Below, in pieces: positions 1 to 64,000 of a stretch of DNA of 64,000 nt (position 1 is the stretch's first letter; every line of letters starts with the position of its first letter). This DNA is from Oligoflexales bacterium. GTDB taxonomy: Bacteria > Bdellovibrionota_B > Oligoflexia > Oligoflexales > Bog-1112. The stretch spans positions 2,320 to 66,319 of the forward strand of contig JAGNWK010000004.1 in NCBI GenBank assembly GCA_017985985.1. The letters are read 5' to 3'. Position numbers and translations under genes: made by a program. A model generated the notes under the pieces. It made no database searches, was not told where the DNA came from, and saw nothing but the letters and a program-made list of their open reading frames with translations.

Positions 1-874
1 TCTTGGCACCAATGCGATCGTTTGCTTCATTTCTATGGTGATAGCCTTGCGATATGTTCGGCTTTACCCCCCTCAATGGGTTTTTATTCTTGATTTGTTT
101 AGAAAAGGTTCTTACTTAGCTGTCATCTATATCGGTTTGAATCTTCTTGATCGATATGATGTGTTTCTTGTCGAAAGATTTTCGGGTACAGTTGGGGCTG
201 CTCTTTATATTGGTCCAGCTCGGATTAGTCAAAGTCTACATGGCATTATCGCTTCTGGCAGTTTGATCTTTCTTTCTGAACTTATTGGTTTGAACAGTCG
301 TGATAAAATCACTGCCCACGTTGGTGTATCCGTTTTGTTCGGCAGTATTTTTTTAATACCGGTTTGCGTCGGTATTTGGTTTGTCGATAAAGCGGTGATC
401 ACTTTTATTTTTGGTGATGATTATGCTAGTACAGCGAGACTTCTAAGTCTTTTAGTGTTAGCTGCGGGAGCTCAAGGCTTTCTGACTATCTTTGGGTTTC
501 AAGTCTTAGCTTTAAAGGATGAAATAAGAAAATTTGGTACGTTTATCTTTATGGGTCTCTTTGTAGGTATAGTGAGTGCATGTGTGCTCGTGCCTTACTG
601 CGGCCTTTATGGGGTAGCTATGGCTGCTCTAGGGGCTAAACTTTTGTCAGCGATTTTGGTGACGAGAGAAGCACAGAAGTTTCTAGGCGAATTTCACTGG
701 CGTTGGATTATGAAACCAATTTTTGCAGCGATCTGTATGGGGCTAGTCTTGTTTTTTCTCAATCCAAATCTTAAACCTATTTTCATCATACTGATAGCCG
801 CTGGTGTTTATGGGGCCGTTCTTAGTCTGAGTACGAGACGAGAGATTTTAAGTCTAGTGAGGAAGTATTTATAA
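1..874 (+). CDS. Polytopic membrane protein, probably the C-terminal part of a MOP/Wzx-type polysaccharide flippase (5' end lies outside the window)
   Basis: The reading frame is open from nt 2 to the TAA at 872-874. The product is a chain of hydrophobic helices and sits next to an FkbM methyltransferase. The family call rests on composition and context only. Confidence 0.5.
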   Translation, partial: LGTNAIVCFISMVIALRYVRLYPPQWVFILDLFRKGSYLAVIYIGLNLLDRYDVFLVERFSGTVGAALYIGPARISQSLHGIIASGSLIFLSELIGLNSRDKITAHVGVSVLFGSIFLIPVCVGIWFVDKAVITFIFGDDYASTARLLSLLVLAAGAQGFLTIFGFQVLALKDEIRKFGTFIFMGLFVGIVSACVLVPYCGLYGVAMAALGAKLLSAILVTREAQKFLGEFHWRWIMKPIFAAICMGLVLFFLNPNLKPIFIILIAAGVYGAVLSLSTRREILSLVRKYL

Positions 875-924
875 TTCTGGGGAACAAACTGTTCAGTTTT
901 CTAGACTCTTCTTTGCTGCTTGTA

Positions 925-1827
925 CTATTTGGTAAGGAGAAAGTCGGTAAAGCTGTCTTTATTTTGGTCTAATTTTTTTACAAATTCCTCAAGGTCTTCT
1001 ATCTTCCTTTTTACCAAATTTTTAGCTTGGAGATCATAGAAAGCAGAAAAGTTATTTTTAATGATCTTTATTATGCGATCGTATTCTCCAGCTTGATCGA
1101 GCGCCCAGGGCCAAAATTCAATAACAAAGGGCGTGCCGCTTTTTAATAAGTTGCTTGCCCCAGCAAGGATCTGTGCTTCGTGGCCTTGGGTGTCCATCCA
1201 CACTAAACTGATAGCATCTGCAGGAAGATCTTGCTCTGATAAATAACGGTCCAATGTTTTACACAAGATTTTTTGTGTCAATCTGTCATCTAACTGCCCA
1301 GTTCTTACGATACGATGGTCGCCACAGTTTGATGTTGATAAGGTGATTTCACTTTCACCGTCGAAGTCCGAAAGAGCACTCGAAACCACAACGGCCTTAT
1401 CCAAAAAGCGATTTGCAAATAAATTGATCTGGAGTAAATCAATGTTTGATGCGACAGGTTCGAAGCAATAGGCTTTTTTAAAGAAACCAGAGTTTAGCGC
1501 ATAGATGGTTTGTGTTCCTATATTGGCACCGATGTCTAGGAAAATACCTCCTCTTTTTAAAAGTCCAATATTTTGTAGTAAGGAGATAGTTTTAAGGACA
1601 TCCTCTTTTTGAAATCCACCCGTTGCTAAAGCGTAGGGTGTGATTGCATTATCTCCAGTAAAAAAGAATGTTTTCTCCCCCTTTACATCTAGACCTACAT
1701 ACTTGATGTCAGAATTGATTTTATGAAGGAGAAATAAGACAAGTCTTGAGAAAATAGTTTTCCTATAGTCCATATCAAAGATGAAATCAGATACTCTCGA
1801 AAGCCGTGAGAAAATATAAGGTAGCAT
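925..1827 (-). CDS. FkbM-family SAM-dependent methyltransferase
   Basis: 300-aa ORF with the FLDIGANIGTQTIY ... CFEP motif block typical of FkbM methyltransferases. An AGGA lies about 6 nt upstream of the ATG. Confidence 0.8.
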   Translation of the reverse strand: MLPYIFSRLSRVSDFIFDMDYRKTIFSRLVLFLLHKINSDIKYVGLDVKGEKTFFFTGDNAITPYALATGGFQKEDVLKTISLLQNIGLLKRGGIFLDIGANIGTQTIYALNSGFFKKAYCFEPVASNIDLLQINLFANRFLDKAVVVSSALSDFDGESEITLSTSNCGDHRIVRTGQLDDRLTQKILCKTLDRYLSEQDLPADAISLVWMDTQGHEAQILAGASNLLKSGTPFVIEFWPWALDQAGEYDRIIKIIKNNFSAFYDLQAKNLVKRKIEDLEEFVKKLDQNKDSFTDFLLTK

Positions 1828-1876
1828 AGGTTCCTACTGCAGGGAGGGATGTTTGATGGCAGACGTTAAAAATCTT

Positions 1877-1999
1877 TAGGAACCCTCCCACAAGTCGTCT
1901 AGCCAAGTTCTTTTCGTAGCTGCGGTGCTCATTTGCCAGCAAGTAGACAGCTGCTCACATCTCAATGTCTTGCTATACGACTTGTGGGAGGGCTTCTAG
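1877..1999. mobile_element. Family A MITE-like palindromic element, copy A1 (about 123 bp)
   Basis: The terminal inverted repeats are TAGGAACCCTCCCACAAGTCGT ... ACGACTTGTGGGAGGGCTTCTAG. The element aligns over its whole length with the reverse complement of 6602..6726. Confidence 0.8.
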
Positions 2000-2048
2000 T
2001 CGATAAGGCGCATCTTAGCAGTGCTCTATTCTCCTGTCTAGGTTTGGA

Positions 2049-2772
2049 CTATTCCGGGGCTGAGTCCCAGTTCCAGATCTGTAGCATCATCTTATCGTTC
2101 ACGGGGTCATTCAAGGATCCCCCTTGCGGCAGGCTTCCACTGAGGATCGAGTTTACGATGGATGTCCTCATATCGTACCAACCAGTATTGCTTCCATTGC
2201 TTTTAACGTTGTATGAACCGGCTCGAAGCAATGCCCCCAGATGAATGACAGCTGCTGCACTTTGCTGCGAAGAGCGGTCCTATATTATTCGTATAGGTTT
2301 TGGTGCATGATCCTCTGGTTCAGGGTGGCTTACGGCTATAGATCCTTTTGGAGTAAACGTAAACGTTTGGCTCAAATCATTGAGGACAAGGTAAAGGTAA
2401 TAGGTGCCAGGGCTCAAAGTTGAAGTGTTCCAGATCTATTCTGTTGTGCTGATCGTTTGATCTGTAACAATCTCCGTACCTTCGACTGTGGCGTCTTTTT
2501 TATTTGTGTAAAAAAGGCTCCAAATACTGTCCGTTTTTACATCTTCAAATTCCATTTTTACAGTAAAAGAAGCATCTGCATTCTCGTCGGATCTGCAGGA
2601 GAAAGAAAAATGACACTCTGCACAGTGCTCTTTGCTATGGCATTTCCACGTGATGCTTGTTTTCTGGGGACTGCTTACATGTAGGAGTAATAAATAAAAG
2701 TGGAAAGATGAGTGCAAGGACAATGAGAACTCCTGATCTGCAGATTTTGAGGTAGTAACTATATTGATCCAT
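2049..2772 (-). pseudogene. Decayed secreted or lipoprotein gene (one frameshift plus two in-frame TAG stops)
   Basis: The ATG at 2772 opens a signal-peptide-like ORF (MDQYSYYLKICRSGVLIVLALIFPLLFITPTC...) that stops after 45 codons. The body continues in another frame as three ORF pieces (2436..2723, 2283..2435, 2049..2231). These pieces share one frame and are separated only by TAG codons at 2436-2438 and 2280-2282. The read-through peptide looks protein-like (SPGTYYLYLVLNDLSQTFTFTPKGSIAV). Confidence 0.5.
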
Positions 2773-2916
2773 GTTTATCTCTTGCTAAGAGTTGATATGT
2801 TCTCTTTTAAATATAGAGATGATCTTACTTTAATCAGATTTGAGGGGGATGAGGGAAGCTGTCTTCCCTCATGTTCTTTCGCTAGGAGCAGTTCTGTGGA
2901 GAAGGGGGATCAAGAA

Positions 2917-4158
2917 TTATCTCTGTTTATGACCATAGAAGTGCAAGCCCATGACGAGGAAGACACCTAATGTGGCGCAGAGAGGGATCATACTGACAGC
3001 AGATTGAAAGGTCTCGAGACTGTAGTGCCGGACACCATCTCCACTAAATTCTCCGGTCCAGAATGCGTCAAGAGTCACCCCTATTAAGGTATGAAAGAAA
3101 GATCCACCAAGCATGTTGATGCAGTTGAGGAAAGCTACCGTAAAACCAAGAGCTGGGGTGGGGACCAAGTCTGAACCGGCTGCAAAGACAAGGACTTGAT
3201 AGCAGCAGAAGATTCCCACTAAAAAAAAGAGTCCGGCAAGCAGCTCTTGCTGGTAACTTTTCATAAGGAGTAAAGCGAGAAAAGCTGCAGCCATCCCTGC
3301 TCCGCTGCCTGCGATAAGCAGGTAATTCCCAAATTTTTTGCTACCAAAAGCAAGGAGTGGGCCACCAACCAACATTCCAAAATAAATAAAGGAAACTAGG
3401 CTAGCTGCTGTTCCTCGTTCGAGTTGAAAAGCTTCTACAAGATAGGGAATTCCCCACACGTCGGCAAACCCATCGAGGGCTCCGACCATCAAGAGGTTAG
3501 CTAGAGCGAGAACCCAGATCACCGGAGAGGATAGGGTCGTTTTGAGTTGCTGCAGGCTAAAGGACTCGGATCTTTCTGATTGTTCTAATTTGGGCGCTCG
3601 GAGTCCGATCCAAACACAAACAGCCCAGAAGAGAGAGACGATTCCTAGGGTAAGAGCGACATTTTGCCATTGAAAAGCATTGATGAGGAGATGAACAGGC
3701 TTACCGCCATAGATGGCGCCCATGAGGCCGACAGTAAACGAAAATCCGATCATTCGAGCGTACTGTTCTTTGGGGAACCACTCTGAAACAACTTTAGATA
3801 CCCCTAAGAATCCTGCAGCAGAACTGGCTCCGATGAGGAATCGGCTAATGACAGCTATATGAAAACTGTCTGTAAAGGTAAAGAGCAGAGTTGCTAGGCC
3901 ACAGGTTAGAGCCGAACTTGCTACGATAAGCCTCGCTCCCCAACGGTCGAGAAGTATGGCAATCGGAATTTGCATACCGGCGTAGCCATAATAATAGGCT
4001 CCTGCTAGCATTCCAAACTGGGTTGCGTTGATAGAGAATTGACTCATGATCGAGTGCATCATAAGTCCAGGCCATAAGCGCAGGATAAATTGGAACGTAA
4101 AAAATACGAGTGGGAACAAAAGCATGACAAAGGGCAAGAGCCTTTTATGGGTCAACAT
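2917..4158 (-). CDS. MFS transporter
   Basis: 413 aa with about 12 hydrophobic helices and an MFS loop 2-3 signature (LLDRWGARL). An AGGAG lies 5 nt upstream of the ATG at 4158. Confidence 0.85.
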   Translation of the reverse strand: MLTHKRLLPFVMLLFPLVFFTFQFILRLWPGLMMHSIMSQFSINATQFGMLAGAYYYGYAGMQIPIAILLDRWGARLIVASSALTCGLATLLFTFTDSFHIAVISRFLIGASSAAGFLGVSKVVSEWFPKEQYARMIGFSFTVGLMGAIYGGKPVHLLINAFQWQNVALTLGIVSLFWAVCVWIGLRAPKLEQSERSESFSLQQLKTTLSSPVIWVLALANLLMVGALDGFADVWGIPYLVEAFQLERGTAASLVSFIYFGMLVGGPLLAFGSKKFGNYLLIAGSGAGMAAAFLALLLMKSYQQELLAGLFFLVGIFCCYQVLVFAAGSDLVPTPALGFTVAFLNCINMLGGSFFHTLIGVTLDAFWTGEFSGDGVRHYSLETFQSAVSMIPLCATLGVFLVMGLHFYGHKQR

Positions 4159-4423
4159 ACAAACTCCTAAAAGAGCGAAAATAGTGTCGATGGCAAATCG
4201 AAGAGTTTTTTTGAGAATTTATTTGAATGTAGGGAAAAATATATGTGTCGGCTAGCCGACAATAATGTAAATACCAGCAATAATGCTGTTAAAAATTGAA
4301 GACTGTATTTGATTGAGATAACGCATAGAAGCTGACACGCAAATAAGAATAATGATAGCACCAGATACATGCTTGTATTTGAAATTTTACTGAGAGTCAA
4401 GTCTAAGGGGATCTTTTGCAAGC

Positions 4424-4738
4424 TCAGATCTTTAAATCAGATGTGATGATGGCTGATTTGAGGATCTTACCTTCGTAGAGATGGTAGTATTCTCTCTCCC
4501 CTCCTGGGTTTTTTTCTTTTACCAGGCGTCCAGACAGCTTTTTGAGATCGAGTTTAATGATCACAACACGTTTTTCTTGATGGAAAAATTTCTTAATAAT
4601 TCGGTCGATATCGTTTTTTTCTGCTAAGTGGATAAAAAGGTTGTCATCTGGTGATAAAGCTAAGGTGTCTTGCGATCGACTTTGCTCCCAGAGGGCTTCC
4701 GTTGTTATTTTATAAAGATATTTCGGTTGTTTAGTCAA
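4424..4738 (-). CDS. DUF952-family protein
   Basis: 104 aa. The pattern LYKI..W...(F)IHL...Q........(I)KLD...L......E.......YYHLYE matches my recollection of DUF952. Confidence 0.65.
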   Translation of the reverse strand: MTKQPKYLYKITTEALWEQSRSQDTLALSPDDNLFIHLAEKNDIDRIIKKFFHQEKRVVIIKLDLKKLSGRLVKEKNPGGEREYYHLYEGKILKSAIITSDLKI

Positions 4739-4749
4739 AATTTTGTCCT

Positions 4750-5014
4750 GCAGCAGGAGGGAATAGGGAAAGATTTTAACGAAAGACCTAAGGAGGGGCT
4801 AGGGGAAAACTTGAATTGAGCTCGTTTGACCCCACTCCAACCTGTCTAAGTATTATGATTTCGTCATTGCGAGGAGCCGGAGGCGACGAAGCAATCTTGC
4901 CTTTATATATACGGAGATTGCTTCGCTTCGCTCGCTATGACGAGGTCTGCCATGAATACTTAGACAGGTTGGCTCAGGGCAAGCTCTGTCGAAGGGGTGC
5001 GTAGCTGGTTCCCC
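4750..5014. repeat. Family B REP-like element, copy B1 (reverse orientation), split by an inserted family C element
   Basis: The left part is GCAGCAGGAGGGAATAGGGAAAG ... AAGGAGGGGCTAGGGGAAAAC (4750..4810). The right part is GGGGTGCGTAGCTGGTTCCCC (4994..5014). Together they equal the reverse complement of the B4 architecture at 40316..40380. Confidence 0.7.
4811..4993. mobile_element. Family C palindromic element, copy C1 (core 4837..4972), inserted inside B1
   Basis: The terminal inverted repeats are CCAACCTGTCTAAGTAT ... ATACTTAGACAGGTTGG. The inner palindrome is GTCATTGCGAGGAGCCGGAGGCGACGAAGCAATCT ... GGAGATTGCTTCGCTTCGCTCGCTATGAC. A second copy lies inside tsaB. Confidence 0.75.
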
Positions 5015-5022
5015 TAGAGATC

Positions 5023-5388
5023 CTAGAGAAGTTCCATATCGGTGACAGAAACACCAGTAAAGTTCTCTGAAAACTCAAAGTCTTTGGTTGGAACTACATC
5101 GTTTTTGAGCCCTTTGGAAGCAAAAGTCTCTTGATAAACATTGCAGAAGAAGTAGTCAAACTCTGAGGAGAATGGATAATTGGTGCAGTCGATGCTTTTG
5201 TCTGCGCTCGGCGGCTTTCGTCGTACCGGCTCAGCTGCGGGTCTTCCTCTTCCGCGGGTTTTTTTGATAAGCTCCGGGTCCTGATTCTGTTTCAATTTAA
5301 GTCCGCAAAGGTTTTTGAATTGGAAATCCTGTCCGTCCTTTGCGACTTGGCCGTGACGCACGTGATGGGGGCAGCGTTTACAACTCAT
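5023..5388 (-). CDS. Hypothetical protein (N-terminal CxxC..HH, central basic RGRGRP stretch)
   Basis: 121-aa ORF with an ATG start and no overlapping competitor. I recognise no family. Confidence 0.45.
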   Translation of the reverse strand: MSCKRCPHHVRHGQVAKDGQDFQFKNLCGLKLKQNQDPELIKKTRGRGRPAAEPVRRKPPSADKSIDCTNYPFSSEFDYFFCNVYQETFASKGLKNDVVPTKDFEFSENFTGVSVTDMELL

Positions 5389-5511
5389 GAACTATGTCCT
5401 TTTATAGGATAGAGTATGTTGAAAAACCCTGGGGCAGCTTTTTTGAAATTTGGAGATTAGGAATATCTTAGCAGCTGTCAGCAACCGCGCAACTAAAACT
5501 CTGAATAAATA

Positions 5512-5550
5512 TTTTTTGATTTTATAAAAATGTTTTTAAAAATCAAAAAA
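5512..5550. promoter_or_regulatory. A+T-rich near-perfect palindrome in a divergent promoter region
   Basis: The 12-bp perfect arms TTTTTTGATTTT (5512..5523) and AAAATCAAAAAA (5539..5550) lie in the 338-bp gap between the divergent 5023..5388 gene and accD. An operator or bending-site role is inferred only. Confidence 0.3.
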
Positions 5551-5726
5551 ATAAAACTATTTTTATAGAATCCTTTGACCTTACATTTGGCTGGTATTTT
5601 GTAAGTTCTCAAAAACTTGGGGATCGGAGTTCGATACAAGTCGTCTGGGTAATGGCGGCTGTATTTCCAGCGGCTCAGTTGGAGTCTTCGACCACAAAAT
5701 GGTAAACAGTTCTTGCAACTAGAAGT

Positions 5727-6584
5727 ATGGAGAATGAAATGGCCTGGTCTAATATTGAAAAAGCCCCTGTGCTAAAAGGGGACAAGATAAGCACTCCGGA
5801 TGGATTATGGCAGAAATGCCATGCCTGCCAGGAAATTTTCTACCGAAAAGATTTTGAAGCAAACCAATTTGTTTGCGTAAAATGTCAGTTCCACTTTCCT
5901 ATTCCAGCTTACGAACGCTTAGCCCGTTTTCTAGACGGAGATAGTTTCGTAGAACAGAATATTCATCTTCGCAGTCCTGACCCCCTCAAATTTGTCGGAA
6001 AGAAGGCCTACTCCCAACAATTGAAGGAGAGTATCAAGAAGACTCAGATGCAGGACGCCTTTGTTTGCGGGGAAGGCTTGCTAAAAGGGCAGCCTGTACA
6101 AGTTGGGTCTTTTGAGTTTGGTTTTATGGGTGGAAGTATGGGCTGCGTAGTGGGGGAGAAAATAAGTCGTCTTCTCCTTCAAGCTAGGGATAAGAAACAT
6201 CCTGCTATTATTTTCTCCGCTTCGGGAGGAGCTCGTATGCAGGAGGGCTTACTCAGTCTGATGCAGATGGCTAAGACATGTGCGGCACTATCCCAGCTTC
6301 GTTCAGCGGAGTTGCCTCTCATTTCTGTCCTCACCAACCCTACGACGGGTGGGGTCGCAGCTAGCTATGCGATGCTCGGAGATATCAATATTGGAGAGCC
6401 CGGTGCTTTGATTGGCTTTGCGGGGCCCCGTGTCATTCAGCAGACTATTGGTCAAAGTTTGCCTGAAGGGTTCCAGACGTCGGAGTATTTACTTGAACAT
6501 GGGATGCTTGACTTGATCTGTCACAGAACTCAGCTGCGAGATCAAATTGCTCACCTCCTTTCTATTCTTATGAGTAGAAAATAA
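5727..6584 (+). CDS. accD: Acetyl-CoA carboxylase carboxyltransferase beta subunit
   Basis: Carries the N-terminal zinc ribbon (CHACQ...CVKCQ) and the GGSMG and GGARMQEG blocks. An alternative start ATG at 5739 is preceded by GGAGAA. Confidence 0.9.
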   Translation: MENEMAWSNIEKAPVLKGDKISTPDGLWQKCHACQEIFYRKDFEANQFVCVKCQFHFPIPAYERLARFLDGDSFVEQNIHLRSPDPLKFVGKKAYSQQLKESIKKTQMQDAFVCGEGLLKGQPVQVGSFEFGFMGGSMGCVVGEKISRLLLQARDKKHPAIIFSASGGARMQEGLLSLMQMAKTCAALSQLRSAELPLISVLTNPTTGGVAASYAMLGDINIGEPGALIGFAGPRVIQQTIGQSLPEGFQTSEYLLEHGMLDLICHRTQLRDQIAHLLSILMSRK

Positions 6585-6601
6585 ACTCTTTTGTAGGAAG
6601 A

Positions 6602-6726
6602 CTAGGAACCATCCCATAAGTCGTATAGCAAGGCATTGAGGAGCGAGCAGCGCAGTTTACTTGCTGGTAAATGAGCAGCACAGCGACAAAAATAACGCAG
6701 CTAGATGACTTGTGGGAGGTTCCTAG
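6602..6726. mobile_element. Family A MITE-like element, copy A2 (125 bp, opposite orientation to A1)
   Basis: Ends are CTAGGAACCATCCCATAAGTCGT ... ATGACTTGTGGGAGGTTCCTAG. It fills the gap between convergent accD and meaB. Confidence 0.8.
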
Positions 6727-6730
6727 CTGC

Positions 6731-7786
6731 TTAATTCTTTTTAGGGGAACCGGCTGCGCAGTTTTCCCTAGCCCCTCCTTGCAGCCAGGTTTTGGCTATA
6801 GTCCTTGCTACAGTTGAGGGGACTTCTGTCCAGGTTGGGCTTATAGACCTGGGCTTGTCGAGGCAGAGGTTCTTCATCTTTTCAAGTTCATCTTGAAATC
6901 TTTGGGAATGTTTCAGTTCGAATTGCAAAGCTTCCTCTAATTCGGTGCAAAACCATTCTGTATTCTGCTCTTTTCTTCGAGCAGCAGTTCTTTGTGTCCG
7001 TTCTTCACACTCAAAAAATGTGTGCAACTCAGACCACAGCTCTTTGATACCTTCCCCAAAAAGAGCACTGCCAAGTAGGACTCCCTGCGGACTCTTGCGC
7101 ATGGAACCTTGTAGACGGAGACTGACAGCTGTTTCGAAGATTTGCTTTGCTTTTAGGGCTTCAATTTTTAATTCACCATCGGCCTTGTTGATAAAAATAA
7201 AATCACTGAGCTCAAGAGCGCCACGTTTAAGACTCTGCCACTCATCCCCTGTGGCAGGCATCATGAGCAGAAGAAAACAGTCGACCATACTTGCAACAGT
7301 ATACTCACTCTGTCCTGTTCCGACTGTTTCAACGAGGATTCGATTAAAGCCTGCAGCTTCCATAAGCAGGAGAGTCTCTCTGCTTTTTTTTGCCAAACCG
7401 CCATGGCTGACTCGTTGGGGACTGGGGCGGATAAAAGCTCTTGGGTGCAGAGCAAGGGACTGCATTCTGAGTTTGTCGCCGAGTAGGCTTCCACCTGTTA
7501 AAGGGGAAGAGGGGTCCACACTCAGAACAGCGAGTTTGGCTAGAGGATCTGCTAAGACTTCAGCTCCCAACTTTTCGATCAGGGTGCTTTTCCCAACACC
7601 AGGGATGCCGCTGATCCCCAGACGTAAGGCTTTTCCTGAGTGGGGTAGAACTTGCTTTAGGAGTTTTTCTTTAGCTTCCTGGTGGGCAGCTTGCTCACTT
7701 TCGACCAGCGTAATGGAACGAGCAAGAGCTCTTCGATCTCCTTTCAGGATACCTTCCATAAGAACGGGAACATCATAATCCTGCAT
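6731..7786 (-). CDS. meaB: Methylmalonyl-CoA mutase-associated GTPase (MeaB/ArgK)
   Basis: Has the P-loop [12 protein letters not shown] and [19 protein letters not shown] prefer the ATG at 7786 ([12 protein letters not shown]...), which overlaps the mutase stop by 14 nt; the ORF itself is open up to 7924. The last roughly 17 codons are encoded by repeat B2. Confidence 0.85.
6744..6782. repeat. Family B REP-like element, copy B2
   Basis: GGGGAACCGGCTGCGCAGTTTTCCCTAGCCCCTCCTTGC. It lies inside the 3' end of the meaB ORF. Confidence 0.75.
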
Positions 7787-9944
7787 GGGACTTTTCCCCT
7801 TCCGTTGATTTTGTTCGGTCTTCGGAGAGTAAACGCAGAATGGTGAGTGCACATTCTGGAATGCTCGTAGAGGGGGGGAAAATAGCTCTGACCCCCGCTT
7901 GATAGAGGAAGTCCCAATCTTCACGAGGGATCACCCCTCCGAGTACAACCATGACTTCTGAGGCCTGTTCTTTTGCGAGAGCAGACACGAGCTGTGGTGT
8001 CAGGGTTTTGTGACCGGCTGCTAGGCTTGATATACCGATCACATGAACATCGCTTTCAATAGCTTGTTTGACAGCTTCTTCTGGAGTTTGAAACATAGGT
8101 CCAAGGTCTACGTCAAATCCGATATCTGCCAAAGCAGTAGCGATCACTTTAGCTCCTCTATCGTGACCATCTTGTCCGAGTTTTGCGATATAAATCCTAG
8201 GTTGTCTTCCTTCTTTCTTTGCAAAATCTCTCACCCCTTCACACGCTTTTTCAAATTGGGGATCACCCTGCATATGAGCTCCGTAGATACGAGATAGGGA
8301 CGTTTGAGCTGCCTCATATCGACCAAAGACAGAAGCCATGGCTTCTGTGACTTCTCCGATACTGGCTCGCAGTCGGATGGCTTCTATAACAGCAGGGAGA
8401 AGATTTTCATCCTTTTGTGCAGCGACGGAACTGACCTTGGCAAGAGCCTGTGCAACTTTATCGGGATCTCTTTGTTTTCGAATCTGTTCTAGTCTTACGA
8501 CTTGTGCTTCCCGTAGACCTTGGTTATCGATGACTCGGACCGAGAAGGCGAGTCCGGAGTCACCCTGTGATGTGTACTTGTTTACACCGACAAGAACGTC
8601 TTCACCACTGTCTAGACGCGCCTGTTTTTTTGCAGAAGCTTCTTCTACTCTCAGTTTAGGAATCCCCGCAAGTATGGCTTTGGTCATTCCCCCGTGCTCC
8701 TCGACTTCATGCATGAGTTCACGAGTTCTCTGAGCGAGGTCGAGGGTTAAGGATTCCATAAAATAACTGCCACCAAAAGGATCCACAGTGGCCATGATGT
8801 CTGTTTCTTCTTGTAGGATCAGTTGGGTGTGACGGGCAATTCGTGCTGAAGATTCCGTTGGAAGTGCTATGGCTTCATCAAAGGCATTGGTGTGGAGAGA
8901 CTGAGTTCCACCGAGAACAGCGGCCATGGCTTCGATCGTTGTGCGGACGACATTGTTGTAAGGCTCTTTTTCAGTGAGACTGTAACCAGAAGTCTGGCAG
9001 TGTGTACGCAACATGAGAGAGTTTGGGTTCTTTGGTTGAAACGAAGAAATCAGTTCACTCCAGAGTAGGCGAGCAGCTCTCAGTTTCGCGATCTCCATAA
9101 AAAAATTCAGACCTATGCCAAAAAAGAAGGAGAGACGGGGAGCGAAGTCATCGATACTTAAGCCTCGATCCATGGAAGCTCGTACGTATTCGAGTCCATC
9201 ACTCAGGGTGTAGGCTAGCTCAAGAGCAGAGTCCGCACCAGCTTCTTGCAAGTGATAGCCGCTGATGCTAATGCTGTTGTACTTGGGCATGTGCTTAGTG
9301 CAGTACTCAATGATGTCAGCCACAATACGCATAGAAGGTTTGGGAGGGAAAATGTACGTGTTGCGAACCATGTATTCTTTAAGAATGTCGTTTTGAATGG
9401 TTCCCGACAGAAGGTGCTGAGGCACACCCTGTTCTTCGGCTGCTACGATAAAAGCAGCTAAGACAGGTAAGACAGCCCCATTCATCGTCATGGAAACACT
9501 GACTTTCTCGAGTGGTATCCCAGCAAAGAGGATTTTCATATCTTCGACAGAGTCGATCGCTACACCTGCTTTCCCTACGTCTCCTTCTACGCGAGGATGA
9601 TCGGAGTCGTATCCTCTGTGTGTGGCAAGATCGAAGGCTACACTGAGGCCTTTTTGTCCCTCTGCTAGAGCCTTTCTATAAAAGAGATTGGATTCTTCTG
9701 CTGAAGAAAAGCCTGCATACTGTCGTATGGTCCAAGGGCGCCCCGTGTACATCGAGGCTTTGACCCCACGAGTGAAGGGGGCTAGGCCCGGGTAGGATGT
9801 CTGAAAGCCTCGTTTCTCTAGATCTTGTCCGGAATACAGAGCTTGAAAGATGATCCCTTCGGGGCTCTTCTTAGTAAAGTTTGCTTCCCCTTTTAACTCT
9901 TTACTCGCAATTTTTTTCCACTGTTCAAGTGAATGTCGGTCCAC
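7773..9944 (-). CDS. scpA: Methylmalonyl-CoA mutase, single-chain form with a C-terminal B12-binding domain
   Basis: Has the mutase core blocks ([34 protein letters not shown]) and the cobalamin-binding motif GQDGHDRG. I prefer the GTG at 9944, preceded by AAGGAG with an 8-nt spacer. The ORF is open to a TTG at 9977. Confidence 0.9.
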
Positions 9945-10059
9945 TCTATATTCTCCTTGGTAAAAGGATTCTATCAATGAGAAGGATACAAAATTCCTTT
10001 CTTGAGGATTATTTTGAAATCTGATTCACTATAGTATATGATCAACTGATCTTACACAT

Positions 10060-10112
10060 GAGATCCCCTGACCTGCAATTTCATTCGGTTAGGTAGATTC
10101 TGCCGTCACGAG
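10060..10112. repeat. Family D repeat, solo left-end copy D3
   Basis: GAGATCCCCTGACCTGCAATTTCATTCGGTTAGGTAGATTCT aligns with 37506..37547. Confidence 0.6.
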
Positions 10113-10129
10113 ATGATTGGTGAAATTTG

Positions 10130-11329
10130 ATGATATATCAGATCATTTTAAAGAAGCTTCCATTTCATCGTTGTGCATTTATTTTGATGTGTATGCTTTT
10201 ACCCCAAAAAGGGGAAGCTTTCTTATTGGATGAGAATAGGCTTTACCGCAGCCCAGTCTTACTTGGGCAAGGCCATGCTGGAGTTGCAGAAGCTGGCTTT
10301 CTCGACACTTTTTTTTATAACCCCGCCATGTCGACGTATCACGTTTCTGAACCTCCACCTTTTGTTCCTGATGTGGTTTGTACGGAAATCAAGAAGAATG
10401 GAAAAGTTAAAAAAAATAACACATGTCCACTTAAAACTAAGTTAGAAAACCCTGTGAGTAACGACTATGTTCTTGCTCTCAGTCTCCCTTTTCTTGAAAT
10501 TTCTAAGTCGACTTTTGAATTGATTAAACTCAAAAAAAACCAAGATCATCTTAATTTTATAAGAAAAAATGTTGGAGTTCCCCTTTTTCTTCATGAAGGA
10601 GCTCTGCTTTTAATGGACAGTGCTTTTGGGAAGATTGCTCTTTTACAAGATGCACAAGTGTCTGCTCTAACTTCGAACGATCTTTTGAATGAGGGAATAG
10701 AAACAGCACAAATTGATTTTGTGAAGACGCTGGCTCTGTCTTTGAATAAATTTATTAAAGATGGTGATTTTTCATATGGCTTTAATTTTCACTTCATCAG
10801 CAGAGGGAGATTCTCCTTCAAAGAGCCCATTACAGATGTGGCGGCTTTGAAAAAGGCGAAGGATGTATTCAAAACAAAAAATGGCTATGGTCTTGGACTC
10901 GATTTGGGGCTTCGATATGATTTTTCAAAAACAAGATTTTCACTTTCAGGAACAAATATTGGTGATGTGAAGATCAAGAAAGCTCTGCACAAGGGGGAGA
11001 ACCTGAATACGATGAAGCAGTCCATCGATATAGGAGTCTCGCAACACTTTGACCTGATGCTGAAGAATGTTGTATCTGTCGATTTTAGAGATCTTATGAA
11101 TAGACAGAAAAATAGTATGTTCGTCAAAAGTCACTTTGGGCATAAAGTTTACCTGTTCACTCCCTTATACCTAAATTGGGGTTTAAATCAGGGTTATTTC
11201 TCCTATGGAGCAGGGTATGTCGGGAAGCGTATGTCATTAGTTCTAGCGCATTATTTTGAAGAAATAGGGAAGACGGCTGGATTTAGACAGGACGAAAGGT
11301 ATGTTTTCAATGTTGAAATCAAATGGTAG
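10130..11329 (+). CDS. Putative outer-membrane beta-barrel protein (FadL/TodX- or PorV-like N-terminal motif)
   Basis: Has an N-terminal signal-like segment and GHAGVAEAGFLDTFFYNPAM (compare G.AG.A...DAS..FYNPA in FadL-type barrels). It shows an alternating beta pattern and a C-terminal aromatic residue (..NVEIKW). Confidence 0.5.
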   Translation: MIYQIILKKLPFHRCAFILMCMLLPQKGEAFLLDENRLYRSPVLLGQGHAGVAEAGFLDTFFYNPAMSTYHVSEPPPFVPDVVCTEIKKNGKVKKNNTCPLKTKLENPVSNDYVLALSLPFLEISKSTFELIKLKKNQDHLNFIRKNVGVPLFLHEGALLLMDSAFGKIALLQDAQVSALTSNDLLNEGIETAQIDFVKTLALSLNKFIKDGDFSYGFNFHFISRGRFSFKEPITDVAALKKAKDVFKTKNGYGLGLDLGLRYDFSKTRFSLSGTNIGDVKIKKALHKGENLNTMKQSIDIGVSQHFDLMLKNVVSVDFRDLMNRQKNSMFVKSHFGHKVYLFTPLYLNWGLNQGYFSYGAGYVGKRMSLVLAHYFEEIGKTAGFRQDERYVFNVEIKW

Positions 11330-13106
11330 TCCACATGCTTGGACAATTTTGTTGTCTATTTTGGTTTTTTGTTGGAGCTGTAGTACTGTAAATCTCCTTA
11401 AGAAGAAAGATAAATCTGATCCGCTCCTTCAGTCCTCTCGTGAACTCGAGCGAGGAAAATATGATCTCGCTTATTCTTATTTTTTAACTGCACTTCCATC
11501 GGAAGCAAGAGACATACTCCAGCATTCAGAAATAACACCAGAATCGGTAAATAGGATGGCTAAGTCTTTGCCTGAAGGACCTAGGAGAAGCGAAATTCTT
11601 GGCCTATTCTCTGTGCTCTTAGCCAGGAGAAATGGTGTGAATATTTTGGAGATTGCTGAAAAAATATCCAAAATAGGAGGAGCCAGTCCTCAGGACATCA
11701 TAAAAGAAATCTCATCTTCTTTAACATCAGATCATGCTTTTAGAGAGATTTTAGCTGCGCTAGAAGCCTCGAACCTTATTAAATCTGGTTCTGCTGCAAA
11801 CAGAGTCAATGCTTCTATTTTATATGCTGCACTAGTTGGGGCGAAGCTTAAGTCGGTTATGGATAGCGGAAAACCTTTGACAGTAGATTCTGTAAACTCA
11901 CTATCAAATGATGATGCGACAAGTATTTATACGGCACTGCGAGGAGCGATCAGTTCACAGGAAGAGGCTAGCCAAATATCAGATGATCCCAAACTAAAAA
12001 ATTTAACAGGTAAACTCCAGGAACTAGAATCAAAGATAATGAATGCCGCTGGCCAGGATATGGGCGAAAAAACCAAAAACTTCCTTAAATCGACTATAGA
12101 GGCTCTTGGACAAGTCGCTTTGCGAGCTCCTCCATCGACGGAAGTGAAGACTCCGGCTGTGGCAGCACCTTTGGGTATGGCTTTAAAAATAATCGATGGC
12201 AAAAGAGTTGTAAGGTCAGCTGTTACTTTTGGTGACAGCCTAGCTGTTGGTATTGGCAGTGATTTTAGTAGGGGAGAAACCTTAAGTTTTGAAAGTATAG
12301 CGAACTCTCCAGGGATATCCAAAGTTATTCTCAATTTGAATCTCCCTGGATACAACGGATATCATGGTGATGTGGATGAAGCTGTGATAGAAAAGTATGA
12401 TTCAGCCTATTCAGCAAGCCCTCCCACTCTAGAACTGTGCCGAAGATCTTTTCATGCAGATAAATGCTTTTCCCATCCCTCAAGGTTGAAAGCTAAATAT
12501 TTCAAAAATTATGCTCAGAGCGGTAGTCAAATATCAGATATAGAAAGTGTGCAAATTCCAAAGTTTATAAAAGATAACATCTTTGTAGACTATGTTGCTG
12601 TGAATATCGGAGGCAATGATTTTTGCTCGCAAGGATTTGATTTAGAGAAATTTAGGACGTCCTACACCGCTGTTTTATCTAGCCTGTATAACTATCGAAG
12701 TGCTCCCATCATTCTTGTCGCAGGTATTCCCAATGTCGTGCAGTCGTTTACGACAATTTTACCTAGTGAGCCTGCCTTTCAGCTTAAGTCAGAAATGATT
12801 GGCAACTATGACTTCACGTGTGGAGATATCCGTTATACTTTTTGTCGGAGAGCTATTGACAATAGGACAAATATGGCATCACAAAGTTCTCTCATTGATG
12901 CCATGACGGAGCTTGTCTCGTCTGTCATCAAACATATCGACCCCACGGGTAAAAGAATTTTCTTCGCCCAAGATCTGACAAAGATGGCTATTGATAGCAG
13001 TATGGTTTCGATAGATTGTTTTCATACGAATACAAAAGGATATAGGATGATCTCTGATGTAACATTCGCTGCAGTTGAGGGGGCTCTTGCTCCTAATGAT
13101 GAATAA
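11301..13106 (+). CDS. Lipoprotein with a C-terminal SGNH/GDSL hydrolase domain
   Basis: Signal or lipobox-like segment LVFCWSCS. SGNH blocks are FGDSLAVG (block I), NIGGNDF (block III) and DCFHTN (block V, DxxH). It overlaps the upstream barrel gene. An alternative ATG lies at 11310. Confidence 0.7.
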   Translation: MFSMLKSNGSPHAWTILLSILVFCWSCSTVNLLKKKDKSDPLLQSSRELERGKYDLAYSYFLTALPSEARDILQHSEITPESVNRMAKSLPEGPRRSEILGLFSVLLARRNGVNILEIAEKISKIGGASPQDIIKEISSSLTSDHAFREILAALEASNLIKSGSAANRVNASILYAALVGAKLKSVMDSGKPLTVDSVNSLSNDDATSIYTALRGAISSQEEASQISDDPKLKNLTGKLQELESKIMNAAGQDMGEKTKNFLKSTIEALGQVALRAPPSTEVKTPAVAAPLGMALKIIDGKRVVRSAVTFGDSLAVGIGSDFSRGETLSFESIANSPGISKVILNLNLPGYNGYHGDVDEAVIEKYDSAYSASPPTLELCRRSFHADKCFSHPSRLKAKYFKNYAQSGSQISDIESVQIPKFIKDNIFVDYVAVNIGGNDFCSQGFDLEKFRTSYTAVLSSLYNYRSAPIILVAGIPNVVQSFTTILPSEPAFQLKSEMIGNYDFTCGDIRYTFCRRAIDNRTNMASQSSLIDAMTELVSSVIKHIDPTGKRIFFAQDLTKMAIDSSMVSIDCFHTNTKGYRMISDVTFAAVEGALAPNDE

Positions 13107-13163
13107 AAGTAAAGGACTTTTTGATTTCCCTTGAAAACTTTAGAACCAGAAAAGTGAGCTCTT

Positions 13164-14942
13164 ATGAACTATTTTATGCAGTTTCTATGTCTAATTGGTT
13201 TTCTTAGCCCCGTTTTATTGGCGAATCCTATGACAAAATCTCTTCATGATGAAAAGCTGGGTAAAGTTATTGCGAACTATACGCTTTCCTCAAAAAAATT
13301 AGATGCGTATAGAGCTACTCGCTATAATCTTGAAGAGGATTTCGATAAATTTGGTGACTACGCTTCCCCAGCCTACTTTGATAGAGCGAAGCAGATTCTT
13401 TTAACAGCAGCAGCTGATTTAAAAGCTGTATCTTCTGATGGGTTGTCGCCTGACGAGACTTTGGATTACCTTCTTTTTAAGAAAACGGTAGAGATGGAGC
13501 TCAAGTCTTTTGATTTCCCCTCCCGTTATCTCGAATTTAATCAGATGGACAATCGACTCATCTCTTATCTGGATGAGACTAGTCAGAGTTTAACATCTTT
13601 CCCCTTTGATACGGTTAAGCATTACGATGCGTTTGTGAAACGATCGGAAGGATTTTTACCTTATGTTGATCATCAAATAGCACTGTTCGATGAGGGTGTA
13701 AAAAAGAAAGTCGTTCTGAGCTGTATAGTGGCAGAGAAAACGATCAATACGTATGGGGAAGGCCTGATCTCCGACGTAGAGAAGCACCCCTTCTGGCGTC
13801 CCATCGGCTTTATGCCAGGTTCATTTTCTGCCAAAGACCAGTCCCGCTTGAAAGATGACTTTCGTAAGATGATCACGGAGAGGGTTCTACCTGGTTATAA
13901 AAAATTTGATAGTTATTTTCGGAGTACCTACCTTCCACAATGCCGTAAAAATTTTGGGATGGCCGATCTGCCAGATGCAAAAGCTTGGTACCTGCACAAT
14001 ATAGAAAGGAGCACGTCTCTGGTCCTGCAACCAGAAGAACTGCATCAGCTGGGGCTGAAAGAAGTGGAAACGATTGTGGCTAAAATGGACACCATCAAGA
14101 CTAAATTAGGTTTTAAAGGGACATACCAGGAATTCACTCACTCCCTTTTGGAAAATCAAAAATATTTTTTTAAAAATTCTGCAGATATGTTTGCGGCCTT
14201 TACCAAGACTAAAGAAATTATCCATGAAAAAATTAAAGACTATTTTGATCTTGTCCCAAAAAGTGAGGTAAGACTTGTCGAAACGAGCAACCCTGAAGAT
14301 GCTGCTGGACGATATTACGAGCCGACAGACTTGCAGCCTTATGGCCGTTTTGTCGTGAATACAAAAAATTTGCGAGCTATTCCTAGCTATGGCATCAATT
14401 CGCTGATGATGCATGAGACTATCCCTGGTCACCATTTTCAATTGGCTCTCGCTTATGAAATGAAGGATAAATTATCCGAATTTCGTCGTTTATTTTTTGA
14501 GTCGAATGCTTTTGTTGAGGGTTGGGCCCTTTACTCAGAATTCTTGGGTAATGAAATGGGTATATTCAAAGACCCCCTGCAAGAAATTGGTCACTTGAAT
14601 GATGAACTCTTGAGGGCCGTAAGACTGGTCGTCGACACTGGGATTCATCACTACAATTGGTCTCAAAAACAGACTATTGATTATATGAAAAAGTATCTAG
14701 CAAGTGATATCAACGACATTACAAATGAAGCGAACCGCTATTCTATTTGGCCAGGTCAAGCCCTAGGCTATAAGGTCGGTCAGCTTAAAATCATGGAACT
14801 TAGAAAATGGGCTGAAAAGGAATTAGGTGAAAAATTTCAGATCAAAGACTTCCATCGTGTTGTACTAGGCGAAGGAGTCCTTTCTCTCGAGGTCCTCGAC
14901 CGACAAGTTAAGGCCTGGGTGAAGAATACAAAGTCTGTTTAA
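13164..14942 (+). CDS. DUF885-family protein (secreted, metallopeptidase-like HExxH-type site)
   Basis: 592 aa with an N-terminal signal peptide. It has MHETIPGHHFQ and EGWALYSE, blocks I associate with DUF885. Confidence 0.7.
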   Translation: MNYFMQFLCLIGFLSPVLLANPMTKSLHDEKLGKVIANYTLSSKKLDAYRATRYNLEEDFDKFGDYASPAYFDRAKQILLTAAADLKAVSSDGLSPDETLDYLLFKKTVEMELKSFDFPSRYLEFNQMDNRLISYLDETSQSLTSFPFDTVKHYDAFVKRSEGFLPYVDHQIALFDEGVKKKVVLSCIVAEKTINTYGEGLISDVEKHPFWRPIGFMPGSFSAKDQSRLKDDFRKMITERVLPGYKKFDSYFRSTYLPQCRKNFGMADLPDAKAWYLHNIERSTSLVLQPEELHQLGLKEVETIVAKMDTIKTKLGFKGTYQEFTHSLLENQKYFFKNSADMFAAFTKTKEIIHEKIKDYFDLVPKSEVRLVETSNPEDAAGRYYEPTDLQPYGRFVVNTKNLRAIPSYGINSLMMHETIPGHHFQLALAYEMKDKLSEFRRLFFESNAFVEGWALYSEFLGNEMGIFKDPLQEIGHLNDELLRAVRLVVDTGIHHYNWSQKQTIDYMKKYLASDINDITNEANRYSIWPGQALGYKVGQLKIMELRKWAEKELGEKFQIKDFHRVVLGEGVLSLEVLDRQVKAWVKNTKSV

Positions 14943-14951
14943 GAACGCTGT

Positions 14952-15344
14952 CTACTCGTAGCCAAGTTGAATACTTGTCTTACTTTTGCTGAAAGCCGCC
15001 TCGAAGCAGCTTTCGTCTGAATCATGATCAGTTTTGATGCCGTCGATGGTGCATTGATATGTTTTGAAGGAATAGGAGCAGCCATCCATGGTCGTAAATT
15101 CCTCACGAGAACTCTTCCAAGTGTATTCTGTCCCATTTGGGAAAGTGGCAGAGCTCTCGCTTATCGGGTTGCTATATGTTTTATACCCTTGTGAACGGTC
15201 GGGGCTTATCGGGCAATCTTTTCTAAGGAGTGTAGTTTCGGTTCTCCTCCTCTTCTTATGATTTGTCGAATCCCGGCGGCCACAAGCTGCAGTGAGTGGG
15301 GATACAAGAACCAGCACCTGAATGATTCGTAAAAAAACCTTCAT
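14952..15344 (-). CDS. Small Cys-containing lipoprotein, hypothetical
   Basis: Signal peptide plus lipobox (LVSPLTAAC). 130 aa, convergent with the DUF885 gene. Confidence 0.5.
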   Translation of the reverse strand: MKVFLRIIQVLVLVSPLTAACGRRDSTNHKKRRRTETTLLRKDCPISPDRSQGYKTYSNPISESSATFPNGTEYTWKSSREEFTTMDGCSYSFKTYQCTIDGIKTDHDSDESCFEAAFSKSKTSIQLGYE

Positions 15345-15761
15345 ACTTCCTTTCAGCTTTTCGGCAAATTGTCATACGTGGCGCGCCACGCCCCCCAACA
15401 GAGGAAGTGTCTTCTGTTATCTCATATTTAGTGCAATGTCTATTAAACTAGCATCTCTAGATGTCTGAAGTGCTTATTTTATGGCCTTTATGTTTGCTGT
15501 TTGGGACAAGGCTGCGGAAAAATATGAATGAATAAAAATGGTTACCCCTGCCCGTCTTCGAGCTTATTCAAGCATTTCGAATTCGAATTAGATGTGCTAT
15601 CCACGAGTTTTACAGATAGGATTCATGTAACTCTTCATCAAAACGTATGTGCTTGTTGTTGTCGTGCCCACTTCTCGCACATAAATGGGCGTGGTTCGCT
15701 TCTTGGCGTTGGGTCATTAACGTGTTATGGAGAACCTACATTCAAAATGGAGTAACGAGCC

Positions 15762-16970
15762 GTGAATATTGAAAAAGCAGCTTCATCGCGTTTGCCAGGG
15801 TTTTACTCCCTGCCCATGGGTGAACGAACTAAGATCGCTGCCAAATTTTCAAAATTAGAAAACTCAGAACAAGAGACTCTGGGCGAGTGCGGAGCCCTCT
15901 CGAAAGAGTTGATCGATACCTTTATCGAAAACGGCGTAGGTTCTTTCAGTCTCCCCCTTGGTATTGCCACAAACTTTCTGATCGATGGTCGAGATAGACT
16001 GATTCCCATGGCTGTAGAAGAGAGCAGTGTGATTGCGGCTGCGAGTCATGGCGCCAAGTTGGCTCGCTATGGGGGAGGCTTTAAAACGCGGAGTTCTGAC
16101 CCCATCATGACCGGTCAAATACAAGTCTATCTTGATAAAAACGTAGATTATGATGCTATCTTGACAGCGAAAAAAGAGACTCTCCTGACCTACGCTAATC
16201 GTGGACAAAATCGGCTCTTAGCGCGAGGTGGTGGGGCCAAGGATCTCACTTGGCACTACATTGAAGAGATCGAAAGTCTTGTCCTCCATCTCCACATCCA
16301 TACGGCTGATGCTATGGGGGCGAATATCACCAACACGATGTGTGAAAAGCTTGCAAAGCTGCTCCCAGACCTGCTTCCGAACTGTGATATAGGGCTTCGG
16401 ATTCTGACGAATCTCACGGATAGGCGCATGGCCTGTGCTGAGTGCACGATCCCCCCCGAAGCTTTTTCTGCGAGGAGAGAGGAGGGGCTCTATGTGATAG
16501 AGAGGATCACCAAGGCCTGGGCCTTTGCCTGGCATGATCCCTATCGAGCTGCTACCCATAATAAGGGGGTCATGAATGGGATCGACCCCGTTGTGATTGC
16601 GACAGGGAACGATTGGCGAGCTGTCGAGGCTGGAGCACATGCCTACTGTTGTCGGGAAGGTGTTTATAGGCCTATGACGACTTGGAAGACAAATGCCGAG
16701 GGTCACCTTCATGGGAAGATTGAACTGCCCATGGCCGTTGGTACGGTTGGTGGCGTTACAAAACTACATCCTACGGCCCAGGTCGCTCTCAAATTGCTGG
16801 GCAATCCCAATGCCCAGGAGCTAGCGGGTATTCTTTGTTCAATCGGTCTTGCGCAGAATCTCTCTGCCCTACGCGCTCTAGCGACGGAAGGTATCCAAGT
16901 TGGTCATATGAACTTGCATCAGAAGAATCTCGACATCCTCCAACAGATGGAGGCAGCTCACATTGCCTAG
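15762..16970 (+). CDS. mvaA: Hydroxymethylglutaryl-CoA reductase, class II
   Basis: Has ENGVGSFSLPLGIA, PMAVEESSVIAAASHGAK, DAMGANI and ATGNDWRAVEAGAHAY. The GTG start has GGAG 9 nt upstream. Confidence 0.9.
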   Translation: MNIEKAASSRLPGFYSLPMGERTKIAAKFSKLENSEQETLGECGALSKELIDTFIENGVGSFSLPLGIATNFLIDGRDRLIPMAVEESSVIAAASHGAKLARYGGGFKTRSSDPIMTGQIQVYLDKNVDYDAILTAKKETLLTYANRGQNRLLARGGGAKDLTWHYIEEIESLVLHLHIHTADAMGANITNTMCEKLAKLLPDLLPNCDIGLRILTNLTDRRMACAECTIPPEAFSARREEGLYVIERITKAWAFAWHDPYRAATHNKGVMNGIDPVVIATGNDWRAVEAGAHAYCCREGVYRPMTTWKTNAEGHLHGKIELPMAVGTVGGVTKLHPTAQVALKLLGNPNAQELAGILCSIGLAQNLSALRALATEGIQVGHMNLHQKNLDILQQMEAAHIA

Positions 16971-18129
16971 TAGAACAAAAAAGTCAACCCCCTCTAATGT
17001 GCTTGCCCGCTCCTTTGCCTGTGCCAAGGTGATCATTGCTGGTGAACATGCGGTTGTTTACGGAGCTCCAGCTATCGCTGCTCCTGTTTTTTCTATGGAG
17101 ATCCAACTTACTTTTACACGACTGGAAAGACTGACATCTCTCCGTTTGCCAGGGGCTCGACCGACTCTCCTCGGTGGAAAAGAGGACACGGACGAGGAGG
17201 AGGTCAGGGATCAGGTAGATAGGGTTGCTCAGTGGTCGCCGGAGACGATTCAAGAGCTGAAAGAAGAGGCCTACCAAGTTCTCAGAAAATTTATTCTCGA
17301 GAAAAATGATCGGGAGATGAGACCGTGGAAGGAGGTGGAATCTCTTTTATTCCACCTCAGTGGAACGTCTAATCTCCTTCCTGGTGCTGGACTGGGGGCT
17401 TCAGCCTCCCTCAGTGTGAGTTTGATTCGGGGGCTCAGCTCTGTATTTGGCTACGTCCTCACAGCAGATGAAATAGCCCAGCTTGCTAACCAATTGGAAC
17501 GTCGCTTTCACGGTAACCCTTCCGGACTTGATGCAGCTGTTATCAGCCAGCGGCAGACGATTTTTTTTCAAAAAGGATTTGGTCCGACACCATTACAAGT
17601 AAGCCCTCTCCTCCATGAAAATCTAATTTTGTCTGAATGGCCTTTTGCGCTCATTGATACAGGGACAAGATCCTCTACTCTGCAGATGGTCGAAAAAGCT
17701 GCCCCTTATTTTGCTCCGAAGGGAGAGGTCGACCAAGGCTTGCTGCGTGCTTTTAGGACAGCCGTCGAGGCTGTCCGAATGGGTTTAGAGTCTGGGCAAG
17801 CTCAGTTCGTTAAGGATGGTATGGAAAGCTGTTCTCAGCTTCTTGCACATGTTGGAGTGGTTTCCCCCCAGCTTCATGAAAGTCTGGCAGAGGCACAAGA
17901 TTGTGGGACAGTTGCCTGTAAACCAACCGGAGCCGGTGGGGGAGGCTGTCTTCTCGCTCTCCTTCCTCCAACGAAAGCAGAGCTTTGTCTTTCCAGGTTG
18001 CGATCAAAGTTTGGTCGTGACCGAGTTTATACGATGAATTTACCAAGCACTAAGGGTGCAAATTGTCAGTTCGTTCCCAACCCTCATTTTACACAGAACA
18101 GGGAGCAAGAATCCTATGCCATCTTTTGA
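16963..18129 (+). CDS. mvk: Mevalonate kinase (GHMP kinase)
   Basis: Has KVIIAGEHAVVYG, the GHMP motif PGAGLGASASLS, and KPTGAGGGGC. The TTG start at 16963 has GGAGG 9 nt upstream and overlaps the mvaA stop. An alternative GTG lies at 16999. Confidence 0.85.
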   Translation: MPSRTKKSTPSNVLARSFACAKVIIAGEHAVVYGAPAIAAPVFSMEIQLTFTRLERLTSLRLPGARPTLLGGKEDTDEEEVRDQVDRVAQWSPETIQELKEEAYQVLRKFILEKNDREMRPWKEVESLLFHLSGTSNLLPGAGLGASASLSVSLIRGLSSVFGYVLTADEIAQLANQLERRFHGNPSGLDAAVISQRQTIFFQKGFGPTPLQVSPLLHENLILSEWPFALIDTGTRSSTLQMVEKAAPYFAPKGEVDQGLLRAFRTAVEAVRMGLESGQAQFVKDGMESCSQLLAHVGVVSPQLHESLAEAQDCGTVACKPTGAGGGGCLLALLPPTKAELCLSRLRSKFGRDRVYTMNLPSTKGANCQFVPNPHFTQNREQESYAIF

Positions 18130-20251
18130 GTCTTTGCATGACAAGGTGGAGAATTCTGTCCGAATAAATGATGAAGATGCCCTCTTTCTCTTTCAAACAA
18201 AGAACCTCTTTGCTCTGGCAAAGTTGGCTCAGATTGTGAATAAAAGGAAAAATCGTGGGGTCGTCTTCTATAATATCAACCAACATCTCAACCCTACCAA
18301 TATCTGCGTGATGACCTGCAAATTTTGCAGTTTTGCGAGAAAAATAGGGGAAGAAGGTGGCTATGCCTACAGCTTAGAAGAGGTTCTGGTCAAAGCTACG
18401 AAAGCGGTGGATATGGGGGCGACCGAGCTCCATATGGTGGGTGGTCTTCACCCCCGTTGGAATTTCGACTACCACCTTGCTATGATCAGTTCTATCAAAA
18501 AAGCTCATCCAACCTTGCACATCAAGGCGTTCACTGCTGTTGAAATCGACTGGCTAGCTCGAAAATCTCGGCTTTCTTACAAAGAGATTCTCAAGCGTCT
18601 AAAAGAAGTTGGGCTAGGTTCTTTACCAGGTGGAGGAGCTGAAATATTTCACCCCGAAATTCGGGAGAAAATCACAGCTAAACTGTCGACAGAAGATTGG
18701 CTTCTTATTCACCAAACAGCTCATGAACTCGATCTTCGTTCTAACTGTACGATGCTCTATGGGCACATAGAATCTTATGAACACCGGATCGATCACATGC
18801 GTCATCTGCGAACGCTTCAGGATAAAACAGGAGGTTTTAACTGCTTTATCCCTCTGGCTTTTCAGCCTCATCACAATGAAATGGGGATCAGACGTTATAC
18901 CTATGGAACAGAGGACTTAAAAACTCTTGCTCTTGCTCGGCTCTATCTTGATAATTTTTCTCACATCAAGTCCTACTGGGTGATGATGGGGCAAGATATT
19001 GCACAGATGGGTCTTTGTTTTGGTGCGAATGACATGGACGGAACTGTTCATGAAGAAAAAATATCCCACATGGCTGGTGGTCGAGCCGGTGTAGGTATGC
19101 TCAAAAGCAGTATCAAAGAGCTGATTCGCAGATCCAACCATGGGGTTCAGGAGCGGGATACGCTTTACAATCCAAGAGGTCTTGTAGAAGAACCTCATCT
19201 CAAAAATCTTTTGGGCGATCTTGAACGCAGAGCTCTTGTCGAGAAAGCCCTAGACGGGTGTATCACCCTAGAGGAACTCACGCAGCTGGCGCTGAGAGCT
19301 GATCTTTTTTCTCTTCACTCTGATGTGAGAGCCTTGCAAGCGGATCTTGGCCGAGAGTCAGAGAGCTGTTCTTTCTGTCTTGTTCATAAAGTGGAGTGGG
19401 AGAAACCGCAGGATCTTTATACCGAGGTTGAGAAACTGCAGTTGGCAAAAGACCATGCTCATCTGAGTTCTTACCCGTGTCTTGTCGATCTTTCCCGACT
19501 GAGGGAGAACCATTATGGCAGTTGGCATCAGCTGCTTGAAAATATCGAACGTGTTAAGCAGGTCTTTCCATCGCAGACGCTTCTTCTTGCTGGTTTGTGT
19601 CGCCTGTGGGAAATGGCTCAAAAGAGTGAAGGTTCTTTGGCAGACGCCATGGCAAAACTCGCTAAGCTCGGAGTGAGAGTTCTCGAGAGTTCCTATGACG
19701 ATGAAGAAGCGACTCTGACCCACAGAGAAATCACGGAGCTGCATGCGCTGGCCCATGCTTCTGGTATCAAGACCGCAGCTAAAATTGAGTTCTCTTGCCC
19801 TCTGCATCAGGGAGGTGGAACCCCTCTTTGGGAGCCCTTCCTGCAAAGAGTTCTATCTTTTAGAGATCTGCAACAGAAGACAGATGGTTTTTTAAGTCTC
19901 ATCGTCGGTGTAGGCAAAGATAGTTATGTAACCTGCTATGAATATTTGAAAGCGGTGTTGCTAACAAGGATCGCTTGCCCGCAGACTCCGCACATCACAG
20001 CCCCTTTTGTGGGTTTACCTACAACTCATCCCCAAGTGGGCAGGCTTCCACACCAGCCGCTTTTCTACGGGCAAGAGAAGATCGCTCCTCTGACCTTGCT
20101 TGTTGGGGCTGATGATCTTGGTAACGTGCCCTGTAAGCAGCTCGATCTCGCCGACTTCTGCGACGAAATTCGATCTGTTGGCAAGACGCCGATCATTCGC
20201 TGGGATGGTTTTACTTCAAAAGCTACTGAATCGAGACGGGGTTTGCTATGA
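18116..20251 (+). CDS. MqnE/MqnC-family radical SAM enzyme (futalosine menaquinone pathway) fused to a degenerate second copy of the same fold
   Basis: The N-terminal half has the CVMTCKFC cluster motif, GGLHP, LPGGGAEIF, and TMLYGHIE..LQDKTGGFNCFIPLAF. The C-terminal roughly 340 aa align to it by eye but carry ESESCSFC in place of CxxxCxxC. The ATG at 18116 is preceded by GGGAG and overlaps the mvk end by 14 nt. Confidence 0.8.
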   Translation: MPSFESLHDKVENSVRINDEDALFLFQTKNLFALAKLAQIVNKRKNRGVVFYNINQHLNPTNICVMTCKFCSFARKIGEEGGYAYSLEEVLVKATKAVDMGATELHMVGGLHPRWNFDYHLAMISSIKKAHPTLHIKAFTAVEIDWLARKSRLSYKEILKRLKEVGLGSLPGGGAEIFHPEIREKITAKLSTEDWLLIHQTAHELDLRSNCTMLYGHIESYEHRIDHMRHLRTLQDKTGGFNCFIPLAFQPHHNEMGIRRYTYGTEDLKTLALARLYLDNFSHIKSYWVMMGQDIAQMGLCFGANDMDGTVHEEKISHMAGGRAGVGMLKSSIKELIRRSNHGVQERDTLYNPRGLVEEPHLKNLLGDLERRALVEKALDGCITLEELTQLALRADLFSLHSDVRALQADLGRESESCSFCLVHKVEWEKPQDLYTEVEKLQLAKDHAHLSSYPCLVDLSRLRENHYGSWHQLLENIERVKQVFPSQTLLLAGLCRLWEMAQKSEGSLADAMAKLAKLGVRVLESSYDDEEATLTHREITELHALAHASGIKTAAKIEFSCPLHQGGGTPLWEPFLQRVLSFRDLQQKTDGFLSLIVGVGKDSYVTCYEYLKAVLLTRIACPQTPHITAPFVGLPTTHPQVGRLPHQPLFYGQEKIAPLTLLVGADDLGNVPCKQLDLADFCDEIRSVGKTPIIRWDGFTSKATESRRGLL

Positions 20252-20505
20252 GCGAAGGCAAAGAGATCCAATTGGGGGCGAGAGTGCAGTCTCAGGGTCC
20301 GAGTCTCGACCAGGTGCAAGATCCTGCAACTATTGAGACTGGGTTTGCTCAGAAAATCCAGCCAAAGGAAAAGAAATCTTTTTCTTTCGTCAGTCTTTTC
20401 CTTGTTGCATGTATAGGACTCACAGTTGGCGTGGCCCTGGCTATGATGCTGCTATGGGGCCTCCTCGATCCTTTATCTTACCTCTTACCTGGAAGGCACA
20501 AGTAA
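20248..20505 (+). CDS. Small membrane protein, hypothetical
   Basis: 85 aa with one clear TM helix. The ATG overlaps the preceding stop (ATGA-type coupling). Confidence 0.4.
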   Translation: MSEGKEIQLGARVQSQGPSLDQVQDPATIETGFAQKIQPKEKKSFSFVSLFLVACIGLTVGVALAMMLLWGLLDPLSYLLPGRHK

Positions 20506-20510
20506 GGCCT

Positions 20511-21131
20511 ATGAATTTGATTATTGAACTTCTTGCTAGGTTAACCCCTTATGGGACCCAGGCTTATTTCATCATGTTTTCTATCCTTGTCATATGCGGG
20601 TTCGGTCTTCCCATGCCAGAAGATGTGGTGTTGATCACAGGTGGAATTTTGTCAGCGCGGCACGTTACAGAGTTTTGGCCCACGATTTTTGTGACTCTAG
20701 CTGGGGTTTTGCTCGGGGATGGTGTTGTCTTCACGATCGGTAAAAGAATTGGTCCCAAGATTAAGCAAACTCGGGGTTTTCAGTGGATTGTGCAGGAAGA
20801 ACGCGAGAAGAAGATCATGTCCTGGTTTAATCGTTACGGGGACAAAGTCATTTTCTTTGCAAGATTTGCCCCAGGATTACGGATGCCTCTTTTCCTAACG
20901 GCCGGTGCCTACCAAGTTCCAACCTGGAAGTTCTTTATGCTCGATGGGCTTGCCGCCCTGATCTCTGTACCAGTTTGGGTCTGGGTTGGTCATTTCTTTG
21001 GCTCGAACTTAGAGCTGCTTGAAGAGAAGATGAAGCACATTCAGATGGGTCTTTACGGTGTCCTTGGTGGCGTCGTCGGCCTTGGGCTACTTATTTGGTT
21101 TCTCCGGCAAAAAAAGCGTTGGAGCAACTAG
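20511..21131 (+). CDS. DedA-family membrane protein
   Basis: Shows the FGLPMPEDVVLITGG and FFARFAPGLR pattern typical of DedA/SNARE-associated proteins. I took the ATG at 20511 (MNLIIELL...); the ORF is open from 20409. Confidence 0.8.
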   Translation: MNLIIELLARLTPYGTQAYFIMFSILVICGFGLPMPEDVVLITGGILSARHVTEFWPTIFVTLAGVLLGDGVVFTIGKRIGPKIKQTRGFQWIVQEEREKKIMSWFNRYGDKVIFFARFAPGLRMPLFLTAGAYQVPTWKFFMLDGLAALISVPVWVWVGHFFGSNLELLEEKMKHIQMGLYGVLGGVVGLGLLIWFLRQKKRWSN

Positions 21132-21324
21132 TCATAGCAGAACTCGTCATTGCGTCATCGCAGGACACGTCATTAACCTGGAAACACCATCGAACAGTGT
21201 TCTGAAAGTCGACGACTTAAATTGTTGGTCACCCCAATATAAATGAGTGAATTGTGGTTGGACGCCAATATGTAAATGTAAGCCCCTTTTTGCATGATGT
21301 GCTCAATACCATTATCTTTCTCGT

Positions 21325-21470
21325 TAGAACACGGGCAGATCGATACCTCTCGACTCGCTACACTCGCTCGAGGTGACGGGTTCGTTTCCGTTCGATATAG
21401 AACACGGGTAGATCGATACCTCTCGACTCGCTACACTCGCTCGAGGTGACGGGTTCGTTTCCGTTCGATA
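21325..21470. repeat. Family D repeat D1: two tandem 73-bp units
   Basis: The unit is TAGAACACGGG(C/T)AGATCGATACCTCTCGACTCGCTACACTCGCTCGAGGTGACGGGTTCGTTTCCGTTCGATA, at 21325..21397 and 21398..21470. They differ at one visible position. Confidence 0.85.
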
Positions 21471-21625
21471 TAATTTTCTTAAGAAGGGCAGAGTAGTTAA
21501 TGCACAATATATCGGGAAGTGAATTCTCAAATTTTTCCATCGCGATAGGCTGGTGATGAAACAAAAAGTCGAGCCCCAAAGGGGCGAGATCATTGTTAGA
21601 GAGAAGAGTACTTATACAGGTTGGC

Positions 21626-21661
21626 TCGGGTGACTTCATGTCGGTCGGGTGACTTCATGTC
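21626..21661. repeat. Direct repeat, 2 x TCGGGTGACTTCATGTC (19-bp period)
   Basis: Copies lie at 21626..21642 and 21645..21661. The reverse complement (GAAGTCACCCGA) resembles the core of the 26-bp array at 37611..37737. The second copy overlaps the stop codon of the MBL hydrolase gene. Confidence 0.7.
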
Positions 21662-22697
21662 AATTTTTAAGATACATCCGAGTTTGTCCCGTTTTCAAAG
21701 CTTGAAAGATATCCTCAGCAATCCCGTGTTGTTTCAAGCTTTCGGCTAAGGCAAGACGGGGATCGCCAATAGCCTCATCCGTGAGTTGGAATGTTTCAAA
21801 GTGCGACGCTAGGCTGTGATGGGATTTGAGATCTAAGTGAGCAAGTACGGCATCCTCCGGGTTCATATGATGACCCTTCATAAACCATCTGGGTTCGTAG
21901 GCGCCGATGGGTAAAATGCTGAGATCGATCTCGGGGAATGCTTTTTGAATTTTCTTAAAGAAGGGGCCATGCCCAGTGTCCCCTTGGAAGTGTACCTTCC
22001 AAGTATTCTGAGAAATGATAAAGCCTCCCCATAGGGCATGAGAACGATCAAAAATACCCCGAGCGGACCAGTGTTGACTAGGTACGAGTGTAATGCTTGC
22101 ACCTCTAGCCAAGGGAGCGTTCTGCCACCAGTCCAGTTCTAAGATCTTCAAGTCTCCCTCTGTTCGAAGGAGCTCGACATTGCCCAATGGTACGATAAAT
22201 TCAGGGTTAAATTTTTCAAACAGTCGTTTGATCGTTGGGAGATCTAGGTGGTCGTAATGATTGTGACTGATAAAAACGTAGTCTATCCTTGGTAGTTTAT
22301 CGAACTCGATCCCCGGTTTTCGAGCCCGTTTTGGTCCGGCCCAAGAGATCGGGCTTGCCCGCTCTGAGTAGATAGGATCGGTCAAGATATTGAGCCCAGA
22401 CATCTGGATCAGAAAACTAGCGTGATTGACATAGGTGACATAAAGCTTAGTCGGATCGACTTCCCCAGAGGGGAGTTCTGGTTCAGCTTCATTTGTGACT
22501 TCTGTTGGCCAAGTTTTTTTGCCTCCTTGCCACCACCATTTAAAAAGATCAGACAGCCCCCGTTCTTCTATGGGACTGTCGTTATAAAAACGTTTGCCGT
22601 CGTAGCGTTCGGATAGCGGATAAGTCTTTTTTTTCATACAAGCCCAGTTTGAAAAAAGAAGAAAAACAAAAAAAAATTTATGTATCGTCAAATTCAA
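21660..22697 (-). CDS. MBL-fold metallo-hydrolase (COG2220 / NAPE-PLD-like), lipoprotein-like N-terminus
   Basis: Has ISHNHYDHLD (HxHxDH) and the flanking YVNHASFLIQ...LTDP pattern. The TTG start has AAGGAG 7 nt upstream and gives a signal-like N-terminus (FVFLLFSNWAC). Confidence 0.8.
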   Translation of the reverse strand: MNLTIHKFFFVFLLFSNWACMKKKTYPLSERYDGKRFYNDSPIEERGLSDLFKWWWQGGKKTWPTEVTNEAEPELPSGEVDPTKLYVTYVNHASFLIQMSGLNILTDPIYSERASPISWAGPKRARKPGIEFDKLPRIDYVFISHNHYDHLDLPTIKRLFEKFNPEFIVPLGNVELLRTEGDLKILELDWWQNAPLARGASITLVPSQHWSARGIFDRSHALWGGFIISQNTWKVHFQGDTGHGPFFKKIQKAFPEIDLSILPIGAYEPRWFMKGHHMNPEDAVLAHLDLKSHHSLASHFETFQLTDEAIGDPRLALAESLKQHGIAEDIFQALKTGQTRMYLKN

Positions 22698-22724
22698 TCC
22701 AAGCTCCTTTACAAGCTTTTTCGT

Positions 22725-22765
22725 GGAGGAACCAGCTGTGTAGTTTTCCCTAAGCTACTCCCTCC
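22725..22765. repeat. Family B REP-like element, copy B3
   Basis: GGAGGAACCAGCTGTGTAGTTTTCCCTAAGCTACTCCCTCC. Confidence 0.65.
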
Positions 22766-22772
22766 TAGTCTC

Positions 22773-23888
22773 CTATAAATCTGGCTTATAAATTTTCGAT
22801 TCAAGGTAGTGTGGTTCAGAAATGGTCCAAAGTGTTTTCAGCACAGCAAGCAGTGGAATGGCAAGAAGAACACCCCAGAAGCCCAGGAGACTGCCAAAAG
22901 CGATCACAGAAATAATCACTACGAACGGGTGTAGACCCACACGTTCCCCTAGAATTTTAGGTGTAATAAACATTCCATCGATGGCTTGAACGGCTAAGAA
23001 AACACCGAGAACAAAGAGGAGTTGAGCAAATCCTTGAAAATCGGAGGACAGAGATAGTAGGCTCAGTGGGATGCCTACTAAAAGATCGAGATAAGGAATA
23101 AGGCGACAGGGTCCAGCAATAAGCGCAATTGTAGTGGCAGCTGGAATACCCGCAAGATTAAGTCCAATGGTGTAGAGAACAGTCAATGTGAGGGCAATGA
23201 GGATCTGTCCTTGGATAATAGATCGTAAAGCTTTGTCCAATCGATCAGCCACCACAAAGAAACCAGGTCTTAGTCCTGGAGGGGTCAAAAGCAAAGCACG
23301 GGCACGGATATTCTCCCAGTCCTTCACAAAGAAAAAAGTAAAGAAAGGAATAAGAATCAGATTGAGTGCGCTGCTAAACAGACGGGGAGCTGTTCGCCAG
23401 ACAGTGCTTAAAGCCTGCTCGATCCGCTCGGAAAGATGGAGCATTCCCTTCGCTTCTGAGAGGAAGAAATCTAATTTGTTTTCGTCAAAAAGATGGAAGG
23501 ATACAAATGTTTTTCTGGCTTCAGGCAGCCAAATGGTCGTGAGACGGTCAAAAGCATCGGGAGCATTTTGGATCAATCTTAGGATTTCCGAGTAGAGGTA
23601 GGGAAGAAGATTGAGGAAGGCAAGTAGAAAGATCACAAAGGAAACCAAAATAAAAACGGAGATACTGACACCTCTTGGAATCTTATACCCCTCCAGTTTG
23701 CGGACAGGGGGCAAAAGCATGTACGTGAAAAAAAGACTGATGAGAAGAGGAGTCAGGAGGATGCTGTAGACAAAGAGAAAGGAAATCAAAGCCAGGCAGA
23801 GTAAAAGAGTGAAGAGGATAAGTTGCCGAGTTCTTTTCTTTAAGATTTCGGGTTTAGCTTGCGGATGATGGTGTTCAAGTTCTTCCAT
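22773..23888 (-). CDS. AI-2E family transporter (PerM/YhhT-like, UPF0118)
   Basis: 371 aa with about 8 TM helices in the typical AI-2E arrangement. The start lies 4 nt after the rsmI stop. Confidence 0.75.
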   Translation of the reverse strand: MEELEHHHPQAKPEILKKRTRQLILFTLLLCLALISFLFVYSILLTPLLISLFFTYMLLPPVRKLEGYKIPRGVSISVFILVSFVIFLLAFLNLLPYLYSEILRLIQNAPDAFDRLTTIWLPEARKTFVSFHLFDENKLDFFLSEAKGMLHLSERIEQALSTVWRTAPRLFSSALNLILIPFFTFFFVKDWENIRARALLLTPPGLRPGFFVVADRLDKALRSIIQGQILIALTLTVLYTIGLNLAGIPAATTIALIAGPCRLIPYLDLLVGIPLSLLSLSSDFQGFAQLLFVLGVFLAVQAIDGMFITPKILGERVGLHPFVVIISVIAFGSLLGFWGVLLAIPLLAVLKTLWTISEPHYLESKIYKPDL

Positions 23889-23892
23889 GAGT

Positions 23893-24690
23893 CTATTCTA
23901 CAGGATCAAGAATCAATACAAAATTTAGTTTATGGATCTCTTCAGCCTTTTTTCGAAGAGAAGATAAACTGCCCCAAAAATAGCTTTCCTGTTCACCGCT
24001 TATATCTAAGGCCAGAAAGCCCCGGTAGCGGTGCTGCAAAACTTGCTCACAGCTCGTGACAAGATCCAAAAGCCTGTAAGGTGTGTCCAGCAGTATCAAA
24101 GGAACCCTCATCGCCGCCAGCTTCTTCAGTTTTTTTTCTCGCTCGCTAGGAGTTCTTGGTAAAAATCCAGCATAGAAAAACTCTTTCAAGTCGAAGGGAC
24201 AGGATGAGAGGGCCGCGGTAATTGCTGAGGGGCCCGGGATACTGAGCACCCGAGCTCCGAGTTTATAGGCCAAAGAGAGCAAAGGTCTGCCTGGATCTGC
24301 TAGGCATGGGCTTCCTTGATCACTCATATATACGGCCGTCTGGCCTTTTTTTAGAGCCTCAGAGAGGGCTTGAAGAGTTTCCTCTTGCCCATGTTCGTTG
24401 AATTTAAGATAAGATCTCCTGAGTTTCGCCTTTTTTAAAACTTGGCGAGCCGGTCTGTCCTCTTCAAAAATGAGAAGTTCAGAGCTATGGAGGCTGGCGA
24501 GTGCTCGTGTGGGGATATCTTCCTCCAAACCGAGACTGTTAGCAGCCATAATCAGAGTTCCATCAACCTTTTGCTCTTTGCTGGTTTTTTTCATAAAATC
24601 AAGGTTTTCTATGAAGGCTGCGTACGTAGATGACGTAGACAGAGTGTTTCTATGAGAGTTCTCAAAAAGGTCTTGCCTGTTAGGTGCCAA
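23893..24690 (-). CDS. rsmI: 16S rRNA (cytidine1402-2'-O)-methyltransferase RsmI-like (tetrapyrrole-methylase fold)
   Basis: Has EEDIPTRALASL, SDQGSPCLADPG and IPGPSAITAAL. The start is uncertain: TTG at 24690 or ATG at 24594 (MKKTSKEQ...). Confidence 0.75.
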   Translation of the reverse strand: MAPNRQDLFENSHRNTLSTSSTYAAFIENLDFMKKTSKEQKVDGTLIMAANSLGLEEDIPTRALASLHSSELLIFEEDRPARQVLKKAKLRRSYLKFNEHGQEETLQALSEALKKGQTAVYMSDQGSPCLADPGRPLLSLAYKLGARVLSIPGPSAITAALSSCPFDLKEFFYAGFLPRTPSEREKKLKKLAAMRVPLILLDTPYRLLDLVTSCEQVLQHRYRGFLALDISGEQESYFWGSLSSLRKKAEEIHKLNFVLILDPVE

Positions 24691-24809
24691 GGAGCAAACA
24701 TTGAAGTTTGTAGGCTCCCCATAAGCAGCTTAGCTAGCTGTAAGCAGCAAAACATGATGCTTTTGAGAGCTGGCATTCCATTAACTTCAATCACCCCACG
24801 GACTGAGGC

Positions 24810-25565
24810 ATGATCAGTGCTGCCGAAGCAGACATTTCTATCATAAAGGCTGGGATCATCCCAAGACATGTTGCTATCATCATGGATGGAAATGGTCGCT
24901 GGGCTAAAATGCGCCTCCAACCTCGAATTTTTGGACACCGCAAGGGAGTGGAGAGCGTAAGGAAAGCAGTCGAAGTTGCCGCGGAGATCGGAGTTAAAGT
25001 CCTCACTCTCTATGCTTTCAGCGAGGAAAACTGGGGTAGACCCCAGGAGGAAGTCTCCGCTATCATGTCTCTTCTCGATACATATATCGTGAAGGAGAGA
25101 GAAAATCTCAAAAAAAACCATATTCGTATCAAAGTCATCGGTTGTCTCGACAAATTGTCAGAAAAAAGCAGATCCCTCATTCAAGAGGCAGATGACTTTC
25201 TCAAGGATGAGTCCAAGATGCTTCTTAACGTAGCCCTGAGCTACGGTAGTCGTACTGAAATTGCGTTGGCCTGTCAGGCCATTGCGCAAAAGGTCCAGGA
25301 TGGGAGATTGTCTCCGATGGATATTAGCCCCGAGCTTATTTCGGAACATCTATTTACGGCTAACCTTCCAGATCCTGATCTCATGATACGTACAAGTGGG
25401 GAGCAGCGAGTTTCCAATTTTCTGCTTTGGCAAATTGCCTATACAGAACTTTGGTTCACGCCCGTACTCTGGCCAGATTTCAAAAAAGAACATTTTCTGG
25501 AAGGGGTGCTCTCTTTTCAAAAACGCAAGCGACGTTTTGGATTGGTGGAACATGCTCAAACATAG
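24810..25565 (+). CDS. uppS: Undecaprenyl-diphosphate synthase (cis-isoprenyl transferase)
   Basis: Has PRHVAIIMDGNGRWA, YAFSEENWGRP and RTSGEQRVSNFLLWQIAYTE. Confidence 0.92.
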   Translation: MISAAEADISIIKAGIIPRHVAIIMDGNGRWAKMRLQPRIFGHRKGVESVRKAVEVAAEIGVKVLTLYAFSEENWGRPQEEVSAIMSLLDTYIVKERENLKKNHIRIKVIGCLDKLSEKSRSLIQEADDFLKDESKMLLNVALSYGSRTEIALACQAIAQKVQDGRLSPMDISPELISEHLFTANLPDPDLMIRTSGEQRVSNFLLWQIAYTELWFTPVLWPDFKKEHFLEGVLSFQKRKRRFGLVEHAQT

Positions 25566-26430
25566 AGTTCTGACAGCTGTCGTTGGCCTTCCCCTCGTTC
25601 TTGCCCTGCTCACTCAAGCCCCTATGGATTGGATCCAATGCTTCTTCCTTCTTCTCTCCATGCTCTGTGTTTGGGAAATAAGTCGATTTTTTATGCCAGC
25701 TCTCGTGCGGCGTCTAGCCTCTAAGAAAGGCCCTTCGAGCCCATTTTATCAGGGGCAAGAGAGTCTTTCTGTTCTCTGGACTTTGGGTCTGTGTCTGCTC
25801 AATGCGTTGCTTCTGGGTACCTTTATGTTGGCTAGAGCAGATTTGGGGGCGGCACTTTCTTTCTGCTTTGCTCTTATCTTCATCGCTGGTGTCTTTGTGG
25901 CCAGGAATAACATCGAGAGGGGCATTGCCATAAGCTCTGGACTCCTTATGAGCCTTTGCTATAGCAGTATTCCGTGGCTAGCTCTTATCGAAATTCAAGA
26001 GCAGAAGACGGATATTCATTCAGGTTATATTCTCGTTCTTCTCGCCATCGTCATGGGGAACGACACCGGGGCCTATTTTGCTGGAACCCTCTTCGGGCGC
26101 AGAAAACTTGCGCCTGAACTTTCCCCAAAGAAGAGCTGGGAAGGTTTTTTTGGGGGGCTCGTTTTTGGTATTCTTCTAGCTCTCCTTGTGGCTCGGGTAA
26201 TCAACCTTCCTGACACCTGGCTTATGATTCTGGCGCTTTCCCTCATAGGAACTCTGGCAGGAACCCTAGGAGATCTGATAGAATCGGCCCTCAAACGTTT
26301 TGCTGAGATCAAAGACTCGGGGGCCTTGTTCCCTGGGCATGGTGGCATGCTAGATCGAGCGGATTCTATTCTCATTGCAGCCCCTTTATTTTTGGTCGTT
26401 CTCAAATTAGGGAGGACCTTATACCCTTGA
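25552..26430 (+). CDS. cdsA: Phosphatidate cytidylyltransferase
   Basis: Polytopic membrane protein with SPKKSWEG...GDL.ES..KR and PGHGG.LDR at the C-terminus. The ATG at 25552 overlaps the uppS end by 14 nt. Confidence 0.88.
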   Translation: MLKHRVLTAVVGLPLVLALLTQAPMDWIQCFFLLLSMLCVWEISRFFMPALVRRLASKKGPSSPFYQGQESLSVLWTLGLCLLNALLLGTFMLARADLGAALSFCFALIFIAGVFVARNNIERGIAISSGLLMSLCYSSIPWLALIEIQEQKTDIHSGYILVLLAIVMGNDTGAYFAGTLFGRRKLAPELSPKKSWEGFFGGLVFGILLALLVARVINLPDTWLMILALSLIGTLAGTLGDLIESALKRFAEIKDSGALFPGHGGMLDRADSILIAAPLFLVVLKLGRTLYP

Positions 26431-28322
26431 CGAATCTTTTATCACACCCGCTGATGGCCATGGCACTCCTGCTTGGTATCCTTATCTTCGTGCATGAACT
26501 CGGTCATTTTCTGGTCGGCCGTTTTTTTGGCATAGGTGTCGAAATTTTTTCGCTGGGCTTTGGCCCAAGTTTGTTTAGTTTTAGATACAAAAATACCGAG
26601 TATCGACTTTCTGCCTTGCCTCTCGGTGGTTTTGTCAAGTTTGCAGGGAGCCTACCTTCTGAGCCGGTTGATCCCATCTATACCGGTCAGGAATTTCACC
26701 TGGCTCCGTGGTATGCAAAAATAGCAACCATAGCAGCGGGACCTCTTGCTAACTTTTTACTTACCATTTCGATCTATGCCTGCCTCGGGATGCAGGGGAT
26801 CGAACACCCTGCTCCCATTATTGGGGAGATACGTTCTCACAGCCCTGCTGAGCGGGCTGGTCTAGAGCCCGGTGATAGGGTTCTTAGCATCGATCAGCAT
26901 GTGGTTAAAAACTGGACGGATCTTCAAAAATTCATTCAGGAAGCGACTTCTCCTCGTATTCATCTCGTGGTTTCTCGAAGTGCTGGGATCCCTATCCCGC
27001 AGGAAAGTTCGAGAGAAAAATCAGCAGATGAGAAGATTATCGAGATTGATCTCAACCTTGATCTTGTCGATCTTGAAGATTTCGCAGGTCGATCTGTGAA
27101 ACGTGGACGAGCAGGGGTTGCGTTCGGTTTTCTTCCTCCAGTCCTGACGGTTTTAGCTGGCTCCAACCCAGCCTCTCTTGCGGGACTCAGGACAGGGGAG
27201 GAGATCGTCTCGATAAGAGTTCTCGACCCAGATCAAAGACAAGAGGCTGTTAGCCCCAAGACTTTCGATATCAAGACTTTCGATATCAAGACATGGGCAG
27301 ATGCTCTCCGTGCGTTTGATTTTGCCTTCCATAATAACGCAGATCAAGTGGAGTTGCGCGTCTCTGAGGCCGCTGTTCCTGCTGATAAAGTTGCTCTTTC
27401 TGAGAAGAACCTCTCCCCCAAGGAGACTCAGGTTCGTGTTCTGAAGCAGCTAAGGGCTGTATGGAGTCCACTTAGACAGGACTTTGATGTACATAAAAAG
27501 CCTGCTCCCCATTCTTTGCGTCGCCAACTCGCAGCAAGTCTCGGTCTGACAAGTAGTGAACTTACGGTTGCGGAAACACCCAAAGGAAAGTTAGATACGT
27601 CCACTTCTAATCAATCTTCCCCAGATAAGCCGGGTGTACAAAAAAGAGATCAACTGCTGCAGATGGATGGCAAAGACCTGGTGGATGTCTACGATCTGAT
27701 GGAGAGACTCAGTACAAATCAAAAACCCGTCCTTGCTTTCACTGTACAGCGAGAAGGTCTTACCCAAAATTTAGACCTAGCTCTTGTTCCTGTGGATCTC
27801 CAAAAACCTTCGGGGAAGCAAACAGTGTACACGCTTGACGCTAAGCTTTGGGGGCCAGCGATTTTTCCAAGTCCTATTTTGGAAATCTATGAAAGCCCAG
27901 TGGCAGCCCTCTCGTTTGCCACTCGAACGACAGGTGAACAGACTTTTGCCCTGCTTGATGTGCTCAGAGGGCTCTTTACGGGTCAGGTTCCACTCCAGTC
28001 TTTGGGTGGTCCGATGTTGATTGCCAAAGTCGCTGGGGATTCTGCCAAACTTGGCGGCAAGGCCTTCCTCATGGCGATGGCCCTAATCAGTCTTAACCTA
28101 GGGGTCATGAACCTGTTTCCGATCCCTGCTCTCGACGGAGGTCAACTGCTTATTCAGCTTTTCCAAGCAGTAAGAAGACGGGCTTTGAGTGAAGCAGCTC
28201 TGGAAAACTTTCAACGTCTTGGCTTTGCTCTACTCCTTGCGCTCGTTGTTCTTGCAACATACAACGATCTCAGTCGCTTTTGGTCCTCTATGCTGGGTGA
28301 ATTAAAAGGTGTTTTCGGATGA
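26427..28322 (+). CDS. rseP: RIP metalloprotease RseP (M50 site-2 protease), enlarged periplasmic region
   Basis: Has HELGHFLVGR (HExxH) in the first TM helix, PDZ-like GLEPGDRVLSID, and C-terminal NLFPIPALDGG. 631 aa. Start is TTG at 26427 (overlapping the cdsA stop) or ATG at 26454. Confidence 0.88.
   Translation: MTNLLSHPLMAMALLLGILIFVHELGHFLVGRFFGIGVEIFSLGFGPSLFSFRYKNTEYRLSALPLGGFVKFAGSLPSEPVDPIYTGQEFHLAPWYAKIATIAAGPLANFLLTISIYACLGMQGIEHPAPIIGEIRSHSPAERAGLEPGDRVLSIDQHVVKNWTDLQKFIQEATSPRIHLVVSRSAGIPIPQESSREKSADEKIIEIDLNLDLVDLEDFAGRSVKRGRAGVAFGFLPPVLTVLAGSNPASLAGLRTGEEIVSIRVLDPDQRQEAVSPKTFDIKTFDIKTWADALRAFDFAFHNNADQVELRVSEAAVPADKVALSEKNLSPKETQVRVLKQLRAVWSPLRQDFDVHKKPAPHSLRRQLAASLGLTSSELTVAETPKGKLDTSTSNQSSPDKPGVQKRDQLLQMDGKDLVDVYDLMERLSTNQKPVLAFTVQREGLTQNLDLALVPVDLQKPSGKQTVYTLDAKLWGPAIFPSPILEIYESPVAALSFATRTTGEQTFALLDVLRGLFTGQVPLQSLGGPMLIAKVAGDSAKLGGKAFLMAMALISLNLGVMNLFPIPALDGGQLLIQLFQAVRRRALSEAALENFQRLGFALLLALVVLATYNDLSRFWSSMLGELKGVFG
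27258..27287 (+). repeat. Perfect 15-bp tandem duplication inside rseP
   Basis: AAGACTTTCGATATC occurs twice, giving KTFDIKTFDI in the protein. Confidence 0.9.
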
Positions 28323-29269
28323 GTCCATCACTCTGCTTGATCATCGATGGAAGCGTATCTGGGATCAGCCTTGCGCTTATTTTAAGTGACGAGATCTGGG
28401 CTCCATCTATGCGTTCGTTAGGTCGAGGAGCCGTAGGCGACGAAGCTGCTTCCACAGAGAACCTGCTTCGTTCTGCTCCAACCGGGTCATTGCGAGGAGC
28501 CGTAGGCGACGAAGCAATCTCGCCTTTAAATGGAGATTGCTTCGCTGTGCTCGCAATGACGGCGTTCTGTCATGAAGACTTGGATGGGTTGGTTTGCAAT
28601 GACGGAAACTTGGTTCACTCTAAAAACTTAGCTCATCCTAAAAGCAAGGCTTGGCAGGCTGTCGGCCGTGCCTATGAGGGCTCCAAGGATTTGTCTTCAC
28701 TGGTTGCGGAGGGGCTTGCTAGCTTTGGAGCCCAGATGCAAGATATCCGTTATATGCTTATTTCCTGTGGGCCAGGTTCGTTCACGGGGATTAAAATAGC
28801 GCTGTCTTGGGCTCAAGGGGTTTATCTTGCGAATAAGCACAAGATAGCTGTTTTTTCCTATTCCGCCCTTGCTGAAACTTTGGCTGAAATCCGGCGACGG
28901 GGTCTTGTCGAGGAGGACGCTCTTTTGATGTTCCCTTCTACAAGAAAGTCTGGCTTTCTTGCGTTTTTTAAGGCCAGTGCTTATGAGCTTGATACCATCG
29001 AACTGTCAGATGCCGAGGAAGTCCACAAAAAGCTGGCTCCCTTCAGTTCTTTTGTAATCGTTGGCCCTTGGATGGAGGCATCTGCGCTTCTCAGTCAGCT
29101 TGCTCCAAAGCCGATCCAACAGCTAGAAATTCCGTTAACCGAATTTAGTCGAATGGCACTAGAAGGAGCTTTTTCCTTGCTCAGAAATTTGGGTCCAGGA
29201 GTTTTTGATTCTACTTTCCCAAGCCCTCTCTATTTGAAAAAATCAGCCGCCGAAATGAGGATAAAATGA
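28319..29269 (+). CDS. tsaB: tRNA t6A37 biosynthesis protein TsaB (YeaZ), carrying an in-frame repeat-element insertion
   Basis: Has the N-terminal LCLIIDGSVSGISLAL strand, then GPGSFTGIKIALSWAQG. At 316 aa it is about 85 aa longer than E. coli TsaB as I recall it. The ATG overlaps the rseP stop. Confidence 0.8.
   Translation: MSPSLCLIIDGSVSGISLALILSDEIWAPSMRSLGRGAVGDEAASTENLLRSAPTGSLRGAVGDEAISPLNGDCFAVLAMTAFCHEDLDGLVCNDGNLVHSKNLAHPKSKAWQAVGRAYEGSKDLSSLVAEGLASFGAQMQDIRYMLISCGPGSFTGIKIALSWAQGVYLANKHKIAVFSYSALAETLAEIRRRGLVEEDALLMFPSTRKSGFLAFFKASAYELDTIELSDAEEVHKKLAPFSSFVIVGPWMEASALLSQLAPKPIQQLEIPLTEFSRMALEGAFSLLRNLGPGVFDSTFPSPLYLKKSAAEMRIK
28415..28592. mobile_element. Family C palindromic element, copy C2, inserted in frame within tsaB
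   Basis: Shares GTCATTGCGAGGAGCCGTAGGCGACGAAGCAATCT, GGAGATTGCTTCGCT and CATGAAGACTTGGATGGGTTGG with C1 (4837..4972). A partial duplicate of the first arm lies at 28421..28446. Confidence 0.75.
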
Positions 29270-30105
29270 TATCAAGAGTCAAAGGCATAGCCCCTACTCG
29301 AACAACTCTGGGCTACATGCTCCCTAATCTTCTGACGACCGGTAATCTTTTTTTTGGTTATTATTCGATTATTAAATCCATGCAGGGTGATTTTACATGG
29401 GCAGCTGGAGCTATCTTTTTATCGAGTATCTTTGACGTCCTCGATGGCAGAGTCGCGCGACTCACTCGCACGATGAGCGAATTTGGAGTTCAGTATGATT
29501 CCCTTTGCGATCTGGTCTCCTTTGGGGTGGCTCCAGCCCTTCTCATGTATCAGTACTCCTTGCGTGATTTTGGTCGAATGGGTTGGATTTTCTGTTTTAT
29601 CTTCACGGCCTGTGGAGCCCTGCGATTAGCAAGATTCAATGTCTTGAGCGCTAAGGGGAAGACAAGCGAAGACTTTATCGGCCTGCCAATCCCCATGGCG
29701 GCAGGGACGGTTGCTAGTTTTGTTGCTTTCACTTGCGATAAAGGGAGCAGACTGGAGGGGCAGACTTGGCTCATCAGTTTTATTTATGAATTTCTTTCAG
29801 ACAAGACCGTTATTTCTTATGTTTTTCTGGTGCTAGCTCCCTGCCTAGCTTTTCTCATGATCAGTAATATTCGCTACCGCTCCTTCAAAAATACGGATAT
29901 TAAGGGGGTCAAGCCTTTTAGGGTGCTTGCCTTACTTGTCGTTCTCATCGCTCTGACGGCCTATAAGCCCGATCTTGTGAGTATGGTTCTCTTTTTCTCT
30001 TTCGCGCTCAGCGGGATTCTGGAATGGACTCTAGGGTGGGAGAGCCTTGTCGATGATGACGAAGTTTTCGAATCAGAATCTTTTGAAGAGGGAAATCATC
30101 AGTGA
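29266..30105 (+). CDS. pssA: CDP-diacylglycerol--serine O-phosphatidyltransferase
   Basis: Has the CDP-alcohol phosphatidyltransferase motif DGRVAR........G...DSLCDLVSFGVAPA. ATGA overlap with tsaB. Confidence 0.88.
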   Translation: MISRVKGIAPTRTTLGYMLPNLLTTGNLFFGYYSIIKSMQGDFTWAAGAIFLSSIFDVLDGRVARLTRTMSEFGVQYDSLCDLVSFGVAPALLMYQYSLRDFGRMGWIFCFIFTACGALRLARFNVLSAKGKTSEDFIGLPIPMAAGTVASFVAFTCDKGSRLEGQTWLISFIYEFLSDKTVISYVFLVLAPCLAFLMISNIRYRSFKNTDIKGVKPFRVLALLVVLIALTAYKPDLVSMVLFFSFALSGILEWTLGWESLVDDDEVFESESFEEGNHQ

Positions 30106-31124
30106 AAATAGCTGTTGTTGGTGCTAGTGGTGCTGTAGGTAGGGAAATTCTAGCTGAGCTCGAAGAGTCTGCGCTTGTCCCGAAAACTGCGGAAGTCATC
30201 GCACTGGCTTCCCCTCGTTCTGATGGGGAAAGATTGAAATTTAGAGGAAAAACACTGACTGTACGGGCTTTTCAACTGGAAGCTGTACAGGGTTGTAGTT
30301 TTGTCCTTATGAGTGCAGGTAAAGAGTTCTCCAAAGAGTGGTCTCCGAAAATTGCTCAACTCGGTGCTTATGTTATCGATAACAGCAGTGCCTGGCGTTC
30401 TCATCGAGATATTCCGTTGGTTGTTCCCGAAGTCAATCAAGAGGTCTTGAAGGGCTATAAACCAGGTATTATTGCTAATCCCAACTGTTCAACGATACAG
30501 ATGGTGGTGGCTCTCGACCCACTGAAGAAAGCTTATGGTCTTGAAATGGTCCAAGTCGCTACTTATCAGTCTGTTTCCGGCTCAGGGCAGAAGGGGATTA
30601 CCGAGCTTTCGGAGGGGATGAAAGCGAGCTTTAAATTTGAGCGGGCAGTCCCGAGTCTCTATGAACATCCCATTGCCTTTAATCTCATTCCCTACATTGG
30701 TTCTATCGATGACGTAACTGGGTACTGTGAAGAAGAGCTAAAGATGATCCAAGAAACTCGTAAGATTTTGTCGGATGAGGACCTCCCAGTTCTTCCGACG
30801 ACCGTACGGGTTCCTGTCTTTCATTGTCATGCTGAAGCTGTGACAGTAAAGCTTTCCTGTCCTGTGAGTCGAGAAGAGCTCATAGCAAGACTGTCCCAAA
30901 GCAAAGGACTTAGCTTCGTTGCAGACTCCGAGCGTTTAAACTTCCCCAACCCACTGACCATAGCCCAAAAAAGTGGGGTTTATGTTTGTCGAGCGCGACT
31001 GCTGCAGACCGCTGATGGCAAACAGCGTTCGGACTGGGTTCAATTTTGGAATGTTGCTGATAATTTAAAGAAGGGCGCAGCTACCAACGCCGTTCAAATT
31101 TTGGAGTCCCTACTGTCGTTATAG
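30102..31124 (+). CDS. asd: Aspartate-semialdehyde dehydrogenase
   Basis: Has MKIAVVGASGAVG and the active-site block IANPNCSTI. 340 aa. The GTG start overlaps the pssA stop. Confidence 0.9.
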   Translation: MKIAVVGASGAVGREILAELEESALVPKTAEVIALASPRSDGERLKFRGKTLTVRAFQLEAVQGCSFVLMSAGKEFSKEWSPKIAQLGAYVIDNSSAWRSHRDIPLVVPEVNQEVLKGYKPGIIANPNCSTIQMVVALDPLKKAYGLEMVQVATYQSVSGSGQKGITELSEGMKASFKFERAVPSLYEHPIAFNLIPYIGSIDDVTGYCEEELKMIQETRKILSDEDLPVLPTTVRVPVFHCHAEAVTVKLSCPVSREELIARLSQSKGLSFVADSERLNFPNPLTIAQKSGVYVCRARLLQTADGKQRSDWVQFWNVADNLKKGAATNAVQILESLLSL

Positions 31125-31201
31125 CAACTCTAAGTTGCAACATGGGTTAGGCGAAAGTACGCAGCTGGCTCTCCTAAAAACTTATTTATTGGAGTAAACA
31201 G

Positions 31202-32053
31202 ATGAGAAAAGAAATGCTGAGAGCTTGGGTGTTTATACTCACTCTTCTGGGTGCAGCCCCTATATTTGCTGAGGGTCAGGAACCCCCTATCAGCACTGAG
31301 CAAGGACCAAACCCAGTCGAAGCAGAGCGGGGGCTGATTCAAACAACAGATCCTCTACCTATAGCTCAGGCTCCTGCGGCCCAGACACAATGGACTCACT
31401 TTGGTGATTATGTTTTCGGTTTTTCCCTTGCCAAACCAGAGTTCCAGGCTCCGTTAAAATACTATGATCAACTTTACGGGAATACATCTTGGTATCCCAT
31501 GGTTAGTTTTGAGAAGCGAATCGTCGACCTCTCTCTCGTTGGTCTTTATTGGGGAACTCGTTTTGCTTGGTATAAAGACAAAGGAACGACAGCAGAAAAG
31601 TTGAATCTGCGACTTCTGCCAGATGAACTTGCTCTAGACAGTTTAACAGCCAATCTCACCCTTGTTCCCATCCAGTTCTTTGTTAGTAGTCATATCTCAC
31701 CTTTTGCTGCAAAATACTTGAAAGTTTCAGGTGAGTTTGGGTATGAAGAACTCTATTTCGAAGAGACCAGGGCAGGGCGTCAGTCAGATGTAAAACCTTA
31801 CGTCAATTCAGGGTGGCATGGCAGCTGGGTCTACGGTGGTGCGCTCCATATCTCTCTTACTGGTATTGAGCATGCCAGTATGTATTCTCTTTCACGCAGC
31901 TTTGGCATAGAGCAAACTTATCTCACTCTTTTCTTTCAAGGGACCACTTCTATAAGTGGAGATAAGCTTTACTTGTCTCAGAAGAAGAATAGTACTGTAG
32001 CGTTTAATCGGACTGTTCTCGGAGCCTCCTTCCTCTTTGAAACGAAGCCTTAG
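31202..32053 (+). CDS. Secreted hypothetical protein, probably an outer-membrane beta-barrel
   Basis: Signal peptide (LTLLGAAPIFAEG) and an alternating amphipathic strand pattern. GGAG lies 7 nt upstream of the ATG. Confidence 0.5.
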   Translation: MRKEMLRAWVFILTLLGAAPIFAEGQEPPISTEQGPNPVEAERGLIQTTDPLPIAQAPAAQTQWTHFGDYVFGFSLAKPEFQAPLKYYDQLYGNTSWYPMVSFEKRIVDLSLVGLYWGTRFAWYKDKGTTAEKLNLRLLPDELALDSLTANLTLVPIQFFVSSHISPFAAKYLKVSGEFGYEELYFEETRAGRQSDVKPYVNSGWHGSWVYGGALHISLTGIEHASMYSLSRSFGIEQTYLTLFFQGTTSISGDKLYLSQKKNSTVAFNRTVLGASFLFETKP

Positions 32054-32073
32054 CAGCTTACTTGAGAATTCTG

Positions 32074-32892
32074 ATGGCTAAAGTTAAAGTTGATGGTCCC
32101 TTGTACAAAGCTTGTGTGGCTTATAAGGGCACCCTTTTCAAAGGGTTTCAATCCCAGCCTGATGGCAATGCTATCCAGGATAAGCTTGAAGAGGCCCTAC
32201 AAATCTTTCTGCGTCACCCGGTCAGGATTCGCGGCGCTTCGCGCACAGACACCGGGGTGCACGCTGAACACCAGGTCTTCACTTTCAGAAGTCCGGTTAA
32301 GTTTAGACAGATACCCTGGCTGCGCTCTTTGGAAGCCCTCCTGCCGAAGGATATAGGGGTTTGGGGTGTTGAGGCTGTCGATGATCGTTTCAACCCTATT
32401 GTCGATAGCAAAGCTAAAGCCTACCGCTACCAACTTTGGCTTGGCTACTGCTTCAGCCCTTTTCTGAAAGATTTTGTTTGGAGCCTTCCTGACGACTTAG
32501 ATGTAGAATGGATAAGAGATCAGGCTCGTAGTCTGATAGGCACACATGACTTCACCTCCTTTTGCAATAGAGACTCAGATGCCTTGTCTAAAATAAGGAC
32601 GGTGATCGATATTCACGTCGACGTGGAACGGTTTCCCCTGATCTCGATCTGGTTCCTAGGTACCGGCTTTTTAAAGCAGATGGTTCGCATCATGGTGGGA
32701 ACTTTGGTCAACGGAGCTCAAAGAAAACCACTTGTGATCGACGAAATTTTGAAGAAACAAGATCGTTGTGCAGCGGGCCAAACGGCGCCAGCCCAGGGCC
32801 TCTCCCTCATGAAAATTTTTTATGAGGAAGAAATCCCTACACTCATAGAGCTCAGCAAGACCTATGACCGAAGCATCAAAACAAGCCTCTGA
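32074..32892 (+). CDS. truA: tRNA pseudouridine(38-40) synthase
   Basis: Has GASRTDTGVHAEHQV with the catalytic Asp. I took the ATG at 32074; the ORF is open from a TTG at 32062. Confidence 0.88.
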   Translation: MAKVKVDGPLYKACVAYKGTLFKGFQSQPDGNAIQDKLEEALQIFLRHPVRIRGASRTDTGVHAEHQVFTFRSPVKFRQIPWLRSLEALLPKDIGVWGVEAVDDRFNPIVDSKAKAYRYQLWLGYCFSPFLKDFVWSLPDDLDVEWIRDQARSLIGTHDFTSFCNRDSDALSKIRTVIDIHVDVERFPLISIWFLGTGFLKQMVRIMVGTLVNGAQRKPLVIDEILKKQDRCAAGQTAPAQGLSLMKIFYEEEIPTLIELSKTYDRSIKTSL

Positions 32893-33901
32893 AGAACTAG
32901 CCCTGATCGAACTTAGAGGTTTGCAAAAATATTTTCCTCTCTCTGATTATTCTTCTGTTTTACCTTGGAAAAAAAAACCCGTTCTTCGAGCAGTCGATTC
33001 CGTCAACCTCAAAATCAGGAGAGGAGAAACGGTCGGACTTGTCGGTGAATCTGGCTGTGGTAAGTCTACGCTGGGAAGAACCCTGCTCAAGCTTTACGAG
33101 CCCTCAGGTGGACAAATTCTCTTTCGAGGAGAAGATATCACCTTTCTGTCAGAAGCGAAGATGCGCCCCAAAAGGCGCCATATGCAGTTGATTTTTCAAG
33201 ATCCCTACTCATCCCTCAACCCGAGGATGACGGTGGGGGAGATTCTCTCTGAGCCATTTTTTATTCATGGTTTGGCTAAGGAAAATCCCAAAGAGCGAGT
33301 TCAAAATCTTCTCCATGAGGTAGGTTTGAACCCCGAGTCTTACTCTCGTTATCCACATGAATTTTCTGGAGGGCAGAGGCAGAGGATCGGGATAGCTCGA
33401 TCTATAGCCCTATCTCCAGATCTGATTGTCTGTGACGAGCCCGTGAGTGCCTTGGATGTTTCCATTCAATCTCAAATTCTAAATTTGCTCAGCGAACTTA
33501 AAGTAAAACGAGGTCTGAGCTATCTTTTTATTGCCCACGATCTGGCAGTTGTTCAGCATATCAGCGACGTCATTGCCGTTATGTACATGGGAAGAATCGT
33601 TGAGATGGCTGATCGAGATGACTTGTATGTTCATCCTATGCATCCTTACACACGAATTTTAATCGACTCGATCCCTTCTGAGTCCTTTGATCAGTATGGT
33701 CATGTGAAGAAAAGGACCATAAGTCAAATGATCGAAGCCCCTCGTAGTCAAGATCCAGAAAAATCTTGGAGTGAAGGTTGTCAATTTTTTCCTCGTTGTC
33801 CCCTTGCGACTGATCTATGTAGAACGGTAAGACCTGAACTCAAGATCCAAGGTGACGAACACCAAAAATATCCACACTCTGCAGCTTGTCATCATATCTG
33901 A
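32864..33901 (+). CDS. OppF/DppF-type ABC transporter ATP-binding protein (no cognate permease or binding protein nearby)
   Basis: Walker [10 protein letters not shown], signature FSGGQRQR, Walker [13 protein letters not shown]. The C-terminal oligopeptide-type extension has [12 protein letters not shown] and a CQFFPRCP cluster. Confidence 0.85.
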
Positions 33902-33911
33902 AGGTCCTATC

Positions 33912-34736
33912 ATGTCTGAGAACGTGCACGCTTTGAATTATGTCGATGTTCATACTCACCTTACGCATAAAGATTTTGATGCCGATAGAGATTTGGTCGT
34001 CGATAGAGCTGCAAAATCTCAGCTCAAGGCTATTATTGTAAATGGACTTTCCGCGAGTTCGAACAAACAGGTTATAGAGCTTTGTCAAAAACATTCCATT
34101 CTGAAGCCGGCGCTTGGAGTCTATCCCACAGAGGCAGCTGCTGCCGTACTTCCTCCGGACTATCCCTACTCGCTTGAGCGTTTTGATATGGAAGCGGAGT
34201 TGCAGTCTATTCGAGAGCATGCAAAAAATGGTGACCTTGTCGCTATCGGCGAGTGTGGTTTGGATGGTCATTTGTTGGGTGAAAGTACTTTTGCAGAGCA
34301 AGAGCGGGTCTTTTTACGCCTGATAGAAATCGCCTCTGAGTTTAAACTTCCGGTGATTGTTCACTCCCGAAAAAGAGAGCAGAGAACTTGCGAAATCTTG
34401 CTGCACCATGGCATCGAAAAAGTAAATATGCACTGTTTTACTGGGAAGACAAAACTGGCAGTTGACGTGGCTACTTCCCGGCAGTGGTGCTTCTCCATTC
34501 CTGCTCATATCGCTAGAAGTCATAGTTTTCAAAAGTTAAGTCGAGACCTCCCTCCAGACTGTATTTTAACTGAAACAGATGCACCTTATCTTGGCCCCGA
34601 TCCGGGCCAGAGGAATGAACCGGCTTCGGTGGTGAGAACAGTCGACAGCATCGCTAAATTACGCAAAACAGAGCCGGAAGATATGGTCCTTCTGATCTGG
34701 AAAAACTATCAAAGGATGTTTGACAACCATGAGTAA
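33912..34736 (+). CDS. tatD: TatD-family metal-dependent hydrolase
   Basis: Has VDVHTHL, IGECGLD, VIVHSR and TETDAPYL. ATG at 33912. Confidence 0.85.
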   Translation: MSENVHALNYVDVHTHLTHKDFDADRDLVVDRAAKSQLKAIIVNGLSASSNKQVIELCQKHSILKPALGVYPTEAAAAVLPPDYPYSLERFDMEAELQSIREHAKNGDLVAIGECGLDGHLLGESTFAEQERVFLRLIEIASEFKLPVIVHSRKREQRTCEILLHHGIEKVNMHCFTGKTKLAVDVATSRQWCFSIPAHIARSHSFQKLSRDLPPDCILTETDAPYLGPDPGQRNEPASVVRTVDSIAKLRKTEPEDMVLLIWKNYQRMFDNHE

Positions 34737-35187
34737 GATTCAAGAAAGTTCTGAAAAAAACTCTGGAAAAAGCGCAGGTCCTTCTCTTCAACCTGACATG
34801 GGCTTTCATGGTTCACATCTCTTTGGGGAACTGTATGGTGTCGAATTTGACTTGTTAAATAGCGAGAGTCTTCTTATCGATATACTTAGCCGTGGGGTTC
34901 AAGCCTGTGGCGCAACTCTCTGTAGTTTACAGAGTAAAAAATTCGATCCTCAAGGAGTTAGTGTTCTCGCCCTCCTCTCGGAGTCTCATGCCTCTGTCCA
35001 TAGTTTCCCTGAGAAAGGGGCTCTCTTCTTCGATATTTTCACCTGCGGACTGGGCCTTGTGCCTGAAAAATGGCTCGATGTGTTATGTGAAGAATTACGT
35101 CCTAGCTGGAAAAATGTGCGGAGAATTGAGAGAGGTGTAGATCGTCATCACCCGTCTGATCTGAAGTATTTAGGCGGTCTATCATGA
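34729..35187 (+). CDS. speD: S-adenosylmethionine decarboxylase proenzyme (small SpeH/SpeD type)
   Basis: Has LLSESHASVHSFPE, the self-processing ES site. The ATG at 34729 overlaps the tatD stop. An alternative TTG lies at 34720. Confidence 0.82.
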   Translation: MSKIQESSEKNSGKSAGPSLQPDMGFHGSHLFGELYGVEFDLLNSESLLIDILSRGVQACGATLCSLQSKKFDPQGVSVLALLSESHASVHSFPEKGALFFDIFTCGLGLVPEKWLDVLCEELRPSWKNVRRIERGVDRHHPSDLKYLGGLS

Positions 35188-35263
35188 GCGAAGCACTTAG
35201 CTTACTTGCTGATATAAATGCTAGTGCAGGGACCAGTTAGATGGCTTGTGGGAGGGGTCCTAG
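35186..35263. mobile_element. Family A element, truncated half-copy A3
   Basis: GAGCGAAGCACTTAGCTTACTTGCTG...AGATGGCTTGTGGGAGGGGTCCTAG aligns with the right half of A2. It fills the gap between convergent speD and the hydrolase gene. Confidence 0.65.
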
Positions 35264-35268
35264 TGAAA

Positions 35269-36144
35269 TCAGAGTTGCTTCTGGTTTGCTTTGGTTAAAA
35301 GATCAGAAATCAGTTCATATAATTCTCGTCCTCTTTCTGCCAGGACGAGATGACCTGTTTCTTTGAAACAGTGCAGTTTAGATTGGGGAATAAGATCATG
35401 GAGGATCTCGGCTTCTTTAAAGGGAAGCAATCGATCGCTGTCTCCATGGGCGATTAGGCAGGGAATGTCAAGATGAGAGAGGCTGTTTTTAATAGAAGCC
35501 TCATCGGCTGTTTTAATGGCTTCTGTTTGGAGTCGAGCTCGTTCATCAAAAAGAGAGTTTTTTTCTCCTGCCTCGAGGGAGTTTTCTTCTGCTATTTTTT
35601 TTGCCATGGATTTTAAGATCAGGGGATTTTTTTGGCAATACTTAGGATGGAAGTAAAGATCTTCGAGTCTTTTGAGGACCCCTTGTTCATCAGACCCCCA
35701 TTTGCCTTGTAAAACCCCATCGGATAGATATTTACTTTTGAGTCTAGAGCTGGTGCAGATAAGGCATAAACTCTCCACACGTCCCAGCTGCTGAGAAACG
35801 AGCCCCTGAGCTATGAATCCACCCATGGAGAGACCTGCTACGGCACTTTTTTTGATACCAAGATGGTCCCAGAGAGCTATGACATCACGGACCATGTCAT
35901 TGAAGGTGAAGTTGCTTGTGAAGAACTCTGTTTTTCCTGAAGACCCCCGGTTGTCGAAAGTAAGGACGTTGAATCCACGTTCTTTGAGGTGGTGGGCGAG
36001 AAGTTTAAAATCTCTGCTCGATCGGGTGTGGCCGTTGATCAGTGTAATCCACTTTTTCTGCGAAGAGTTCTCATTTGCGGAGTCATCTTTGGCAGCGTAG
36101 GTTTCGTAGTATAATTTCACGTCTTGAAGTACTAAATTGCTCAT
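35269..36144 (-). CDS. Alpha/beta-fold hydrolase
   Basis: Has the nucleophile elbow GLSMGG, HG-type oxyanion region INGHT, and a C-terminal ..GH.. block. Confidence 0.8.
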   Translation of the reverse strand: MSNLVLQDVKLYYETYAAKDDSANENSSQKKWITLINGHTRSSRDFKLLAHHLKERGFNVLTFDNRGSSGKTEFFTSNFTFNDMVRDVIALWDHLGIKKSAVAGLSMGGFIAQGLVSQQLGRVESLCLICTSSRLKSKYLSDGVLQGKWGSDEQGVLKRLEDLYFHPKYCQKNPLILKSMAKKIAEENSLEAGEKNSLFDERARLQTEAIKTADEASIKNSLSHLDIPCLIAHGDSDRLLPFKEAEILHDLIPQSKLHCFKETGHLVLAERGRELYELISDLLTKANQKQL

Positions 36145-36344
36145 CTTGAACCTCTATCATGTGGATTTCCACTATGATTTTGTTTGACCCACATCACCGA
36201 TTTGTTACTATTCTCGTAAGCCTCATCTAGCGTTGATACTTACATATATTTAAAGTTAAGAAATTTACGACTCTTTTTTTGATTTGGTGAGTTCGTAGCT
36301 TTCAAAGCATGATTTTTGTTAATTACAACAAGGCGGGAGTTTTT

Positions 36345-37505
36345 ATGCGCTTTTTTTTGTCGAGAATCTCATTTCTGTTCGTTTTTCTCCTGGCTCAGCC
36401 GAGTCTTGCAGAGATTGAAAAATTAGAGAATTCGGATTCTAGCGTGTTCTCTTTTCGCTATCGAGATGAGCTGATGCTGCCAACTCAGGTCATCTCCATG
36501 ATGAAAGATATCCGAGATAAGAAAGAAGAGCTCTTTTTTGAGCCAGAAGGGGGCACGATTTATAAAGCGAGCTTCGTCAAGACTCTTGGATCTGGGGTGC
36601 AAGGTCGTGCTGATCTTGTTGATCTGAGAATAGACAAGCCCGATACTGCACAGGTCAAACTTTCTGTTGTTGTCAAACAAAACCATGGTCAGAATTCTCC
36701 CAAATACATCTTGGGGCGCATCAATGAAGTTATGAATCAAGGAGGTGAGTTTGAGTTCATGATCCGCAATTACATGCATCTGCCAGAGATAGCTCATCGA
36801 ATCTATGGTGTGGATCGTGGGAGCCGTCTGCTGGTGATGGAACCACTCCGTGTCCTCGATCTGAAGAAGCTTCCTGCTGACGAGATTGCTGCTGTATTCA
36901 AAGGTTTAGGTGAATGGCTAACAGCTATGGAAGAGCGTAACTTGAGCAGCTCTGATATCAAAGTTAGCAATATAGGCTATAGCCAGTCGGGCTGGCGTCC
37001 CTTCGACCTAGGTGTCAATGCCGACAATGATCACACTGCCTATGGCCCTTCCCATGCTCCAGGAGCAGGACAGTGGGACGCTTTTCTCGCCAGTCGTCTT
37101 CTAGGTCTTCCGGATCATGAAGCAGCTATGAGAACAGGCCGACGTCAGATGGCTTGGGTCCTTGGACAGGTCCTGTTCCTTCAAGAGTTAAAAGATCAGA
37201 CTTTTCTGGATGGGAGGAGAGTTGCTGGGGTTACTGGCCTGGTTCGAGAAGCCCTTACACACGTTTTTTATACAATGGGTTTCATCGCGGTGGATGAGTC
37301 CTATGCCTATGAGGCAAGGTTGCGTTTGGTCTTGAGCGTCCTTGTTGAGCCTAAGGGCGATCTCTTTACTTACGGGGAAATTCTAAGTGCTGCTCCCCAT
37401 CTGCAGGGTATGAAAGAGCTGCCTGATCTGGCTCGTTACCTCCTCAATCTCCTCGATAAGAATGTACCAGCCCCTGAACTTTTCGATGATTTAGATGATT
37501 TGTAG
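36345..37505 (+). CDS. Signal-peptide-bearing protein with a eukaryotic-like protein kinase fold
   Basis: Signal peptide MRFFLSRISFLFVFLLAQPSLAE. Kinase-like motifs are GSGVQG (Gly loop), VVVK (beta3 Lys), LLVMEP (hinge), SSSDIKVSNIG (catalytic loop D.K..N) and FDLG (DFG-like). The ATG at 36345 is preceded by GGCGGGAG. Confidence 0.6.
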   Translation: MRFFLSRISFLFVFLLAQPSLAEIEKLENSDSSVFSFRYRDELMLPTQVISMMKDIRDKKEELFFEPEGGTIYKASFVKTLGSGVQGRADLVDLRIDKPDTAQVKLSVVVKQNHGQNSPKYILGRINEVMNQGGEFEFMIRNYMHLPEIAHRIYGVDRGSRLLVMEPLRVLDLKKLPADEIAAVFKGLGEWLTAMEERNLSSSDIKVSNIGYSQSGWRPFDLGVNADNDHTAYGPSHAPGAGQWDAFLASRLLGLPDHEAAMRTGRRQMAWVLGQVLFLQELKDQTFLDGRRVAGVTGLVREALTHVFYTMGFIAVDESYAYEARLRLVLSVLVEPKGDLFTYGEILSAAPHLQGMKELPDLARYLLNLLDKNVPAPELFDDLDDL

Positions 37506-37790
37506 GAGATCACCTAACCGCCAATGTCATTCGGTTAGGCAGAATTCTTTAATCGTCTGCTTTGTTTTAACTCGATACCTCTCGACTTCGCTCGAGGTGA
37601 CGAGGCTTTAATTGATAGGGAGAAAGTCACCCAGAAATTGATAGAGAGAAAGTCAACCAGAAATTGATAGGGAGAAAGTCACCCAGAAATTGATAGGGAG
37701 AAAGTCACCCAGAAATTGATAGGGAGAAAGTCACCCCGAGCGAAGTCGAGGGGTATCTTGCCTTAACCGAATGACATTGACCTAACCGCC
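37506..37790. repeat. Family D composite element D2: nested inverted repeats enclosing a tandem array
   Basis: Outer arms are CCTAACCGCCAATGTCATTCGGTTAGGC (about 37513..37540) and GCCTTAACCGAATGACATTGACCTAACCGCC (37760..37790). Inner arms are GATACCTCTCGACTTCGCTCGAGGTGAC (37574..37601) and GTCACCCCGAGCGAAGTCGAGGGGTATC (about 37729..37756). Confidence 0.8.
37611..37737. repeat. Tandem array, about 5 x 26 bp (ATTGATAGGGAGAAAGTCACCCAGAA)
   Basis: Copies start at 37611, 37637, 37663, 37689 and 37715. Copy 2 has two substitutions and the last copy merges into the inner inverted-repeat arm. Confidence 0.9.
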
Positions 37791-37803
37791 TAACGGATTC
37801 GTT

Positions 37804-37862
37804 CCTCAGCCTTCGGCGTGGTGATGGCGCAGGCTGAGGTTTCGGTCATCACCACGCCGAAG
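37804..37862. repeat. Interlocked inverted repeats (two mutually overlapping stems)
   Basis: CCTCAGCC (37804..37811) pairs with GGCTGAGG (37832..37839). CTTCGGCGTGGTGATG (37811..37826) pairs with CATCACCACGCCGAAG (37847..37862). It lies between two convergent genes. Confidence 0.7.
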
Positions 37863-37922
37863 TGAAACGAAGGCGGTCAGGTGATCTTGTCCGTCATCCT
37901 TCGCTGACTTGCAAAAGATGAC

Positions 37923-39113
37923 TTAGAGAATTTTGAGTTCTCTCCCGACTTTTTCGAAAGCACGAATCGCATGGTCGAGATCGGCTCGGCTATGAGCTGC
38001 AGACATCTGGGTTCGGATTCTAGCCTGTCCTCTGGGGACAACAGGAAATGAAAAACCAACCACGTAGACGCCTTCTTTGAGCAGAGCCTCCGCAGTTTTT
38101 TGTGCGAGGACGGCATCTCCTAGCATAACAGGAATGATGGGGTGTTCCCCTGGGATGAGCTTAAAGCCCAATTCTTGCATAGATGCTCTGAAATACGAGC
38201 TGTTTTCTTTCAGTTTCTTTCTGAGTTCGGGTCTTTGGTCGACGAGTTCGAGCACTTTGAGGGAGGTCGCTGTGATAACGGGGGCGAGAGTATTGGAGAA
38301 GAGATACGGTCTGGATTTTTGTCTAAGCCATTCGACGATTTCTTTTTTAGCAGCTACGTAGCCTCCAGAAGCTCCACCGAGAGCTTTACCGAGGGTCCCG
38401 GTTATGATGTCAATTTTGCCAAGAACATCACAGTGCTCAGGGGTTCCTCGTCCCGAAGCTCCCATAAAACCGACGGCATGAGAGTCGTCAACCATAAGTA
38501 GGGCCCCGTACTTATCTGCAAGCTTGCGGACTTCTTTGAGATTCGCTATAAGGCCATCCATTGAGAATACGCCATCAGTGCAGACTAGCTTGAATCGAGC
38601 TTTAGCTGCAGTCGCCTGCTCTAATTGCTTCTCCAGATCGTTTAAGTCGTTGTTTTTATAGCGATAACGGTGTGCTTTGCTCAGGCGGATCCCGTCGATG
38701 ATACTGGCGTGATTGAGCTCGTCACTGATAACGGCGTCTTCTGGGCCCAATAAAGCTTCAAAAACACCCCCGTTGGCATCGAAGCAGGAGCTGTAAAGAA
38801 TGCAATCTTCGGTATGGAGGAACGAGCTGAGGTGGGCTTCGAGTTCCTTGTGTATAGTCTGGGTTCCGCAGATAAAGCGGACCGAGGAGAGGCCGAAGCC
38901 GTAGGTTTCAAGAGCAGATCGAGCCGTGGTAATGAGCTCTTTGTCATCACAAAGACCCAGGTAGTTGTTGGAGCAGAGATTGATAACTTTCTGGCCATTG
39001 CTTTCAATAAGAGACCTCTGAGGGGACTGCAGCACTCTTTCTTTTTTATAGAGGCCCTCACTTCGAAGAATTTCTATTTCTTTTTGGAGATGCGTTAGGA
39101 AAGGGCTATTCAT
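37923..39113 (-). CDS. kbl: Glycine C-acetyltransferase (2-amino-3-ketobutyrate CoA ligase)
   Basis: Closely resembles E. coli Kbl as I recall it: SVRFICGTQ..HKELE, YSSCFDANGG.FE.LLG.EDA.ISD.LNHASIIDG.RL.KA.RYRY.NND. Also has the FSMDG PLP-lysine region. Confidence 0.9.
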   Translation of the reverse strand: MNSPFLTHLQKEIEILRSEGLYKKERVLQSPQRSLIESNGQKVINLCSNNYLGLCDDKELITTARSALETYGFGLSSVRFICGTQTIHKELEAHLSSFLHTEDCILYSSCFDANGGVFEALLGPEDAVISDELNHASIIDGIRLSKAHRYRYKNNDLNDLEKQLEQATAAKARFKLVCTDGVFSMDGLIANLKEVRKLADKYGALLMVDDSHAVGFMGASGRGTPEHCDVLGKIDIITGTLGKALGGASGGYVAAKKEIVEWLRQKSRPYLFSNTLAPVITATSLKVLELVDQRPELRKKLKENSSYFRASMQELGFKLIPGEHPIIPVMLGDAVLAQKTAEALLKEGVYVVGFSFPVVPRGQARIRTQMSAAHSRADLDHAIRAFEKVGRELKIL

Positions 39114-39150
39114 AGGACTCCTTAGTCAAAATATGGGGGATCTTCGTCAA

Positions 39151-39205
39151 GATATAGTTTTTTCCTCTAAAGAGGGCGTTCCCCCCTCTTTAGGATTCTT
39201 CCCCC
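39151..39205. repeat. Family E hairpin element, copy E1
   Basis: CCTCTAAAGAGGGCGTTCCCCCCTCTTTAGGATTCTTCC is the reverse complement of the copy at 43364..43413. Confidence 0.7.
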
Positions 39206-39232
39206 TGTGAGGCATTGAGGCAGTGAGATTAT

Positions 39233-40306
39233 ATGTTTTCTTTTTTTGAATCAACTCGCAAGCAGCTTGAGGATGAGCTTACCGTCCAAGGGTATTCCTC
39301 TGTTCATGCTAAAAATATTTTTCGACATATTTACAAACATCGAGCTCCATCTTTAGAGAGTTTGGAAGGTCTTCCTCAGAAATTCAAAGAGCAACTTTCG
39401 GCCTCTCTTAGCTCAGGTCCAGGGCTTGTATTGGAAAGTGCCAGCGAGCTTTTGTCCCACTATGATCAATCTGTGAAATTTTTATGGACTCTGGCTGATG
39501 GTCAAAAAGTTGAGTCTGTTCTCATGCCAGAAAAAACACGTATCACCCTCTGTGTTTCCACTCAGGTCGGTTGTCGACAGGCCTGCGTGTTTTGCAGCAC
39601 AGGGAGAATGGGTCTGCTTAGGAACTTAAAAAGTTCGGAGATTCTTGCTCAACTCTGGTCAGCTGCCCTGTGGATACGGAGTCATCCCGAATGGCTCCAG
39701 AATGTTAAGTTATCTCCAACGCAGACGATTAGTAACATCGTTTTTATGGGGATGGGTGAACCTCTCGACAATACAGAAGAGCTCCTCAAAGCCATTGCTG
39801 TTTTCATCGATCCCTTTGGTCTGGCAATGGCTCCCAAAAGGGTGACGGTCTCAACAGCTGGTCATCTAGATGGTTTAAAAGAACTGTATCAAGCAAATTT
39901 AGGGGTGTCTCTTGCTCTCAGTCTTCACTCTACCCGCTCGGAGGAGAGATCTCGGCTGATGCCTATCAATAAGCGATACCCCTTAGAGGATATTTTGAGT
40001 TTTCTAAGGGATAGTCGTTGGACGGAAGATAAGCCAGTGATGATTCAGTACACCCTGATGGCAGGTGTTAATGATGGAGAAACGGACGCAGAAGAGCTTT
40101 GCAAGCTGCTTTCAGGTTTGCAGGCAAAGGTAAATCTTATTCCCCTCAACTCTGTAGAGGGGGGAAGATTAAAAGCGCCTCATCCTGATAAAATTAGAGC
40201 ATTCTCAGCCATCACTCGCCGAGCTGGTCTGCAGACAACTGTGCGTTATAGCAAAGGGCAAGATATTTTGGCGGCCTGCGGCCAGCTTCTTGTGAAAAAG
40301 AGTTAG
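39233..40306 (+). CDS. rlmN: 23S rRNA / tRNA (adenine-C2)-methyltransferase RlmN (radical SAM)
   Basis: Has CVSTQVGCRQACVFCSTG, GMGEPLDN and C-terminal AACGQL. Confidence 0.9.
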   Translation: MFSFFESTRKQLEDELTVQGYSSVHAKNIFRHIYKHRAPSLESLEGLPQKFKEQLSASLSSGPGLVLESASELLSHYDQSVKFLWTLADGQKVESVLMPEKTRITLCVSTQVGCRQACVFCSTGRMGLLRNLKSSEILAQLWSAALWIRSHPEWLQNVKLSPTQTISNIVFMGMGEPLDNTEELLKAIAVFIDPFGLAMAPKRVTVSTAGHLDGLKELYQANLGVSLALSLHSTRSEERSRLMPINKRYPLEDILSFLRDSRWTEDKPVMIQYTLMAGVNDGETDAEELCKLLSGLQAKVNLIPLNSVEGGRLKAPHPDKIRAFSAITRRAGLQTTVRYSKGQDILAACGQLLVKKS

Positions 40307-40315
40307 CTTCTTCTT

Positions 40316-40380
40316 GGGGAACCAGCTGCGCAGTTTCCCCAAACCCCTCCTTGCCAGAGTTTTCCCTAGCCTCTCCTTGC
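40316..40380. repeat. Family B REP-like element, copy B4 (with duplicated tail)
   Basis: GGGGAACCAGCTGCGCAGTTTCCCCAAACCCCTCCTTGCCAGAGTTTTCCCTAGCCTCTCCTTGC, just after the rlmN stop. Confidence 0.8.
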
Positions 40381-40413
40381 TAAGATCTCCCCAGATACTG
40401 CTATAATGTCCCT

Positions 40414-40980
40414 ATGTATAAGAAAACATGTTTACTGATTTTTGTTTTAAGTTTTTCCTCACAGCTCTCTGCTCAGACCTTGGCGGTTTCAAGGTGGCGT
40501 GCTGGTGCAGCTTATGCTTTCTTGTTGGGTGAGCTCCGTAATCACTTCCATTATCCTCGTAACTATTCTGTCGAGGGAGAAGCTTTTTTAAAAAAGGATC
40601 CAGAGGAGGCTTCTCCTTGGAGTTTGCCTTTTTCATTGTCATTCATGCAGCTCTACAGCGATGATGTAAGAGCCTCTTATGTTTCGCAAGCTTTCTCCCT
40701 AAGGTCTGGGCTAGCGTATAGATTCCAGCATGAGAGCTGGCTTGCTAGTCGACTCAGCCTTGGCCTCAGTGCTTCCGTCTGGAAGCTCTCTGCTCGTGAC
40801 CACCAGATTCAGATGACAGCCTCTCAAACCTATACAGTGGGACTTTATACAGAATTCGCTGAAGAATTCGGGTGGAATCAGAAGTGGGGAAGTTCGTTCT
40901 TTTTGAGATCGCAATACCCTGAAGTAGGTGTTTATTCTCTGATCTTCGAACTAGGATTCGGTCTTATTTATGTTATTTAG
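40414..40980 (+). CDS. Small secreted beta-barrel-like protein, hypothetical
   Basis: Signal peptide (LIFVLSFSSQLSAQT). 188 aa with alternating hydrophobic strands. First gene of an overlapping four-gene set. Confidence 0.5.
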   Translation: MYKKTCLLIFVLSFSSQLSAQTLAVSRWRAGAAYAFLLGELRNHFHYPRNYSVEGEAFLKKDPEEASPWSLPFSLSFMQLYSDDVRASYVSQAFSLRSGLAYRFQHESWLASRLSLGLSASVWKLSARDHQIQMTASQTYTVGLYTEFAEEFGWNQKWGSSFFLRSQYPEVGVYSLIFELGFGLIYVI

Positions 40981-41908
40981 GAACACTCCCATCCTATGGA
41001 CCTTCTTTTTTTGCAGCTTACGTAGCCTGCTTCTCATCCTGTTTTTCTTTTCCTGTTCGAATGACTCCAGGGTGACCCGTCCGTTGAAGTTTCAAAAGAA
41101 TCTTGATTTTGAAGCTCTCCATGTTTTTGTCGTCGCTCATCCCGATGACTGGCAACTTTTTATGGGAGAAGTGGCCTATGATTTGATTGTGGATGACAAA
41201 AGCCGAGTGCTCTTGGTGATGCTGGATGCTGGTGATGCCGGGAGACCGGAAGCTTATTGGTTTGCAAGAGAACAGGCGAGTTTGGCTTCAGTTCGCTCTC
41301 TACATAAACTCGATATTTTCCGACCAAGCGAAGAAGAAGACTCGGGGGTTTTGTTAGCTGGGAAAGGAGATGTTCCCCATGTAAAGCTAAGGCGGACAAG
41401 TAGCTATTTTTATCGTTTACCTGACGGTTCGCCTACGGGTCAGGGTTTTGAAGCCTACGGACGCCAGTCTCTTTATAAACTTTGGAAAGGTAAGATAGAC
41501 GCGATCCAATCGGTCGATGGAAAGAATCGCTACAGTCTTTCTGATTTGGAAGGAAGTCTTCGGGAACTTGTTGAACAAGATGCAGAACCTTCCACTAAAC
41601 TTGTATTTCATCTGATGGATTCAGGGCCAGAGGATGACTTGGCTCATAGTGATCACTTTGTCAGCCAAGAATTAGGTCGACGCTTAGCTCGCAGTACGAA
41701 CAGGGGAGACTGTAAAGTTTACGCTTTTGAAGACTATCGTACCAAGGATAAGACAATCAATCTCGAAGAGGTAGAGTCGAGAAAGAAGGTTCAGCTTTTT
41801 AACGCTTATGATCTCTACATGCTCTCTGCCAACCAAGAATGTACAGTCTGTAATCGAGTCCATTTTCAATGGCTCTTCCGAAGCTATTATAGGATTTTTT
41901 CATGTTAA
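40970..41908 (+). CDS. PIG-L/LmbE-family de-N-acetylase-like protein with a hydrophobic N-terminus
   Basis: Has VVAHPDDWQLFMG (AHPDD motif), LDAGDAG and HSDH. The N-terminal hydrophobic segment ends in FFFSCS. It overlaps the upstream gene by 11 nt. Confidence 0.65.
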   Translation: MLFRNTPILWTFFFCSLRSLLLILFFFSCSNDSRVTRPLKFQKNLDFEALHVFVVAHPDDWQLFMGEVAYDLIVDDKSRVLLVMLDAGDAGRPEAYWFAREQASLASVRSLHKLDIFRPSEEEDSGVLLAGKGDVPHVKLRRTSSYFYRLPDGSPTGQGFEAYGRQSLYKLWKGKIDAIQSVDGKNRYSLSDLEGSLRELVEQDAEPSTKLVFHLMDSGPEDDLAHSDHFVSQELGRRLARSTNRGDCKVYAFEDYRTKDKTINLEEVESRKKVQLFNAYDLYMLSANQECTVCNRVHFQWLFRSYYRIFSC

Positions 41909-42522
41909 AAATGATTCGTGTGATCATCTTGAGTAGTTTGCTTTGTCCTGTGGTGAGGGCAGAAGATAAGGTGAGTCAGGAAGGCTCTTCTCTAGAATCT
42001 TCAAAATCTTCTCGTGAGACAGAGCCCATATCTTCGCTCCAAGAGAGTCGCTCTGCCTATGGCCTTGGTCTTATGGGGAGTCGTGTCTCAGGAGATCTCC
42101 AAAACTTGCATGGGCCAGGATTTGGTGTCATTAGCTCCTATCGGTATACGTTGGGGGATTCTCCTGCTTTTCGTGTGGATCTAGGGATGGAGATGGCCCT
42201 GTACCAGAGTAAAAAGAGCGAGTTTATCAATCAACACCTGCTTCTTGCTGTACAGCATAGGATGCTCTGGATGAACTCAAAGTTGTTTTCAAACGGATTT
42301 ATATTGGGTCTAGAACTTGACTACTGGCGAAACGCTCTACAACAGGTCAAGTCTGAAATCCTTCATGATGATATTCTTTTTGGACTCCAGCTCGGTTATG
42401 CGTTGGTTTATAAAATGACGGAACAGTTATCGATGGATCTGAGTTTTATCTATCATCAACAAGAATTTAATTTTCGTTCGACTTATTTGACATCTGCGTT
42501 TCAGCTAGTCTGGAGATTATGA
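41902..42522 (+). CDS. Small secreted beta-barrel-like protein, hypothetical (second of the pair)
   Basis: Signal peptide (ILSSLLCPVVRAED). 206 aa with a beta-strand pattern. It overlaps the upstream gene by 7 nt. Confidence 0.5.
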   Translation: MLKMIRVIILSSLLCPVVRAEDKVSQEGSSLESSKSSRETEPISSLQESRSAYGLGLMGSRVSGDLQNLHGPGFGVISSYRYTLGDSPAFRVDLGMEMALYQSKKSEFINQHLLLAVQHRMLWMNSKLFSNGFILGLELDYWRNALQQVKSEILHDDILFGLQLGYALVYKMTEQLSMDLSFIYHQQEFNFRSTYLTSAFQLVWRL

Positions 42523-43343
42523 TGATTTTTCTTAGAAAGTCTTCTGGCCTTTGTGTTCTCGTTTTCCTGTCTCTTTCTTGTATGAGAGCTAGGTTTCCTA
42601 GTTACTGCAAGCCTCCTAAGGAGTATGAGGGTAGAAGTTCTGCCGAAATTCTGAAGAGTGCACAGGAGATTATTGCGAATGGAAAAGAGAAGCGAGCGAT
42701 AGCTTACGGTCTTTTTGGCAATAAGTCAAAATATGTTGAGGGATTGATCAAAGATCTTACCTTGGCCAAGATTATTTTCCCGGGTTGGGATGTGGTCGTC
42801 TTTATGCACTCAGAGACAGTTCCAGCAGAAGTTGTGGAAAGGGTCAAGGCCGGTGGAGCTAAGGTTATGCTGGATAAAAATTATAACCATGCCTCTGCTC
42901 GTTTTTATATTGCTGATTTAGATTATGATCGGTTCATCGTTCGAGATGTAGATTCACGTCTCATGCATCGAGAGATGGTCGCTGTCGCTGATTGGATTAA
43001 AAATGACTGGGCTATATTGCATGGGATGAGGGATACTACCGCCCACCTGGATCCTTTGCTCGGTGGGATGTGGGGTGCTAAGACAAAAGGTTTGAGAGAA
43101 AAGCTAAAGCAAAAATTTGGGAAAGAATCTGTAGCAGAACTCTATGCACAGTTTATGAAAGGGGGCGAAGCGGTTTACGGAACGGATCAGGCTTTTCTTG
43201 CGCAAGTTGTCGTACAAGCTGTTGGGGAAGATGCATTTCTGTCCCACGAAACGATCAAATGCAACGAGTTTAAGAATAGTCGGGGCTTCCCTCTCACCCG
43301 TAGTATGACAGGGCCTTTTATCGGTCAGGTTAAAGAAGAATAG
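42519..43343 (+). CDS. Putative nucleotide-sugar glycosyltransferase-like protein (DxD-type) with a hydrophobic N-terminus
   Basis: 274 aa. Has YGLFGNKSKYVEGL...FPGWDVVVFM...RDVDSRL (candidate DxD). The family call is from memory of uncharacterised GT-A-like proteins and is weak. ATGA-type overlap with the upstream gene. Confidence 0.4.
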   Translation: MMIFLRKSSGLCVLVFLSLSCMRARFPSYCKPPKEYEGRSSAEILKSAQEIIANGKEKRAIAYGLFGNKSKYVEGLIKDLTLAKIIFPGWDVVVFMHSETVPAEVVERVKAGGAKVMLDKNYNHASARFYIADLDYDRFIVRDVDSRLMHREMVAVADWIKNDWAILHGMRDTTAHLDPLLGGMWGAKTKGLREKLKQKFGKESVAELYAQFMKGGEAVYGTDQAFLAQVVVQAVGEDAFLSHETIKCNEFKNSRGFPLTRSMTGPFIGQVKEE

Positions 43344-43363
43344 CATTTTAAAGCAAGGAATAG

Positions 43364-43413
43364 GCGGAGAATCCTAAAGAGGGGGAACGCCCTCTTTAGA
43401 TGAGAAGATATAT
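43364..43413. repeat. Family E hairpin element, copy E2
   Basis: GGAGAATCCTAAAGAGGGGGAACGCCCTCTTTAGATGAG, immediately upstream of the exbB RBS. Confidence 0.7.
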
Positions 43414-43432
43414 TTTAAAAGGAGGAAAAATT

Positions 43433-44068
43433 ATGAATGAAGCGTCTTCGACAGACATTGTAACAGTGCTTTTGTCTATGACAGAGTGGGGTGCGGAGTG
43501 GGTCCTCTGGCTATTGATTGCGCTCAGTGTTTTATCCATCTCTATCATTTTTGAGAGAGCTTTTTATTTCTGGCGTTCGCGTTTGGACTTCTCTAGCTTC
43601 AGTCAAAATCTCGGGGAGTTTTTAAGCACTCAGCAATTTGAAAAGGCTATCTGGCTTTGTGAAAACAGTCGATCTTCTGAAGCTCTTGTTGCCCTAAAAG
43701 GTCTGCAAAATAGAGAGAAGGGAGCTAGCGCAGTTGAGCACCTTATGGAAGGATTTGCTCTCAGTCAGAAACAGAAGTGGGATCGGGGGCTCGTCGTATT
43801 AGGAACCCTGGGGAACAACGCTCCCTTTATCGGTCTTTTCGGGACGGTGATAGGTATCATCAAAGCCTTTCGTGATCTGTCCGTAAACCCACAGGGGGGG
43901 GCTTCTGTTGTCATGAGTGGTATTTCAGAAGCACTCGTAGCGACAGCCGTCGGTCTGTTGGTAGCTATCCCTGCAGTGATTGCTTTCAATGCCTTCAGTC
44001 GCATGGTGAAAAAACGAGTTGCACATTCGCAAGCCATTATAAAAATGATCACAGCTCTTAGTGTGTAG
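43433..44068 (+). CDS. exbB: MotA/TolQ/ExbB proton-channel family protein
   Basis: Has GTLGNNAPFIGLFGTVIGIIKAF and ISEALVATAVGL. The ATG at 43433 is preceded by AAGGAGG. Confidence 0.85.
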   Translation: MNEASSTDIVTVLLSMTEWGAEWVLWLLIALSVLSISIIFERAFYFWRSRLDFSSFSQNLGEFLSTQQFEKAIWLCENSRSSEALVALKGLQNREKGASAVEHLMEGFALSQKQKWDRGLVVLGTLGNNAPFIGLFGTVIGIIKAFRDLSVNPQGGASVVMSGISEALVATAVGLLVAIPAVIAFNAFSRMVKKRVAHSQAIIKMITALSV

Positions 44069-44101
44069 GGTTTCTTAGGAGAGCCAGCTGTTCTTTCATT
44101 A

Positions 44102-44139
44102 GGGGGAACCAGCTGCGTAGTTTCCCTAACCCTCCTTGC
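44102..44139. repeat. Family B REP-like element, copy B5 (between exbB and exbD)
   Basis: GGGGGAACCAGCTGCGTAGTTTCCCTAACCCTCCTTGC. Confidence 0.8.
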
Positions 44140-44166
44140 TAATTGAATGAACCAAACGGAGGACTT

Positions 44167-44583
44167 ATGTCGCATTCTAGTGATGACGAGGAAGAGATCA
44201 CCAGTATCAACGTTACCCCTTTTGTCGATGTTATGCTTGTGCTCCTGATTATCTTTATGGTTACGGCGAGCTATATAGCAAACCGATCGATTGGTATCCA
44301 GCTGCCGAAAGCAGAGACTTCGGATGCGAGTTCGGAGAGTGCTCGCAATTTAGCCTTTACTTTAGATGCCCAGTCCCAGCTCTCAATCGATGGAAAGCAC
44401 CTAGACTTTGCTTCGATACCAGACGAGATTGCAGCCAGCCAGAAAAAAAACCCGGATAAGCCCCTGTCAGCCATTATTTCCGCGGACAAGTTGACCCCTC
44501 ATGGTGATGTCGTAAGGCTCATAGATATGATAAGAAAACATGGAATAACAGATTTTGCTATCCATGTGGAAGTGAGCCCTTGA
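44167..44583 (+). CDS. exbD: ExbD/TolR biopolymer transport protein
   Basis: Has INVTPFVDVMLVLLIIFMV. The ATG at 44167 is preceded by GGAGG. Confidence 0.85.
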   Translation: MSHSSDDEEEITSINVTPFVDVMLVLLIIFMVTASYIANRSIGIQLPKAETSDASSESARNLAFTLDAQSQLSIDGKHLDFASIPDEIAASQKKNPDKPLSAIISADKLTPHGDVVRLIDMIRKHGITDFAIHVEVSP

Positions 44584-46043
44584 CCGATTCGGATCAGTCC
44601 TTAAACCATGAGATATGTAGGCAGCACGTCTACGAGGATCTTTTTTCTCCCCAGAAAGAAGATAGGGCGCAGCTTTCCGTAGGTCTTGAAATTGAAATGC
44701 TGCCGCTGATCTTGTCTGGGGCAGATACCCCTCGGCCCATGCCCCTTTACAGTTCTGCCGACGAGCCCAGATCTCGTTTGACTCTCGACCAGCAGCTGCG
44801 AGACCTTGCCGCTAAAAAAGCTTGGACCTGTCTCGACGATCATAAAGGTTTTTTGCTGTCCTTATATTTAGAAGGTAAGGCCGAAACCCTTACGTTTGAA
44901 CCAGGTGGGCAACTCGAATTTTCATCAAAACCCTACCAAAGTCTCACTCTATGTGCGCAAAGAGTTCTTGAAGTCCAAAAAGATTTGAATGAGCAACTTT
45001 CCACTGGTTCCATACTTTTACAGACAGGGATCAACCCCTGGCACAGTCCGGAAGAGATTGGACTCCAAGTCAAGAAGTCTCGCTACAAGGCTATGGACCA
45101 GTACTTCTCCCAGATCTCGCCCTTTGGCCGGCGCATGATGAGACAGACTTGTTCCATTCAGATGTCGCTGGACTGGGGTTCCTCTGATGGCGTAATGGCT
45201 CAACGATATGGGGCTGCTCAGTTTTTAGCTCCCTGGGGTACAGCCCTTTTCGCTAATTCCCCATTTCTGGATGGTTCTCATCCGAATAACGTTTTGAGTC
45301 ACCGCGCTCTGTCTTGGAGGCGGCTTGATGGGAGTCGAACAGGGTTTTTATGGGGACTTGCAGGACTGAAACCCAAAGGGATTGAAGAAAAATTTGCTTC
45401 GAAGGCCTACTGGGCGGAAAGCTATCTTCAGTTCGCTTTAAATGCTGGAGTCGTGTTTATCGAAAGGGCAAGCTTCCAGGAAGGCTACACGGTCCCTAAC
45501 CGACTCCTTCGCTTTAAGGATTGGATGGAACATGGTTACCTAGGGATACAGCCTACGTCTCAAGATTTTCTGACCCATCTCAGCCTGCTTTTTCCCGAGG
45601 TCAGACCAAAGGGGCATTTTATGGAGTTGAGATCTGTCGATGCCCAGCAATCTTTCTTGCAGTTTACTCCAGCTGCTTTCTACCTTGGTTTGCTTTATGA
45701 TCAGAAAAATCTAGACCTGATTTCAGAGCTTTTACCCAGTCAGCTTGATGTTATGTCAAATCGTTTAGAAAAGGCTGTATTCGGCCTGCAGGATCCTGTG
45801 ATACATGGTCAAGCTTCGAGGCTCTTACAGATGTCGTTGGAAGGACTTGAACGCTTACCCGCGGGCTATGTAAGTGCGGACATTCGGAGCTCTCTCGAGT
45901 ATTTTTTTGAGAGCCACACCGGACAACAGAAGACGCCAGCAGATCGACTGCTCAGTATGGTGCAGGGAAGGTCTGGGGCTTTCCCGAGCTTAATGGACTT
46001 TGAGAACTTACAAAATGAGGCGAACTATGGACGAAAACCATAA
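44580..46043 (+). CDS. Glutamate--cysteine ligase-like protein (GCS2 / plant-type or carboxylate-amine ligase family)
   Basis: 487 aa with GLEIEM (metal/Glu-binding strand), FANSPF and ELRSVD blocks. The TTG start overlaps the exbD stop and there is no nearby ATG. The subfamily is not resolved. Confidence 0.6.
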   Translation: MTDSDQSLNHEICRQHVYEDLFSPQKEDRAQLSVGLEIEMLPLILSGADTPRPMPLYSSADEPRSRLTLDQQLRDLAAKKAWTCLDDHKGFLLSLYLEGKAETLTFEPGGQLEFSSKPYQSLTLCAQRVLEVQKDLNEQLSTGSILLQTGINPWHSPEEIGLQVKKSRYKAMDQYFSQISPFGRRMMRQTCSIQMSLDWGSSDGVMAQRYGAAQFLAPWGTALFANSPFLDGSHPNNVLSHRALSWRRLDGSRTGFLWGLAGLKPKGIEEKFASKAYWAESYLQFALNAGVVFIERASFQEGYTVPNRLLRFKDWMEHGYLGIQPTSQDFLTHLSLLFPEVRPKGHFMELRSVDAQQSFLQFTPAAFYLGLLYDQKNLDLISELLPSQLDVMSNRLEKAVFGLQDPVIHGQASRLLQMSLEGLERLPAGYVSADIRSSLEYFFESHTGQQKTPADRLLSMVQGRSGAFPSLMDFENLQNEANYGRKP

Positions 46044-49000
46044 GCGCGACAAACTTGCTAGACCGAACCTCCTCAATGAAATGATAAACATGCAGTCGAA
46101 TTTCACCGGTCACCGTTCGGCCCCGGATGCGGAGCTGAGTTTGAGTGAATATGACGCAGAAAAAAAAGGAGAAGATCTTGAAGCCTATGTCGAGGATATC
46201 GCCGACACGGTCAGAATGGGCCTCGACCAGAGCATAGCTGTTCTGACCCCCTGGTTTTTTAACAATATGCCCATGATCTACTATCAAACGACCCCACGGA
46301 CTGAGAAAGTTCGGCATTTATCTTCGATTATTAGTGGGCATATCTTCGAGACTAAGCAAACGGTTGAGCTCTGGAACCGAGACAAGACCAAAGTCACATT
46401 CATCGGCCCCGGGAACGATAGGAAAATTCTAGTAGATATGGCGAGAAGACTAGGTTCTCTAGAGCTTAAACTCGGAGCTATCTACTTCTCGCATGATAAT
46501 CTTCTCTTTTTGGCGACTTTTTTAGCCAAGGGGTTTAGAAAACCAGACTCTGCGAACACTCATATCCAAACCAAACTAGCGGCTGTTCGAGAGGTTATTC
46601 TTAAGGATTATGCAGGCTCTAAGGAAGAGGTGGAACACTTTCTTAAATATCTTGACCATGACTTCATTGCTCATGGTACGACAGCTCGTATCCAGAATGT
46701 CTTCCATATGGTCCGCTACATGATGTCTCATGAGAGCTCTCATAGCTTCTTTGAGCTTGAGGAAGATGCTCTCAATGCTCGACTCACCATTGGCTATAAG
46801 GAAGTTCGGACTGTCGATATCCTTGAAAACATACTTCATCTCGTTAGTCGTTATGGTTTTGATATCGTTCGTTCGTTTGTCGTGCAGTTTGATGAGGGAT
46901 ATAAAGAATCCATCAATGTGATGAGTTTTGTTTTAAAGAAAAGAGATGGGGAAAAAATTGATCCTCAGCATGTCTCTGTTAAAAAGCTGATCAAGGCTCT
47001 TCGAACTCTTGGTTGGGTCGATTCAGATGACTATGCCGGATTCACTCACGAGCCGCATCTCTTCTCGATCAATGCGGCTAACTATATTCGGAGCATTGCT
47101 TCTTGGGTGCACATCATTCTGAGCAAGAAAAATCCGTACTACTATTCAGAGTATAAAATTTTTACGAGTTTTCTTACCCAATCGGAGATCACATCTGATC
47201 TTATCGAGTTGTTTCGTGATCGCTTTGACCCACTCTATCAACAAGAGCAAGAGGGTGGATATGCGAAGAAGAAGGCAGATATCTTAAAGAAAATGGACGA
47301 GCTGCTAGATCCTATTGAGAAGAGCATCTTCCAAGAAAGTGTTAATTTCACGGATCACATACTCAGAACAAATTATTTTTTTCCAACAAAAACAGGGCTG
47401 GCTTTTAAGCTCTCACCAGACGTGCTCGACCCGACGTATTATCCGCAAAAACCGTTTGGGATTTTTTATGTGGTGGGGAGGGATTTCCGTTTCTTCCAAG
47501 TTCGCTGGAGGGAGATTGCGAGAGGGGGCTTGCGAGTTGTCATTCCCAAAAATAAAAGTGACTACAGCTATGCTCTTGCGGGGCTCTTTGATGAAGTATA
47601 TGGACTGAGTCTTGCTCAGCAGTTGAAGAATAAGGATATCCCAGAAGGTGGTTCTAAGGCCGTTATGGTTCTTAAACCAGACACGAATCGTATTCGTGCC
47701 GTTAAGGGAGCCATCAATGCGTTTCTTGATCTTCTCGTCCGGGAGGACGAGTCTCATGAGGAAAGGCATAGCCGCTTGCTTAGCGGTGATAGTGCAGATG
47801 ATATTATTTACCTCGGACCAGATGAAAATCTTACGAACGAACTGATTGTATGGATTTCAGAGCAGGCACATAGGAGAGGCTATCCTTATGCTCGAGCCTT
47901 TATCTCTTCGCGGCCTGGTGCTGGTATCAATCATAAAGAGTACGGGGTGACTTCAGAAGGTCTCCAGGTTTTTCTCGATCATATGTTGAAGTTTCTAGAG
48001 ATTGACCCTAGGCAGTCTAAGTTTACCATCAAAATGACAGGGGGCCCGGACGGGGATGTTGCTGGAAATGCCCTCAAAATCCTTCACCGGGAATATGCCG
48101 AGAACGCTCGGATTGTCACCATAGCAGATGGTTTTGGAGCGGCTTACGACCCAGATGGATTAAACTGGGACGAATTGTTACGCCTGGTAAAGACAGGCAG
48201 CCCTATCTCACATTTTAATAAGCAGAAGCTGTCAAGCCCCGAGGCTTTTGTGATTTTGGCAGATACAGCTGAAAATATGAGAAGGCGAAATGAACTTCAT
48301 TTCGCAGTCCCTGCTGACATTTTTATCCCTGCAGGGGGAAGGCCCTATACGGTGAACTCGAAGAACTGCTTGAAGTTCCTCGATGCGGCAGGGAGCCTTA
48401 CTTGTAAGGCCGTGGTGGAAGGAGCTAATATTTTCTTCACCTCGGACTCTCGCCCTATCCTTCAAGAAAAAGGCCTGCTTTTCATCAAGGATTCTAGCGC
48501 TAATAAAGCGGGGGTGATTTGCTCTTCTTTTGAAGTGATCGCCTCTCTTATTTTAACAGAGCAAGAGTTTTTAGAGCTCAAAGCTATCTATGTAAAGCAG
48601 GTGGTCGACATACTTCGGAAGAAGGCTGATCTTGAGGCAAATCTACTTTTTCGGGAATATCAAAGAAATCAGGCTCGAACATCTCTGGTGGATCTCTCTT
48701 CGAGTATTTCGAAAGAGATCAATTATGTGACAGATGTGCTGCTTGAGACGTTTGCGCAAAGGAAGGAGGAGGTTTTAGGTGGAGCTCTCTTTCAAAAGTG
48801 TATCTTAAAACACTGCCCTGAAATTCTCGTTGAGAGATATAAAGACAGACTGATTCACAATCTCCCAGAAGCTCATAAAATTGCCATTTTGTCGGCCTAT
48901 ATGGCGAGCTATGTTGTCTACAGTGAGGGTTTGGGTTGGTTGGGTAATATGGATAAAGAAGAATGCTATCGGGCTGTCGTGACTTATATGAAACATGTGG

Positions 49001-49122
49001 AAGAAGCGGAGCTTCTCATCTCTGAGATCGAAAAATCCAAACTTTCCCATAAAAAGGAGATTGTCTCCATATTGAAAAAAAGTGGAGCTAGAGAGCTTAC
49101 CATCTTGGAACTAGAAAATTAG
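46027..49122 (+). CDS. gdh: NAD-specific glutamate dehydrogenase, large (about 115 kDa) class
   Basis: Has IPEGGSKAVMVLKP, KEYGVTSEG, TGGPDGDVAGN, IPAGGRP, VEGANIFFT and DSSANKAGVICSSFEV. The start is uncertain among 46000, 46015 and 46027; all overlap the upstream gene. Confidence 0.85.
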   Translation: MDENHKRDKLARPNLLNEMINMQSNFTGHRSAPDAELSLSEYDAEKKGEDLEAYVEDIADTVRMGLDQSIAVLTPWFFNNMPMIYYQTTPRTEKVRHLSSIISGHIFETKQTVELWNRDKTKVTFIGPGNDRKILVDMARRLGSLELKLGAIYFSHDNLLFLATFLAKGFRKPDSANTHIQTKLAAVREVILKDYAGSKEEVEHFLKYLDHDFIAHGTTARIQNVFHMVRYMMSHESSHSFFELEEDALNARLTIGYKEVRTVDILENILHLVSRYGFDIVRSFVVQFDEGYKESINVMSFVLKKRDGEKIDPQHVSVKKLIKALRTLGWVDSDDYAGFTHEPHLFSINAANYIRSIASWVHIILSKKNPYYYSEYKIFTSFLTQSEITSDLIELFRDRFDPLYQQEQEGGYAKKKADILKKMDELLDPIEKSIFQESVNFTDHILRTNYFFPTKTGLAFKLSPDVLDPTYYPQKPFGIFYVVGRDFRFFQVRWREIARGGLRVVIPKNKSDYSYALAGLFDEVYGLSLAQQLKNKDIPEGGSKAVMVLKPDTNRIRAVKGAINAFLDLLVREDESHEERHSRLLSGDSADDIIYLGPDENLTNELIVWISEQAHRRGYPYARAFISSRPGAGINHKEYGVTSEGLQVFLDHMLKFLEIDPRQSKFTIKMTGGPDGDVAGNALKILHREYAENARIVTIADGFGAAYDPDGLNWDELLRLVKTGSPISHFNKQKLSSPEAFVILADTAENMRRRNELHFAVPADIFIPAGGRPYTVNSKNCLKFLDAAGSLTCKAVVEGANIFFTSDSRPILQEKGLLFIKDSSANKAGVICSSFEVIASLILTEQEFLELKAIYVKQVVDILRKKADLEANLLFREYQRNQARTSLVDLSSSISKEINYVTDVLLETFAQRKEEVLGGALFQKCILKHCPEILVERYKDRLIHNLPEAHKIAILSAYMASYVVYSEGLGWLGNMDKEECYRAVVTYMKHVEEAELLISEIEKSKLSHKKEIVSILKKSGARELTILELEN

Positions 49123-49130
49123 GTTTTTTT

Positions 49131-49175
49131 GGGAGAAACCAGCTGCGCAGTTTTCTCCCAAACCCTCTTCCTTGC
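49131..49175. repeat. Family B REP-like element, copy B6
   Basis: GGGAGAAACCAGCTGCGCAGTTTTCTCCCAAACCCTCTTCCTTGC, just after the gdh stop. Confidence 0.75.
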
Positions 49176-49215
49176 AGTCTAAATCATTTACCACTGGGAA
49201 TTAGAAAATTAGTCC

Positions 49216-50469
49216 ATGGATCATTTACTGTTTTTGTTTATATTTTTAAAAGTCATCTTCTGGGGGCTAGAATTCTTTCTATCTTCTCTGAATAAATCTT
49301 ACTACAGCGACAAGCAGAGGCAGGAAAGTGCTTGTCGTGTTCTTGATATCGGAGAGGCCGAGTTTGCTAAGACTTTTGCCTATACACAAGCAAAACATAG
49401 CTACGCTGTATTCTACGATACTTGTTCGCAGGTGCTTCTTCTCCTCTTTCTTGGACTGGGTGGCCTGGCTTGGGTTGAGGGATTGAGCTTCTCCCTTCCG
49501 TCTTCCTACGGTCTCAGTACAGGGCCTATTCTGCGAGGGCTTTTTTTCTTCGGTATTTTGGGGGCCTTATCTTCCTGTCTTTCTCTACCTTTTGAGCTTT
49601 ATTCGACTTTTAAAATTGAAGAGAAGTTTGGCTTCAATCGTCAATCTCTCTCGCAGTTTTTTGTCGACAAGGTGAAAGGCTTGTTTTTAGGCGTTTTGCT
49701 AGGAAGTGTTCTACTGGCAGCAGTGCTCTATGTGATGGAGTCGAGCGCTTACTGGTGGCTATGGGCCTGGCTCCTTATGAGTGCTTTTAGTCTGCTGCTG
49801 ATGTGGTTGTTCCCAGCTGTCCTTGCTCCTCTCTTTAATAAGTTTAGTCCCCTGCCAGAGGGAGAGCTGAAAGAAAAGATTCTTCAACTGTCTAATAAAA
49901 TTGGATTTAGAAGTTCAGGCCTTTTTGTCATGGATGCTTCCAAGAGGTCTTCCCATGGGAATGCTTACTTTACCGGGCTTGGAGCTGAAAAACGGATCGT
50001 TCTCTTCGACACTTTGCTTGAGTCTTTGAGCAATTCAGAGATTGTCGCTGTCTTAGCTCACGAATTGGGCCATTTCAAACTGGCGCATGTTCGAAGAAAT
50101 ATGATTCGAAGTTTGGTCAGCACGGGACTGCTTTTTTATCTGATGCAACTGTGTTCGGGAGAGGAGGCTTTTTTCAAGGCTTTTTCCTTAGCGGGTTTGA
50201 GCTCGTATGGAACCCTGCTGGTGTTCTCCTTGTGGTGGGGAGTGGTGGATTTCTTCCTTGGGCCTTTGACGTCCTGGCTGTCTCGTCGAGATGAATTTGC
50301 AGCAGATGCCTTTGCCAGGCAGCATCTGGGGTCTGCCCATGCGGATCTTGGTTCTGCTTTGATTAAGCTTCAGAAATCTAATTCGAGCATGCCTCTTATG
50401 CACCCGCTGTACTCATCCTTCTACGCCTCCCATCCTCCTATATTAGAGAGGCTCGAAGCCCTTAAATAG
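49216..50469 (+). CDS. M48-family zinc metalloprotease, Ste24 (CAAX prenyl protease 1)-type
   Basis: A multi-TM N-terminal domain followed by AVLAHELGHFKLAHV (HExxH). 417 aa with the FGFNRQS block. Confidence 0.85.
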   Translation: MDHLLFLFIFLKVIFWGLEFFLSSLNKSYYSDKQRQESACRVLDIGEAEFAKTFAYTQAKHSYAVFYDTCSQVLLLLFLGLGGLAWVEGLSFSLPSSYGLSTGPILRGLFFFGILGALSSCLSLPFELYSTFKIEEKFGFNRQSLSQFFVDKVKGLFLGVLLGSVLLAAVLYVMESSAYWWLWAWLLMSAFSLLLMWLFPAVLAPLFNKFSPLPEGELKEKILQLSNKIGFRSSGLFVMDASKRSSHGNAYFTGLGAEKRIVLFDTLLESLSNSEIVAVLAHELGHFKLAHVRRNMIRSLVSTGLLFYLMQLCSGEEAFFKAFSLAGLSSYGTLLVFSLWWGVVDFFLGPLTSWLSRRDEFAADAFARQHLGSAHADLGSALIKLQKSNSSMPLMHPLYSSFYASHPPILERLEALK

Positions 50470-51575
50470 TGAGAAGTAGGGGAGGGGAGTGTGAGGGGAG
50501 GGAACGGCCCCTCACGATGGAGGGAGTCTTCCATACGAAAAGGCGATCTGTACTGTGCTTCAAAGCCAAGATTTTGGGCATAATTTAGGATGGCTTTAAA
50601 ATCGTGCGAAATTTTAGCCCCTGCTTTTTCCGTGACTTCATCCTCGACAGGAAGGTCAAAATCATCAGCCCCATAGCGTAGTCCTAATAATCCTTCTTCA
50701 TTCTGTGTTAGGACAGATGTTCTTATATGTTTGAAATTATGGAGATAAATTCTACAAATGGCGAGCCAACGAAGATACTCGTCGCGAGAGATCTCTGTTC
50801 CGCCTAGCTCTGTATGATAGGGCTTGTAGGTCCAGCAAAGGAAACTGGGTAGGGCTCTTGGGCTGCTGGCTTGGAAGTTCCGCAGTTTTTGCAAGTGATT
50901 GAATCTTTCCTCGAGGCTCTCGTCAAAGCCGATCACCATCGTGGCTGTGGATCCGAGGCCGGCCTCTAGGATGGCCTTTTGGGCGGTGTAGTAGTCGTCG
51001 ACTCGGAACTTCCCTGGGCTGTGTCTTTTACGAAAGCTATCATCAAGGATCTCAGCTCCCCCACCTGTAACCCAGTTTGTCCCCGATCTGCGTAGGAGCT
51101 CTGCACCTTGTTGGTAGGATAATTTCGATAATTTGCACGAGAACATGAACTCAGCCACGGTCATCTCGAAGAAGGTCAGATTTGGATAACGCTTGTGGAT
51201 AGCTTCAAACATGGCGGCATAATGCTCAAGGCGGAGTTTGGGGTGAAATCCTCCATTGAAGCTGACCAGTGTTCCTCCAAACGCAAGAAGTTGATCAATC
51301 TTAGCAAATAATTCCTCCTCACTGAGGAGGTAACCCCCTTTCTCATGGGGGAGTTTATAGAAAGCGCAGTAGTCACAACGAGCGACACAAATGTTCGTGT
51401 AGTTGACGATGGCCATAACGAGGTAGCTAGCCTGGTCAGGCTTATGCCATAGGGCCTTAGCTTGGGTGGCGAGCTGGGAGAGCTGGTCAAGGCTGGCGTG
51501 CTTATAGAGCCAGGTGGCCTCCTTCACGCTAATCCCTGATTTTAGCGCTATTTTTTGGCTGATAGTCTCTATCAT
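50421..51575 (-). CDS. MqnC/MqnE-family radical SAM enzyme (futalosine pathway), stand-alone paralog
   Basis: Has NYTNICVARCDYCAFYK (CxxxCxxC), GGFHP, and TGGGAEIL..FRKRHSPGK. The 3' end overlaps the convergent Ste24 gene by 49 nt. Confidence 0.82.
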   Translation of the reverse strand: MIETISQKIALKSGISVKEATWLYKHASLDQLSQLATQAKALWHKPDQASYLVMAIVNYTNICVARCDYCAFYKLPHEKGGYLLSEEELFAKIDQLLAFGGTLVSFNGGFHPKLRLEHYAAMFEAIHKRYPNLTFFEMTVAEFMFSCKLSKLSYQQGAELLRRSGTNWVTGGGAEILDDSFRKRHSPGKFRVDDYYTAQKAILEAGLGSTATMVIGFDESLEERFNHLQKLRNFQASSPRALPSFLCWTYKPYHTELGGTEISRDEYLRWLAICRIYLHNFKHIRTSVLTQNEEGLLGLRYGADDFDLPVEDEVTEKAGAKISHDFKAILNYAQNLGFEAQYRSPFRMEDSLHREGPFPPLTLPSPTSHYLRASSLSNIGGWEA

Positions 51576-51605
51576 ATCGCTTCCTCTCTCGTGTGCAGGA
51601 AAACG

Positions 51606-51634
51606 TTGTCTTGTAGAAGTTCTTATTGTATGCT
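51606..51634 (+). promoter_or_regulatory. Candidate sigma70-type promoter for rplS
   Basis: TTGTCT (51606..51611), a 17-bp spacer, then TATGCT (51629..51634), about 65 nt upstream of the rplS ATG. This is a pattern match only. Confidence 0.3.
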
Positions 51635-51700
51635 GCCGAATTCAAGACAGATGAGTCGCCTGTCCATGAGAACCATAACTTCAAATCGTGAAAAAGAAAT

Positions 51701-52129
51701 ATGAAAAATGAGATTCTAGCTCGCTTTGAACAGCGAATACTCTCCAAAACCAAGAAGCACCCTTCCTTCCGACCAGGCGACAGAGTCCGCCTCCACTATA
51801 AGATTGAGGAAGCGACAAAATCTGACAAGGGTGAAGCAAAATTCAGACTTCAAGTTTTTGAAGGTGTCTGCCTCCGATTCAGGAAGGGGCTCACAGATGC
51901 AACCTTCACTCTTAGAAAAATCGGTGCAAACGCTGTTGGTGTGGAACGTATTTTTGCTCTTTGTTCCCCCTTCATCGATAAAATTGAATTGATTTCCGGT
52001 GGACGAGTTCGTCGTTCTCGTCTCTACTATTTGAGAAATCTCTCTGGTAAAGCGGCCCGAATTCGTTCTCGAAGACTAGTGGTCCAAGACACAGTCTCAG
52101 AGCAAGCTGCTGGTGCAGCAGAAGCTTGA
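51701..52129 (+). CDS. rplS: 50S ribosomal protein L19
   Basis: Has FRPGDRVRLHYKI.E......RLQVFEGVCL......G...TFTLRKI..GVGVERIF...SP.I..IE pattern. There is a C-terminal extension. Confidence 0.92.
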   Translation: MKNEILARFEQRILSKTKKHPSFRPGDRVRLHYKIEEATKSDKGEAKFRLQVFEGVCLRFRKGLTDATFTLRKIGANAVGVERIFALCSPFIDKIELISGGRVRRSRLYYLRNLSGKAARIRSRRLVVQDTVSEQAAGAAEA

Positions 52130-52157
52130 GCCAGGTGGGCTTAGCTCGGTATCTTTG

Positions 52158-52186
52158 ATCAGGTCTTTAAGGCCTGATTTTTTTTC
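52158..52186 (+). terminator. Rho-independent terminator after rplS
   Basis: Stem ATCAGGTC / GGCCTGAT (8 bp, one G-U), loop TTTAA, followed by an 8-T run. Confidence 0.75.
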
Positions 52187-52343
52187 GCCCGTTTCTTCCC
52201 TAAAATCAGCAATACTTTCAGACTGCTAGCCTGGTCTTCGCGGCATAAAACGCCCAGTAATTTTTACCGATTCTAGCCTGCAAAAGATTTTTTATAATGG
52301 AGCTATCACTGCTGATCAATAGACTCAGTACTTGGGAGTTCCT

Positions 52344-52589
52344 ATGACGGTGCAAGTCGACAAAAGGATGTTCGCATCTGCTTTACGGGAGTTAGGACAC
52401 GATCCTTCTCAATTTGAAGGGCAGAAGCTCTCTCTGGAAAATATGGCTCAGATCTATGAGTTTGAAACAGACGCGCTCCTTGAGGCTATCGAAAAGAAAG
52501 CTCTCAATGCCCATTACGACTACAAGCACGACCATATTTGGATCGATGCGTTGGAAGCAGCTCATTTTTACTACTGCGTTTACGGTTGA
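52344..52589 (+). CDS. Small hypothetical protein
   Basis: 81 aa from the ATG at 52344, with GGGAG 5 nt upstream. I recognise no family. Confidence 0.45.
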   Translation: MTVQVDKRMFASALRELGHDPSQFEGQKLSLENMAQIYEFETDALLEAIEKKALNAHYDYKHDHIWIDALEAAHFYYCVYG

Positions 52590-52912
52590 TCTCCTCATAA
52601 CGCCTCATGCCTTAGTTACAGGCTCAGCCATTGTTTGTGCTGAGTGAAGCAACTTTATTGTACGCCTTTCACTACATATGGGCAGCTCTGTAGCTGACAG
52701 ATTCTGGGAAAAGAAGCGTTTGACTTTTAAATGTCTTTTGGAGACAATCCCTCAGATTTGCACTCTTATACTGAGTTCCTCCATGGTTTTATACTTGTAT
52801 CAGGGAGTGAAAATCAAGGTCGTGACAAGACGTGAGATCAAGTCATAGCTTAGATGAATTCCTTCATTAAGCACAGAGTGATAAGAGTGATAAGCAAATT
52901 GAAGAGGAGAAT

Positions 52913-53701
52913 ATGTCTATTTTGAAGGTAGTTCTACGGGCAGTTATTACAGTTTGCTCTCGCCTCTTAGCTCAGATAGAAAAGGAAAAGAGCCGCTCTA
53001 GCCTGAGGAGTTTTGTGGCATCCATGTCGAAAGACCACCCGTTCTCTTCTTTTCCTAAACTTCATGTAGGGAATTTTTTTGCGGACTCAAAAGAGTTTTT
53101 TGACCATTATGATGTATTTTCCTATTGGGTTTTTAAGACAGTATCTCAAATGGGTAATGGCCATAAAATTTTCGATCTTGGTGGGGTGAAGGCCATTAGC
53201 GCCGTGTTTTCAGTCAATAACAGTCTAACCTCGGTGGTTTTGGCGGACTGTGGTGACACGTTAACATCGGTCTCTTATGTCAAGCATGATGTATGTAAAC
53301 CCCTCCCTTTTTCAGATGGACAGTTTGATATTTTTACATCGACGGTCAGTTTAAATCTCCTTGGCCTAGGTCGATATGGGGATGCTGTTTCCCCCAATAC
53401 CCTCATTATCTTCTTAGACGAACTAAATCGGGTCATGAAACCGAAGTCACATTTATTTTTTAGTCTTTCCATAGGTGCAGACTGTCTTAATTTTAGAAAT
53501 ACCTGGATTTTTTCTCATGAAACAGTTTTGCGACTTTTTGGTGATTGGAAGCTGGTCGATTTTTTTATAGACAATCAATCAGGGAATGTTGTGGATTTAA
53601 CTCATTCAGTTCAACGTTTTTCCAAATCACCGCATGATCGTGTTTTGAACGAAGGCCAATATAGGATTGGTTTTTACCACTTCTGTCGGGATAAAGCCTA
53701 A
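52913..53701 (+). CDS. Putative SAM-dependent methyltransferase (DUF268-like, GLGRYGD motif)
   Basis: Has KIFDLGG... and LNLLGLGRYGDAVSPN, resembling the DUF268 methyltransferase-like family as I recall it. First gene of the A+T-rich glycan island. Confidence 0.5.
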   Translation: MSILKVVLRAVITVCSRLLAQIEKEKSRSSLRSFVASMSKDHPFSSFPKLHVGNFFADSKEFFDHYDVFSYWVFKTVSQMGNGHKIFDLGGVKAISAVFSVNNSLTSVVLADCGDTLTSVSYVKHDVCKPLPFSDGQFDIFTSTVSLNLLGLGRYGDAVSPNTLIIFLDELNRVMKPKSHLFFSLSIGADCLNFRNTWIFSHETVLRLFGDWKLVDFFIDNQSGNVVDLTHSVQRFSKSPHDRVLNEGQYRIGFYHFCRDKA

Positions 53702-53857
53702 GAGACGGCTTTGGAAGCCGTTGTTTGAGGTGCTTCGATTTCCAGGCAGGAAGTTAACTGCTAGTTTAGTATGCGCAAGGCCGAAGAATTCAAAAGCTTG
53801 AACTGTCAAAGGTTTGTGCGATATTTTTTCAATTCTATTTCGACAAGGGAGCTTCAG

Positions 53858-54292
53858 ATGAGGCAGGAAACAGCGGGAACAGATAGTTCGATGACAGCGA
53901 GTAGCTCTGGAGCTGGAATTGTTAAATCGTTTGGTCCTCTTAAGCCGGTGTACTCTAGAAGAGACAAGCGAGGACTGTTTCTTGAGATTATCAATGAACG
54001 CTCGTGGGAAGGCATTCACTATGGTGAAATGCATGAAGGTCACCATATCGGTGGGTCCTACCATAAGGTAACAGAGGCCTTTTTCTTCGTTTTAGAGGGG
54101 CAGGTTGAGGTCAGCTCTATCAATGTGGCTACAAAAAAGGAAGAGTTGCTCCTTCTCGGAAAGGATGAAGGCGCCTATTTACGTCCTTTCCATGTGAATA
54201 CACTTTCTTTTAAAGAGCAAAGCAAGTTCATACTCCTGAAGTCACATAAATTTAATTCTGATAATAATGACACATACTCCATGGAGAGTTAG
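53858..54292 (+). CDS. RmlC-like cupin protein (sugar epimerase/ketoisomerase-like)
   Basis: Has a DKRGLFLE motif plus a His-containing beta-roll segment. The ATG at 53858 is preceded by AGGGAG; the ORF is open from 53771. Confidence 0.5.
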   Translation: MRQETAGTDSSMTASSSGAGIVKSFGPLKPVYSRRDKRGLFLEIINERSWEGIHYGEMHEGHHIGGSYHKVTEAFFFVLEGQVEVSSINVATKKEELLLLGKDEGAYLRPFHVNTLSFKEQSKFILLKSHKFNSDNNDTYSMES

Positions 54293-54294
54293 CT

Positions 54295-55533
54295 ATGGCT
54301 GCAGTTGATAGGAGGATGATGTTTATTGGTGCTACCCCTCCACCTTACGGGGGGATTGCTAGTCACTTTGTAGATTTGTTGGAAATTCTGAATAAAGAAG
54401 GAAAAGAAAACTTCTTCTTTTATGATCCTTCAAAATCTGGTTCACCTACATCTAGAGATGGGATGAAGTTAGGTGACAAGCCCAATCCTTATTTGACAGT
54501 TTTGAATCCGTTTTTCATTCTGTACTTTCTATTCAATCTCCACAAATTTTTACAAATCTTTTTTACGATCAAAAAAATTTCAAAGTCCAAGCATAAAATT
54601 GTTCCCGAAAATTTTCCGTTTTACTTTCTCTACAAACTCATCAACTGCCTTCAATTGATAAAAAAACATCATATCAATTCCATTTCGGCTTATCACACGT
54701 TTCCAGAAGCTCTCTATCCCTATATGATCAAAAAATATTTTAGACCTGACATGAACTATACAGTTACGGTCTTTGGGGAGCTTCAAGCAAACACCATTGA
54801 TATCGAAGCTTGTGGTGAGATTTACAAGCTTGCTTTGCAAAACGCCGATATGCTGATGGCCTCTAGCAATTATTGCGCTAAGGGTGTCGAGGTTTTGGGT
54901 CTTGACGCAGCAAAGGTTCGAGTGGTTCCCTACGGGATTAACATAGAGCATTTTAAACGAAAGACAGAATATAAACTGTCTGAGAGAAAACACACCTTAC
55001 TGCTAGTCGGGCATATCAACAAAAGAATGGGTTTGGAGTGTCTTGTCAAAGCTCTTAGCATATTAGCTCCTAAATTCCCTTTTCTAAAAGTCGCTATGGT
55101 GGGTAAGGATCACGGGTATCTAAAAGAGTTTTTGGGTTTAGTCAGTTCTGCTCAATTAGTAGATCGGGTGACTATTCTCCAAGATGTGAAGTTTGATCTA
55201 CTACCCGAGTTTTACAATTCATCATATATATATGTAAATCCTATGAATACAAGGCTTCCTTGCATGGGGCTTGCCATGAAGGAAGCTATGGCTGCTGAGC
55301 TCCCCGTCATCGCTTCGAATACAGGTGGTATTCCAGAAGCTGTGGTGGATGGAGTTACCGGACTTGTGTACCAAACTGACAATCATGTTGAACTTGCTAG
55401 ATGTATCGAAAAACTACTCGAAGCTCCCGATTTGGCCCGTAGTTTCGGTATGGCTGGACGAGAGCGAGCAAAGGAAATCTTTGATCGAGAGAAGTCGACG
55501 ATGAGAATTATCAATATGCTTTCGCTTTTATGA
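54295..55533 (+). CDS. Glycosyltransferase, GT4 (GT-B) family
   Basis: Has the C-terminal EAMAAELPVIASNTGGIPEAVVDGVTGLV (E-x7-E region). Confidence 0.85.
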   Translation: MAAVDRRMMFIGATPPPYGGIASHFVDLLEILNKEGKENFFFYDPSKSGSPTSRDGMKLGDKPNPYLTVLNPFFILYFLFNLHKFLQIFFTIKKISKSKHKIVPENFPFYFLYKLINCLQLIKKHHINSISAYHTFPEALYPYMIKKYFRPDMNYTVTVFGELQANTIDIEACGEIYKLALQNADMLMASSNYCAKGVEVLGLDAAKVRVVPYGINIEHFKRKTEYKLSERKHTLLLVGHINKRMGLECLVKALSILAPKFPFLKVAMVGKDHGYLKEFLGLVSSAQLVDRVTILQDVKFDLLPEFYNSSYIYVNPMNTRLPCMGLAMKEAMAAELPVIASNTGGIPEAVVDGVTGLVYQTDNHVELARCIEKLLEAPDLARSFGMAGRERAKEIFDREKSTMRIINMLSLL

Positions 55534-56681
55534 AGGGGCCACTGATGGCTAGTTCAAACGCATTCATTCCTTTAGCTCAACCCTATCTAGGCAAAAATGC
55601 TAAACAATATGTTAATGAGTGTTTAGATAGTAACTGGGTGAGTTCTCAAGGAAGTTTTATACCAAAGTTCGAAGATGATTTCGCAAAATTTGTTGGAACC
55701 AAATATGCAGTGGCTGTTTCTAATGGGACTGTTGCTCTCCACCTTGCTCTCTTGTGCTTGGATCTAAAGCCTCAGGATGAAGTCATTGTTCCTGATCTCA
55801 CATTTGCAGCGACTATCAATACAGTTTTACATGCGAATGCGACTCCTGTTATAGTGGATATCGATCCCCTGACATGGAATATTTCCCTTGAGAAAATATC
55901 GGCAGCTATTACACCGAGAACGAGGGCTATCGTTCCCGTCCATCTTTATGGCTATCCATGTCACATGGATGAAATTTTAGTGCTTGCTAAAAAGCACAAC
56001 ATAGCCGTCATTGAAGACGCTGCGGAAGCTCATGGAGCCGAGTTGGGTGGGAAGCAGGTTGGAAGCTTTGGTGATATAGCTTGCTTTAGCTTTTATGGTA
56101 ATAAAATTATTACCACAGGCGAAGGAGGGATGTGCGTAACGAATAACCAAAGTTTTTACGAGAAGATGGTTGTGTTGAGAGACCATGGTATGAATCGTAA
56201 AAACAAGTATCAATACGATATGGTGGGTTATAATTATCGTCTCACCAACCCTCAGGCTGCTATGGGAGTGGCACAGTTAGAGGAAATTGATGCGATTTTG
56301 GAAAAAAGAAATTCAATTACCTTACACTATGAGAAGTGTCTCGGAAAGAGCCCTGCCTTGGAAAAACGAGAGTTAGGTATAAGAACAGTGGCGCCAAACG
56401 TGAAGCCGACCAGCTGGATATTCACTGTACTTTTAAATGAAAGAGATTCAGCTATCGCCTTTTTACGTGATCAGAACATAGAAACGCGTCCTATGTTCTA
56501 TCCACTCCATCCCATGAATATTTATAAAAAATATTCCGCGTATCCTTGCAAAGATTCGCAGTCGGTTTCTTGTCGGGGCATTAGTTTGCCAACCTATTAC
56601 AATATGCCACTATCGTCTGTTGAAAAAGTCTGTGAAGCACTTAGCCAATGGAGTGATAGCCATGGCGGCAGATCCCTTTAA
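55530..56681 (+). CDS. DegT/DnrJ/EryC1/StrS-family sugar aminotransferase (PLP)
   Basis: Has IPLAQPYLG, VIEDAAEAHGA and FSFYGNKIITTGEGGM (PLP lysine). Confidence 0.88.
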   Translation: MKGPLMASSNAFIPLAQPYLGKNAKQYVNECLDSNWVSSQGSFIPKFEDDFAKFVGTKYAVAVSNGTVALHLALLCLDLKPQDEVIVPDLTFAATINTVLHANATPVIVDIDPLTWNISLEKISAAITPRTRAIVPVHLYGYPCHMDEILVLAKKHNIAVIEDAAEAHGAELGGKQVGSFGDIACFSFYGNKIITTGEGGMCVTNNQSFYEKMVVLRDHGMNRKNKYQYDMVGYNYRLTNPQAAMGVAQLEEIDAILEKRNSITLHYEKCLGKSPALEKRELGIRTVAPNVKPTSWIFTVLLNERDSAIAFLRDQNIETRPMFYPLHPMNIYKKYSAYPCKDSQSVSCRGISLPTYYNMPLSSVEKVCEALSQWSDSHGGRSL

Positions 56682-57318
56682 ATTTGATGGGCATTTAAAT
56701 CAAAGCAAATTGGATTTAATATTGCCGTATTGTGAAAAAAAAATCCTCGATGTCGGATGCAATACAGGGGCATTGGTTTCCTATTTAAATAGCAATGGGT
56801 TCTATGCTGAAGGTATAGATGCTGATGAGCAATGTATCAAAAAAGCGCGAGAACAGAGTAAAGACTTAAGGTTCCATCACGGCAGTAGTCTTTCCGACTT
56901 TTCGAACGATCAGTTCGAAACTGTTGTCGCGTGGAATGTGTTAGAGCATATACAGGAGGACGATTTCGCCTTGGGGGAAATGCTGAGGATAGCCTCTAAG
57001 CGAGTGGTGCTCTGTGTTCCCAGGGAAGATCAAATTTCTTTACCATATTCTGGGGTGACTTACCGGCAATATGTTGATCCCACTCATGTCCACTATTACA
57101 CTCGTGAGCTTTTAACGAGTATGATCGCAAAACATGGGTCCTATCGCATTACCTTTCAGAATCCAAGTAGGGTCAGACCTCTTTTGGCCTATGAAAAAAT
57201 CGGTGTTCCTCGTATTATATGTGCAGTTTTAGATAGGATATTGTGGAAAATATCTTCTAAAAAAGATTTATTTTATTCGGATATCATGGTCGTCATTCAT
57301 AAAGGGGCAGCTGATTAG
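56662..57318 (+). CDS. Class I SAM-dependent methyltransferase
   Basis: Has ILDVGCNTGAL (motif I) and VVAWNVLEHI. The ATG at 56662 overlaps the aminotransferase end by 20 nt. Confidence 0.8.
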   Translation: MAADPFKFDGHLNQSKLDLILPYCEKKILDVGCNTGALVSYLNSNGFYAEGIDADEQCIKKAREQSKDLRFHHGSSLSDFSNDQFETVVAWNVLEHIQEDDFALGEMLRIASKRVVLCVPREDQISLPYSGVTYRQYVDPTHVHYYTRELLTSMIAKHGSYRITFQNPSRVRPLLAYEKIGVPRIICAVLDRILWKISSKKDLFYSDIMVVIHKGAAD

Positions 57319-57361
57319 TAGGAAATTAATTGATGAGCTAGGCAAGATATCAAAAGATACA

Positions 57362-58801
57362 ATGATGTATGGAATAGGGAATGGTATTGTAGGTGTCATT
57401 TCCTTTTTGCTTTTACCGATGTATTCCGTTCATTTAACTCCAGAGGACTATGGCTACCTCACCATTTTTACATCCTTCCAAGCTTTTCTGGAGATTGTCA
57501 TTTCTTTTGGCATAACTTCGGGACTGTTCAGATACTTTTTGATGTCAGAGTCAGATCAGGAAAGGGAGGTGGTGCTGAATACGTGTTTCTTTATGCAGAT
57601 TTTTTTAATGTTGATCGCCTCTTTGATTCTACTGAACCCGGCATCTCTTCACCTACTTTCGAATGGTTTTTTTAAGTCGTCTGATTATAGTGTGCACTTT
57701 GGCCTTGTAGTTTTGTCTTCTCTTTTGTCTGCTCTGAGTTCGTTTTTTTTTGGATTCACTCGAGTTCAAAAAAAGGCTAAATTCTTTGTTGGTATGCAGT
57801 TCGTAAAAGCTCTCCTTTTATTGACGATTAACTATTTCTTTGTTTCTGTCCTCCAAATGAAGTTTTATGGAATTATTTTGGGAAATCTGCTCGCATTGAG
57901 TCTGACTACCTTGGGGACATGTTTTTGGTTCGCTCCATTTATTAAAATCACATTTTCCGCTAAGGTTTTTAGAAAGGTTCTCTTTTTTACTTTTCCGGTA
58001 GTTCTTTTGAATAGTCTTAATTTTATTTTGACGTTCTCAGATCGCTTTCTGATCAGCCGATTTTTGTCGAATGAAGATGTCGGTTTGTATTCATTTAGCA
58101 TCAAAATAGCCTCTGTTCTTCAGCTTGGGATGATCTTGCCCTTCTCTACAGCTTTTCCTCCCTATGCCTTTTCGCTCGCTAACGACCCTAGTTTTGGATT
58201 CAAATTTTCAAAAATTATTAAATATTTTACAATCCTTATGTTCTTTTTATCCGCAGGGCTATGCATCTTTTCGAAGGAGTTTTTTCATGTTTTTGCCAAC
58301 CAGCGCTATGCTAGTTCTCACAATTTAGTTGGGCTGTTCCTTCTCGCAAATATTTTTAATGGTCTTTATTACATCTTAAGTATCACATTTGACATCAAAG
58401 AAAAAACTTACATCTCATTTTTTGTCATTTTAGTGGGAGCCATTGTCAGCGTATGTTTAAACCTTATTTTGATTCCACTCCTTGGAACTGTCGGTTCGGC
58501 GATTGCCTTGTGTCTGTCTAATGCCTTTCTGGTTGTCAGTATGTACTTTTTGTGTCAAAGAAATTTCCCGATACCTCACGAGCTAGCGGCTTTTTTTAAG
58601 TTGCTCATTTTTTATTCTTTTGTATTGCTTATTAGTTTTTGGCCGGCCTCATTTTTTGAGATTTTTTTTGCCCAAAAGATATTCCTATCTGTAGCACTTG
58701 TGATCTGTGCCTATTTTACTTCTATCTTTAGTATAGAAGAGAAAAAATATTTTCAGCTATTTACCAAAAATTTCTTCAGAACAATGTTCAAAAAAACATA
58801 A
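57362..58801 (+). CDS. wzx: Oligosaccharide flippase (Wzx / polysaccharide biosynthesis protein, MOP superfamily)
   Basis: 479 aa with about 12-14 TM helices and a very A+T-rich, Phe/Leu/Ile-rich sequence, in a glycan-cluster context. Confidence 0.7.
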   Translation: MMYGIGNGIVGVISFLLLPMYSVHLTPEDYGYLTIFTSFQAFLEIVISFGITSGLFRYFLMSESDQEREVVLNTCFFMQIFLMLIASLILLNPASLHLLSNGFFKSSDYSVHFGLVVLSSLLSALSSFFFGFTRVQKKAKFFVGMQFVKALLLLTINYFFVSVLQMKFYGIILGNLLALSLTTLGTCFWFAPFIKITFSAKVFRKVLFFTFPVVLLNSLNFILTFSDRFLISRFLSNEDVGLYSFSIKIASVLQLGMILPFSTAFPPYAFSLANDPSFGFKFSKIIKYFTILMFFLSAGLCIFSKEFFHVFANQRYASSHNLVGLFLLANIFNGLYYILSITFDIKEKTYISFFVILVGAIVSVCLNLILIPLLGTVGSAIALCLSNAFLVVSMYFLCQRNFPIPHELAAFFKLLIFYSFVLLISFWPASFFEIFFAQKIFLSVALVICAYFTSIFSIEEKKYFQLFTKNFFRTMFKKT

Positions 58802-58802
58802 T

Positions 58803-59585
58803 TTATAGTTTATGTGTGTTGCGTTTGCATACTGCCCACCAGGTGAGGCCAGGAATATTGATCCCAAAACGGGAGAAGAGATGGGACATCCAGGTGTCCA
58901 CTGCTAGTAGAAATAAGACAGCACGGGTGAATAAAGCGGGTTTATTCCAAGTGTCAGGGACTTCGTCTTTAACCTGTGATTGGACTTTTTGTTGGGAACT
59001 ACTCTCGAGGAGTTTTTGTAGAACCCTGACTGGCAGCAGACTGTGAAAGAGTCCCCCCGATCTCAATATGGTAAGACCTGATGCGTTAATCAGAGTTCTA
59101 GCTCGAGCAGGGGAATAGCGACGAAAGTGCAAGAGATCTCGGTCATGACTAGAAAAAAGAGTTTGCCAGGCCGGAACACTAATGATGACAAGACCATTAT
59201 CTTTCATGTTGCGTGTAACGATTTCTCTTAGGACCTCCGTATCGTTTTCAATATGTTCTAAAACATCGAGAAGGAAGATTAGTTCAAACTTTTTTTTCGG
59301 AGTCTCTCGTGTTAACTCGATCTTCTTGGAAGCAAGATAGGGTAGGCTTTTGTGCTCTTCTTGGTAGTGGGAGTCTAGGCAAACAATTTTCTGCACCTTT
59401 TTGTTTTCTTCGCTAAAGCGAGCAGAAAACCACGCGTCTCCTGCCCCTACATCGAGGACCTCTATTTTTTCAGGCAGGCGGTCCATGAGCGCTGCTGCTT
59501 GTTTCTGAAAGAAGTCAAAACGAGCTAATTCCCAAGGGTGACGTTGTTGAGGCATGCTATGACGATTGATTTCAAGCAAATCCAT
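58803..59585 (-). CDS. Class I SAM-dependent methyltransferase
   Basis: Has VLDVGAGDAWFS (motif I) and FLLDVLEHI. Convergent with wzx, with a 1-nt gap. Confidence 0.8.
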   Translation of the reverse strand: MDLLEINRHSMPQQRHPWELARFDFFQKQAAALMDRLPEKIEVLDVGAGDAWFSARFSEENKKVQKIVCLDSHYQEEHKSLPYLASKKIELTRETPKKKFELIFLLDVLEHIENDTEVLREIVTRNMKDNGLVIISVPAWQTLFSSHDRDLLHFRRYSPARARTLINASGLTILRSGGLFHSLLPVRVLQKLLESSSQQKVQSQVKDEVPDTWNKPALFTRAVLFLLAVDTWMSHLFSRFGINIPGLTWWAVCKRNTHKL

Positions 59586-59688
59586 TTTGATGTCCTCTCA
59601 GATTGTTCTTATTGATGTTATTGTTTAAAATTGGCGACTGCCTGCCAGGTACTCTGGTGAAAACGAAGCGACAGCTACTTTTTTCAAG

Positions 59689-61782
59689 ATGTCTGATAGT
59701 GAAGCTAACTTTTGGCGCTTTAACCTTCAACTAGTTTTAAGGAATCTAGAAATGGCTTTGAATTATAAAAAACTGTCTCAAACTGGTTTACGATTCATCG
59801 CGCTAGTTCTCCTCGTGTATGGCTTCTTTTTTGGAAGATATGTCATGCAACATCAGACAGAAGCACCTCAATTTTACCAGAGAGATTTTGCTCCATCCGT
59901 TATGCGGGCCTGTGGTTATGGATTCACGAATCCTCCAGGAAAATCTGTGAAAGACGTTGATAAGTTTCTCAATCATTGGCCCGGCTCTTTCTCCTGTGAT
60001 CTTTTAGACGCTAACGAGGTGACCGCCCCGGTGGTAACATGGCAAAAAACCCATCGCTATTTGCTCGAGTTTTTTGGTTTTGTCTGGAAATTTACGGGGG
60101 TTACTTGGGATGTCATGCCAAGTATTGCTGGTTCATTCTTTGCCTTGAATCTTAGTTTTGTTTTTCTCATTATGGCGCACTTTCTGCCATGGTTTTTAGC
60201 TCTTTTTGGTGCGATGCTTTACTCCTTTTCCCCAACACAGCTGGGTATGCTGCCATCTTTTCGAGATTATGGGAAAAGTACATTCATCTATGTGAGCGTT
60301 TTTTTGCTTATGGAGCTCCTGCTCCGTAAACATTCGACACGGAGTGCGGCTATTTTCCTCGCTCTCTTGGGTGTAGTTCTTGGATTTGGATTTGGATTTA
60401 GGGCTGATCTTTTAGTTTATTTCCTATCAGCAGTTGTCCTGCTGGTTTTATTTTTTAGAATGGAGAGTGTATGGTCTCTCCTGAAGCAGCGTATTTTCGC
60501 CCTCTCTCTATTGGTTTGTGCCTTTCTTATACCAGCTAGCCCTGTGCTAATAAATCTCGAAAAAAATGGATCAGATTTCGTTCACTTTGCATTTTTAGGA
60601 CTTTCTGACTCTCTCTCAAGTGATCTCGTTAAACAACCGTATTCTCCTATTAAAAACTATAATGACTTTATGGTGTGGGCTCAGATTTCGGCTTATGCAC
60701 AGCACAAAGAGCAGCGAGAAATAAGACTAGACTTCCGTACTCACGAATATAATCACTATGGAAAGGCTCTTCTTGCTGAGTATATTAAGCTTATTCCCTA
60801 TGACTTTGTGTTGCGTGGGATAAGTTCCACTTTGAATATCTCCACACTCTTCTTTTCTCGAATGGCAAAACCACATGTCTCTATCTCGATGACAGAGTAT
60901 ATCGAAAACTTTAGACGCATATATGGAGATCAAATTGCTATTGGCTTGCGATGGATGTTTATAGTGATGACGGCTATTTTCGCTCTCCTGGCTTCCTTTC
61001 GAGTCTTCTGTCTTGCTGGGCTTTCGGTCCTTTTTCTTACAGCTTATCCCGCTATTCAATATCAACCGAGACACTTCTTTCATCTTGAACCTATGTCGAT
61101 CATACTGACTCTTCTCATCCTAAAGTTGATCTTCACTCGCTCGCATTGGTCTTCAATTAGGGAAAACTGGCTTAGACTGCGTCAGCGGCCTTGGAGTACT
61201 CCCTTTTGGATTTTACCTGGGATAGCTCTTCTTCTGGGGGGGCTAGGCTGGATTCAAAATGTTCGTGTTAGCTCCTATTTGAAAACGGTGCTCCAGCTGC
61301 CAGCTGAAGATCTGCAAGTCGCTGAGACCATACAGTACGGAAATGTATATAAGAATATCTTTGCGAGACCCTTTGGTAGCAGCAATGCTGAATTTCTTCG
61401 CATTAAACTTGATTTCAAAAAATGTGAACCGGTTATGGAGGAAAGAGATATTCGAGTCGATATCGATTATTCGATTACCGATGGACTGGTTTGGGACCTG
61501 AGAGCTTGGTGGGATCAGTCGACAAAAACTGCAATCAAATTGAATAAAAATAAACCGACTGCAGTGCTTCTGACTCCAGTCTATACGAATGATCGCTACG
61601 ATCCTACTCAGCCAGAATTATTCTCACATCCTAAGGGAGTTTTCACTCATCCTGGGGACAGGAGCTGTGTTTCTTCCGTAGAGAGAATTAAAAATCCTGA
61701 ACTGACGCCTGTTATGCTGACTGTACTCTTGTATGCGGATTGGGAATTAAAAAAGTGGCGAAGTACCATTAATGGTCTTTGA
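59689..61782 (+). CDS. Large polytopic membrane protein, possibly a GT-C-type glycosyltransferase or polymerase
   Basis: 697 aa: an N-terminal domain of about 12 TM helices followed by a roughly 200-aa soluble C-terminal domain. Function is inferred from architecture and cluster context only. Confidence 0.35.
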   Translation: MSDSEANFWRFNLQLVLRNLEMALNYKKLSQTGLRFIALVLLVYGFFFGRYVMQHQTEAPQFYQRDFAPSVMRACGYGFTNPPGKSVKDVDKFLNHWPGSFSCDLLDANEVTAPVVTWQKTHRYLLEFFGFVWKFTGVTWDVMPSIAGSFFALNLSFVFLIMAHFLPWFLALFGAMLYSFSPTQLGMLPSFRDYGKSTFIYVSVFLLMELLLRKHSTRSAAIFLALLGVVLGFGFGFRADLLVYFLSAVVLLVLFFRMESVWSLLKQRIFALSLLVCAFLIPASPVLINLEKNGSDFVHFAFLGLSDSLSSDLVKQPYSPIKNYNDFMVWAQISAYAQHKEQREIRLDFRTHEYNHYGKALLAEYIKLIPYDFVLRGISSTLNISTLFFSRMAKPHVSISMTEYIENFRRIYGDQIAIGLRWMFIVMTAIFALLASFRVFCLAGLSVLFLTAYPAIQYQPRHFFHLEPMSIILTLLILKLIFTRSHWSSIRENWLRLRQRPWSTPFWILPGIALLLGGLGWIQNVRVSSYLKTVLQLPAEDLQVAETIQYGNVYKNIFARPFGSSNAEFLRIKLDFKKCEPVMEERDIRVDIDYSITDGLVWDLRAWWDQSTKTAIKLNKNKPTAVLLTPVYTNDRYDPTQPELFSHPKGVFTHPGDRSCVSSVERIKNPELTPVMLTVLLYADWELKKWRSTINGL

Positions 61783-62491
61783 TCGAGCTATTTTCCTGCT
61801 TTTGGGCGAGGACTCGAGAGTAGAGCTCAGGCGTGTCAACGGCAAGGACACTGCCCCTCGTCGCAACAGCCATAATGCGCTTACCTTCGCTTAGAAAATT
61901 CGGGATGATGTCTTTGCCAAAATCACTAAAGCCTTCTTTGATGCTTTCAAGAAGTGTTCGAGACATTATGTACGCCCCTGCATTAACCCAATGGCTAGGG
62001 CTATCATTGGATTCAGGCTTTTCTACAAACTTGCTGATTCGTCCCTCTTGATCGAAGCAGACGACCCCACTGCCTTGAACATTTTCCTTGTGAAAGACCA
62101 TAATGGACATATCGGGTTTTGTGCGACGGTGGGCTTCGATGAGTTCTGAGAGATCAAAATCAAAGAAATTATCACCGTAGATGATGAGGCAAGAGTCTGT
62201 GTCTAAGTCTTTGGCAAATGATCTTGCTCCACCAGCCGTACCTAGAACTTCTGGCTCATAGTGGTAATGAATGTGTATTCCCCAACGGGAACCATCGCCA
62301 ATCAAACGAGGTATTTGTTCGGGTTCAAAGTGGAGATTGATAAAAACACGGGAAAGGCCAAGTCTAGCACAGGTCTCAAGATGGTGAACGAGCAGAGGTT
62401 TACCACGGACCTCAATGAGTGGTTTAGGAAGTCCTAAACCTAAGCCTTTAAGGCGTTCGCTTTTACCGGCTGCCAATATGATAGCATTCAC
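61769..62491 (-). CDS. Sugar-phosphate nucleotidyltransferase
   Basis: Has N-terminal MNAIILAAGKSERL....PKPLIEV.GKPLL, the NTP_transferase signature. Confidence 0.85.
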   Translation of the reverse strand: MNAIILAAGKSERLKGLGLGLPKPLIEVRGKPLLVHHLETCARLGLSRVFINLHFEPEQIPRLIGDGSRWGIHIHYHYEPEVLGTAGGARSFAKDLDTDSCLIIYGDNFFDFDLSELIEAHRRTKPDMSIMVFHKENVQGSGVVCFDQEGRISKFVEKPESNDSPSHWVNAGAYIMSRTLLESIKEGFSDFGKDIIPNFLSEGKRIMAVATRGSVLAVDTPELYSRVLAQKQENSSIKDH

Positions 62492-63372
62492 CTGTTTGCT
62501 CCTGTGAATATAAGCTCTTTTAAAGCTTCGATCCGATCCTGAAATAGAATCTGTGGTTTCCAGTTGTAGGTCTCTAAGGCCAGTCTATTGCTAGCAACAA
62601 AACCATAATCTCCACCCTCTTTGTGTTCAATGTGGGTGTAATGGGGATTGATGAGGTGGATAGTTTCGAGTAGTGAAACCGCATTGTGTATTCCACCTCC
62701 CGCATTAACCTTCAAACCCCACTGCTGTCCTTTCAGCATACGATGCAGGAGCTCAGCTAAATCATCGACATGCAAAAGGTCACGAACTTGTTTACCGGAA
62801 CCCATTAAGGAAATAACTTGTCGTTTTGCAACGCTTCTGCAGAATTTCACCATCCAGTTCTCATGAGGGTGCTCGTGATCAGTGTAGCAAGAGGTGATGC
62901 GGACAATATTTGACACCGGATGAGCTTCAGCAAGGAACTCACCCATCAACTTGGTTTTGGCATATATAGTTTTGGGGTTGAGAGCTTGCAGATCGTCAAC
63001 GAGATGGTGTGGAATATAGCGAGAGTTTGTTTCTTCAATATCTTTTTCCGTAAAAACATCTCCATAGACATCTTTACTAGAGAGCTGGATGAATTTGATG
63101 CTTGTATCAGCGAGAGCGGTGACAAGACTGCGAACTCCAGAGACATTGACATAGTCACTTGGGGAGTCGATCGTAAACCGAGAATGGACACGATCCATCG
63201 CTGTTGCTGCATTGATGACAGAGTCAATCCTATGTTCACTCAGGACGGAGTTGGTGATCTTGCCTATATCTTGGATTCGACTCCATCCGATAAGTTCATG
63301 CCCTCTTGCTTGGAGGGCTGTCTTCAGACCCGTGCCGAGATAGCCTTCGTGTCCAACCAGCATTATACGCAT
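62488..63372 (-). CDS. NAD-dependent epimerase/dehydratase (SDR family)
   Basis: Has a MRIMLVGHEGYLGTGL Rossmann motif and the YAKTK catalytic YxxxK. Confidence 0.8.
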   Translation of the reverse strand: MRIMLVGHEGYLGTGLKTALQARGHELIGWSRIQDIGKITNSVLSEHRIDSVINAATAMDRVHSRFTIDSPSDYVNVSGVRSLVTALADTSIKFIQLSSKDVYGDVFTEKDIEETNSRYIPHHLVDDLQALNPKTIYAKTKLMGEFLAEAHPVSNIVRITSCYTDHEHPHENWMVKFCRSVAKRQVISLMGSGKQVRDLLHVDDLAELLHRMLKGQQWGLKVNAGGGIHNAVSLLETIHLINPHYTHIEHKEGGDYGFVASNRLALETYNWKPQILFQDRIEALKELIFTGANR

Positions 63373-64000
63373 AAGTCTGACCTAACTCGAGTAGCGATTT
63401 TTCGTGCTGTGGCCACACAGGTGACAACTTTAGCTGCAAAGATGGAGTAGCAACTCTGTCCATGTTCAGTAATTTCTGAAATGCGTGCGTCGCTTGCACT
63501 CTGTGTAGAATCGACAACTCGATCAACGAGAATAGAGCGGACATACTGAGCTTCTGAGAGGATTGGAAATAGTTCCTTAGATACTTGTAGAAAGCCTTCC
63601 CAGTTGGTCACAATATGAGGGATACGACTAAAAAGAGATGTATCTTGGAAGGAAGTCTCTCTCACTAGCTGTGAAACTTCTACATGAGCAGCAATATGGA
63701 GATCGGAATTACCAAAAGGCAGAAAGGAAGGAAAGGCTCCATCCATGACAGTCATGCCTAGTTTAAGTGAGCCAGGAAGTCGGATAAGGCAAAGTTCTTG
63801 CAGATTGAACTGAAAAGCACGCTTTGTAAAACCCATCCAGCCACAAAAACGATTGTAGTGAGCATAGCTTGCATTGATAACACAGTCGTAGGATTCCTCT
63901 CGACTTGTTTTTCCATCCCAAACTTCTAAAATCTTGGTTCCGTTTGAGCCCATCACAGCATGCCGTATCTCGCTATCAAGAAAAATTTGTACGTCTTTAG
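63363..64000 (-). CDS. Hypothetical protein, 5' end outside the window (possibly an FAD-dependent oxidoreductase-like C-terminal part)
   Basis: The frame stays open from 63956 to the window edge (..KDVQIFLDSEIRHAVMGSNG..). It overlaps the epimerase start by 10 nt. The function guess is weak because the dinucleotide-binding N-terminus is not visible. Confidence 0.4.
   Translation of the reverse strand, partial: KDVQIFLDSEIRHAVMGSNGTKILEVWDGKTSREESYDCVINASYAHYNRFCGWMGFTKRAFQFNLQELCLIRLPGSLKLGMTVMDGAFPSFLPFGNSDLHIAAHVEVSQLVRETSFQDTSLFSRIPHIVTNWEGFLQVSKELFPILSEAQYVRSILVDRVVDSTQSASDARISEITEHGQSCYSIFAAKVVTCVATARKIATRVRSDLCV

What the first reader, a model, noticed from the sequence alone, without database searches (positions are those of the whole stretch)
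28415..28592. A palindromic repeat element is inserted in frame inside tsaB
The tsaB ORF (28319..29269) keeps its conserved N-terminal strand (LCLIIDGSVSGISLAL) and the GPGSFTGIKIA motif. The two are about 85 residues further apart than in E. coli TsaB (231 aa, from memory).

The DNA encoding the extra stretch is a copy of the intergenic family C element at 4837..4972. Shared strings are GTCATTGCGAGGAGCCGnAGGCGACGAAGCAATCT, GGAGATTGCTTCGCT and CATGAAnACTTnGAnnGGTTGG. A partial duplicate of the first arm precedes it at 28421..28446.

The insertion has no stop and keeps the frame. The peptide reads ...SLGRGAVGDEAASTENLLRSAPTGSLRGAVGDEAISPLNGDCFAVLAMTAFCHEDLDGL... . This mirrors what Rickettsia palindromic elements do in ORFs, here in a gene of the universal t6A pathway.
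Basis: partly seen in the sequence, partly recalled or inferred. Interest (0 to 1): 0.7.

Follow-up and report, generated by a model that had tools for sequence, protein, structure and literature searches.

The report
Palindromic repeat inserted in-frame in tsaB
A selfish palindromic DNA repeat, present in hundreds of copies in this uncultured (probably Bdellovibrionota) bacterium, sits inside the essential tRNA-modification gene tsaB without breaking its reading frame, adding a roughly 77-residue floppy loop; this is a new example of a phenomenon already known from Rickettsia and other bacteria.

Summary
tsaB (28319..29269, 316 aa) carries about 77-84 extra residues between strands beta2 and beta3. 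None of 84 homologues has residues there, including two orthologues in the same uppS-cdsA-rseP-tsaB-pssA gene order.

At least 28408..28605 of the extra DNA is repeat-derived:
- a near-consensus element copy at 28478..28592;
- a degraded copy upstream, with an exact 23-nt repeat;
- a short arm fragment downstream.

The insert has no stop codon. It lies in the only stop-free frame of the six in the intergenic reference copy (4837..4972). AlphaFold models a confident TsaB/YeaZ fold with residues 31-110 as a low-confidence loop.

Six metagenomes from three studies hold the locus. The element core reaches about 600-700 times the depth of its flanks, so the genome probably holds hundreds of copies.

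The core arm is not lineage-specific. The exact 34-mer occurs in at least 116 genome stretches from more than a dozen phyla. It looks like an unlisted type of CGTC-tagged REP dimer. It also lies in frame inside alaS, lnt and an oxoprolinase gene elsewhere.

Verdict: a new member of a known kind (RPE-like or REP-in-ORF insertion). Translation and function were not tested.

The parts
28319..29269 (+). tsaB ORF, 316 aa. Its ATG overlaps the rseP stop (ATGA).
   Evidence: The AF2 core has pLDDT above 90, and the best Foldseek matches are YeaZ/TsaB chains such as 4wq4_C, E = 6e-12. The gene order uppS-cdsA-rseP-tsaB-pssA matches L117 and L120.
28397..28648 (+). Extra coding stretch relative to all homologues, about residues 27-110. 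The boundaries are uncertain by roughly 15 codons. The net excess is 77 aa against the syntenic orthologues.
   Evidence: The D10-to-GPG spacing is 141, against 64 in P0002 and P0004 and a median of 58. AF2 gives pLDDT below 50 for residues 31-110, with beta2 at 16-22 and beta3 at 112-117. An HMM built from the 84 homologues scores best when 83-84 aa are deleted, rising from 118.7 to 130-135 bits. The variant lacking residues 28-110 aligns collinearly with TIGR03725 from profile position 2.
28408..28477 (+). Copy A, an older and degraded element copy. It keeps the left arm, including the exact 23-mer at 28424..28446, followed by a diverged hairpin remnant (TGCTTCGTTCTGCTC resembles TGCTTCGCTGTGCTC).
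   Evidence: family D3. Metagenome depth is single-copy over 28403..28469, so this copy no longer resembles other copies at 85-90% identity or more.
28478..28592 (+). Copy B, a near-consensus element of 115 nt. It consists of a CCAACC remnant of the left outer arm, the core dimer and the right outer arm. Relative to the intergenic copy it has changes of -18, -4 and +1 nt, a net -21 that keeps the frame.
   Evidence: As single-stranded DNA it folds at -30.2 kcal/mol, z = -6.0. Its letters match the majority letters of the family in the metagenomes: T at the N position, A in CGCAATGAC, and the loop shorter by 4 nt.
28486..28519 (+). Long core arm of 34 nt, GTCATTGCGAGGAGCCGTAGGCGACGAAGCAATC.
   Evidence: The exact 34-mer, with N at position 18, occurs in at least 116 genome stretches from many phyla and in 7 IMG/VR contigs.
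28535..28561 (+). Short core arm, GATTGCTTCGCTGTGCTCGCAATGAC plus G. It is inverted relative to the long arm and follows a 15-nt spacer at 28520..28534.
   Evidence: Inverted repeats I1 and I5. The 26-nt short arm is the commonest partner in other genomes, in 40 of 81 dimers.
28562..28592 (+). Right outer arm, ...CATGAAGACTTGGATGGGTTGG. It is specific to this lineage.
   Evidence: It aligns to 4943..4972. No outer arm was found in any of the 116 loci from other genomes. The pattern joining the outer and inner arms gave no hit in the JGI metagenome contigs.
28594..28605 (+). TTGCAATGACGG, a third fragment of an arm end. It may be the displaced right end of copy A, if copy B is nested inside copy A.
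   Evidence: A 10-nt exact repeat of 28553..28562 (family D4). The nesting is an inference. The rest of the putative right half is not significantly similar to the reference copy (score 14, shuffle mean 13.9).
4837..4972 (+). Intergenic reference copy of 136 nt. It has 18-bp outer inverted repeats (CCAACCTGTCTAAGTATT) around the core dimer.
   Evidence: DNA fold of -40.5 kcal/mol, z = -9.7. Only one of its six reading frames is stop-free, and that is the orientation and frame used in tsaB.
21606..21651 (+). A solitary copy of the right outer arm and its flank, without a core.
   Evidence: (family D6, 72% to 4954..4999).

Best explanation
A non-autonomous palindromic repeat has inserted, probably twice, into the part of tsaB that encodes the turn between strands beta2 and beta3. 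The repeat is a dimer of REP-like arms carrying CGTC tags on the outside, wrapped in an outer inverted repeat specific to this lineage.

Steps shown:
- The extra DNA is repeat-derived.
- It coincides with a gap in all homologues.
- It is stop-free and keeps the frame.
- The element is highly repeated.

Steps inferred:
- Only insertions in the element's open orientation and frame, with a total length divisible by three and at a structurally permissive site, survive in a needed gene. That is why this one is seen.
- The gene is read through from the ATG at 28319 and gives a TsaB with a normal fold plus a disordered surface loop of about 77 residues.
- Copy A is older, because it has diverged. Copy B is recent, because it is close to the family consensus. 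Copy B lies beside or inside copy A.
- Mobilisation uses an enzyme encoded elsewhere. CGTC-type REPs have no known transposase. At the one site where a filled and an intact target can be compared, I saw no clear target-site duplication, which fits REP or IS200-like mobility on single-stranded DNA better than a classical DDE-type MITE.
For: - Repeat identity.
- Gap coincidence: no homologue among 84 occupies residues 34-92, and the spacing is 141 against a median of 58.
- Positional orthologues of 257 and 260 aa lack the segment, in an identical gene order.
- Virtual excision raises the homologue-HMM score from 118.7 to 130-135 bits. It also raises the TIGR03725 score from 54.6 to 63.6 bits and makes the match collinear from profile position 2.
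- AF2 gives a confident core, residues 31-110 below pLDDT 50, and beta3 at 112-117. The best Foldseek matches are YeaZ/TsaB chains.
- Frame filter: one of six frames is open in the reference copy and two of six in copy B. The frame used is the open one, and the indels of copy B sum to -21 nt.
- Copy number: depth over the core is about 610-720 times the flank depth in three samples from different studies whose genome depth differs five-fold. Many of the matching contigs have the genome's own depth.
- Fixation: six metagenomes hold the locus, and no contig skips the insert.
- Precedent within the same repeat family: the arm lies inside the Pfam-matched regions of alaS, lnt and an oxoprolinase gene in other phyla.
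- Precedent in the literature: PMC3733652 and PMC10969869.
Against: - There is no direct evidence of a full-length protein or of t6A activity.
- Transcript evidence is one 190-nt metatranscriptome contig, 28297..28486. It stops at the repeat and could be carried-over DNA. No RNA run holds the body of the gene.
- No close relative exists (best identity 40% or less). The empty site, the exact boundaries and any target duplication therefore cannot be read.
- The Logan contigs (k = 31) break inside the left arm. The join across copy B rests on the window's own assembly plus gene logic.
- TsaB scores below the NCBIfam equivalog cut-off (54.6 against 69.3), though one syntenic orthologue scores lower still (42.8).
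Confidence: 0.78

Rival explanations
1. The insertion has inactivated tsaB. The open frame is luck or very recent, and the gene is a pseudogene on its way out. Its function would be dispensable here or supplied by another copy.
For: No expression or protein data exist. TsaB is below the NCBIfam cut-off. From general knowledge, t6A is dispensable in a few bacteria. The rest of the genome was not available to look for a second tsaB.
Against: - The insert uses the single open frame of six, and its total length keeps the frame.
- Copy A has diverged, so the gene has stayed open for a long time after the first insertion.
- The core fold is modelled at pLDDT above 90, and the invariant GPGSFTG motif is intact.
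- The N-terminal strand upstream of the insert still aligns with 81-84 of 84 homologues.
- The insert is fixed in six metagenomes.
Confidence: 0.12
2. It is an assembly artefact. A high-copy repeat has been collapsed or mis-joined, so the true tsaB has no insert, a different insert, or a much larger element between the arms.
For: The element is present hundreds of times. Logan contigs in every run break at 28493..28515, inside the left arm. No raw reads were available.
Against: - Both flanking contigs carry halves of tsaB in the expected gene order.
- The upstream contig already contains copy A and the start of copy B next to unique sequence.
- The downstream contig contains the unique spacer and the SNPs of copy B joined to the rest of tsaB.
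- The same two pieces recur with no mismatches in five independent runs.
- No contig joins the flanks without the insert.
Confidence: 0.04
3. The segment is not translated as part of TsaB. Either translation starts downstream of the element, or the palindromic RNA is removed or bypassed.
For: The mRNA would contain a very stable hairpin about 160-275 nt into the ORF. An in-frame ATG exists inside the element, at M80 in GCAATGACG.
Against: - The conserved beta1-beta2 strands (LCLIIDGSVSGISLAL) lie upstream of the insert and belong to the fold's core sheet.
- The start at 28319 overlaps the rseP stop, and the orthologues also start directly after rseP.
- I saw no ribosome-binding site upstream of M80 in the sequence.
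- Rfam finds no intron or ribozyme.
Confidence: 0.04
4. The stretch is a native loop of this lineage's TsaB that only resembles the repeat, or it was itself the source of the repeat.
For: About 15-25 of the extra residues, roughly 28606..28650 and 28397..28407, are not recognisably repeat-derived.
Against: Copy B is 84% identical to the intergenic copy over 111 columns and matches the majority letters of hundreds of other copies. The core arm is shared letter for letter with bacteria of many phyla. None of the 84 homologues has the loop.
Confidence: 0.02

Closest known systems
Rickettsia palindromic elements (RPE; Ogata et al. 2000, as summarised in PMC10969869 and PMC3733652)
   Same: Both are palindromic repeats of about 100-150 nt, present in many copies and inserted in frame, without stops, in unrelated housekeeping genes. 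Each carries an open reading frame of its own, and the inserts are thought to sit at permissive surface sites. PMC3733652 assigns RPE-4 and RPE-6 to the CGTC-tagged REP superfamily, whose end tag this core also carries.
   Different: The host is different: a free-living bacterium from wastewater and freshwater, probably Bdellovibrionota, not an obligate intracellular alphaproteobacterium. The sequence and the encoded peptide are different, and no Pfam or NCBIfam model matches the insert. The core arm is shared across many phyla, whereas RPEs are confined to one genus. Here the insert is a cluster of two or three copies.
CGTC-tagged REPs (Di Nocera, De Gregorio & Rocco 2013, PMC3733652)
   Same: - A CGTC or TGTC tag sits at the outer ends: 51 C and 27 T among 81 dimers.
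- The body begins with AT.
- A short tail follows (AATCC or AATCT).
- The predominant form is a dimer with the tags outside, often made of unlike partners.
- Dimers are sometimes embedded in a longer host-specific palindrome.
- No transposase is linked.
- Intragenic in-frame copies are known, including clusters that encode 43-82 aa.
- The core co-occurs with typical CGTC-1 units in L008, L015 and L025.
   Different: A single arm is not a clean hairpin with an 8-9 bp stem and a 4-5 nt loop. It forms 5 bp, a purine-rich internal loop and a GCC-GNA-GGC mini-hairpin, at -3.4 kcal/mol and z = 0.3. A CGTC-1 unit folds at -9 kcal/mol, z = -4.7. The peptides it encodes (SLRGA.., VIARS.., HCEE..) are absent from the paper's list of intragenic REPs. 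The paper reports CGTC repeats in 5 phyla, whereas this arm occurs in more than a dozen. I could not see the paper's Figure 2, so I cannot exclude that the arm falls under one of its four consensus families.
Bacterial MITEs with intragenic in-frame copies (ERIC, BOX, Correia/NEMIS, Anabaena MITEs; review PMC10969869)
   Same: It is small, non-coding for a transposase, has terminal inverted repeats, is present in many copies and occasionally forms in-frame fusions with host ORFs.
   Different: No target-site duplication is evident where a filled and an intact target can be compared. No parent IS was found. The inner part is REP-like rather than a shortened IS.

Membership tests
TsaB / YeaZ (t6A complex dimerisation subunit) | Match to Pfam PF00814 above the gathering score | tested here: met
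   29.2 bits against a cut-off of 24.8, residues 122-187.
TsaB / YeaZ (t6A complex dimerisation subunit) | NCBIfam equivalog TIGR03725 above its curated cut-off | tested here: not met
   54.6 bits against a cut-off of 69.3, rising to 63.6 after virtual excision of residues 28-110. The syntenic orthologues score 73.9 and 42.8, so this lineage sits around the cut-off.
TsaB / YeaZ (t6A complex dimerisation subunit) | YeaZ two-domain (ASKHA-like) fold with the GPGSFTG motif | tested here: met
   AF2 core pLDDT above 90. The top 29 Foldseek matches are YeaZ/TsaB chains. G151, P152, G153, F155 and G157 are invariant in 85 sequences.
TsaB / YeaZ (t6A complex dimerisation subunit) | Conserved genomic position with orthologues | tested here: met
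   The order AI-2E transporter, methylase, uppS, cdsA, rseP, tsaB, pssA is found in the window and in L117 and L120.
TsaB / YeaZ (t6A complex dimerisation subunit) | Binds TsaD and supports t6A37 synthesis | not testable with these tools
   This needs biochemistry or genetics.
Rickettsia palindromic elements (RPE) | Palindromic repeat inserted in frame, without stops, in a functional ORF | tested here: met
Rickettsia palindromic elements (RPE) | Sequence or peptide similarity to an RPE family | tested here: not met
   No NCBIfam or Pfam model matches the insert or the translated element at E up to 10. I did not confirm which RPE models those libraries hold. RPE-4/6-type peptides such as VIPVLDTGI and VIPAKAGI differ from those encoded here.
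CGTC-tagged REP superfamily | Unpaired CGTC (or TGTC/CCTC) tetranucleotide at one end | tested here: met
   The intergenic copy has C-GTCATTG and CAATGAC-G. In 81 dimers the preceding base is C in 51 and T in 27, and the following base is G in 51 and A in 29. The left end of the tsaB copy reads GGTC and its right end reads GACG.
CGTC-tagged REP superfamily | Monomer hairpin with an 8-9 bp stem starting with AT, and a 4-5 nt loop | tested here: not met
   The body starts with AT, but the arm alone forms only 5 bp plus an internal loop and a 3-bp mini-hairpin (-3.4 kcal/mol, z = 0.3). The stable hairpin is formed by the two arms together.
CGTC-tagged REP superfamily | Mostly dimers with the tags outside; short tail next to the spacer | tested here: met
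   81 of 118 arm matches have an inverted partner within 140 nt. The tail after GCAAT is CC(A) or CT(C).
CGTC-tagged REP superfamily | No dedicated transposase next to the repeats | tested here: inconclusive
   None of the 10 window ORFs scanned, which include those flanking the intergenic copy, matched a transposase family. The rest of the genome was not available.
MITE | Terminal inverted repeats, size of 70-300 bp, no coding capacity for a transposase | tested here: met
   18-bp outer inverted repeats and 136 nt in the intergenic copy.
MITE | Target-site duplication and a related parent IS | tested here: inconclusive
   Comparing the filled site (4812..4997) with intact palindromes of the same kind shows at most a 1-nt duplication. 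No parent IS was seen. The tsaB target cannot be reconstructed.

The most novel reading that the evidence does not exclude
The core of this element may be an undescribed type of CGTC-tagged REP dimer found across bacteria. Its 34-nt arm is conserved letter for letter in more than a dozen phyla, from CPR bacteria and Omnitrophota to Bradyrhizobium and Dehalococcoidia. It is repeatedly tolerated in frame inside essential genes: tsaB here, and alaS, lnt and an oxoprolinase gene elsewhere.

Such conservation with no linked transposase would point to one of two things. Either a universal host function or a still-unknown mobilising enzyme recognises this exact hairpin, or the element moves frequently between phyla. 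The family would then be a natural, repeated experiment in inserting peptides into proteins.
Probability: 0.3. Interest if true: 0.65.

Novelty: new member of a known kind. Interest (0 to 1): 0.42.

Why it matters
It adds a free-living, non-rickettsial case of a selfish palindrome living inside a gene of the universal t6A pathway. It marks the beta2-beta3 hairpin of TsaB as a site that may tolerate an insertion of about 77 residues.

The by-product may be more useful. The same core arm occurs in very distant phyla and inside other essential genes. This family could therefore be used to ask how REP-like repeats without a known transposase spread, and how often they remodel proteins.

For annotation, the case warns that such inserts lower family-model scores. 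Here the TsaB score falls below the NCBIfam cut-off, and the HMM match is split.

Tried and rejected
- **Rfam:** nothing in the window at gathering thresholds. Only chance-level matches over the insert at E up to 10.
- **Literature search by sequence strings:** only unrelated primer hits, or nothing.
- **Exact look-up of the window's TsaB on public contigs:** not on record.
- **Search of 5.8 billion proteins with the 65-aa insert peptide:** one weak hit. The search did not return the window's own TsaB, which contains the query verbatim. I therefore treat it as uninformative, not as evidence that the peptide is rare.
- **Scan of JGI metagenome contigs with the outer-arm-plus-core pattern:** no hits, so no further copies of the full element could be collected.
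- **The source genome:** A genome-wide census of coding against intergenic copies was therefore not possible.
- **RNA runs:** none holds the tsaB body.
- **Nesting of copy B inside copy A:** the proposed right half (28593..28670) is not significantly similar to the reference copy (score 14, shuffle mean 13.9). The nesting rests only on the 12-nt TTGCAATGACGG fragment and stays a hypothesis.
- **RseP:** it is 631 aa against 553-560 aa in the orthologues, so I checked for a similar repeat insertion. Its extra segments are not repeat-derived.
- **Pairing in the spacer next to the arms:** it exceeds shuffles. An inverted duplication gives the same pattern, so I do not count it as evidence for a selected RNA structure.
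Full report
**1. What is in the sequence**

The ORF 28319..29269 (+) is open and encodes 316 aa. Its ATG overlaps the stop of the upstream rseP gene. It matches Pfam TsaD/PF00814 above threshold. It also matches the TsaB equivalog TIGR03725, at 54.6 bits and below the curated cut-off of 69.3.

The string GTCATTGCGAGGAGCCGNAGGCGACGAAGCAATCT occurs exactly twice in the 64-kb window, at 4863 and 28486. None is expected by chance. The tsaB segment 28486..28592 aligns to the intergenic element at 84% identity over 111 columns. Its alignment score of 131 compares with a shuffle mean of 15 and a maximum of 25.

Upstream, 28424..28446 repeats 28493..28515 exactly over 23 nt. Weaker similarity, 82% over 39 nt, reaches back to 28408. 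Downstream, TTGCAATGACGG at 28594..28605 repeats the end of the right arm. Recognisable repeat DNA spans about 28408..28605.

**2. Does the gap coincide with the element?**

The public protein collection holds no close relative; the best identity is 40% or less. I aligned the window protein with 84 homologues of 206-271 aa.
- None has a residue opposite window residues 34-92, which is nt 28418..28594.
- The distance from the N-terminal aspartate (D10) to the invariant GPGSFTG motif is 141 residues, against a median of 58 and a range of 50-70.

Two of these homologues are positional orthologues. P0004 (257 aa, an NCBI MAG) and P0002 (260 aa) lie in the same order, uppS-cdsA-rseP-tsaB-pssA, as in the window. 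Both have a spacing of 64. The net excess is therefore 77 aa.

Two virtual-excision tests agree.
- An HMM built from the 84 homologues scores the window protein best when 83-84 residues are removed, rising from 118.7 to 130-135 bits. The register is unresolved between residues 27-110 and 42-124.
- Removing residues 28-110 turns the TIGR03725 match into a single collinear alignment from profile position 2 and raises it to 63.6 bits. The orthologues score 73.9 and 42.8, so scores near the cut-off are normal for this lineage.

After that deletion the hairpin is six residues shorter than in the orthologues, which again points to about 77 inserted residues.

**3. Structure**

AlphaFold2 with the 85-sequence alignment gives a mean pLDDT of 74 and pTM of 0.74.
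- 155 residues have pLDDT of 90 or more.
- A single low-confidence segment covers residues 31-110.
- Beta1 is at 5-10, beta2 at 16-22 and beta3 at 112-117.

The best Foldseek matches in the PDB are YeaZ/TsaB chains, for example 4wq4_C at E = 6e-12. The insert therefore sits in the turn of the beta2-beta3 hairpin and is modelled as disordered.

In the solved TsaB-TsaD complexes the interface is formed by the two N-domain helices, not by this hairpin. That comes from my knowledge of those structures and was not tested here.

**4. Anatomy of the element**

The intergenic copy at 4837..4972 is an almost perfect 136-nt hairpin (-40.5 kcal/mol as DNA, z = -9.7). It has three layers:
- 18-bp outer inverted repeats, CCAACCTGTCTAAGTATT;
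- short linkers;
- a core made of a long arm (34 nt) and a short arm (26 nt) in inverted orientation around a spacer.

tsaB copy B (28478..28592, 115 nt) has the same layout, with three length differences from the intergenic copy:
- it lacks 18 nt of the left outer arm;
- its spacer is 4 nt shorter;
- it has one extra base in the right linker.

The net change is -21 nt, which keeps the frame. Copy B folds at -30.2 kcal/mol, z = -6.0.

Copy A (28408..28477) keeps the long arm but has a diverged loop and right arm. Copy B may be nested in the right arm of copy A. That would explain the stray TTGCAATGACGG after copy B, but the rest of the supposed right half is not significantly similar to the reference, so this remains a hypothesis.

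**5. Frame filter**

The intergenic copy has exactly one stop-free frame out of six. Copy B has two. tsaB uses the orientation and frame that is open in both. The majority form of the element has the 4-nt-shorter spacer. Read in frame, that form would run into the TAG of the right outer arm. Copy B avoids this through its extra base. This is what selection against broken alleles of a needed gene would leave behind. Whether the adjustments came before or after insertion cannot be told.

**6. Copy number and population data**

Six metagenome runs from three studies (wastewater, freshwater and one unspecified) hold the locus at 58-99% of sampled words. Their contigs match the window with no mismatches across the insert, and none skips it.

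Summed depth over the core arms is about 650, 610 and 720 times the flank depth in runs X1, X4 and X2. The genome's own depth in those runs differs five-fold (about 10, 50 and 16). Many of the matching contigs have exactly the genome's depth. The simplest reading is several hundred arm copies in this one genome. The outer arms reach 30-150 times the flank depth.

The majority letters of the family are those of copy B, so copy B is young. Copy A is single-copy at 85-90% identity or more, so it is old.

There is a limit to this evidence. Logan contigs (k = 31) break inside the left arm, so contiguity across copy B rests on the window's own assembly and on the fact that both flanks are halves of one gene.

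A metatranscriptome run holds a 190-nt contig at 28297..28486. No RNA run holds the gene body. Evidence for transcription is therefore weak.

**7. The core is shared across many phyla**

It was also found in 7 IMG/VR contigs.

| Source type | Groups named in the record titles |
|---|---|
| Isolates | Bradyrhizobium, Rhodopseudomonas, Sphingomonas, Sphingopyxis, Erythrobacter, Thioalkalivibrio, Astrobacterium |
| MAGs | Omnitrophota, Dehalococcoidia and other Chloroflexi, Binatia, Desulfobacteraceae, Planctomycetales, Opitutus, Acidobacteriota, Bacillota, Cellulomonadaceae, Coxiellaceae, Pseudobdellovibrionaceae, Auribacterota, a CPR Daviesbacteria chromosome |

Single hits in MAGs could be binning errors, but the spread does not depend on them.

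Of 118 arm matches, 81 have an inverted partner within 140 nt, and 40 of those partners are the 26-nt short arm. The base before GTC is C in 51 and T in 27. The outer arms occur in none of these loci. They are also absent from the JGI metagenome contigs when searched as a pattern joined to the core. They are therefore specific to this lineage. In other genomes the variable base N is rarely T (5 of 81), but T is the majority in this genome. That points to amplification of one sub-lineage within the genome.

**8. The same arm in other genes**

In genomes of low GC content, where long open frames are meaningful, the arm lies inside the region matched by a Pfam domain in three genes:

| Locus | Host | Gene and position |
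|---|---|---|
| L019 | Omnitrophota | alaS, about aa 270-297 inside the PF01411 match at 8-585; the matched stretch is 28 residues longer than the profile span |
| L056 | Omnitrophota | lnt, about aa 402-414 inside the CN_hydrolase match |
| L102 | A gammaproteobacterium, 35% GC | An oxoprolinase gene, about aa 30-42 inside the Hydant_A_N match |

Different frames and strands are used in these cases. Residence in coding sequence is therefore a property of the family, not a peculiarity of this tsaB.

**9. Comparison with what is known**

The phenomenon is known. RPEs insert in frame into many Rickettsia genes (summarised in PMC10969869). Di Nocera et al. 2013 (PMC3733652) described two REP superfamilies. 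For their CGTC-tagged superfamily they report:
- a CGTC or TGTC tag;
- stems that begin with AT;
- 3-nt tails;
- mostly dimers with the tags outside;
- occasional embedding in host-specific palindromes;
- no linked transposase;
- intragenic copies, including clusters that encode 43-82 aa.

They assign RPE-4 and RPE-6 to CGTC families. The core found here shares the tag, the AT start, the tail and the dimer form. It also sits next to classical CGTC-1 units in some loci.

It differs in two ways.
- One arm alone is not a clean hairpin with an 8-9 bp stem.
- Its encoded peptides are absent from their list of intragenic REPs.

I could not see their consensus figure. I therefore call it CGTC-like and possibly an unlisted family. 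No Pfam, NCBIfam or Rfam model covers the insert.

**10. Mechanism and confidence**

- **Shown:** the DNA is repeat-derived. It coincides with a gap in all homologues. The frame is preserved. The site is a loop in the model. The element is present in many copies and the insert is fixed in the sampled populations.
- **Inferred:** the gene is read through to a functional TsaB carrying a disordered loop. There were two successive insertions. Mobilisation acts in trans through an unknown enzyme.

At the one place where a filled and an intact target can be compared, I saw no clear target duplication. There the intergenic copy sits in the centre of another palindromic repeat, GGGGAAAACT^GCGCAGCTGGTTCCCC. 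This fits REP or IS200-like mobility better than a DDE-type MITE, but it is a single site.

I put 0.78 on the main explanation, 0.12 on a pseudogene and a few percent on each remaining rival.

**11. Verdict**

This is a new member of a known kind. It is of moderate interest in itself. The distribution of the core arm across phyla is the more intriguing lead.

Noticed in passing
L001-L116 (genome loci), L121-L127 (IMG/VR): The exact 34-nt arm GTCATTGCGAGGAGCCGNAGGCGACGAAGCAATC occurs in at least 116 genome stretches from more than a dozen phyla, isolates included, and in 7 viral contigs. Most copies are inverted dimers with a 26-nt short arm and CGTC/TGTC tags on the outside. It is absent from Rfam, and its peptides are absent from the list of intragenic REPs in PMC3733652.
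   Followed up: partly
L019:299-2992 (+), L056:6371-7999 (+), L102:3696-7490 (-): The same arm lies in frame inside alaS and lnt of Omnitrophota MAGs and inside an oxoprolinase gene of a low-GC gammaproteobacterial MAG. In each case it falls within the region matched by the Pfam domain.
   Followed up: partly
window 4768..5030: The intergenic element copy, with extra flanks (4812..4997, 186 nt), sits exactly in the centre of another palindromic repeat, AAGGAGGGGCTAGGGGAAAACT^GCGTAGCTGGTTCCCC. Intact copies of that repeat give the empty-site sequence, and no clear target duplication is visible.
   Followed up: partly
window 6739..6782, 22721..22764, 40311..40354, 44098..44141, 49128..49171: A second palindromic repeat family, GGGGAACCAGCTGCGCAGTTTTCCCC followed by CCCCTCCTTGC, has five copies in the window. 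All five lie between the long ORFs, close to their ends.
   Followed up: no
window 37610..37765 and 21325..21470: There are two tandem arrays: five copies of a 26-nt unit (AATTGATAGGGAGAAAGTCACCCAGA) flanked by a 28-nt inverted repeat at 37574/37730, and two copies of a 73-nt unit at 99% identity. The motif CCTCTCGACT..CTCGAGGTGAC is shared between the two loci and also appears upstream of other element copies in the metagenomes.
   Followed up: no
window 1877..2001 and 6600..6719: Long inverted repeats of 52-68 nt at 82-85% identity lie 4.6-4.7 kb apart and bracket the region that holds the intergenic element. A related piece lies at 35236..35264.
   Followed up: no
window 26427..28322 (rseP): RseP is 631 aa against 553-560 aa in the syntenic orthologues. 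The extra segments lie in the region after the first PDZ domain and include a short tandem KTFDIKTFDIKTW. They are not made of the repeat families seen elsewhere in the window.
   Followed up: partly
window 21606..21651: A solitary right outer arm with its flank (72% to 4954..4999) stands without any core dimer. The outer palindrome and the core may therefore be separable modules.
   Followed up: no
L073 (MGRR01000099.1), about 100 nt downstream of the arm match: A tandem run of GTCATTGCGAGCGAACCACCC units follows the arm in a MAG named Deltaproteobacteria RIFCSPHIGHO2_12_FULL_43_9. The arm head can therefore form head-to-tail arrays.
   Followed up: no
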